Shown: positions 1-18,436 of the stretch, piece by piece
Numbering within the stretch: the first letter of the stretch is position 1
Layout: every line of letters starts with the position of its first letter
Source of the DNA: Candidatus Jordarchaeales archaeon
GTDB taxonomy: Archaea > Asgardarchaeota > Jordiarchaeia > Jordiarchaeales > Freyrarchaeaceae
Assembly (NCBI GenBank): GCA_038858525.1
Contig: JAWCFL010000032.1
Location: 1-18,436 of the forward strand
Length of the DNA stretch: 18,436 bases
Direction of reading: 5' to 3'
The notes under the pieces: generated by a model
What the model was told of the DNA's origin: nothing
What the model saw: the letters and a program-made list of their open reading frames with translations, nothing else
Database searches by the model: none
Program-made: the position numbers and the translations under genes

Positions 1-114
1 GGAAGGGCAATAATAGGAGCGGTTGACGGGACAAACGTTACTGCGATAGAAAATGAGGAGCAAAAAAGAGAGAGAAGGGAGCTCGTAAAAAGACTTGGTT
101 ACGCAATAGAGTGA
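1..114 (+). CDS. 3' end of an upstream CDS (last 37 codons, ...ELVKRLGYAIE*), product unknown
   Basis: Frame 1 is open from the window edge to TGA at 112-114. Composition resembles the other proteins here. No diagnostic motif recognised. Confidence 0.4.
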   Translation, partial: GRAIIGAVDGTNVTAIENEEQKRERRELVKRLGYAIE

Positions 115-117
115 GTG

Positions 118-337
118 AAAAAGGGGATTATGGCGCCCGGGGCGCGAGACTCAGAGGGTTAAAAGGTTAAAACCCTCTTTTGAACGCGCGCGGCGGTTGA
201 CTGCGTCCGCATGGACTCCGCCAGTGGGTTTATCTTCCCCCTTATTCGGGAAGAGATCTCGAGCCTCGGCGCCCTCTTTGGGCTCCACCGCCCTACCATT
301 GCCCAGCCGACGCCTAGGCGACCCGGGCGCCCTCACC
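118..337 (-). ncRNA. GC-rich structured RNA of unresolved class (SRP RNA or RNase P RNA considered but not confirmed)
   Basis: About 64% GC by hand count over 131-335, against AT-rich flanks. A 10-bp closing helix pairs 132-141 GGCGCCCGGG with 322-331 CCCGGGCGCC. Nested hairpins: 153-160/171-178 (AGAGGGTT/AACCCTCT), 192-196/218-222 enclosing 205-208/213-216, 233-239/248-254 (TCTTCCC/GGGAAGA) and 280-283/290-293. Minus strand is favoured: a TTAAAATA box (359-366) lies ~23 nt upstream of G336/G337, and a U5 tract (118-122) follows the closing helix. The 61-aa ORF 151..336 is Arg/Pro/Gly-rich, as expected from translating GC-rich RNA. Confidence 0.55.
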
Positions 338-358
338 TAGTTGAAAATAAGGTGGCGA

Positions 359-366
359 TATTTTAA
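359..366 (-). promoter_or_regulatory. TATA-box-like element (TTAAAATA on the minus strand) upstream of the GC-rich RNA
   Basis: The box centre is ~26 nt from the first G of the GC-rich block, the usual archaeal TATA-to-TSS spacing. It could equally serve the + strand gene starting at 431. Confidence 0.3.
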
Positions 367-430
367 TTTTATGTGCACGGAAAACTATTTCTTAGTTATT
401 ACTTGAATTATAGTGACTGTTTTCTAGGGG

Positions 431-1522
431 GTGTTTTTGTTGTCTTTGCCGAGAGGAAAGCTTGAAGAATACCTTAGCCATGTTTTCGGGAAAAATGTCG
501 AGGTAGTAGATATTAAGAGGATAGGTGGAGGAAAAGAGGACATAAAAGAAGTCGGGTACGGTGTTCCTCGCCTCATAGAGGCGAGAATAGAAGGAGAAAC
601 GAAAAAAATGGTTATGAGTTTTGTCGTTCCTGGACCATATGGTCATGAGTATATGCCAGACCGAGCACAAGTAGTTCTGTTAGCCCACCAGACATACAAC
701 AAGCTGCCGAGACATGTTCGCTCCTTCGACTGTGGAGGAGTGACGAGTAGAGGAGAAATCGTATCTGTTGGAAAGGTAGAAGAGTTCTTCGTACTTATGG
801 AGTATGCTGAGGGGGAGTTATACAAAGCAGACCTAGATAGGATCTCGGAGGAAAAAAAGCTGAAGCAGATAGATGTTGATAGAGCGCTTGCACTTTCTAA
901 CTACTTGGTAGAGATCCATAAGACCAAACGGAATGAACCATCACTCTACATTAGGAGAATAAGGGATCTGGTGGGCCATGGGGAAGGAGTTATGGGGTTA
1001 CTTGATACGTATACTCCAAATCCAGAATATGCGACAGAGGAAGATTTGATAAAAATTGAGAAGAAGTGTGTCGAGTGGAGATGGAAGCTTAAACGATATG
1101 TTCACAGGCTGAGTGTAGTTCACGGGGATTATCATCCTTGGAATGTTCTCTTTAGACAGGGAATAGACTTTACGCTTTTGGATAGGAGTAGAGGGGAGTG
1201 GGGTGAGCCTGCAGATGACATAACAGCTATGACGATAAATTACATTTTCTTCAGCGTGCTTACCTTTGGCAGTCTCGCTGAACCGTTCAAACGTCTCTTC
1301 GACCTTTTCTATGAGAATTACCTTGAAAAGACGGGGGATGAAGAGATCCTCAAAGTAGTTCCTCCATTCTATGCATGGAGAGGCTCAGTAATATCGCATC
1401 CTCAATGGTACCCGACGCTTACCCCAGAAACTCGGAGAAAACTGTTAAATTTCATAAATACTGTGCTTGAGAGCGAGGAATTTAATCCGAAAGAAGTAAA
1501 CTCATACCTTAAAGGTAGTTAA
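431..1522 (+). CDS. APH/choline-kinase-fold phosphotransferase (protein-kinase-like small-molecule kinase), substrate unknown
   Basis: Catalytic-loop motif HGDYHPWNVLF (HGDxxxxN) is followed by LLDRSRGEWGEPADD (DxS..G, Mg-binding region), and the N-terminus is Gly/Lys-rich. The start is uncertain: GTG 431 abuts the AGGGGG motif, so TTG 437 or 440 are alternatives. Confidence 0.6.
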   Translation: MFLLSLPRGKLEEYLSHVFGKNVEVVDIKRIGGGKEDIKEVGYGVPRLIEARIEGETKKMVMSFVVPGPYGHEYMPDRAQVVLLAHQTYNKLPRHVRSFDCGGVTSRGEIVSVGKVEEFFVLMEYAEGELYKADLDRISEEKKLKQIDVDRALALSNYLVEIHKTKRNEPSLYIRRIRDLVGHGEGVMGLLDTYTPNPEYATEEDLIKIEKKCVEWRWKLKRYVHRLSVVHGDYHPWNVLFRQGIDFTLLDRSRGEWGEPADDITAMTINYIFFSVLTFGSLAEPFKRLFDLFYENYLEKTGDEEILKVVPPFYAWRGSVISHPQWYPTLTPETRRKLLNFINTVLESEEFNPKEVNSYLKGS

Positions 1523-2069
1523 CCTTGCCATAAAATCGGTTCATTATATTGTTAAAAATTTTTAAAGCGCATTCTTTAGGGGAAAGCTTGTCGGACTCAA
1601 CTATAACGTCAGGGTTTTCAGGCTCCTCAAAGGGGACACCTAAACCTGGAACAGTTCGGCTTTCCCCCGACAAACCTTTTTCGTATATCTTTCTTGGTGC
1701 GCCATAAGTTTCTTTTCTCGTTGCCTCACGCCTCATGCAAACTTCTAATGGGCACTTGACGTAGACAAATAGAATATTTTCAATTTCTTTTCTTCCTTTT
1801 TCCCTGTAAGCCTTCCTGTTAGCAGTAGCATCAATTATGACGTTAATTCCGTTATCGTTAAGAAGACGGGCAATGAAAACCAGAACGCCATAAACAATCT
1901 CCCGCTCCTCCTCCGAGTATGTCGGATTAGGAGTTACGACTTTCCTGAGAAGGTCAGTTGAAAGAATCTGAGATTTAATATCACGCTCTGCCAGTAAACC
2001 TTGCAGCTCGCGAGCAATGGTGCTCTTTCCAGAGCCTGGCAGGCCGAAGAGCCAAACTGTCCAAGCCAA
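1509..2069 (-). CDS. APS-kinase-like P-loop kinase (CysC/COG0529-like)
   Basis: Walker A GLPGSGKST near the N-terminus, an IIDATANR core, and a C-terminal VPFEEPENPDVIV resembling the YE.PE.PE motif of adenylylsulfate kinases. TTG start preceded by GGAGGATTAGC. The 3' end overlaps the convergent gene by 14 bp. Confidence 0.55.
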   Translation of the reverse strand: MAWTVWLFGLPGSGKSTIARELQGLLAERDIKSQILSTDLLRKVVTPNPTYSEEEREIVYGVLVFIARLLNDNGINVIIDATANRKAYREKGRKEIENILFVYVKCPLEVCMRREATRKETYGAPRKIYEKGLSGESRTVPGLGVPFEEPENPDVIVESDKLSPKECALKIFNNIMNRFYGKVNYL

Positions 2070-2102
2070 AGCTAATCCTCCTTTTCAAACATAGGTTAAA
2101 CC

Positions 2103-2112
2103 TTTAAAAATA
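2103..2112. promoter_or_regulatory. Shared TATA-like element (TTTAAAAATA) in the divergent spacer between the P-loop kinase and prs
   Basis: It lies ~30 nt from the TTG start at 2069 and ~48 nt from the ATG at 2160. It overlaps the ATG at 2112, which argues against that upstream start for prs. Confidence 0.35.
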
Positions 2113-2159
2113 TGTCGCTTCATAAAAGAAAATGCGTCTACTTTAAAGAGGGAAAAAGA

Positions 2160-3053
2160 ATGAGGTTAGCAATAGTAGGGGGTTCTTTATCACAAGTCCT
2201 AGCACTTAAAGTTGCTAAAATGCTTCGAGCGCCGTTTATAGACTGCGAATATAAAAAGTTCCCCGATGGAGAAAAATACGTCCGAATAGATGGTGAAGTT
2301 GAGGGATATGAAGTTGCAGTAATACATTCAATGCACCACACTCCTGATGAATGTCTCGTGGAATATTTTCTCCTAGTAGACACCCTAAAGGATCTAGGAG
2401 CCAAGAAGGTAACTGGCGTAATCCCTTATTTTCCCTATGCAAGACAGGATGAGCGCTTCAATCAAGGTGAGGCATTGAGCCTCAAAACAGTAGCAAGCCT
2501 TATCGAAAAAGCGGGAACAGACAAAGTCATAACAATTGACATGCATTTACACCGAATAGAAAGCATAAATAAGATATTCAAAATACCGGCTGAAAACATC
2601 ACGGCAATACCTTTAATCGCGCAATACATTAAGGAAAACTTCAAAATCGACAAGCCACTTATAATAGGACCTGACGAAGAGGCGGAGCAATGGGCAAAAA
2701 CAATGGCAGCAATACTTGACGCGGACTACGATATCCTAGAAAAAAAGAGGATAAGCTCAACGGAAGTAGAAGTAACCCCGCGGCAACTCCAGCCGCAAAA
2801 CAGGAACGTAATCATAATAGACGATATAATTTCCACAGGAGGGACGCTCGCAAAAACTATTCAGCTACTTAAAAGTAAAGGCGCGAAAACAATAATTGCT
2901 GCATGTACACACCCAATATTAGTTGATAATGCACTCAAGAAAATATACAAAGCCGGAGCGGAAACAGTAATAGCTACAGATACTGTTCCTAGCCCAGTAA
3001 GCCAAGTTACAGTAGCTCCTCTCATAGCACAAACACTTAGTAGTAAAAGTTAA
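2160..3053 (+). CDS. prs: Ribose-phosphate pyrophosphokinase (PRPP synthetase)
   Basis: MRLAIVGG N-terminus, FPDGE, YFPYARQDERF and the PRPP-binding loop IIIDDIISTGGTL. I prefer ATG 2160 (GAGGG 7 nt upstream) over the track start 2112, giving 297 aa, typical for archaeal Prs. Confidence 0.9.
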   Translation: MRLAIVGGSLSQVLALKVAKMLRAPFIDCEYKKFPDGEKYVRIDGEVEGYEVAVIHSMHHTPDECLVEYFLLVDTLKDLGAKKVTGVIPYFPYARQDERFNQGEALSLKTVASLIEKAGTDKVITIDMHLHRIESINKIFKIPAENITAIPLIAQYIKENFKIDKPLIIGPDEEAEQWAKTMAAILDADYDILEKKRISSTEVEVTPRQLQPQNRNVIIIDDIISTGGTLAKTIQLLKSKGAKTIIAACTHPILVDNALKKIYKAGAETVIATDTVPSPVSQVTVAPLIAQTLSSKS

Positions 3054-3345
3054 AAAAGCTAAAAAGGGGTCACTAAAAAGAAATTAATACAAAGCGGAAT
3101 ATAATTTACTTTCCGTAAAACGGCAACACTACCAGAAATCTAAAAACATTTAATTAAAAAATAAGCAAAAATCTAAATGAAAAGTCATAAATTAATTGTT
3201 CTCAAAAAGCTTCATTCTTTATTTACATTATTCTCGCCGTTTTTATCCAAATATTAAATAAATTTCAAGAGCCAAAATTTAACAAGAGCTTAAGTTTAGC
3301 ATTCAAAAAGAAAAATTCTTTAAAAAAGACATTATTTGGTAATAA

Positions 3346-6021
3346 TTAACCTGTTGCTATACGCTTAGTGCGTCGTTCTATATAGTCGTCAATAATGGCA
3401 TCGATGTTAACGGCTTTTCCATTCCAACTCTTAGTTGGATCAGTTAGGTCTTCGCCATATTTGAACTGTATAATGCTTCCTGTTGAGTCTCTTACGGTAC
3501 CATCGTACTCTACTTTCACGTCTTGGAGGGCGTTGATTAGTCTGCGTTGTAAATATCCTGACTGTGATGTTTTGACTGCTGTGTCAACCAAACCTTCTCT
3601 TCCACCCATTGCATGGAAGAAAAATTCTATCGGGTCTAGTCCCTTTCTGTAATGCGCTGCTACAAATCCTCTTGACTTAGCGCTTAGGTCTCCTTTTTTA
3701 AAGTGTGGAAGAGTTCTCCCTTTATACCCTCTATGTATCCGTTGCCCTCTAACTGATTGTTGCCCTACGCATGCGGCCATCATTGCTAGGTTGAGAAGGG
3801 TGCCACGTGCTCCTGTTACTGCCATTATTACGGCGTGATTGTCTGGACCTAAATATTCACTGGCCACTTCGCCAGCCTTGTCTCTGACGTTGTTGAGTTC
3901 CTGCATTATTAGCATTTCAAGGCTTTCCTCTATCGTGCGCCCGGGTAGAGCCTCAAGTTCTCCTCTTCTATAGGTCTCTATTAATTCGTTAACTTTTTTC
4001 TCTCCTTCTTTTAATATTTCATTTATGCGCTGAACAGCCTCTTCGGGTATTTCTATGTCGTCTAAACCGAGGGTAAATCCCTTTTTAGTTATAAATCTGA
4101 TCAGCATACGTGTTACTGAGTCGATGAATTTCCTTGCCGCATCAGAGCCGAACTCCTTTGCTATTTTGTGGAGAAGGCTTTCAGGTACTCCTGCTCCGAA
4201 GGCGTTTTTGTCTATTACGCCTTTTTGAAGGACGCCGTCTACGACAACTACGTATGCGTCATGTGGACAATTCTCTTTAAGGCATACATCGCAATGTTTA
4301 CATGCCTTTGACTTGAAACGCGCGTTAAGCCCTTTAGGTAGGGTGAGGCTGAAGATCTGCTTCCCTGTCCAGAGGGGGGTTGGCTCTGTTATTGCTGGTG
4401 GAGGAAGTTCTGTTACACCGGCTGCGAGAGCCAGCTCACAGGCATCCTCCTTTTTGAGTAAAGTTTGCTCTTTAGTTAAAAGATAAGCAGCAGAAATGAA
4501 GTCTTGGATCCCGCCTATGATTGGCCCTCCATACCGTGGACTTAGAATATGTTCTTGGACTCTCATCAGTATGTAAGCTTCAACTCTGGCTTCCTCAGAC
4601 TGAGGCACATGGAGATTCATTTCATCTCCGTCAAAGTCAGCATTGTAGGGAGGGCAAACGCATAGGTTTAGTCTGAATGTTTTATATGGCATGACCCTGA
4701 CTTCATGAGCCATAATGCTCATTCTGTGGAGGGACGGTTGCCTGTTGAAGAGTACGATGTCTCCGTCATTGAGGTGACGTTCAACTATGCAGCCGGGGGT
4801 GAGGTCTTCAGCAACCTTGCTCCTGTTTTTGACGAATCTTAAATCGATGCGCCTACCGTCATTTCGGATAACGTAATTTGCTCCTGGATGTTCATCTGGG
4901 TCTCTCATAACTAGTTCTTTCATTTCTTCAATGTTAAGTTCAGTTACTCTTTCGGGTATAGTTAGGATTTTCGCTACTTCGATGGGGACACCTACCTCGT
5001 TTATTCCGATGTTCGGATCAGGGGATATTACTGTTCTAGCCGAGAAATCGACGCGTTTGCCTGAGAGGTTGCTTCTGAAGCGTCCTTCTTTGCCTTTCAA
5101 CCTCTGGGAAAGTGTTCTTAAAGCTCTGCCTGAACGGTGACGAGCGGGAGGTATGCCGGAGATTTCGTTATCAAAGTATGTAGTTACGTGATATTGAAGT
5201 AGCTCCCATAAGTCTTCGACGATAAGCTGGGGAGCGCCTGCTTCGATGTTTTCTCTTAAACGCTGATTTATTCGTATTATGTCGACGAGTTTATGTGTTA
5301 GATCATCTTCTGACCTAACACCGGACTCAAGTGTTATGCTTGGTCTAACACATACGGGGGGAACGGGAAGGACTGTAAGAACCATCCATTCAGGACGAGC
5401 ATACTTGGGATTTATACCGAGGAGCTTGCAATCTGTATCGGGTATGCGTTCACATCTTTCTCGTACATCGATTGGTGTAAGCCTTATAGAGCCAACTTCT
5501 GTTTCTTCGTAAAATGCGGTTGGTTTCTCTAGTCTTACCTTGCGTTGAGTTTCACCACAGTGAGGACAGGTTACAGTTCTGGACGCGCGGCGAAAAACTT
5601 CTTCAGCAACTTCGTCGCTTAGTTCGCCTGTTTCTGCTTCATGCTTCTCCATCTCTGCTAAGAAGAATTTTATTTCATCTTCTGGAAGTAGAAGTCTGTA
5701 GCAACGCCAACATGTAGCTCTTAAAACTTTATGAAGAATTTTAACAAAACCAACATGGATTACTGGACGGACGAGTTCAATGTGCCCGAAGTGTCCTATA
5801 CATTCACCTACAGGATTACCGCATAGTTTACAGCGACGTCCTGGCTCTACTGTTCCTAAGCGTTCATCCATCAGTCCTGTTTCTATTGGGGTACCGTCTT
5901 CATCATACGTATCTGGCGTGATTATTCGGGTGGCTGACATACGTCTTATTTCGTCTGGGGAAAGAACACTAAATCTTATTGAGTGAATCCTCTTGGTGAA
6001 CCTGAAAGTCACGCTACACAC
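3346..6021 (-). CDS. rpoA1: DNA-directed RNA polymerase subunit A' (N-terminal part of the split largest subunit)
   Basis: N-terminal zinc motif CKLCGNPVGECIGHFGHIEL, catalytic YNADFDGDEMNLH Mg loop, and a ~890-aa length typical of archaeal A'. The start is GTG 6021 or, more likely, GTG 6012 (GAGGTG 6 nt upstream). Confidence 0.95.
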   Translation of the reverse strand: MCSVTFRFTKRIHSIRFSVLSPDEIRRMSATRIITPDTYDEDGTPIETGLMDERLGTVEPGRRCKLCGNPVGECIGHFGHIELVRPVIHVGFVKILHKVLRATCWRCYRLLLPEDEIKFFLAEMEKHEAETGELSDEVAEEVFRRASRTVTCPHCGETQRKVRLEKPTAFYEETEVGSIRLTPIDVRERCERIPDTDCKLLGINPKYARPEWMVLTVLPVPPVCVRPSITLESGVRSEDDLTHKLVDIIRINQRLRENIEAGAPQLIVEDLWELLQYHVTTYFDNEISGIPPARHRSGRALRTLSQRLKGKEGRFRSNLSGKRVDFSARTVISPDPNIGINEVGVPIEVAKILTIPERVTELNIEEMKELVMRDPDEHPGANYVIRNDGRRIDLRFVKNRSKVAEDLTPGCIVERHLNDGDIVLFNRQPSLHRMSIMAHEVRVMPYKTFRLNLCVCPPYNADFDGDEMNLHVPQSEEARVEAYILMRVQEHILSPRYGGPIIGGIQDFISAAYLLTKEQTLLKKEDACELALAAGVTELPPPAITEPTPLWTGKQIFSLTLPKGLNARFKSKACKHCDVCLKENCPHDAYVVVVDGVLQKGVIDKNAFGAGVPESLLHKIAKEFGSDAARKFIDSVTRMLIRFITKKGFTLGLDDIEIPEEAVQRINEILKEGEKKVNELIETYRRGELEALPGRTIEESLEMLIMQELNNVRDKAGEVASEYLGPDNHAVIMAVTGARGTLLNLAMMAACVGQQSVRGQRIHRGYKGRTLPHFKKGDLSAKSRGFVAAHYRKGLDPIEFFFHAMGGREGLVDTAVKTSQSGYLQRRLINALQDVKVEYDGTVRDSTGSIIQFKYGEDLTDPTKSWNGKAVNIDAIIDDYIERRTKRIATG

Positions 6022-6068
6022 CTCAAAATTAAATGATAAAAGAGTCTTTATTACTAATTAAGGGGTGG

Positions 6069-6078
6069 AATTTAAATT
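6069..6078 (-). promoter_or_regulatory. TATA-like palindrome AATTTAAATT between the hisG stop and the rpoA1 start
   Basis: It lies 48-57 nt upstream of the candidate GTG starts, which suggests rpoA1 has its own promoter. Confidence 0.3.
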
Positions 6079-6092
6079 TTTCTTAGTGTCAG

Positions 6093-7067
6093 TCAGAGTT
6101 TATTTTGTATTTTTTCAAGGGCAAGAACTTGCCTTGGCTCGTAAACCACTAACCCTTGTGCTAGCTGTCTGAGGTGGGGTACTATTCTTAAAAACTCGTC
6201 TTTATGAATTACCGTATTGATGGCGTACCAACCTTCTTCTCCTGCAAGGGGAGATATTGTCGGCCTCTTAAGAGCGGGCAGTATTTTCAATATTGCTTGT
6301 AAGTTTTCCTCTTTTACGTTCATAAATATGTGAAGGCGATCCCTAGCGTCGACTGCTCCTTCGAGGAGAGTCATTACATCCTTTATTTTCTCCCGTTTCC
6401 AAGGGTGATTTAAGGCGTCCCTGTTAGATATGAGAACCGCTTGAGACTCGCATATCTCCTCGATTATTTTCAAGTTGTTAGAGAGGATGGTAGTTCCGGT
6501 TTCCGTGTTGTCTATTATTGCTTCAGCGTCTTCAGGTGGCTTGGCTTCTGTAGCTCCGAATGAGAGGAGTATTTTCACGTTGGGATTTTCTCCGTATCTA
6601 TACCAAGGTGTTATGACTTCAGGGGTTAATGAGCCAAAGCGAGTTCTATACTCGGAGTTCGCCATTATGCGGCGGAGTGAGAGATTTATGTATTCTGTCG
6701 CTATACGTATGGGTTTCCCTGCATTAGAAAAGAAACGTATCAAGTCTGAAAGAGAATTAATCTCAGTCCAGTAATTTGGCACAGCAAGGACAATTCTAAC
6801 TTTACCGTAAGCTAAACTCGATAAAGTTACGACGTCGGCCGAGGTTTCTTCTACCCAGTCCGCTCCTGTTATCCCTAAATCATGTGCTCCCGACTCGACG
6901 AGATTTGGTATTTCTTGTGGTCTGAGAACCTTCAAGTTTATCTCAGGGTCATTTATCCATGGCCTATAGGATCTTTCACTTCCTTTTACTTCATACCCTG
7001 CCTGCCTTAGTAAATTTAATGTTGCTTCTTGAAGAGAACCTTTAGGGATAACAAAGTTCAGCTTCAA
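6093..7067 (-). CDS. hisG: ATP phosphoribosyltransferase, long form with C-terminal regulatory domain
   Basis: N-terminal IPKGSL...LLRQAG and RPQEIP...DLGITGADW. The C-terminus LPALKRPTISPLAGEEGWYAINTVI matches the HisG regulatory domain (compare E. coli LPGAERPTILPLAG). Confidence 0.85.
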   Translation of the reverse strand: MKLNFVIPKGSLQEATLNLLRQAGYEVKGSERSYRPWINDPEINLKVLRPQEIPNLVESGAHDLGITGADWVEETSADVVTLSSLAYGKVRIVLAVPNYWTEINSLSDLIRFFSNAGKPIRIATEYINLSLRRIMANSEYRTRFGSLTPEVITPWYRYGENPNVKILLSFGATEAKPPEDAEAIIDNTETGTTILSNNLKIIEEICESQAVLISNRDALNHPWKREKIKDVMTLLEGAVDARDRLHIFMNVKEENLQAILKILPALKRPTISPLAGEEGWYAINTVIHKDEFLRIVPHLRQLAQGLVVYEPRQVLALEKIQNKL

Positions 7068-7083
7068 TTAAGCCCACCATTTT

Positions 7084-7117
7084 TAATTATGATTTGTTAC
7101 TAATTGTGATTTGTTAC
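7084..7117. repeat. Tandem 17-bp direct repeat (TAATTATGATTTGTTAC / TAATTGTGATTTGTTAC, 16/17 identical)
   Basis: Read directly from the sequence. It lies in the divergent hisG / Roadblock-like spacer, 17-50 bp upstream of the hisG start. Confidence 0.8.
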
Positions 7118-7147
7118 AAGTTCCTCTCGGAGAGAAGAGAGACAACT

Positions 7148-7157
7148 AAATTTAAAT
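7148..7157 (+). promoter_or_regulatory. TATA-like element AAATTTAAAT upstream of the Roadblock-like gene
   Basis: About 52 nt upstream of ATG 7209, with a GAAGGG SD-like motif in between. Confidence 0.3.
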
Positions 7158-7208
7158 GTTTGGGAATGAAGGAGTATAATGTTAAAGAAATTGAAGGGTT
7201 GATGATTA

Positions 7209-7628
7209 ATGTCTAAAGATAAGCTCTTGGCTTTAACTCAGATCTTGGAGAACATGAATAAAAAGGGAGGATTTTCGGCTAGTGTTATTTCGGGAGAGGA
7301 TGGATTGGTTGTAGCGGAAGCAAGCAGTTCTGGGAACAAACAAGTTATTGCAGCGATGGCTAGTCTAGCTCATTCGACTGCTATGAGAGTTAAAGACCAA
7401 ATAGGGCTTGGGGACTTAGAGCAGGTAACCATAGAGACAAGTGACGGGATCATAGTTTTTAAGAGTGTAGAAATCCCTAAGAGAAAATTTATACTAGCAG
7501 CCATATTACCCATCTCAGCCAAACGGAGATTTGCCGATGCAGCATCTGTTCTCCTATTTAAGGACAGAAGATATGAGCGAATAGTGGATGATGCAGTGGA
7601 GGAAGTAAAAGAAATATTCAAGGAATGA
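7209..7628 (+). CDS. Roadblock/LC7 (MglB-like) domain protein with a ~40-aa C-terminal extension
   Basis: The pattern GGFSASVISGEDGLVVAE...AAMASLAHSTAMRV...IGLGDLEQVTIETSDGIIVF...FILAAIL follows the Robl/LC7-MglB layout (G..gA.l...DGl.iA ... aAm.a ... lg.g .. v.ie...g). A profilin fold is not excluded by eye. Confidence 0.55.
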   Translation: MSKDKLLALTQILENMNKKGGFSASVISGEDGLVVAEASSSGNKQVIAAMASLAHSTAMRVKDQIGLGDLEQVTIETSDGIIVFKSVEIPKRKFILAAILPISAKRRFADAASVLLFKDRRYERIVDDAVEEVKEIFKE

Positions 7629-7944
7629 ATCTATTTTCATTTTTTGGAATAAAGGCCTTAATCGAGTATCAACTTCAAATATTTTTAAGTTTAGCTGAAT
7701 CAATGAAATTAAGAGGGACGTCATAGTCTTGAGGGCTGCTTTTAGTTTGCCGATAAACTTGTTTCATTGTTTCTGGTATTTGTTAGTGAATAAGGGAGGG
7801 TATCATTTTCATTTAGTTCGATGCTGAAGGCGTGATTTACTTAATTGTTTAAACTTTAGACATAAGCGAAATAGAATTCCTCCTTAAATGTTAGGAGACA
7901 TTTATTTAGTGGTAGCGGTAATTAATGAGAGAAAAGTTAGGAAG

Positions 7945-8601
7945 TTACTTGGAAAGTTGAGAACTAAAGAAGAGTTTCAAGGTGTTTATTACTTCCTTTG
8001 TGTTCTTGCCAAGAGAAAGACCTTCCGTTAAAAGGTCATTAAGATGATCTATGTCGATTTCAACTGTTGGAGACGAGTATACTTTAACGGGTATACCTCT
8101 CGCTTTAGAGCTGGAGACATGTTTCTTGAAACTGTCCTCTCCGAATTGTGGGGGAAGAATGCCTGGCGGCTTCATAAAAAGGGCATTGGTTCCGCCTGAT
8201 CTCGACTGAGAGATAACTATAACTTCTTGGTCTTGTTCACCTAACTCTACAATGTTCAATATGTCTTTAGGTTTAATGAAGGGTAAGTCTGCAGGTAAAA
8301 CAAGGACAGAATCCGCGTTACATCTAGTGCAGAAGTCTATTCCAAGTTGAATTGCCTTGTTTAAGTCGCATGGAAGACGTTCAAAAATAAAATTTACTCC
8401 TTTAAGAGAGTTTACAATGCTCAAATCAGGTGTTACAATATGGATCTCCTTAAATATCTCTGATCTTTTTGCGATACCAATCACGTCAAGAAGCATTGCA
8501 AAGCTTAGTTTACGCCGCTCACTTAGAGAAAGAAAGGGTGACAGCCTTGACTTCGCTGCATCTAACCCCTTAAAGGGAATTACCAGGTGAATATTGTTCA
8601 T
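7945..8601 (-). CDS. cofC: 2-phospho-L-lactate (or PEP) guanylyltransferase, F420 biosynthesis
   Basis: VIPFKGLDAAKSRLS N-terminus, MLLDV, VLPADLPF, GGTNALF and FGEDSFKKH, the typical CofC/FbiD motif order. Divergent from cofE. Confidence 0.8.
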   Translation of the reverse strand: MNNIHLVIPFKGLDAAKSRLSPFLSLSERRKLSFAMLLDVIGIAKRSEIFKEIHIVTPDLSIVNSLKGVNFIFERLPCDLNKAIQLGIDFCTRCNADSVLVLPADLPFIKPKDILNIVELGEQDQEVIVISQSRSGGTNALFMKPPGILPPQFGEDSFKKHVSSSKARGIPVKVYSSPTVEIDIDHLNDLLTEGLSLGKNTKEVINTLKLFFSSQLSK

Positions 8602-8783
8602 TCACATCATCTCCTACATTTGTAAAAAGTGTCTTTCGATGTGAAAGAAGCTACTATAATGAATACTTTGCTGGAGTTAAAAATGCATTATAATAAGGAG
8701 GAAGGATTCGTTTAGGGAGGAATTTTTTATTTAGGGTAACTTGATAAGCGACTATCGCGTCTTTCTGATTTGGAAATGGAACT

Positions 8784-9551
8784 TTGGAGGTGTCAGAGAT
8801 TAAGAAAATAGAAATAATAGGAATTAATGGTTTGCCTCTGGTGAGGGAAGGGGACGATATAGCTAAGCTGATCGTTGAAGCAGCAAGGAAACAGGGTATC
8901 GAAATACTTAACAACGACATTATTGTGGTGGCTCAATCTATAGTTTCTAAGGCTGAAGGTATGATTGTTGACCTGTCTAAGGTGGATCCTTCTCCTTTCT
9001 CGATTACAATAAGTAGGCAGGTTGGCAAATCTCCACAGATGGTCGAGGTTATTTTGAGGGAAGCTAGAAGAATAGTTAAAATGCGGCACGTCATTATCAC
9101 GGAAACGACGCATGGTTTTATCTGCGCCAATTCAGGAGTGGATGAATCCAACGTGTCAGGTGGAGGGAAAGTCACTCTTCTTCCTCGAGATCCTGATGAG
9201 TCTGCAAGACGCATTAGGGATGGAATTTTTAAACTTACGGGTGCAGATGTTGCAGTTATAATTTCAGATACTCATGGAAGACCCTTTAGAGAGGGGGCGA
9301 TAAATGTGGCCGTGGGGGTGGCGGGACTGAAACCGGTTTGGGATAGGCGTGGAGAAAAGGACTTGTACGGATATGTTTTGCATTCAACATTTGTTGCTGT
9401 GGCTGACGAATTAGCCTCAGCTGCAGAGTTAATTATGGGTCAAGCCGATGAGGGGATTCCAGTAGTCATTATACGAGGATACCAGTATATTAAAGGTGAG
9501 GGAAGTTACAAGGATCTTTTAATGCCTCCTGAAAGAGACCTTTTCAGGTGA
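8784..9551 (+). CDS. cofE: Coenzyme F420-0:L-glutamate ligase
   Basis: GLPLVREGDDIA, VVAQSIVSKAEG, CANSGVDESN, ISDTHGRPFREG..NVAVGVAG and MGQADEGIPVVIIRG. TTG start; GTG 8790 is an alternative. Confidence 0.85.
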   Translation: MEVSEIKKIEIIGINGLPLVREGDDIAKLIVEAARKQGIEILNNDIIVVAQSIVSKAEGMIVDLSKVDPSPFSITISRQVGKSPQMVEVILREARRIVKMRHVIITETTHGFICANSGVDESNVSGGGKVTLLPRDPDESARRIRDGIFKLTGADVAVIISDTHGRPFREGAINVAVGVAGLKPVWDRRGEKDLYGYVLHSTFVAVADELASAAELIMGQADEGIPVVIIRGYQYIKGEGSYKDLLMPPERDLFR

Positions 9552-10484
9552 GTGTCATTGATCACGCTGCTAACAGGGGGCACCGGTGGGCTGAAGCTAC
9601 TTAAAGGATTTCTTGAGGTTCTTCCCCAGGAGGAAATCGCCGTTATTGTGAATACGGGTGACGATATAGAGCTTCATGGGCTTTTTATAAGTCCAGATTT
9701 GGATAGTGCAGTTTATCTGGTTGCGGGATTGCTAGATGAAGAAAGATTTTGGGGCGTGAGGGGTGACACATTTAACTGCCTTGAGATGATGAGCAAGTAT
9801 GGTTTGCCCTCTTGGTTTGCTTTAGGGGATCGTGACTTAGCAACACATATATGGAGAACTTATCTTATCAGGAACGGTTTCCAACTTTCAGAGGTTACAA
9901 AACTTATGTGTGACAAGCTTAATGTTAAAGCGAGAATTATGCCTATGACGAACGATAAAGTGCAAACGTATATAGATACTGATTTAGGCGTTCTCTCATT
10001 GCAGGAATTTTGGGTTAAATACAGAGGACAACCAAGTGTTTTTGGGGTCGAATATAGAGGAGCCGAATATGCAAGTGCGCCCCCTGAGGTTATTGATGCC
10101 TTGAGGAAGTCTGAGGCGGTTATCGTGGGACCCAGCAATCCCATCACAAGCATAGCGCCCATATTAGCTATTAGGGACATAAAAGAGACCCTTAAAGAGA
10201 TAAGCTGCAAAAAAATTGCTGTTAGTCCTATAATAGGAGGAAGAGCGGTAAGCGGGCCAGCAGCGAAGCTAATGCAAAGCTTAGGCTTAGAGGTTTCCCC
10301 GCTAGGGGTGGCATGCTTCTACAAGGAGATAATAGACGTATTGGTACTCGACAGGACAGATGCTTCATTAGTGGATGTAATAAGGTCTGTTGGTGTTATA
10401 CCATATGCTACAAACATTTTAATGATGAACGATGAGGATAGACGACGTCTCGCTCTTGAAATTATAGAGCTGGTGAGTGAATGA
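9552..10484 (+). CDS. cofD: 2-phospho-L-lactate transferase (LPPG:FO transferase)
   Basis: LTGGTGGLKLLKGF, VIVNTGDDIELHGL.ISPDLD and GPSNPITSI. The GTG start directly abuts the cofE TGA stop (9549-9551). Confidence 0.85.
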   Translation: MSLITLLTGGTGGLKLLKGFLEVLPQEEIAVIVNTGDDIELHGLFISPDLDSAVYLVAGLLDEERFWGVRGDTFNCLEMMSKYGLPSWFALGDRDLATHIWRTYLIRNGFQLSEVTKLMCDKLNVKARIMPMTNDKVQTYIDTDLGVLSLQEFWVKYRGQPSVFGVEYRGAEYASAPPEVIDALRKSEAVIVGPSNPITSIAPILAIRDIKETLKEISCKKIAVSPIIGGRAVSGPAAKLMQSLGLEVSPLGVACFYKEIIDVLVLDRTDASLVDVIRSVGVIPYATNILMMNDEDRRRLALEIIELVSE

Positions 10485-11272
10485 GAACTATTTTGAAGCG
10501 GCGAGTTATACTTGCAGCTATGGCAGGAATATGTGATGGTGATTTTTGCTTCCGAGCAGCAAAATCAGGAGCAGGAATGGTGACACTTGGAGGGTTAAAT
10601 TTCGATGAAGGAACAGTTTTGGCTGGCGAAATGATAAGAAGAAGGGGGCGTAAGGAGTTTGATGTGAAGCTTGACTCGCTCGAGAGGTTTCTTAGGGAAG
10701 AGGTAAGTAAAGCTTTGAAGGGAGGCGCCCCTGTTGCTATTAATGTGCGGGCAGCAACTTTGAGGGGTATTCTTTTCGCTGGTAATTTAGTATCAAAAAG
10801 CGGGGCTACAGCACTGGAGATAGATGCGCACTGTCGGCAACCCGAGATGATGGCGGTAGGAGCGGGACAAGCACTTTTAAATAGATTAGAAACGCTTTCG
10901 GAGTGGATAATGTGTCTTAAGGAATCTTTTAATGTAAAAGTCATTCTTAAGTGGAGAGGTAACGTGGTGGATGATTTAACTGTAGCAAAGCTGGCTGAGA
11001 AAGCTGGTGCTGACGCAATACATATAGACGCTATGAAGCAAGGAGTGGAATGTGGAGATTTAGAGTTAATCAGGAAAATTTCTGAAAACGTAAATGTTTT
11101 CTTGATAGGTAATAACTCTGTTAGGGACGTTAATAGTGCCATCGAAATGTTAAATTCTGGTGCTGATGCAGTTTCTATTGCTCGAGCAACGCTAAATGAC
11201 CCTTCAGTAGTGGGAAAAATAGCGTTAGGTGTCGAAGAAAAAATGAAACAAAAAGAAAACTTAAAATTTTAG
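10481..11272 (+). CDS. Dus-like FMN-binding TIM-barrel oxidoreductase (archaeal NifR3/Dus-related family), function unknown
   Basis: LAAMAGICDGDFCFR..GAGMV matches the Dus N-terminus (aPMagvtD..fR). EIDAHCRQPE....GAGQALL matches the Dus IDiN.GCP....G.GaaLl segment, with the Cys retained. GADAIHID ... IGNNSV ... GADAVSIARATLNDPS matches the C-terminal half. Its ATG overlaps the cofD stop by 4 nt (ATGA). Confidence 0.65.
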   Translation: MRTILKRRVILAAMAGICDGDFCFRAAKSGAGMVTLGGLNFDEGTVLAGEMIRRRGRKEFDVKLDSLERFLREEVSKALKGGAPVAINVRAATLRGILFAGNLVSKSGATALEIDAHCRQPEMMAVGAGQALLNRLETLSEWIMCLKESFNVKVILKWRGNVVDDLTVAKLAEKAGADAIHIDAMKQGVECGDLELIRKISENVNVFLIGNNSVRDVNSAIEMLNSGADAVSIARATLNDPSVVGKIALGVEEKMKQKENLKF

Positions 11273-11309
11273 GCAAATATGGGGTGCAGAACGCTTTTTG
11301 ATTTGCAGT

Positions 11310-11744
11310 TTAGGAAGAATTATTTGTACTTTTCTTAGGCGTCATCGTACCGGATACTATCTTTGAGATTATTTCCTTTTGCGCCGCTCTTACTGCACTA
11401 GAAAAATTGAAACCACGAGTATCCATTCCCAGTTCATCGATGACGTCTCCGTAACTGTTCTCGTTTACTATTTTTATAAGAATTTCAGTAATGTCGTAAC
11501 GTTCTCCATGGAAACGCACCGTGATCTTATAAGCTTCCCAGTCAACTTCAGCACCATAAATGTCTCTTTGAATGTTTATTGCGTCCGCCACGGTCAATTT
11601 AGGATTAGAACTCAGTATTTCTTCAATTGAAGGTATTTTCACACCTTCAAGAGAAAGTAGGATACGCTGAATAAGCATACCCATAAGCCAGCAACGATTA
11701 AATCGGCCTTTCCAAGGCTTATTAGACAAACACCCACTTCCCAA
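11310..11744 (-). CDS. Hypothetical protein (124-144 aa depending on start)
   Basis: ORF of plausible composition, but I recognise no motif. Start options are TTG 11744 (~24 nt after an ATAAATAAAG box, possibly leaderless) or ATG 11684 (MGMLIQRILL...). Confidence 0.45.
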   Translation of the reverse strand: MGSGCLSNKPWKGRFNRCWLMGMLIQRILLSLEGVKIPSIEEILSSNPKLTVADAINIQRDIYGAEVDWEAYKITVRFHGERYDITEILIKIVNENSYGDVIDELGMDTRGFNFSSAVRAAQKEIISKIVSGTMTPKKSTNNSS

Positions 11745-11876
11745 AATTTGGCAAGCAACTTTATTTATCTTTTAACAGAAATATTAATTTTACTTTTCAT
11801 CAGAGTTGGTTACAAATGGAACGCATTGTAGCAAAGCAAAAAGAAGTGGTAAAGTTAGGTTTTCTCCTCTGTAAGT

Positions 11877-12056
11877 TTAAAAAATTCCGTTAAAAAGGTT
11901 GTTCAGGTAATTGATTATGTTTGTTGCTATACTTCCTGACCAGTTAAAAACGCCGAACATTATGTTTAGCATTATGGCTAAACCTAAAATTGATAGGCCA
12001 ATTAAGATGGCTTCTTCTACGATAGGAGATCCTTCCTCGTTCTTTATTAATTCCAA
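11877..12056 (-). CDS. Flp/Epd-type mini-pilin-like protein with a class III (type IV prepilin) signal peptide, 59 aa
   Basis: Hand translation: (TTG)ELIKNEEG|SPIVEEAILIGLSILGLAIMLNIMFGVFNWSGSIATNIINYLNNLFNGIF*. A short charged leader ends in Gly, Glu sits at +5 after the putative cleavage site, and a ~20-aa hydrophobic helix follows, mirroring Caulobacter PilA DESG|ATAIEYGLIVALIAVVIV. GGAGGG lies 8 nt upstream of the TTG. It is one codon below the 60-aa cut-off of the ORF track. Confidence 0.5.
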   Translation of the reverse strand: MELIKNEEGSPIVEEAILIGLSILGLAIMLNIMFGVFNWSGSIATNIINYLNNLFNGIF

Positions 12057-12307
12057 ATCAAAAACCCTCCATGTATCTTCAAGCGTTAATAGTTAAGAAA
12101 AATATTTAAACACCACAGTTGTTGCGGCGTACTATCATTTAACAAAATCATCAAGCTAAAATGAAAAAGACATATTTTTGTCAACTATATTGTTGATAAA
12201 AATGATGTTCAAAAAATTAAAATAGAAGTATAGCACAAATAATATTCTGAAAAATGGAAAAAGTTGAAGTAATTCTTGAAAAATGAAAATGAAGGGGACG
12301 TGGGAAA

Positions 12308-13453
12308 GTGACATATGAGGAAGAGATGATCGCTGCAAAGCCCCTTGTGTTGGATAATGGAACCGGGTTAACTAAGAACGGGTTTGCAGGAGAGGACCAA
12401 CCTCGCTCCGTATGGCCAACTTGTATAGGATATCCTAAGTATACATCAATAATGACGGACGTAGAACACCATACGAGGGAGTATTACATAGGGGAGGAAG
12501 CACTTAACCTGAGAGGAGTTCTTAGGCTGGTTTATCCTATAGAGCACGGCGTGGTGACAGACTGGGACGCCATGGAGAAGATTTGGCATTACACGTTCTT
12601 CAATGACTTGAGAGTAGATCCCTCAGAGCACCCTATTCTCCTAACTGAGCCACCGTTAAACCCGCGTGAAAACAGAGAAAAAATGGCTGAAATAATGTTT
12701 GAAACGTTTAACGCGCCAGCTGTTTATGTTGCAATGCAAGCAGTCCTTTCACTTTATGCGTCAGGAAGAACAACCGGACTTGTAGTAGACTCAGGAGATG
12801 GAGTAACGCACATTGTGCCAATTTACGAAGGATTCGCGTTAACGCATGCGATAACGAGGATAGATCTCGCAGGAAGAGACATAACTGAGTATTTAAGGAG
12901 GCTCTTAAGGCAACGAGGTTACAGTTTCGTCTCAACAGCTGAAAAAGAAATAGTTAGAGACATAAAGGAGAAGCTCTGTTATGTGGCTTTAGACCCTGAA
13001 AAGGAACTTAAGCTTGCTGAGAAAGTTTCAGGAATAGAAAAGACATACGTGTTGCCAGACGGAGAGACCATTACTGTCGGCGCTGAAAGATTCCTAGCAC
13101 CGGAGGTTTTCTTTAACCCAGGAGTTATCGGGCTAGACTCACCACCACTGGACGAGGTTATAGTTGACGCTGTCAGAAAATGCGACGTTGACTTAAGAAG
13201 AGAGCTTTACGGCAACATAGTTCTCTCGGGAGGATCAACAATGTTTCCGGGGCTAAGAGAAAGATTGCACAAGGAGTTATCAGAGCTCGTCCCAGAAAAT
13301 GTCGAAATTAAGATAATAGCGCCTCCAGAAAGACAGTACAGTGTTTGGATTGGAGGGTCAATACTAGCTTCTCTAAGAACATTCCAGAAAATGTGGGTTA
13401 CAAGAAAGGAATATCAAGAAGGAGGAGCTGCAGTTATTCACAGATGCTTCTAA
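12308..13453 (+). CDS. Eukaryote-type actin (Asgard 'lokiactin'-like)
   Basis: Near-verbatim actin signatures run the full length: [115 protein letters not shown]...[53 protein letters not shown] and [33 protein letters not shown]...IHRCF*. The start is GTG 12308 or ATG 12326. Confidence 0.93.
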
Positions 13454-13454
13454 G

Positions 13455-13480
13455 TTTTGTACTTTCCTTTTCCTTTTTTA
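13455..13480 (+). terminator. T-tract terminator region after actin (TTTT ... TTTTTT)
   Basis: Oligo-T runs sit immediately downstream of the TAA stop. Archaeal RNA polymerase terminates at such tracts. Confidence 0.4.
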
Positions 13481-13606
13481 TGATTACATTTTCTTGCGAG
13501 ACTTACTAAAGATAATATAAAGGAGAATGTTTGCGAATTAGGACGAAACACGTAAGGTTTTTCTTAAATTCTCTGGAAGATATCTCTCAAAAAGTGCAAA
13601 GGATTT

Positions 13607-15229
13607 TTGGGTGATTTTTTGGTTAAGGCTTTAAAAGAGTATAATTTAGTTAGAAAAAATCACCGTAAAGTAGATTTAAAATTTGCACTTTGTTATCCTA
13701 GTACATATTCTGTTGGTATGTCTTCTTTGGGGTTTCGTTTAATTTACACACTTATAAATATAAGGGAGAATGTCGCGTGTGAGAGGGTTTTCTATGTTCC
13801 AGAAGAGAGACCTAGAAGCGTTGAGTCTGGCTTAGAGTTAAGTGAGTTTGACGTAGTTGGTTTCTCTTTACAATACGAGGAAGATTACGTGAACTTAGTG
13901 AAAATGCTTCTTAGTTCAGGGATACCCGTCTGGAGAAGTGAAAGAGACGAGAAAAACCCATTAATTGTCGCAGGAGGAGTGTGTGCAATCGAAAATCCAA
14001 TGCCATTATCAGACTTCATTGATGTATTCTTAATAGGAGATGGGGAAGCATTAATAGAACAACTAATAGATATATGTGTTGAGGAGAGAGGGAAACACGC
14101 ACGGATGGAGGCTTTATCAAAAATAGACGGCTTTTATGTGCCTGGGTTAAATGATGGGAAAGTTAAGAGAGTATGGTGTAAATCCATTGAGGACATTTTT
14201 TGTCCAACTATGCAGGTAATTCCAGTTAAAGAAGAAAAAGGACTTACACCCGTTTTTGGCCGGTCATTCCTTTTAGAGATCGCTAGGGGGTGCGAGAGGG
14301 GATGCAGATTTTGTCTGATAGGTTTCTGCGGCAGGCCTAGACGTATTAGAAGCGAAAGAAGACTTAGACAGCTTATGGAAGAAGGAATAAAGCAAAGTGG
14401 GGTAAGAAAGGTTACTCTGATTGCACCTTCAATTTCAGGATTAAAAATAGTTGATTTATGTTGGGAAGCAGTAAATGCCGGCTTAGAAATTTCATTGCCT
14501 TCTTTAAGTATTGATGCTGTCACCGATGATTTGCTTGATGCAATAGTAGAAGGAGGACAACGAACAGTTACTATAGCTCCAGAGGCAGGAACAGAAAACA
14601 TGAGAATAAAGATAAACAAGCCTTTTTCGGACGAGGAAATAATCGCTACGGCAGAGAAAATAGAGGAACGAGGACTTAGCCTGAAAGCGTATTTCATTAT
14701 TGGGCTTCCTTATGAAAAAGAAGAGGATGTGGACGCCATTGCTAAACTTATCGATAGAATATCCAAAAGTGGTGGGAGGAAGTTAAAGGTTAGCGTAAAC
14801 CCGTTTGTCCCAAAGCCTCATACACCTTTTTCCTGGGTGCCTCAAAATTCACTTCAAACTCTTAGATATAAAAGGGCACGAATACAAAAACTCCTGAGAG
14901 GTAAGAGGATTAATCTTGAAGGAATGGATCTAAGAAAAGCATTTATTGAGGCATTTTTGTCTTTGGGGGGAAGCGAAATAAGTCGTATAATAGAGTTGGC
15001 GGCACGTTATGGTGGAGGACTTGGTGGCTGGAGGAGAGCGTTCAAGGAGAGCAAATTCAAAGCGGAGCACATATATAAGTTTAGGAGCCCTGATGAAGAG
15101 CAACCTTGGGAGATAGTTGATGTAGGTGTTAACAAACAGTTTTTAATTAAAGAGTGGGAAAGAGCCATTGATGGCGTCCAGACGCCTCCTTACAGTCACT
15201 GTAAAGAATGCATGATTTGCGACTACTAA
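13607..15229 (+). CDS. Radical SAM enzyme with an N-terminal B12-binding-like domain (TIGR03960-like uncharacterised family)
   Basis: CX3CX2C cluster motif in LLEIARGCERGCRFCLIGF. The N-terminus ALCYPSTYSVGMSSLGFRLIYTLIN....CERVF resembles the YevGMSnlGl.iLY..lN...cERvF signature of that family. The start is TTG 13607 or TTG 13619. Confidence 0.75.
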   Translation: MGDFLVKALKEYNLVRKNHRKVDLKFALCYPSTYSVGMSSLGFRLIYTLINIRENVACERVFYVPEERPRSVESGLELSEFDVVGFSLQYEEDYVNLVKMLLSSGIPVWRSERDEKNPLIVAGGVCAIENPMPLSDFIDVFLIGDGEALIEQLIDICVEERGKHARMEALSKIDGFYVPGLNDGKVKRVWCKSIEDIFCPTMQVIPVKEEKGLTPVFGRSFLLEIARGCERGCRFCLIGFCGRPRRIRSERRLRQLMEEGIKQSGVRKVTLIAPSISGLKIVDLCWEAVNAGLEISLPSLSIDAVTDDLLDAIVEGGQRTVTIAPEAGTENMRIKINKPFSDEEIIATAEKIEERGLSLKAYFIIGLPYEKEEDVDAIAKLIDRISKSGGRKLKVSVNPFVPKPHTPFSWVPQNSLQTLRYKRARIQKLLRGKRINLEGMDLRKAFIEAFLSLGGSEISRIIELAARYGGGLGGWRRAFKESKFKAEHIYKFRSPDEEQPWEIVDVGVNKQFLIKEWERAIDGVQTPPYSHCKECMICDY

Positions 15230-15367
15230 AAAGATTAAAAACTCAAAAATTAAATAAATAGAAGAAAAATAAACAAAATATTAATTTTTTAAAAAATAAA
15301 GATGATAAAACCTAATTTTTAAATTCGGCTTCGGAAAAAAGATTTACAGAAGACGAAGAGGCGTTTA

Positions 15368-15688
15368 GTGATGGAATATGACAAGAAAAGGTTTAGAGAG
15401 GAATTTCCTCATCTTGCAAAGGAACTTGAAGACGTGGAGGGAGTAAGGGTTCAGATAAGAGGCGTTAGAACTTGTGAAATTAAAGACATAGATGTTGTCA
15501 GGTTGATTCGAAGATGTGACAGAGAAGAGCAAGCGATAGAGATTATAGAATATTTAAAAAAGAGAGGAGAAATTTCTGAAGAATATGCTTCACAGATACT
15601 TAAACAGCTTAAAGAGAAAGGATTAAGATCTTTTGGAAGCAAGATTTCGTGGGGATTCTTTGAAAAAGAATATAGGAATAATTTCTAG
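15368..15688 (+). CDS. Small conserved archaeal protein of unknown function (possibly DUF2095-like)
   Basis: The 105-106-aa ORF has an FPHLAKEL ... VRLIRRCDREEQAIEIIEYLKKRGEISEEYA ... GLRSFG pattern that I recall from uncharacterised archaeal proteins. The family name is from memory only. ATG 15371 is the likely start. Confidence 0.5.
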   Translation: MMEYDKKRFREEFPHLAKELEDVEGVRVQIRGVRTCEIKDIDVVRLIRRCDREEQAIEIIEYLKKRGEISEEYASQILKQLKEKGLRSFGSKISWGFFEKEYRNNF

Positions 15689-15775
15689 AGTCATAGTCTT
15701 AAAAGAGGAATTCGCTTTCAATGAATTTTTAAAGGATTATTTTGATGATTTTCGTTCTTTCTGGGGGGAACTTAA

Positions 15776-16978
15776 ATGTTAATAGGAATAGTGGGAAAGC
15801 CTAATTCGGGGAAGACCACGTTCCTCAATGCTGCGAGCGGAGCCAAGTATAAAGTTGCAGATTACCCATTTACAACTATAGAGCCGCAGCCAGGAACAGG
15901 ATATGTAAGAGTAAAATGTGTATGTGGTGAATTGGGAGTAAAAGACGACCCACAAAACTCAATATGTGTGAGAGGTAATCGATTTATTCCGGTGAATTTA
16001 TTGGACGTAGCTGGGCTGGTTCCCGATGCGTGGAGGGGGAGAGGGCTTGGAAATCAGTTTCTCGATAACCTTAGGAGGGCCGATGTACTAGTTCATGTAG
16101 TTGACGCTTCAGGTAGCACTGATGCTGAGGGAAAAATTCTGGAAGCAGGTTCATGGGACCCTGTAAGGGACATAGAATTTCTTGAAAAAGAAGTAGCTAT
16201 GTGGTTCAAACAAATAATAGTGAGGGACTGGCAAAAAACGGTTAGGCAAGTTGAGGCGGGTGTCAAAACGTTAGAGGAGAGTCTTACAGAAAAACTTGCA
16301 GGTCTTGCTATAAAGCGTTCGCATGTAAAGGCGGCAATCAAACTATGCAATTTTGATCCTTCTAAGCCAAGCAAGTGGAGCGATGACGAGTTATACGTCT
16401 TTGCTCACCAGTTAAGAAAGATAGCAAAACCGATTGTGATTTGTCTAAACAAGGTGGACAAGAAAGCTGCCAGGATAAACGTTGAGCGACTTAAAAAGCA
16501 AAACATTGATTTTGTGCCCGCTAGTGCGCTCGCTGAGCAGTTCCTAAGAAAGCTTGCAGAAGAAAAAATAATAGAGTACCTTCCAGGTGATGGCGACTTC
16601 AAACTGGTTTCACAGAAAATAACTGAAAAACAGAGGGAAACATTAGAAAAAATAAGGGAAGAAATACTCCGCGTATATGGTTCAACAGGGGTTCAGGAAA
16701 CGTTAAACAAAGCGGTCTTTGAAACTCTAGGAATGATAACAGTTTATCCTGTGGAGGACATCAACAAGCTTACAGACCATAAAGGACATGTTTTACCCGA
16801 TGCGCTACTAGTTCCAAGAGGAACAACTGTGAAGGAGCTCGCATACATGATTCATACTGAGCTAGGAGAAACATTTATCTATGCTTTAGATGCAAAAACC
16901 AAGCAACGCCTCCCGGAAGATTACGAATTGAAAGATAAAACTATAATTAAGATTGTTTCAGCTAAAGGATTAAGGTAG
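15776..16978 (+). CDS. Obg/YchF-superfamily GTPase of the Ygr210 type with a C-terminal TGS-like domain
   Basis: G1 GKPNSGKTT, YPFTTIEP (G2), DVAGLV (G3), NKVD (G4), an inserted helical region and a C-terminal ITVYPVED...LLVPRGTTVKELAYMIHTELGETF beta-grasp. Confidence 0.8.
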   Translation: MLIGIVGKPNSGKTTFLNAASGAKYKVADYPFTTIEPQPGTGYVRVKCVCGELGVKDDPQNSICVRGNRFIPVNLLDVAGLVPDAWRGRGLGNQFLDNLRRADVLVHVVDASGSTDAEGKILEAGSWDPVRDIEFLEKEVAMWFKQIIVRDWQKTVRQVEAGVKTLEESLTEKLAGLAIKRSHVKAAIKLCNFDPSKPSKWSDDELYVFAHQLRKIAKPIVICLNKVDKKAARINVERLKKQNIDFVPASALAEQFLRKLAEEKIIEYLPGDGDFKLVSQKITEKQRETLEKIREEILRVYGSTGVQETLNKAVFETLGMITVYPVEDINKLTDHKGHVLPDALLVPRGTTVKELAYMIHTELGETFIYALDAKTKQRLPEDYELKDKTIIKIVSAKGLR

Positions 16979-16989
16979 GGCGGGGAAAC

Positions 16990-17157
16990 GTGCGAAAAGA
17001 ATGTCCAAAATGTAGAGGAAAGGGAAAAGTTGAATGTTCTGAGTGCGGAGGGAGGGGAAAGTATGACCCCTATAGCGGGCTCGTATGCAGGACGTGCTGG
17101 GGGACAGGACGTATAATGTGTGATTACTGTGATGGTGAAGGGACTGTAGTAGAGTAG
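16990..17157 (+). CDS. DnaJ-type cysteine-rich zinc-finger mini-protein (four CxxCxGxG repeats), 55 aa
   Basis: Hand translation: (GTG)RKECPKCRGKGKVECSECGGRGKYDPYSGLVCRTCWGTGRIMCDYCDGEGTVVE*. It has four perfect CxxCxGxG units. The start is 12 nt after the GTPase stop, with a G-rich SD-like GGTAGGGCGGGG upstream. It is below the 60-aa track cut-off. Confidence 0.75.
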   Translation: MRKECPKCRGKGKVECSECGGRGKYDPYSGLVCRTCWGTGRIMCDYCDGEGTVVE

Positions 17158-17293
17158 CATGTAACAAGTTAAAGTATCGTCTAAGTTTTTATAGAAAGGG
17201 GAAATAGGCTTCCTGAAGCAAAAATGCAACACCGCAGTAATCTTTTTAATAGGATAGTAATCATGGGTTTGTCGAAGTTAGTTGGGGGTAAAA

Positions 17294-18436
17294 GTGGTGG
17301 CGAAGATAGTTATTATCGGGGCCGGGGCTGCGGGAACAACAGCAGGAATATGGGCAAGGAAAACAGATAGGAAGGCGGAGATAACATTAGTGACAAAGGA
17401 GAAGTATCCGGAGTATTCTCGGTGCGGTCTTCCATACACCATATCAAAGCATATTTCAGAGTTTACAAACCTCATAACGCATGACGCTGGATGGTATTCG
17501 AGTTTTGGAAAAATGAATTTACTACTAGGAACAGAAGCAACAAACATAAACGTAAAAGATAGAACAGTAGCAATTAAAAACTTGCAGAGCGGCGAAGAAA
17601 AAACGCTTGAATATGATGCGCTAGTAATAGCTACGGGCTCTAGACCGGCTTTTCCACCTATAAAGGGAATAGAAGGAAAAAGTAATGTTTACTCGTTAAG
17701 AACTATAGATGACGCAATGGCAATTCATGAGGCGGCAAAGAAAAGTAAAAGGTGTGTTGTTGTAGGCGCAGGATTAATTGGTGTAGAGACAACGGAGGCG
17801 CTAGTTGAGCTTGGAGTAGAGGTAACCCTCGTTGAGTTCTTGCCAAGCGTTCTTCCATTGATGATTGACGCCGACATGGCGGACATGGTAGAGGACGCGC
17901 TCAAAGAGCATGGGGTAAAAGTATACACGAATACTGCCGTGAGCGAGCTAATAGGTGAAACAAGGGCGGAGAAAGTCGTCTTAAAGAATAGAAATACTGG
18001 AGAGGAAGAAAGAATACCTACGGATTTCGTTGTGATATCTGCAGGAGTGAGGCCTAATACTGAGTTGGCGGTAAAAGCGGGAGTAGCTTTGGGAAGCACC
18101 AAGTATATAAAAGTCGATTCGCGGGCGCGAACCAATATTGAGGGAATATACGCAGCGGGGGACTGTACAGAATATGTTGATTTCGTAACAGGCCAACCTG
18201 TAGCAATAGGCATGGGAACAATAGCTGTGAGGCAAGGCAAGGTAGCAGGAATAAACGCAGCCGGTGGGGACGCTGAAATGCCTAAGGGTGTATTGCTTAC
18301 AAGGATAACGAAGGTTTTTGGGGTGGAAGTAGCAGCGGTAGGCCCTATTACAGACTCATTAGAAAAAACAGGAATAAAGCCGATAGTGGGCAAGATGACG
18401 TATTCGAGTAAGCCAGAGTATATGCCGGGCGGAAAA
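17294..18436 (+). CDS. FAD-dependent pyridine nucleotide-disulfide oxidoreductase, NADH oxidase / CoA-disulfide reductase family (3' end truncated by the window edge)
   Basis: I translated 381 codons with no stop from GTG 17294 (GGGGGT SD 5 nt upstream) to the window end. Motifs: KIVIIGAGAAG (FAD Rossmann), YSRCGLPY (redox-active Cys), ATGSRP, VVVGAGLIGVE (NAD Rossmann) and IYAAGDC. The ORF track lacks it because there is no stop codon. The minus ORFs 17278..17547 and 17725..18393 are its antisense shadows. Confidence 0.85.
   Translation, partial: MVAKIVIIGAGAAGTTAGIWARKTDRKAEITLVTKEKYPEYSRCGLPYTISKHISEFTNLITHDAGWYSSFGKMNLLLGTEATNINVKDRTVAIKNLQSGEEKTLEYDALVIATGSRPAFPPIKGIEGKSNVYSLRTIDDAMAIHEAAKKSKRCVVVGAGLIGVETTEALVELGVEVTLVEFLPSVLPLMIDADMADMVEDALKEHGVKVYTNTAVSELIGETRAEKVVLKNRNTGEEERIPTDFVVISAGVRPNTELAVKAGVALGSTKYIKVDSRARTNIEGIYAAGDCTEYVDFVTGQPVAIGMGTIAVRQGKVAGINAAGGDAEMPKGVLLTRITKVFGVEVAAVGPITDSLEKTGIKPIVGKMTYSSKPEYMPGGK

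Follow-up and report, generated by a model that had tools for sequence, protein, structure and literature searches.

The gene that directly follows cofD in a cofE-cofD operon of a Candidatus Jordarchaeales archaeon, here called X, probably encodes a reductase that acts in the synthesis of the F420 side chain, with the exact substrate left aside; this reading is drawn from sequence, predicted structure and gene distribution. On the narrower assignment, reduction of the enolpyruvyl C=C bond of dehydro-F420-0, our judgement is evenly balanced. The same even balance applies to the proposal that X is an FMN-dependent enolpyruvyl reductase for the lactyl-phosphate moiety of F420 and stands in for the FbiB C-terminal domain by function without being homologous to it. 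The source of the lactyl-phosphate linker of archaeal F420 has been in question for about 25 years. The pathway revision of 2019 left the archaeal dehydro-F420-0 reductase without a gene, and a later dispute concerned whether PEP or 2-phospho-L-lactate (2-PL) is the precursor. The domain at the C terminus of FbiB is an experimentally demonstrated dehydro-F420-0 reductase, and Bashiri et al. proposed an archaeal counterpart, 'CofX', the search for which was restricted to NTR folds (PMC6450877). As a specific candidate gene, X would make the question of lactyl origin directly testable.

Gene arrangement at the cof locus

The window, i.e., the whole stretch of DNA that was analysed, comprises 18,436 nucleotides. 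The original prediction had described a cofC gene on the minus strand, divergent from a cofE-cofD-X unit on the plus strand, and open reading frames were indeed found at these positions (Table 1). Its reading of the two junctions was also borne out: the cofE stop codon TGA (9549-9551) is directly followed by the GTG start codon of cofD at 9552, and the ATG of X overlaps the cofD stop codon in an ATGA. As judged from the nucleotide sequence, the latter overlap is translational coupling of cofD and X. The AT-rich region between cofC and cofE is presumably the site of the promoters for both the cofC unit and the cofE unit. When compared with the two-domain FbiB model NF009810, the match of cofE is limited to positions 10-243 of 449. 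The source genome also carries cofG and cofH, and an FbiB-like NTR was not found in it. A weak match to methanogenesis marker 9 in this genome (42 bits) adjoins ESCRT-I genes and not cof genes.

Table 1 Features of the cof locus, with positions counted from the first nucleotide of the window
Feature	Position	Strand	Evidence
cofC (2-phospho-L-lactate / PEP guanylyltransferase)	7945..8601	-	TIGR03552 160.6 bits (cut-off 105), PF01983 118.5 bits; divergent from cofE operon
cofC/cofE divergent intergenic region, AT-rich	8602..8783		sequence reading
cofE (F420-0:gamma-glutamyl ligase), single-domain type without NTR domain	8784..9551	+	TIGR01916 308.4 bits
cofD (2-phospho-L-lactate / enolpyruvyl transferase)	9552..10484	+	TIGR01819 352.1 bits
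ATGA overlap of X start codon and cofD stop codon TGA	10481..10484	+	sequence and ORF table
X, FMN-type TIM-barrel protein, 263 aa, MJ0144 / 'archaeal Dus' family	10481..11272	+	TIGR00736, PF01207, AF2 model
X active-site loop D-A-H-C-R-Q, residues 115-120	10823..10840	+	alignment of family members; Cys118 codon 10832-10834

Family, fold and active site of X

The family of X, which the original prediction had left to profile searches, could be assigned. X matches the Pfam Dus profile PF01207 with 55.3 bits (gathering threshold 20.4), though over profile positions 54-235 of 311 only, and its best NCBIfam match is TIGR00736, 'MJ0144 family RNA dihydrouridine synthase-like protein' (200.5 bits, E 2.8e-59). 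The latter match is full-length (profile positions 1-226 of 231), yet it lies slightly under the curated cut-off of 218.7, a value to be read in the light of a model built on methanogen sequences, under which most Asgard members also fall slightly short (117-243 bits). The sequence motifs quoted earlier, AAMAGICDGDFCFR, EIDAHCRQPE...GAGQALL and SIARATLNDP, are all present. Neither Pfam nor NCBIfam yielded an NTR match in X, which folds as a TIM barrel, unlike a nitroreductase. The AF2 model (pLDDT 95.3) consists of this barrel and a single C-terminal helix (residues 242-262). Foldseek returned DusB, DHODB, DusC, OYE, DPD and FabK as neighbours; Dus, DHODH, DPD, OYE and FabK are all flavin C=C reductases. 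We infer that X binds FMN. Family representatives have lengths of either 240-270 aa or about 350-390 aa, and the barrel may be followed by a C-terminal marker 9 domain.

An alignment of 59 family members revealed H117, C118 and Q120 as invariant and R119 as nearly so. The same holds for H181 and D183 in the sequence HIDAM (HxD motif), which are invariant or nearly so, and for the KxR motif, in which K157 is invariant and R159 nearly invariant. Cys118 occupies the place of the catalytic Cys in the NxGCP motif of Dus, as seen when the X loop is compared with 'NMGCPAKKV' of DusB (6ei9). Many of the residues at the site are invariant Arg or Lys (R55, R57, R90, R119, K157, R159 and R235).

These features bear on the explanation that follows the annotation, namely that X is an archaeal tRNA (or rRNA) dihydrouridine synthase whose position next to cofD is functionally meaningless. 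MJ0144 (Q57608) is listed as 'archaeal Dus' in the Dus literature (PMC3674756, PMC9775027), X scores above the Pfam Dus gathering threshold, DusB and DusC are its nearest solved structures by both sequence and fold, and X keeps both the catalytic Cys and KxR. Furthermore, X is the sole Dus-like protein that a profile search detected in the source genome; a second Dus match was rejected as such because it is PyrD. However, the C-terminal helical tRNA-binding domain of Dus is absent from the AF2 model of X, with which Dus structures of 305-320 residues align over the barrel only, and the NxGCP and HxR motifs are changed. The tRNA role of the MJ0144 family is deduced from homology, and an experiment on any member was not found in the literature on the archaeal Dus subfamily. 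Together with the gene order and distribution described below, this makes a dihydrouridine synthase very improbable.

Conserved linkage of X to cofD

Conservation of the gene neighborhood in other archaea had been set as a test of the original prediction, and the outcome supports it in Asgard archaea, haloarchaea and Methanofastidiosia, with a variant in Methanobacteriales. In nine of nine Asgard loci from public genomes, cofD lies immediately upstream of X. Among 201 Asgard genomes, 42 of the 43 X genes share their strand with cofD and lie 50-100 bp downstream of it, across eight GTDB families. In at least 28 genomes of high-GC haloarchaea cofD is followed by X, and the stop codon of the one overlaps or abuts the start codon of the other; cofD-X is also present in Methanofastidiosia. 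The order in Methanobacteriaceae is purO-cofE-cofD-arfA-X, with arfA directly upstream of X, and five Methanococcales-like genomes have arfA-X. The adjacency of cofD and X is far beyond chance and recurs in three archaeal phyla, which is unexpected for a housekeeping tRNA enzyme.

The linkage is not maintained everywhere, and the exceptions count against X acting on dehydro-F420-0. In Methanosarcinales and Methanoperedens X resides away from the cof genes; in the former it is fused to methanogenesis marker 9, and the AF2 model of the Methanosarcina fusion protein reached a pLDDT of 92.6 and a pTM of 0.92. Likewise, among the best 150 representatives from a library of 1.84 billion proteins the only fusions of X were those with marker 9, and none joined it to CofC, CofD or CofE. 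The slightly sub-cut-off TIGR00736 score of X also has to be mentioned on this side.

Distribution of X and FbiB-type NTR proteins

The co-occurrence with cof genes that the original prediction had proposed to check is pronounced: X is present in 43 of 137 cofD-positive Asgard genomes and in none of the 64 cofD-negative ones. It was detected in all 151 Methanobacteriota genomes sampled and in 142 of 201 Halobacteriota genomes, 197 of which have cofD. A further 69 cofD-positive Asgard genomes lack X, and here an FbiB-type NTR adjoins cofD, either fused to CofE in a protein of about 470 aa or encoded directly upstream of cofD by a stand-alone gene of about 205 aa. The family it matches best (136 bits) is TIGR03553, FbiB's C-terminal domain. 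The earlier generalization that archaeal CofE lacks an NTR domain therefore holds for the single-domain CofE of the locus studied here, but not for the many Asgard archaea in which an NTR is fused to CofE or stands alone.

Asgard genomes contain X only (43) or NTR only (69) and never both, a pattern that reflects only few independent switches, so that Fisher p-values overstate the association; the small number of switches also weighs against dehydro-F420-0 as the substrate. This complementarity is shown within Asgard only. Within a single clade, the CofD proteins linked to X and those linked to NTR in Asgard genomes are closely related, and this kinship fits an unchanged CofD product. In X-negative Halobacteriota no FbiB-type NTR was found (best score 78 bits). 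X and NTR are both missing from Archaeoglobus, ANME-1 and about 20 Asgard genomes, a further point against the dehydro-F420-0 reading. The state of Archaeoglobus and ANME-1 means that a third route exists, in which the step is bypassed or performed otherwise, and that X is not a universal archaeal solution. M24 peptidases were considered as a third analogue, since one abuts cofD in Archaeoglobus-like genomes and, in two Asgard families, cofC is followed by a PepQ-like M24. They were rejected: two different subfamilies are involved, the Archaeoglobus copy resembles housekeeping MetAP, and there are two M24 genes per genome.

The absence of X from 64 of 64 cofD-negative and 69 of 69 NTR-bearing Asgard genomes would again be unexpected for a housekeeping tRNA enzyme, and 157 of the 201 Asgard genomes are devoid of any Dus-family match at E<=1e-10. 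The null hypothesis that had accompanied the original prediction, a tRNA Dus placed here by chance, is contradicted by the synteny, the restriction to cofD-positive genomes, the exclusivity with NTR and the missing helical domain.

A role of X elsewhere in deazaflavin or flavin metabolism is likewise very improbable. In the ArfA branch, which feeds FO and riboflavin, X could act on a pyrimidine intermediate; alternatively, it could serve in F420 repair or salvage. The position of arfA (GTP cyclohydrolase IIa/III) directly upstream of X in Methanobacteriaceae and in the five Methanococcales-like genomes points in this direction, as does the restriction of X to cofD-positive genomes. Yet the ArfA branch is required for riboflavin in all archaea, while X is absent from every cofD-negative genome searched. 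In addition, the reduction in this branch is already assigned and has its own enzyme, ArfC, and neither an ArfA-branch nor a salvage role explains the mutual exclusivity of X and FbiB-type NTR.

Proposed reaction and substrate

In the preferred reading, X would close a gap between CofD and CofE. CofC would activate PEP with GTP, CofD would transfer enolpyruvyl-phosphate onto FO, yielding dehydro-F420-0, and X, co-produced with CofD by way of the ATGA overlap, would reduce this product. Hydride would pass from reduced FMN to the methylene carbon of dehydro-F420-0 and Cys118 would protonate C2, resulting in F420-0 for glutamylation by CofE. We infer NAD(P)H as the electron donor in Asgard archaea and haloarchaea; in methanogens electrons would probably arrive via the Cys-rich marker 9 partner.

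The main rival to dehydro-F420-0 reduction is reduction of PEP to 2-phospho-lactate. X would then act upstream of CofC, with CofC and CofD using the 2-PL formed, and would supply the very metabolite that a postulated lactate kinase, 'CofB', was to provide. The gene for such a kinase has not been identified (PMC6450877, PMC8498797). Synteny, co-occurrence and exclusivity with NTR fit a PEP reductase equally well because 2-PL made from PEP also renders an NTR needless. In most Asgard loci X is located between cofD and cofC, and the many invariant Arg and Lys residues of the active site fit a small substrate carrying three negative charges. Biochemical data on the partner enzymes point the same way: archaeal CofC/CofD pairs favour 2-PL in vitro and, according to Hasan et al. 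2022, are highly specific for it, which led these authors to conclude that the archaeal pathway starts from 2-PL and not PEP and re-established 2-PL as the likely starting point (PMC8764529). If this is correct, methanogens, all of which have X, make no dehydro-F420-0, and this is an argument against dehydro-F420-0 as the substrate of X. On the other hand, X and the FbiB-type NTR replace each other one for one with closely related CofD proteins on both sides, and the simplest reading of this swap is that both carry out one and the same reaction on a common substrate. X is also tightly coupled to cofD, the product of which forms dehydro-F420-0 or F420-0, and not to cofC. Graupner and White reportedly observed in 2001 that methanogen extracts phosphorylate lactate with GTP; lactate phosphorylation in such extracts indicates a different origin of 2-PL. 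Taken together, we consider a PEP reductase possible but rather unlikely. An extension to the whole MJ0144 family is similarly tentative: its members would be makers of the F420 lactyl moiety in methanogens, haloarchaea and some Asgard archaea rather than RNA modifiers, acting as PEP reductases with marker 9 as the electron-input subunit in methanogens.

Returning to dehydro-F420-0 reduction, the idea that X replaces the FbiB domain non-orthologously thus gains from synteny, restriction to cofD-positive genomes and NTR exclusivity, while PEP is a rival substrate to dehydro-F420-0 and X is not universal. The open-access literature yielded no paper tying the MJ0144 family to F420. Should the assignment prove true, the whole protein subfamily and probably also methanogenesis marker 9 would have to be re-annotated, it would be doubtful whether most archaea have any Dus, and heterologous F420 production would gain a compact barrel enzyme. 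If X is a PEP reductase, the never-found lactate kinase 'CofB' would not be needed.

Comparison with known systems

X resembles MJ0144 / 'archaeal Dus' (TIGR00736; Kasprzak et al. 2012; Q57608) in its full-length match, its barrel-only architecture and its size of about 250 aa, and shares 40-57% identity with methanogen and other Asgard members of this family. Common features are the [ND]-A-H-C-R-Q loop and the H-x-D motif, in agreement with the published archaeal Dus signature, in which x-A-H-C-[RK] replaces NxGCP and HxD replaces HxR (PMC3674756). X differs in that its loop opens with Asp, not Asn, and in its score (200.5 vs the cut-off of 218.7 bits). With the bacterial and eukaryotic enzymes DusA/B/C and Dus1-4 (PF01207; COG0042; E. 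coli DusB 6ei9) it has in common the FMN-type TIM barrel, a Cys on the same loop, KxR and, in the chemistry proposed here, reduction of a C=C bond conjugated to a carbonyl. However, identity is about 20% at a TM-score of about 0.66, the helical domain is missing, NxGCP and HxR are replaced by xAHCRQ and HxD, and the neighbouring genes serve F420 biosynthesis and not translation.

Class 1 DHODH, dihydropyrimidine dehydrogenase and OYE are likewise FMN TIM barrels (TM-scores of 0.7-0.73 to X), in which Cys (or Tyr) serves as the acid when a C=C bond beside a carbonyl or carboxylate is reduced or oxidised. X is shorter, only 14-21% identical to them, and the Arg-rich loops RGRxEF and HCRQ are specific to its family. 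Mycobacterial FbiB's C-terminal domain (TIGR03553) and its Asgard homologues share with X the proposed FMN-dependent reduction of dehydro-F420-0 and the niche adjoining cofD, with complementary distribution. Unlike X, they adopt an alpha+beta dimeric NTR fold without sequence similarity to the barrel, and the activity of FbiB is experimental while that of X is predicted. Chemistry of the kind proposed has its classic precedent in MurB (UDP-N-acetylenolpyruvylglucosamine reductase), a flavoenzyme that converts an enolpyruvyl ether into a lactyl ether, although MurB is an FAD enzyme of different fold, with a different substrate and without homology to X.

The cof locus and its surroundings

The arrangement originally predicted for the window, with cofC on the minus strand and cofE-cofD-X on the plus strand, is borne out by the ORF table and the sequence. 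HMM scores for cofC, cofE and cofD all lie well above the curated cut-offs. The TGA stop codon of cofE (9549-9551) is followed immediately by the GTG start codon of cofD at 9552, and the cofD stop codon (TGA) overlaps the start codon of X (ATG) in the ATGA at 10481-10484, so that both the abutment and the overlap are as proposed. In the window cofC is inverted and resides upstream of cofE, while relatives from Jordarchaeia and Freyarchaeia (loci L006-L011) have the order cofE-cofD-X-cofC on one strand; the inversion is a local rearrangement. Genes for an actin and a Roadblock/LC7 protein, typical Asgard eukaryotic signature proteins, adjoin the F420 operon, and RpoA' is also encoded in the window; together the three indicate an Asgard archaeon.

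Features of the window in the region of the F420 operon
Feature	Position	Strand	Evidence and remarks
Roadblock/LC7 protein	7209-7628	plus	near F420 operon
cofC	7945-8601	minus	ORF table; TIGR03552, 160.6 bits
cofE	8784-9551	plus	ORF table; TIGR01916, 308.4 bits
cofD	9552-10484	plus	ORF table; TIGR01819, 352.1 bits
X	10481-11272	plus	fourth gene; TIGR00736, 200.5 bits; Pfam Dus, 55.3 bits
Eukaryote-type actin	12308-13453	plus	Pfam Actin, 468 bits, full length
B12-binding radical SAM protein, uncharacterised TIGR03960 family	13607-15229	plus	365 bits, below cut-off; downstream of actin gene

X is a flavin-type TIM barrel without a tRNA-binding domain

In the HMM check of its family, X passed Pfam Dus, matching part of the profile only, and its best NCBIfam model, TIGR00736 ('MJ0144 family RNA dihydrouridine synthase-like protein'), was matched over the full length at a score slightly below the cut-off of 218.7 bits. 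All motifs quoted in the original prediction are present in the alignment. The closest relatives are found in Jordarchaeia and Freyarchaeia. Alignments of 15 and 59 members revealed a highly conserved family with invariant residues R55, E59, F60, N88, R90, E113, H117, C118, Q120, E122, K157, D183, N211-N212-S213 and R235. The confident AlphaFold model (pLDDT 95.3, pTM 0.93) consists of an eight-stranded TIM barrel followed by one helix. Its closest solved structures are DusB, DusC, Thermus thermophilus Dus, DHODH B, DPD, Old Yellow Enzymes and FabK, with TM-scores of only 0.65-0.73 and about 20% identity; all of them are flavin-dependent C=C reductases. X is a member of the superfamily that reduces a C=C bond beside a carbonyl or carboxylate via FMN and an active-site cysteine. 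No solved structure was found for any member of the X family, nor were experiments on any member found in the open-access literature.

The group to which X belongs was defined as 'archaeal Dus' by Kasprzak et al. 2012 (PMC3674756), and MJ0144 (Q57608) still served as the archaeal representative in a 2022 Dus paper (PMC9775027). Nevertheless, we regard it as highly unlikely that X is a tRNA Dus residing behind cofD by chance. In every characterised Dus the barrel is followed by a helical tRNA-binding domain, whereas this domain is absent from X. Furthermore, the motifs are altered, with NxGCP changed to N-x-H-C-K/R and HxR to HxD (Kasprzak et al. 2012, PMC3674756). The phyletic pattern likewise speaks against a tRNA Dus, and 157 of 201 Asgard genomes yielded no Dus-family match at E<=1e-10.

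X is linked to cofD in several archaeal lineages

X was searched for in 185,579 species genomes, which yielded 80 loci, and the cof genes on these were then placed by tblastn. Conserved synteny with cof genes, on which the original prediction depended, was found in Asgard archaea, Halobacteriota and Methanofastidiosia, and at a distance of one gene in Methanobacteriaceae. The gene directly upstream of X is cofD in all nine Asgard loci (Jordarchaeia, Freyarchaeia, Borrarchaeota, Sifarchaeum and 'Promethearchaeota'), mostly in the order cofE-cofD-X-cofC, and one locus with cofD-X stems from Methanofastidiosia. In the Halobacteriota sample, X directly follows cofD in at least 28 large high-GC genomes; two of these loci have 70% GC, and the cofD stop overlaps or abuts the X start. 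The closest proteins to X of these two loci, from Halobacterium, Natronomonas and Haloarcula, are annotated as 'tRNA-dihydrouridine synthase'. About 27 Methanobacteriaceae loci contain cofE-cofD, a single gene and then X, as exemplified by Methanobacterium oryzae (purO-cofE-cofD-arfA-X-atwA), where methanogenesis marker 9 lies slightly further along. Immediately before X, arfA was also found in five Methanococcales-like genomes. In Methanosarcinales and Methanoperedens X resides away from cof genes, and its C-terminus is fused to the Cys-rich marker 9 domain with eight invariant cysteines.

X and the FbiB-type nitroreductase exclude each other in Asgard archaea

For Asgard archaea, 201 genomes of at least 80% completeness were searched with TIGR00736, cofD, a two-domain FbiB model and a stand-alone nitroreductase-fold protein (NTR) of the FbiB C-terminal-domain type. 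While 137 genomes contain cofD, X occurs in 43 (at least 117 bits), all of which contain cofD; the 64 genomes without cofD also lack X. In 42 of the 43, covering eight GTDB families, X follows cofD in the same orientation, 50-100 bp further downstream. An NTR was detected in 72 genomes, including 69 that contain cofD, and among families it matches the FbiB C-terminal domain best (TIGR03553 with 136 bits, versus 73 for BluB). One large family has a CofE-NTR fusion of about 470 aa that adjoins cofD, in agreement with the remark of Bashiri et al. on Lokiarchaeum (PMC6450877). Five other families carry a stand-alone NTR (about 205 aa) that immediately precedes cofD, giving the order NTR-cofD-cofC. 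X and an FbiB-type NTR occur together in none of the Asgard genomes: the cofD-positive ones divide into 43 with X only, 69 with NTR only and 25 with neither, several of the latter belonging to X or NTR families and probably reflecting assembly gaps. Since related genomes are not independent of one another, the Fisher p-values for this pattern are too optimistic. The window's own genome (92.7% complete) contains cofG and cofH and lacks an FbiB-like NTR. X is its only Dus-type protein, as PyrD accounts for the second Pfam Dus match.

All Asgard CofDs fall into one clade of the CofD tree; those linked to NTR group in a supported subclade, beside which those linked to X branch. Switches between X and NTR were therefore few, though between close CofD relatives. 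That X acts with ArfA in the pyrimidine branch, as its position next to arfA in methanogens could be read, is a most improbable explanation, which accounts neither for the absence of X from cofD-negative archaea nor for its exclusivity with NTR.

Two genomes of Asgard family f16 (G020 and G031) each carry five CofD-like genes, one canonical and adjoining X, the other four being paralogues below the cut-off (180-200 bits). CofE-like ligases are present in 194/201 Asgard genomes, even in families mostly lacking cofD; in family f7 the ligase occurs in 49/49 genomes and cofD in only seven of these. The CofE-like paralogues of such cofD-poor families probably glutamylate another cofactor.

F420 producers without X

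X is present in all 151 Methanobacteriota genomes and in 142 of 201 Halobacteriota, of which 197 possess cofD. The cofD-positive Halobacteriota lacking X include Archaeoglobus profundus, Methanophagales/ANME-1 and some 'Methanocellales' MAGs, and no FbiB-type NTR was found in them. X is therefore not the sole archaeal solution. In two genomes of Asgard family f14, both without X and NTR, an ORF of about 305 aa without Pfam or NCBIfam match lies immediately upstream of cofD (L093:6949-7866, minus; L101:5025-5945, plus) and is possibly a third analogue. In four Archaeoglobus-like loci (L105, L106, L107, L116) an M24 peptidase gene, probably a housekeeping MetAP, overlaps or abuts cofD; the longer PepQ-like M24 found after cofC in Asgard loci L089 and L095 (families f4 and f17) belongs to a separate subfamily.

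Electron supply and proposed function

Methanogen X proteins appear to have gained a Cys-rich partner, and the X-marker 9 fusion gave a confident single-body predicted model. Marker 9 proper is absent from the window's own genome, where only a 42-bit half-domain match was obtained, and Asgard and haloarchaeal X are therefore presumably reduced by NAD(P)H, like Dus enzymes. The match is a 189-aa ORF (G000:C3:108695-109264; L086:5696-6265, plus) with a C-x5-CC-x5-C stretch resembling the second half of marker 9 and a C-terminal zinc ribbon, located in the neighbourhood of ESCRT-I-like genes (Vps28, UEV/Vps23, EAP30). Its product may be a partner of X or have nothing to do with it.

In line with the original prediction, X is probably a reductase of F420 side-chain synthesis; for dehydro-F420-0 as its specific substrate we see about an even chance. 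X might instead convert PEP itself to 2-phospho-L-lactate, which we hold to be rather unlikely. The synteny, co-occurrence and NTR exclusivity would be explained just as well by such a reaction, which would also fit the preference of archaeal CofC/CofD pairs for 2-phospho-L-lactate in vitro (PMC8764529) and the fact that a lactate kinase has never been found (PMC6450877, PMC8498797). Among the best 150 representatives from a library of 1.84 billion proteins, no X fusion was informative on the substrate. In FbiB, the C-terminal domain has been shown experimentally to reduce dehydro-F420-0 (PMC6450877). Bashiri et al. postulated an unknown archaeal FbiB equivalent, 'CofX', but looked in cofE neighbourhoods for NTR folds alone (PMC6450877). 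Reduction of the enolpyruvyl group of dehydro-F420-0 by X would represent a non-orthologous displacement of the FbiB-type NTR, the most economical reading because of the chemistry of the superfamily, the translational coupling to cofD, the restriction to F420 producers and the occupation of the cofD-adjacent slot only where the NTR is missing.

Follow-up and report, generated by a model that had tools for sequence, protein, structure and literature searches.

A lokiactin gene of a Jordarchaeales archaeon and its genomic setting

The open reading frame at positions 12308–13453 (plus strand) of an 18,436-nucleotide stretch of archaeal metagenomic DNA, hereafter the window, almost certainly encodes the lokiactin of a Jordarchaeales archaeon (Asgard, kingdom Promethearchaeati). 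Its 381-residue product carries the motif DNGTG at residues 16–20 and ends in VIHRCF. It matches the Pfam Actin family (PF00022) with 468 bits (E 2.8e-140) against a cut-off of 27 bits, over residues 11–379 of the protein and positions 5–407 of the 410-position profile. An initial annotation, made from the DNA letters without database searches, had read an actin between DNGTG and IHRCF and had taken it to assign the lineage to the Asgard archaea; translation and profile search bear out the first point, and the lineage call was right and can now be given more precisely as class Jordarchaeia, order Jordarchaeales. Both the lokiactin family and the exact 381-residue sequence are already in public databases. 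An identical protein (P0005) is present in a collection of 5.8 billion proteins and is named "actin family protein [Candidatus Jordarchaeales archaeon]" in GenBank.

Placement among the Asgard actins

The closest relatives of the protein are actins of other Asgard archaea. HC1 actin (PDB 9wc4) ranks first among the solved structures, with 661 bits and 73% identity over 374 residues without a gap; HC1 stands for Ca. Margulisarchaeum peptidophilum, a Hodarchaeales strain in culture (bioRxiv 10.1101/2025.02.26.640444, 10.1101/2025.11.30.690169). Eukaryotic actins among the PDB matches score 549–566 bits. After the identical entry, the closest database proteins are actins of Jordarchaeales, Freyarchaeota and Atabey-, Njord-, Hel-, Hod- and Heimdallarchaeial origin (77–96% identity), and identity is 77–84% across the other Asgard classes there, Atabey-, Njord-, Hel-, Hod- and Heimdallarchaeia among them, and 76–84% across other Asgard classes over all searches. 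Human beta-actin is 62% identical (229 of 370 positions, with a reference sequence entered by hand), and eukaryotic actins taken from databases are 59–62% identical, in keeping with the earlier estimate by eye that well over half of the positions are shared with beta-actin. Eukaryotic actins, including human ACTB and yeast Act1, belong to the same PF00022 fold family.

Lokiactin has been reported in all Asgard classes and is, of all actin groups, the one with the highest conservation (PMC9834061). A scan of GTDB with one genome per species recovered 383 stretches encoding relatives, and the best 80 of these 383 are 76–97% identical to the protein, among them the stretch from Promethearchaeum syntrophicum MK-D1 (78%). 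Almost all of those among the best 80 that carry a phylum label are Promethearchaeati, and many others are labelled only 'uncultured archaeon'. A few lokiactin-bearing MAGs in the scan carry labels from outside the Asgard archaea, which are probably the result of misbinning or mislabelling. The initial annotation had held that actins of this similarity are known only from Asgard archaea; the best matches are indeed Asgard, but the wording was slightly too strong in view of these MAGs and of bacterial actins derived from eukaryotes. Acquisition of actin by bacteria from eukaryotes is rare and is exemplified by the actin of Microcystis aeruginosa and by BARP of Haliangium ochraceum, which closely resemble eukaryotic actin. 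In contrast to these isolated transfers, the Jordarchaeales gene is archaeal and lies in a clade that is vertically inherited throughout the phylum.

The same placement was obtained in a neighbour-joining tree (40 sequences, 376 columns, Kimura distances, 200 bootstraps) in which no outgroup is named as Arp, crenactin or MreB. All 22 Asgard sequences, including the query, form one cluster, with a node support of only 42.5%; within it the query falls inside a Jord/Freya subclade with 94.5% bootstrap support, and conventional eukaryotic actins cluster apart. The tree thus sets the gene off from eukaryotic actins but is silent on deep relationships. A proper outgroup is missing because a search of 1.84 billion representatives returned no named Arps. 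The proteins found there were mostly unnamed or fused eukaryotic proteins; of ten representatives traced by cluster look-up, those with a name are divergent eukaryotic actins or Arp-T2-like proteins, and the others are unnamed environmental sequences. Best matches and tree placement, which had been proposed as a check on the first reading, both agree with it, the best matches being Asgard and eukaryotic actins and the query lying in the Asgard cluster.

Asgard genomes can contain several actin-fold paralogues. For instance, Ca. L. ossiferum has three Arp-like proteins beside a single lokiactin (PMC9834061), and the protein could in principle be a paralogue of this Arp-like kind and not the orthologue of the conserved lokiactin, all the more as the tree holds no named Arp sequences. 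This reading is very improbable. Identities of 76–84% across Asgard classes fit the most conserved group of actins, which is lokiactin (PMC9834061), and all 60 of the PDB matches listed are actins, with no Arp among them. Alignment with other Asgard actins leaves gaps only at the N-terminus, and the two differences in length from beta-actin, a two-residue insertion in the D-loop and a one-residue deletion before the C-terminal CF, are common to all 11 aligned Asgard actins. Two peptides that raised lokiactin-specific antibodies in Ca. L. ossiferum (PMC9834061) match the protein at 12 of 15 and 13 of 15 positions. Paralogue-level distance is illustrated instead by a divergent environmental relative (P0166), which is 55% identical and has a 12-residue insertion in the D-loop.

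Known lokiactins, such as those of Ca. Lokiarchaeum ossiferum (UYP47028.1) and strain HC1, are of the same length class and are likewise encoded in Asgard genomes. The protein shares with lokiactins the full-length PF00022 match, the level of identity across classes, the tree cluster, the indels and the Asgard genome, and it falls outside eukaryotic actin, Arp (in a tree without named Arp2/3), crenactin, MreB, MamK and BeeR. It differs from the lokiactins studied so far in that it is an orthologue from a class without a cultured member.

Gene model and genomic setting

The lokiactin coding sequence (12308–13453, plus strand) opens with GTG and runs for 381 codons to the stop codon TAA at 13451–13453. 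GenBank carries both this 381-residue model and a 375-residue variant that starts at Met7 (P0009, labelled "Candidatus Freyarchaeota archaeon"). The longer model is favoured because the GTG at 12308 aligns with an ATG in two loci of a sister species (L009 and L010) and the Y-E-E-E codons that follow are conserved. On this comparison the 381-residue form, with its acidic N-terminus, is the better gene model and is preferred here; the acidic N-terminus is reminiscent of that of eukaryotic actin, with EEE in place of DDD.

Signals that may drive expression of the gene can be recognized on both sides. The G-rich, Shine–Dalgarno-like stretch AAGGGGACGTGGGA at 12292–12305 (plus strand) lies 3–16 nt 5' of the GTG, and its counterpart AAGGGGAGATGGGAA precedes the ATG at the same aligned position in L009 and L010; AAGGGGACGTGGGA may serve as a Shine–Dalgarno element. 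Farther upstream, an A/T-rich block at 12178–12236 (plus strand), with the TATA-like TTAAAATA at 12217–12224 and GATAAAAAT at 12194–12202, is conserved more strongly than the rest of the 560-bp intergenic region in an alignment of two species (columns ~500–555), in which the DNA outside the block is about 70–77% identical. This block is likely the archaeal promoter of the actin gene. Directly 3' of the stop codon, oligo-T tracts (TTTT, TTTCCTTTTCCTTTTTT and TTTTCTT, read from the sequence at 13455–13495, plus strand) resemble an archaeal terminator, and the next gene, encoding a radical SAM protein, starts only at 13607. Apparently monocistronic, the actin gene has promoter-like and terminator-like flanks of its own.

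The genes around it are those of an archaeon. Upstream, the window encodes an APH-family kinase-like protein, an APS-kinase-like protein, PRPP synthase, RpoA' (891 residues; NCBIfam rpoA1, 1453 bits), HisG, a Roadblock/LC7 protein, CofC, CofE, CofD and a Dus-like FMN protein. Downstream are a B12-binding radical SAM protein (TIGR03960 type), a DUF2095 protein, a YchF-related GTPase, a 55-residue zinc ribbon protein and, cut short by the end of the window, a pyridine-nucleotide disulfide oxidoreductase. Profile matches confirm RpoA', CofC, CofD and CofE, the neighbours from which an archaeal context had been deduced, and DUF2095 is also specific to archaea.

The actin gene forms no cluster with regulators of the cytoskeleton and belongs to no cytoskeletal operon. 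A scan of 19 open reading frames and called genes of the window (the plausible genes and a few antisense frames out of all those listed) revealed neither a Pfam match to profilin, gelsolin or cofilin nor a second protein of the actin fold, which agrees with the earlier remark that profilin, gelsolin and Arp genes are not adjacent. Scanned for tRNAs and against Rfam, the window gave no match either. Immediately upstream, on the minus strand and divergent from actin, are two small unannotated genes of 139 and 59 codons. Their products and the 55-residue protein gave no Pfam match to profilin, gelsolin or cofilin up to E = 5; homologues of the 139-residue protein, which has no recognized domain, occur only in five Jordarchaeales-type clusters. 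As a weaker reading, the two divergent and genus-restricted genes, encoding this protein and a 59-residue membrane protein, could specify lineage-specific partners of actin.

The position of the gene is native, and it recurs in independent assemblies and in a second species. An identical actin is found on 12 contigs from independent MAG assemblies, and all six of the contigs inspected, which are up to 470 kb long, have the same flanks and are 99.8–100% identical to the window. In the second species the same flanking genes are present, with DNA that is 67–78% identical and a block of cofE, cofD and the Dus-like gene that is inverted relative to the window. The actins of the two species are 96% identical, the highest value among the 15 proteins compared (49–93% for the others). 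As the most conserved of these proteins, actin is under strong purifying selection.

Beyond the genus the picture changes. The flanks are kept within the genus only (L009–L011), and a conserved operon linked to actin was seen neither in Atabeyarchaeia nor at any of the 79 other GTDB loci. Different flanks in Atabeyarchaeia and in other Jord/Freya genomes are what might be expected if a eukaryote or another Asgard class had recently donated the gene. Such a horizontal acquisition is nevertheless as improbable as an Arp-like identity: the protein groups with Jord/Freya actins (94.5% bootstrap), the composition of the gene is native, and synteny within the genus has been kept although the DNA has diverged by about 25%. 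Archaeal classes normally do not share synteny, and its loss between them does not speak for transfer.

Still less probable is an origin of the actin gene from eukaryotic DNA, by contamination or by a chimeric join onto an archaeal contig. An identity of 62% to eukaryotic actin and the metagenome-type assembly of the window might raise that suspicion. However, identity to eukaryotic actins reaches only 59–62%, against 76–100% to Asgard actins; the GC content of the gene (0.449) and its GC3 (0.415) lie inside the range of the neighbouring genes; and the reading frame is uninterrupted and bordered by archaeal-style signals upstream and downstream. Because the same junctions are replicated in six separate MAG assemblies at 99.8–100% DNA identity and the arrangement recurs by synteny in the second species, a chimeric join or eukaryotic contamination is excluded; the initial annotation had likewise judged from the neighbouring genes that the actin does not look like eukaryotic contamination. 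Recent transfer, contamination and a chimeric join are, taken together, excluded or very unlikely, and the gene is treated below as the resident lokiactin of the Jordarchaeales genome.

A flavoprotein gene beside cofD

The window holds a further gene of interest, at some distance from the actin question. At 10481–11272 it encodes a 263-residue Dus-like FMN TIM-barrel protein of the MJ0144 family, the start codon of which overlaps the stop codon of cofD as ATGA; the two genes are translationally coupled. The protein scores 200.5 bits with TIGR00736, below the cut-off of 218.7 bits. All six stand-alone members of the MJ0144 family that were inspected follow cofD on the same strand, either directly or one gene on. 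The order is cofE-cofD-X with the ATGA overlap in the Jordarchaeales window (X being the MJ0144-family gene), cofE-cofD-X-cofC in a member of Lokiarchaeia (L091), cofD-X with a 7-nt overlap in another member of Promethearchaeota (L094) and cofD-X with a 4-nt overlap in Methanofastidiosia (L095). In Methanomicrobiales (L092), and on an unlabelled contig with the same gene order (L096), a gene for GTP cyclohydrolase III intervenes (cofE-cofD-GTP cyclohydrolase III-X). The version in Methanosarcina, which is fused to "methanogenesis marker 9", shows no linkage to cof genes.

Two motifs mark the MJ0144 family, an invariant H-C-x-Q and a G-N-N-S, and they are compatible with a reduction of the Dus/DHOD type, acting on a C=C bond in conjugation with a carbonyl or a carboxylate. 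In the biosynthesis of F420, archaea are without the reductase domain of FbiB, and a separate enzyme, "CofX", is expected and has yet to be identified (Bashiri et al. 2019, PMC6450877). In later studies 2-phospho-L-lactate is the preferred candidate for the substrate in archaea, and its source, too, is given as unknown (PMC8764529; PMC8498797). A literature search found no paper that names MJ0144 and none that identifies CofX. The linkage to cofD, the motifs and the missing archaeal enzyme together make the MJ0144-family flavoprotein a candidate by gene context. As a hypothesis only, it may carry out the missing archaeal step, by reduction of dehydro-F420-0, EPPG or PEP. This lead is the most interesting thing seen in the window and is potentially of more value than the actin finding itself.

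Conserved residues, predicted filaments and significance

The residues that bind and hydrolyse ATP in actin are conserved in the Jordarchaeales lokiactin, and its loops are identical to those of eukaryotic actin or conservatively changed. Mapped through an alignment of 13 sequences (A1), the P1 loop reads D16-N-G-T-G-L-T-K23, against D11-N-G-S-G-M-C-K18 in eukaryotic actin, and the P2 loop, D161-S-G-D-G-V-T-H168, is identical. The catalytic residues Q144 and H168 correspond to Q137 and H161, and H80 to the methyl-histidine site H73. Of the adenosine contacts, K220, E221, G308, G309, F313 and Q343 stand in the places of eukaryotic K213, E214, G301, G302, Y306 and K336. The hydrophobic cleft that binds targets is kept, with 11 of its 12 residues identical and Y169 replaced by F, as is the C-terminal C-F; K373 is absent. 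Identity to beta-actin is 70%, 32%, 62% and 61% in subdomains 1, 2, 3 and 4, respectively. With only 32% in subdomain 2, the D-loop region, which also contains the two-residue insertion, is the divergent part, and filament contacts may therefore differ in detail from those of eukaryotic actin. The comparison of cleft and D-loop suggested at the outset, carried out here by sequence, found the cleft almost unchanged and the D-loop region altered. At the level of the gene, the differences from eukaryotic actin are the absence of introns, the GTG start and the archaeal flanking signals.

Prokaryotic families with the actin fold are far more distant. Crenactin, an archaeal actin-fold ATPase of Thermoproteota, forms F-actin-like filaments (PMC9834061). 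The protein is not a member of that group: it matches the NCBIfam crenactin equivalog model (NF053560) over residues 51–272 only, with 50.8 bits against a cut-off of 630. A partial match to the syringactin model NF040575 (residues 281–379) is also below its cut-off (111 against 300 bits). That the protein is a crenactin, MreB, ParM or MamK is next to impossible, since its weak cross-matches to crenactin, MreB_Mbl of Pfam (23.8 bits, cut-off 27) and the NCBIfam models of MamK (48.3 bits, cut-off 400) and BeeR (51.3 bits, cut-off 530) are all under threshold, against 468 bits and a cut-off of 27 for Actin; the distance from crenactin- and MreB-type relatives noted at first sight is upheld.

The three-dimensional structure can be addressed by comparison. 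AlphaFold2 run on the 13-sequence alignment gave an unusable model (mean pLDDT 33.7, pTM 0.23), and for this reason the actin fold of the protein is inferred from its sequence identity to solved actins only. By analogy with those actins, the monomer would bind ATP-Mg in the cleft that separates its two halves, through the P1 and P2 loops and K220, E221, G308, G309 and F313. Joined head to tail, monomers would polymerize into an F-actin-like filament of two strands in which the D-loop of one subunit enters the conserved hydrophobic cleft of the next, and ATP would be hydrolysed by Q144 and H168. Turnover of the filament may be controlled by profilins and gelsolins whose genes would lie in other parts of the genome. 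The filaments could then scaffold cell shape and membrane protrusions, as they do in cultured Loki- and Hodarchaeales.

Polymerization, regulation and a cellular role of this kind are thus predicted for the Jordarchaeales organism from its relatives. In these, lokiactin filaments have been seen in cell bodies and protrusions (PMC9834061; bioRxiv 10.1101/2025.02.26.640444), the dynamics of the protrusions need lokiactin (bioRxiv 10.1101/2025.11.30.690169), and the filaments are probably under the control of profilin and gelsolin (PMC9834061; bioRxiv 10.1101/2025.02.26.640444, 10.1101/2025.11.30.690169).

Jordarchaeia are predicted to be thermophilic or hyperthermophilic (PMC10307638). A crude estimate of growth temperature from the IVYWREL content of the window proteins is ~86 C, on a sample of only 4,941 residues. 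Lokiactins as a group exceed eukaryotic actins in IVYWREL and in charged residues. In these two measures the Jordarchaeales actin is not distinct from other lokiactins. It is an unlikely though conceivable reading that the gene specifies a naturally heat-adapted lokiactin of a (hyper)thermophilic Jordarchaeales archaeon, with a true form of 381 residues that begins at the GTG and has a conserved acidic MxYEEE N-terminus. Were this so, the protein might provide an unusually stable and tractable near-eukaryotic actin for biochemistry and structure.

For the story of the cytoskeleton itself the gene adds nothing new: reports of the family cover all Asgard classes, images and solved structures of homologues exist, and the exact sequence is deposited and annotated. 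Its value is modest and consists of a correction of the start codon (381 over 375 residues), of placing on record an orthologue from a thermophile lineage and of showing that the gene stands apart from cytoskeletal regulators. Lokiactin is nonetheless a key eukaryotic signature protein that links the Asgard archaea to the way in which the eukaryotic cytoskeleton arose, and its presence is a reliable marker of lineage that confirms the contig as Asgard, specifically Jordarchaeales.

The actin gene: start codon and composition
Two GenBank models exist for the actin gene, one of 381 aa that begins at a GTG codon and one of 375 aa that begins at Met7, and the site at which they differ lies at 12308-12328. 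The alignment with the sister species, a second Jordarchaeales species, favors the 381-aa form with its acidic N-terminus, because an ATG is found at the position of the GTG and the YEEE codons are conserved. In the alignment of the tree set, the IVYWREL fraction of all lokiactins, including those of mesophilic lineages, is 0.45-0.48, compared with 0.37-0.40 in eukaryotic actins, and the fraction of charged residues is likewise much higher in all lokiactins.

Lokiactin genes with 76-97% identity can also be found among GTDB species representatives in MAGs carrying non-Asgard labels (loci L011, L027, L031, and L087): "Thermoproteota archaeon S9B3_HD70," "Candidatus Deferrimicrobium sp.," "Candidatus Bathyarchaeota archaeon Bin_245," and "Candidatus Nanopelagicaceae bacterium." The whole neighborhood in the window is shared with L011. 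These four loci are probably Asgard contigs that were mislabeled or misbinned.

Gene neighborhood of the actin gene
The cofE-cofD-Dus-like block (8784-11272) is flipped as one unit between the window and the sister-species locus L009 (4416-6891), and despite this inversion cofC and the genes on the actin side have not moved. Two unannotated genes are divergent from actin on the minus strand: one encodes 139 aa (11310-11744) and has been found only in Jordarchaeales-type sequences, and the other encodes a hydrophobic product of 59 aa (11877-12056) that is probably a membrane protein. The inversion of the neighboring cof block in the sister species has not displaced either gene from its place beside actin, and neither is present at other Asgard actin loci.

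Genes for small GTPases of the Arf/Ras/Roc type are located ~8 kb from actin in Jordarchaeales and Atabeyarchaeia loci alike (20385-20834 of L001, a contig carrying the identical actin, where the gene is downstream of actin and outside the window; 1-292 of the Atabeyarchaeia locus L007). An Arf GTPase has been reported to co-precipitate with lokiactin (preprint, bioRxiv 10.1101/2025.11.30.690169). Since Asgard genomes carry many small GTPases, the proximity in both loci is probably a coincidence. At 7209-7628 on the plus strand, the window also encodes a 139-aa Roadblock/LC7 protein (MglB-like, stand-alone), a member of a eukaryotic-signature-type family, with 81% conservation in the sister species; no small GTPase gene adjoins it within the window.

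Stand-alone rpoA' and the downstream end
In archaea, rpoA' is usually part of an rpoB-rpoA'-rpoA'' operon. The rpoA' of the window (3346-6021, minus strand; 891 aa; NCBIfam rpoA1, 1453 bits) differs from this arrangement, as neither rpoB nor rpoA'' is present within the window and the gene stands isolated between hisG upstream and a PRPP synthase gene in opposite orientation downstream. In the sister species, hisG is on the same side of rpoA', and the locus ends before the other side.

Farther downstream, a YchF-related GTPase gene is directly followed by a gene for a 55-aa CxxC zinc-ribbon protein (16990-17157, plus strand; BSD2/DnaJ-CXXCXGXG-like, 27 bits) with 64% conservation in the sister species. 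The pyridine-nucleotide disulfide oxidoreductase gene (17297-18436, plus strand) continues past the window end. Among the contigs carrying the identical actin, L002 and L004 have an intact copy, whereas the gene is split in L001 and L003, where ~100-450 bp differ, and the split probably reflects assembly or scaffolding differences between MAGs.

A Dus-like flavoprotein gene beside cofD
The stop codon of cofD overlaps the start codon of a gene encoding a Dus-like FMN TIM-barrel protein of the MJ0144 family (10481-11272, plus strand; TIGR00736, 200.5 bits). In all six stand-alone members inspected, the gene lies directly 3' of cofD or of cofD plus GTP cyclohydrolase III: Jordarchaeales, Lokiarchaeia (L091, 4001-4765), another Promethearchaeota (L094, 4001-4765), Methanofastidiosia (L095, 4001-4726), Methanomicrobiales (L092, 4001-4750), and an unlabeled contig with the gene order of the Methanomicrobiales locus (L096, 4001-4726). 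The literature search returned no paper naming the MJ0144-family protein. An H-C-x-Q motif is invariant across the family. This flavoprotein is a candidate for the missing archaeal step of F420 biosynthesis, either as "CofX," the expected dehydro-F420-0 reductase, or as a source of 2-phospho-L-lactate.
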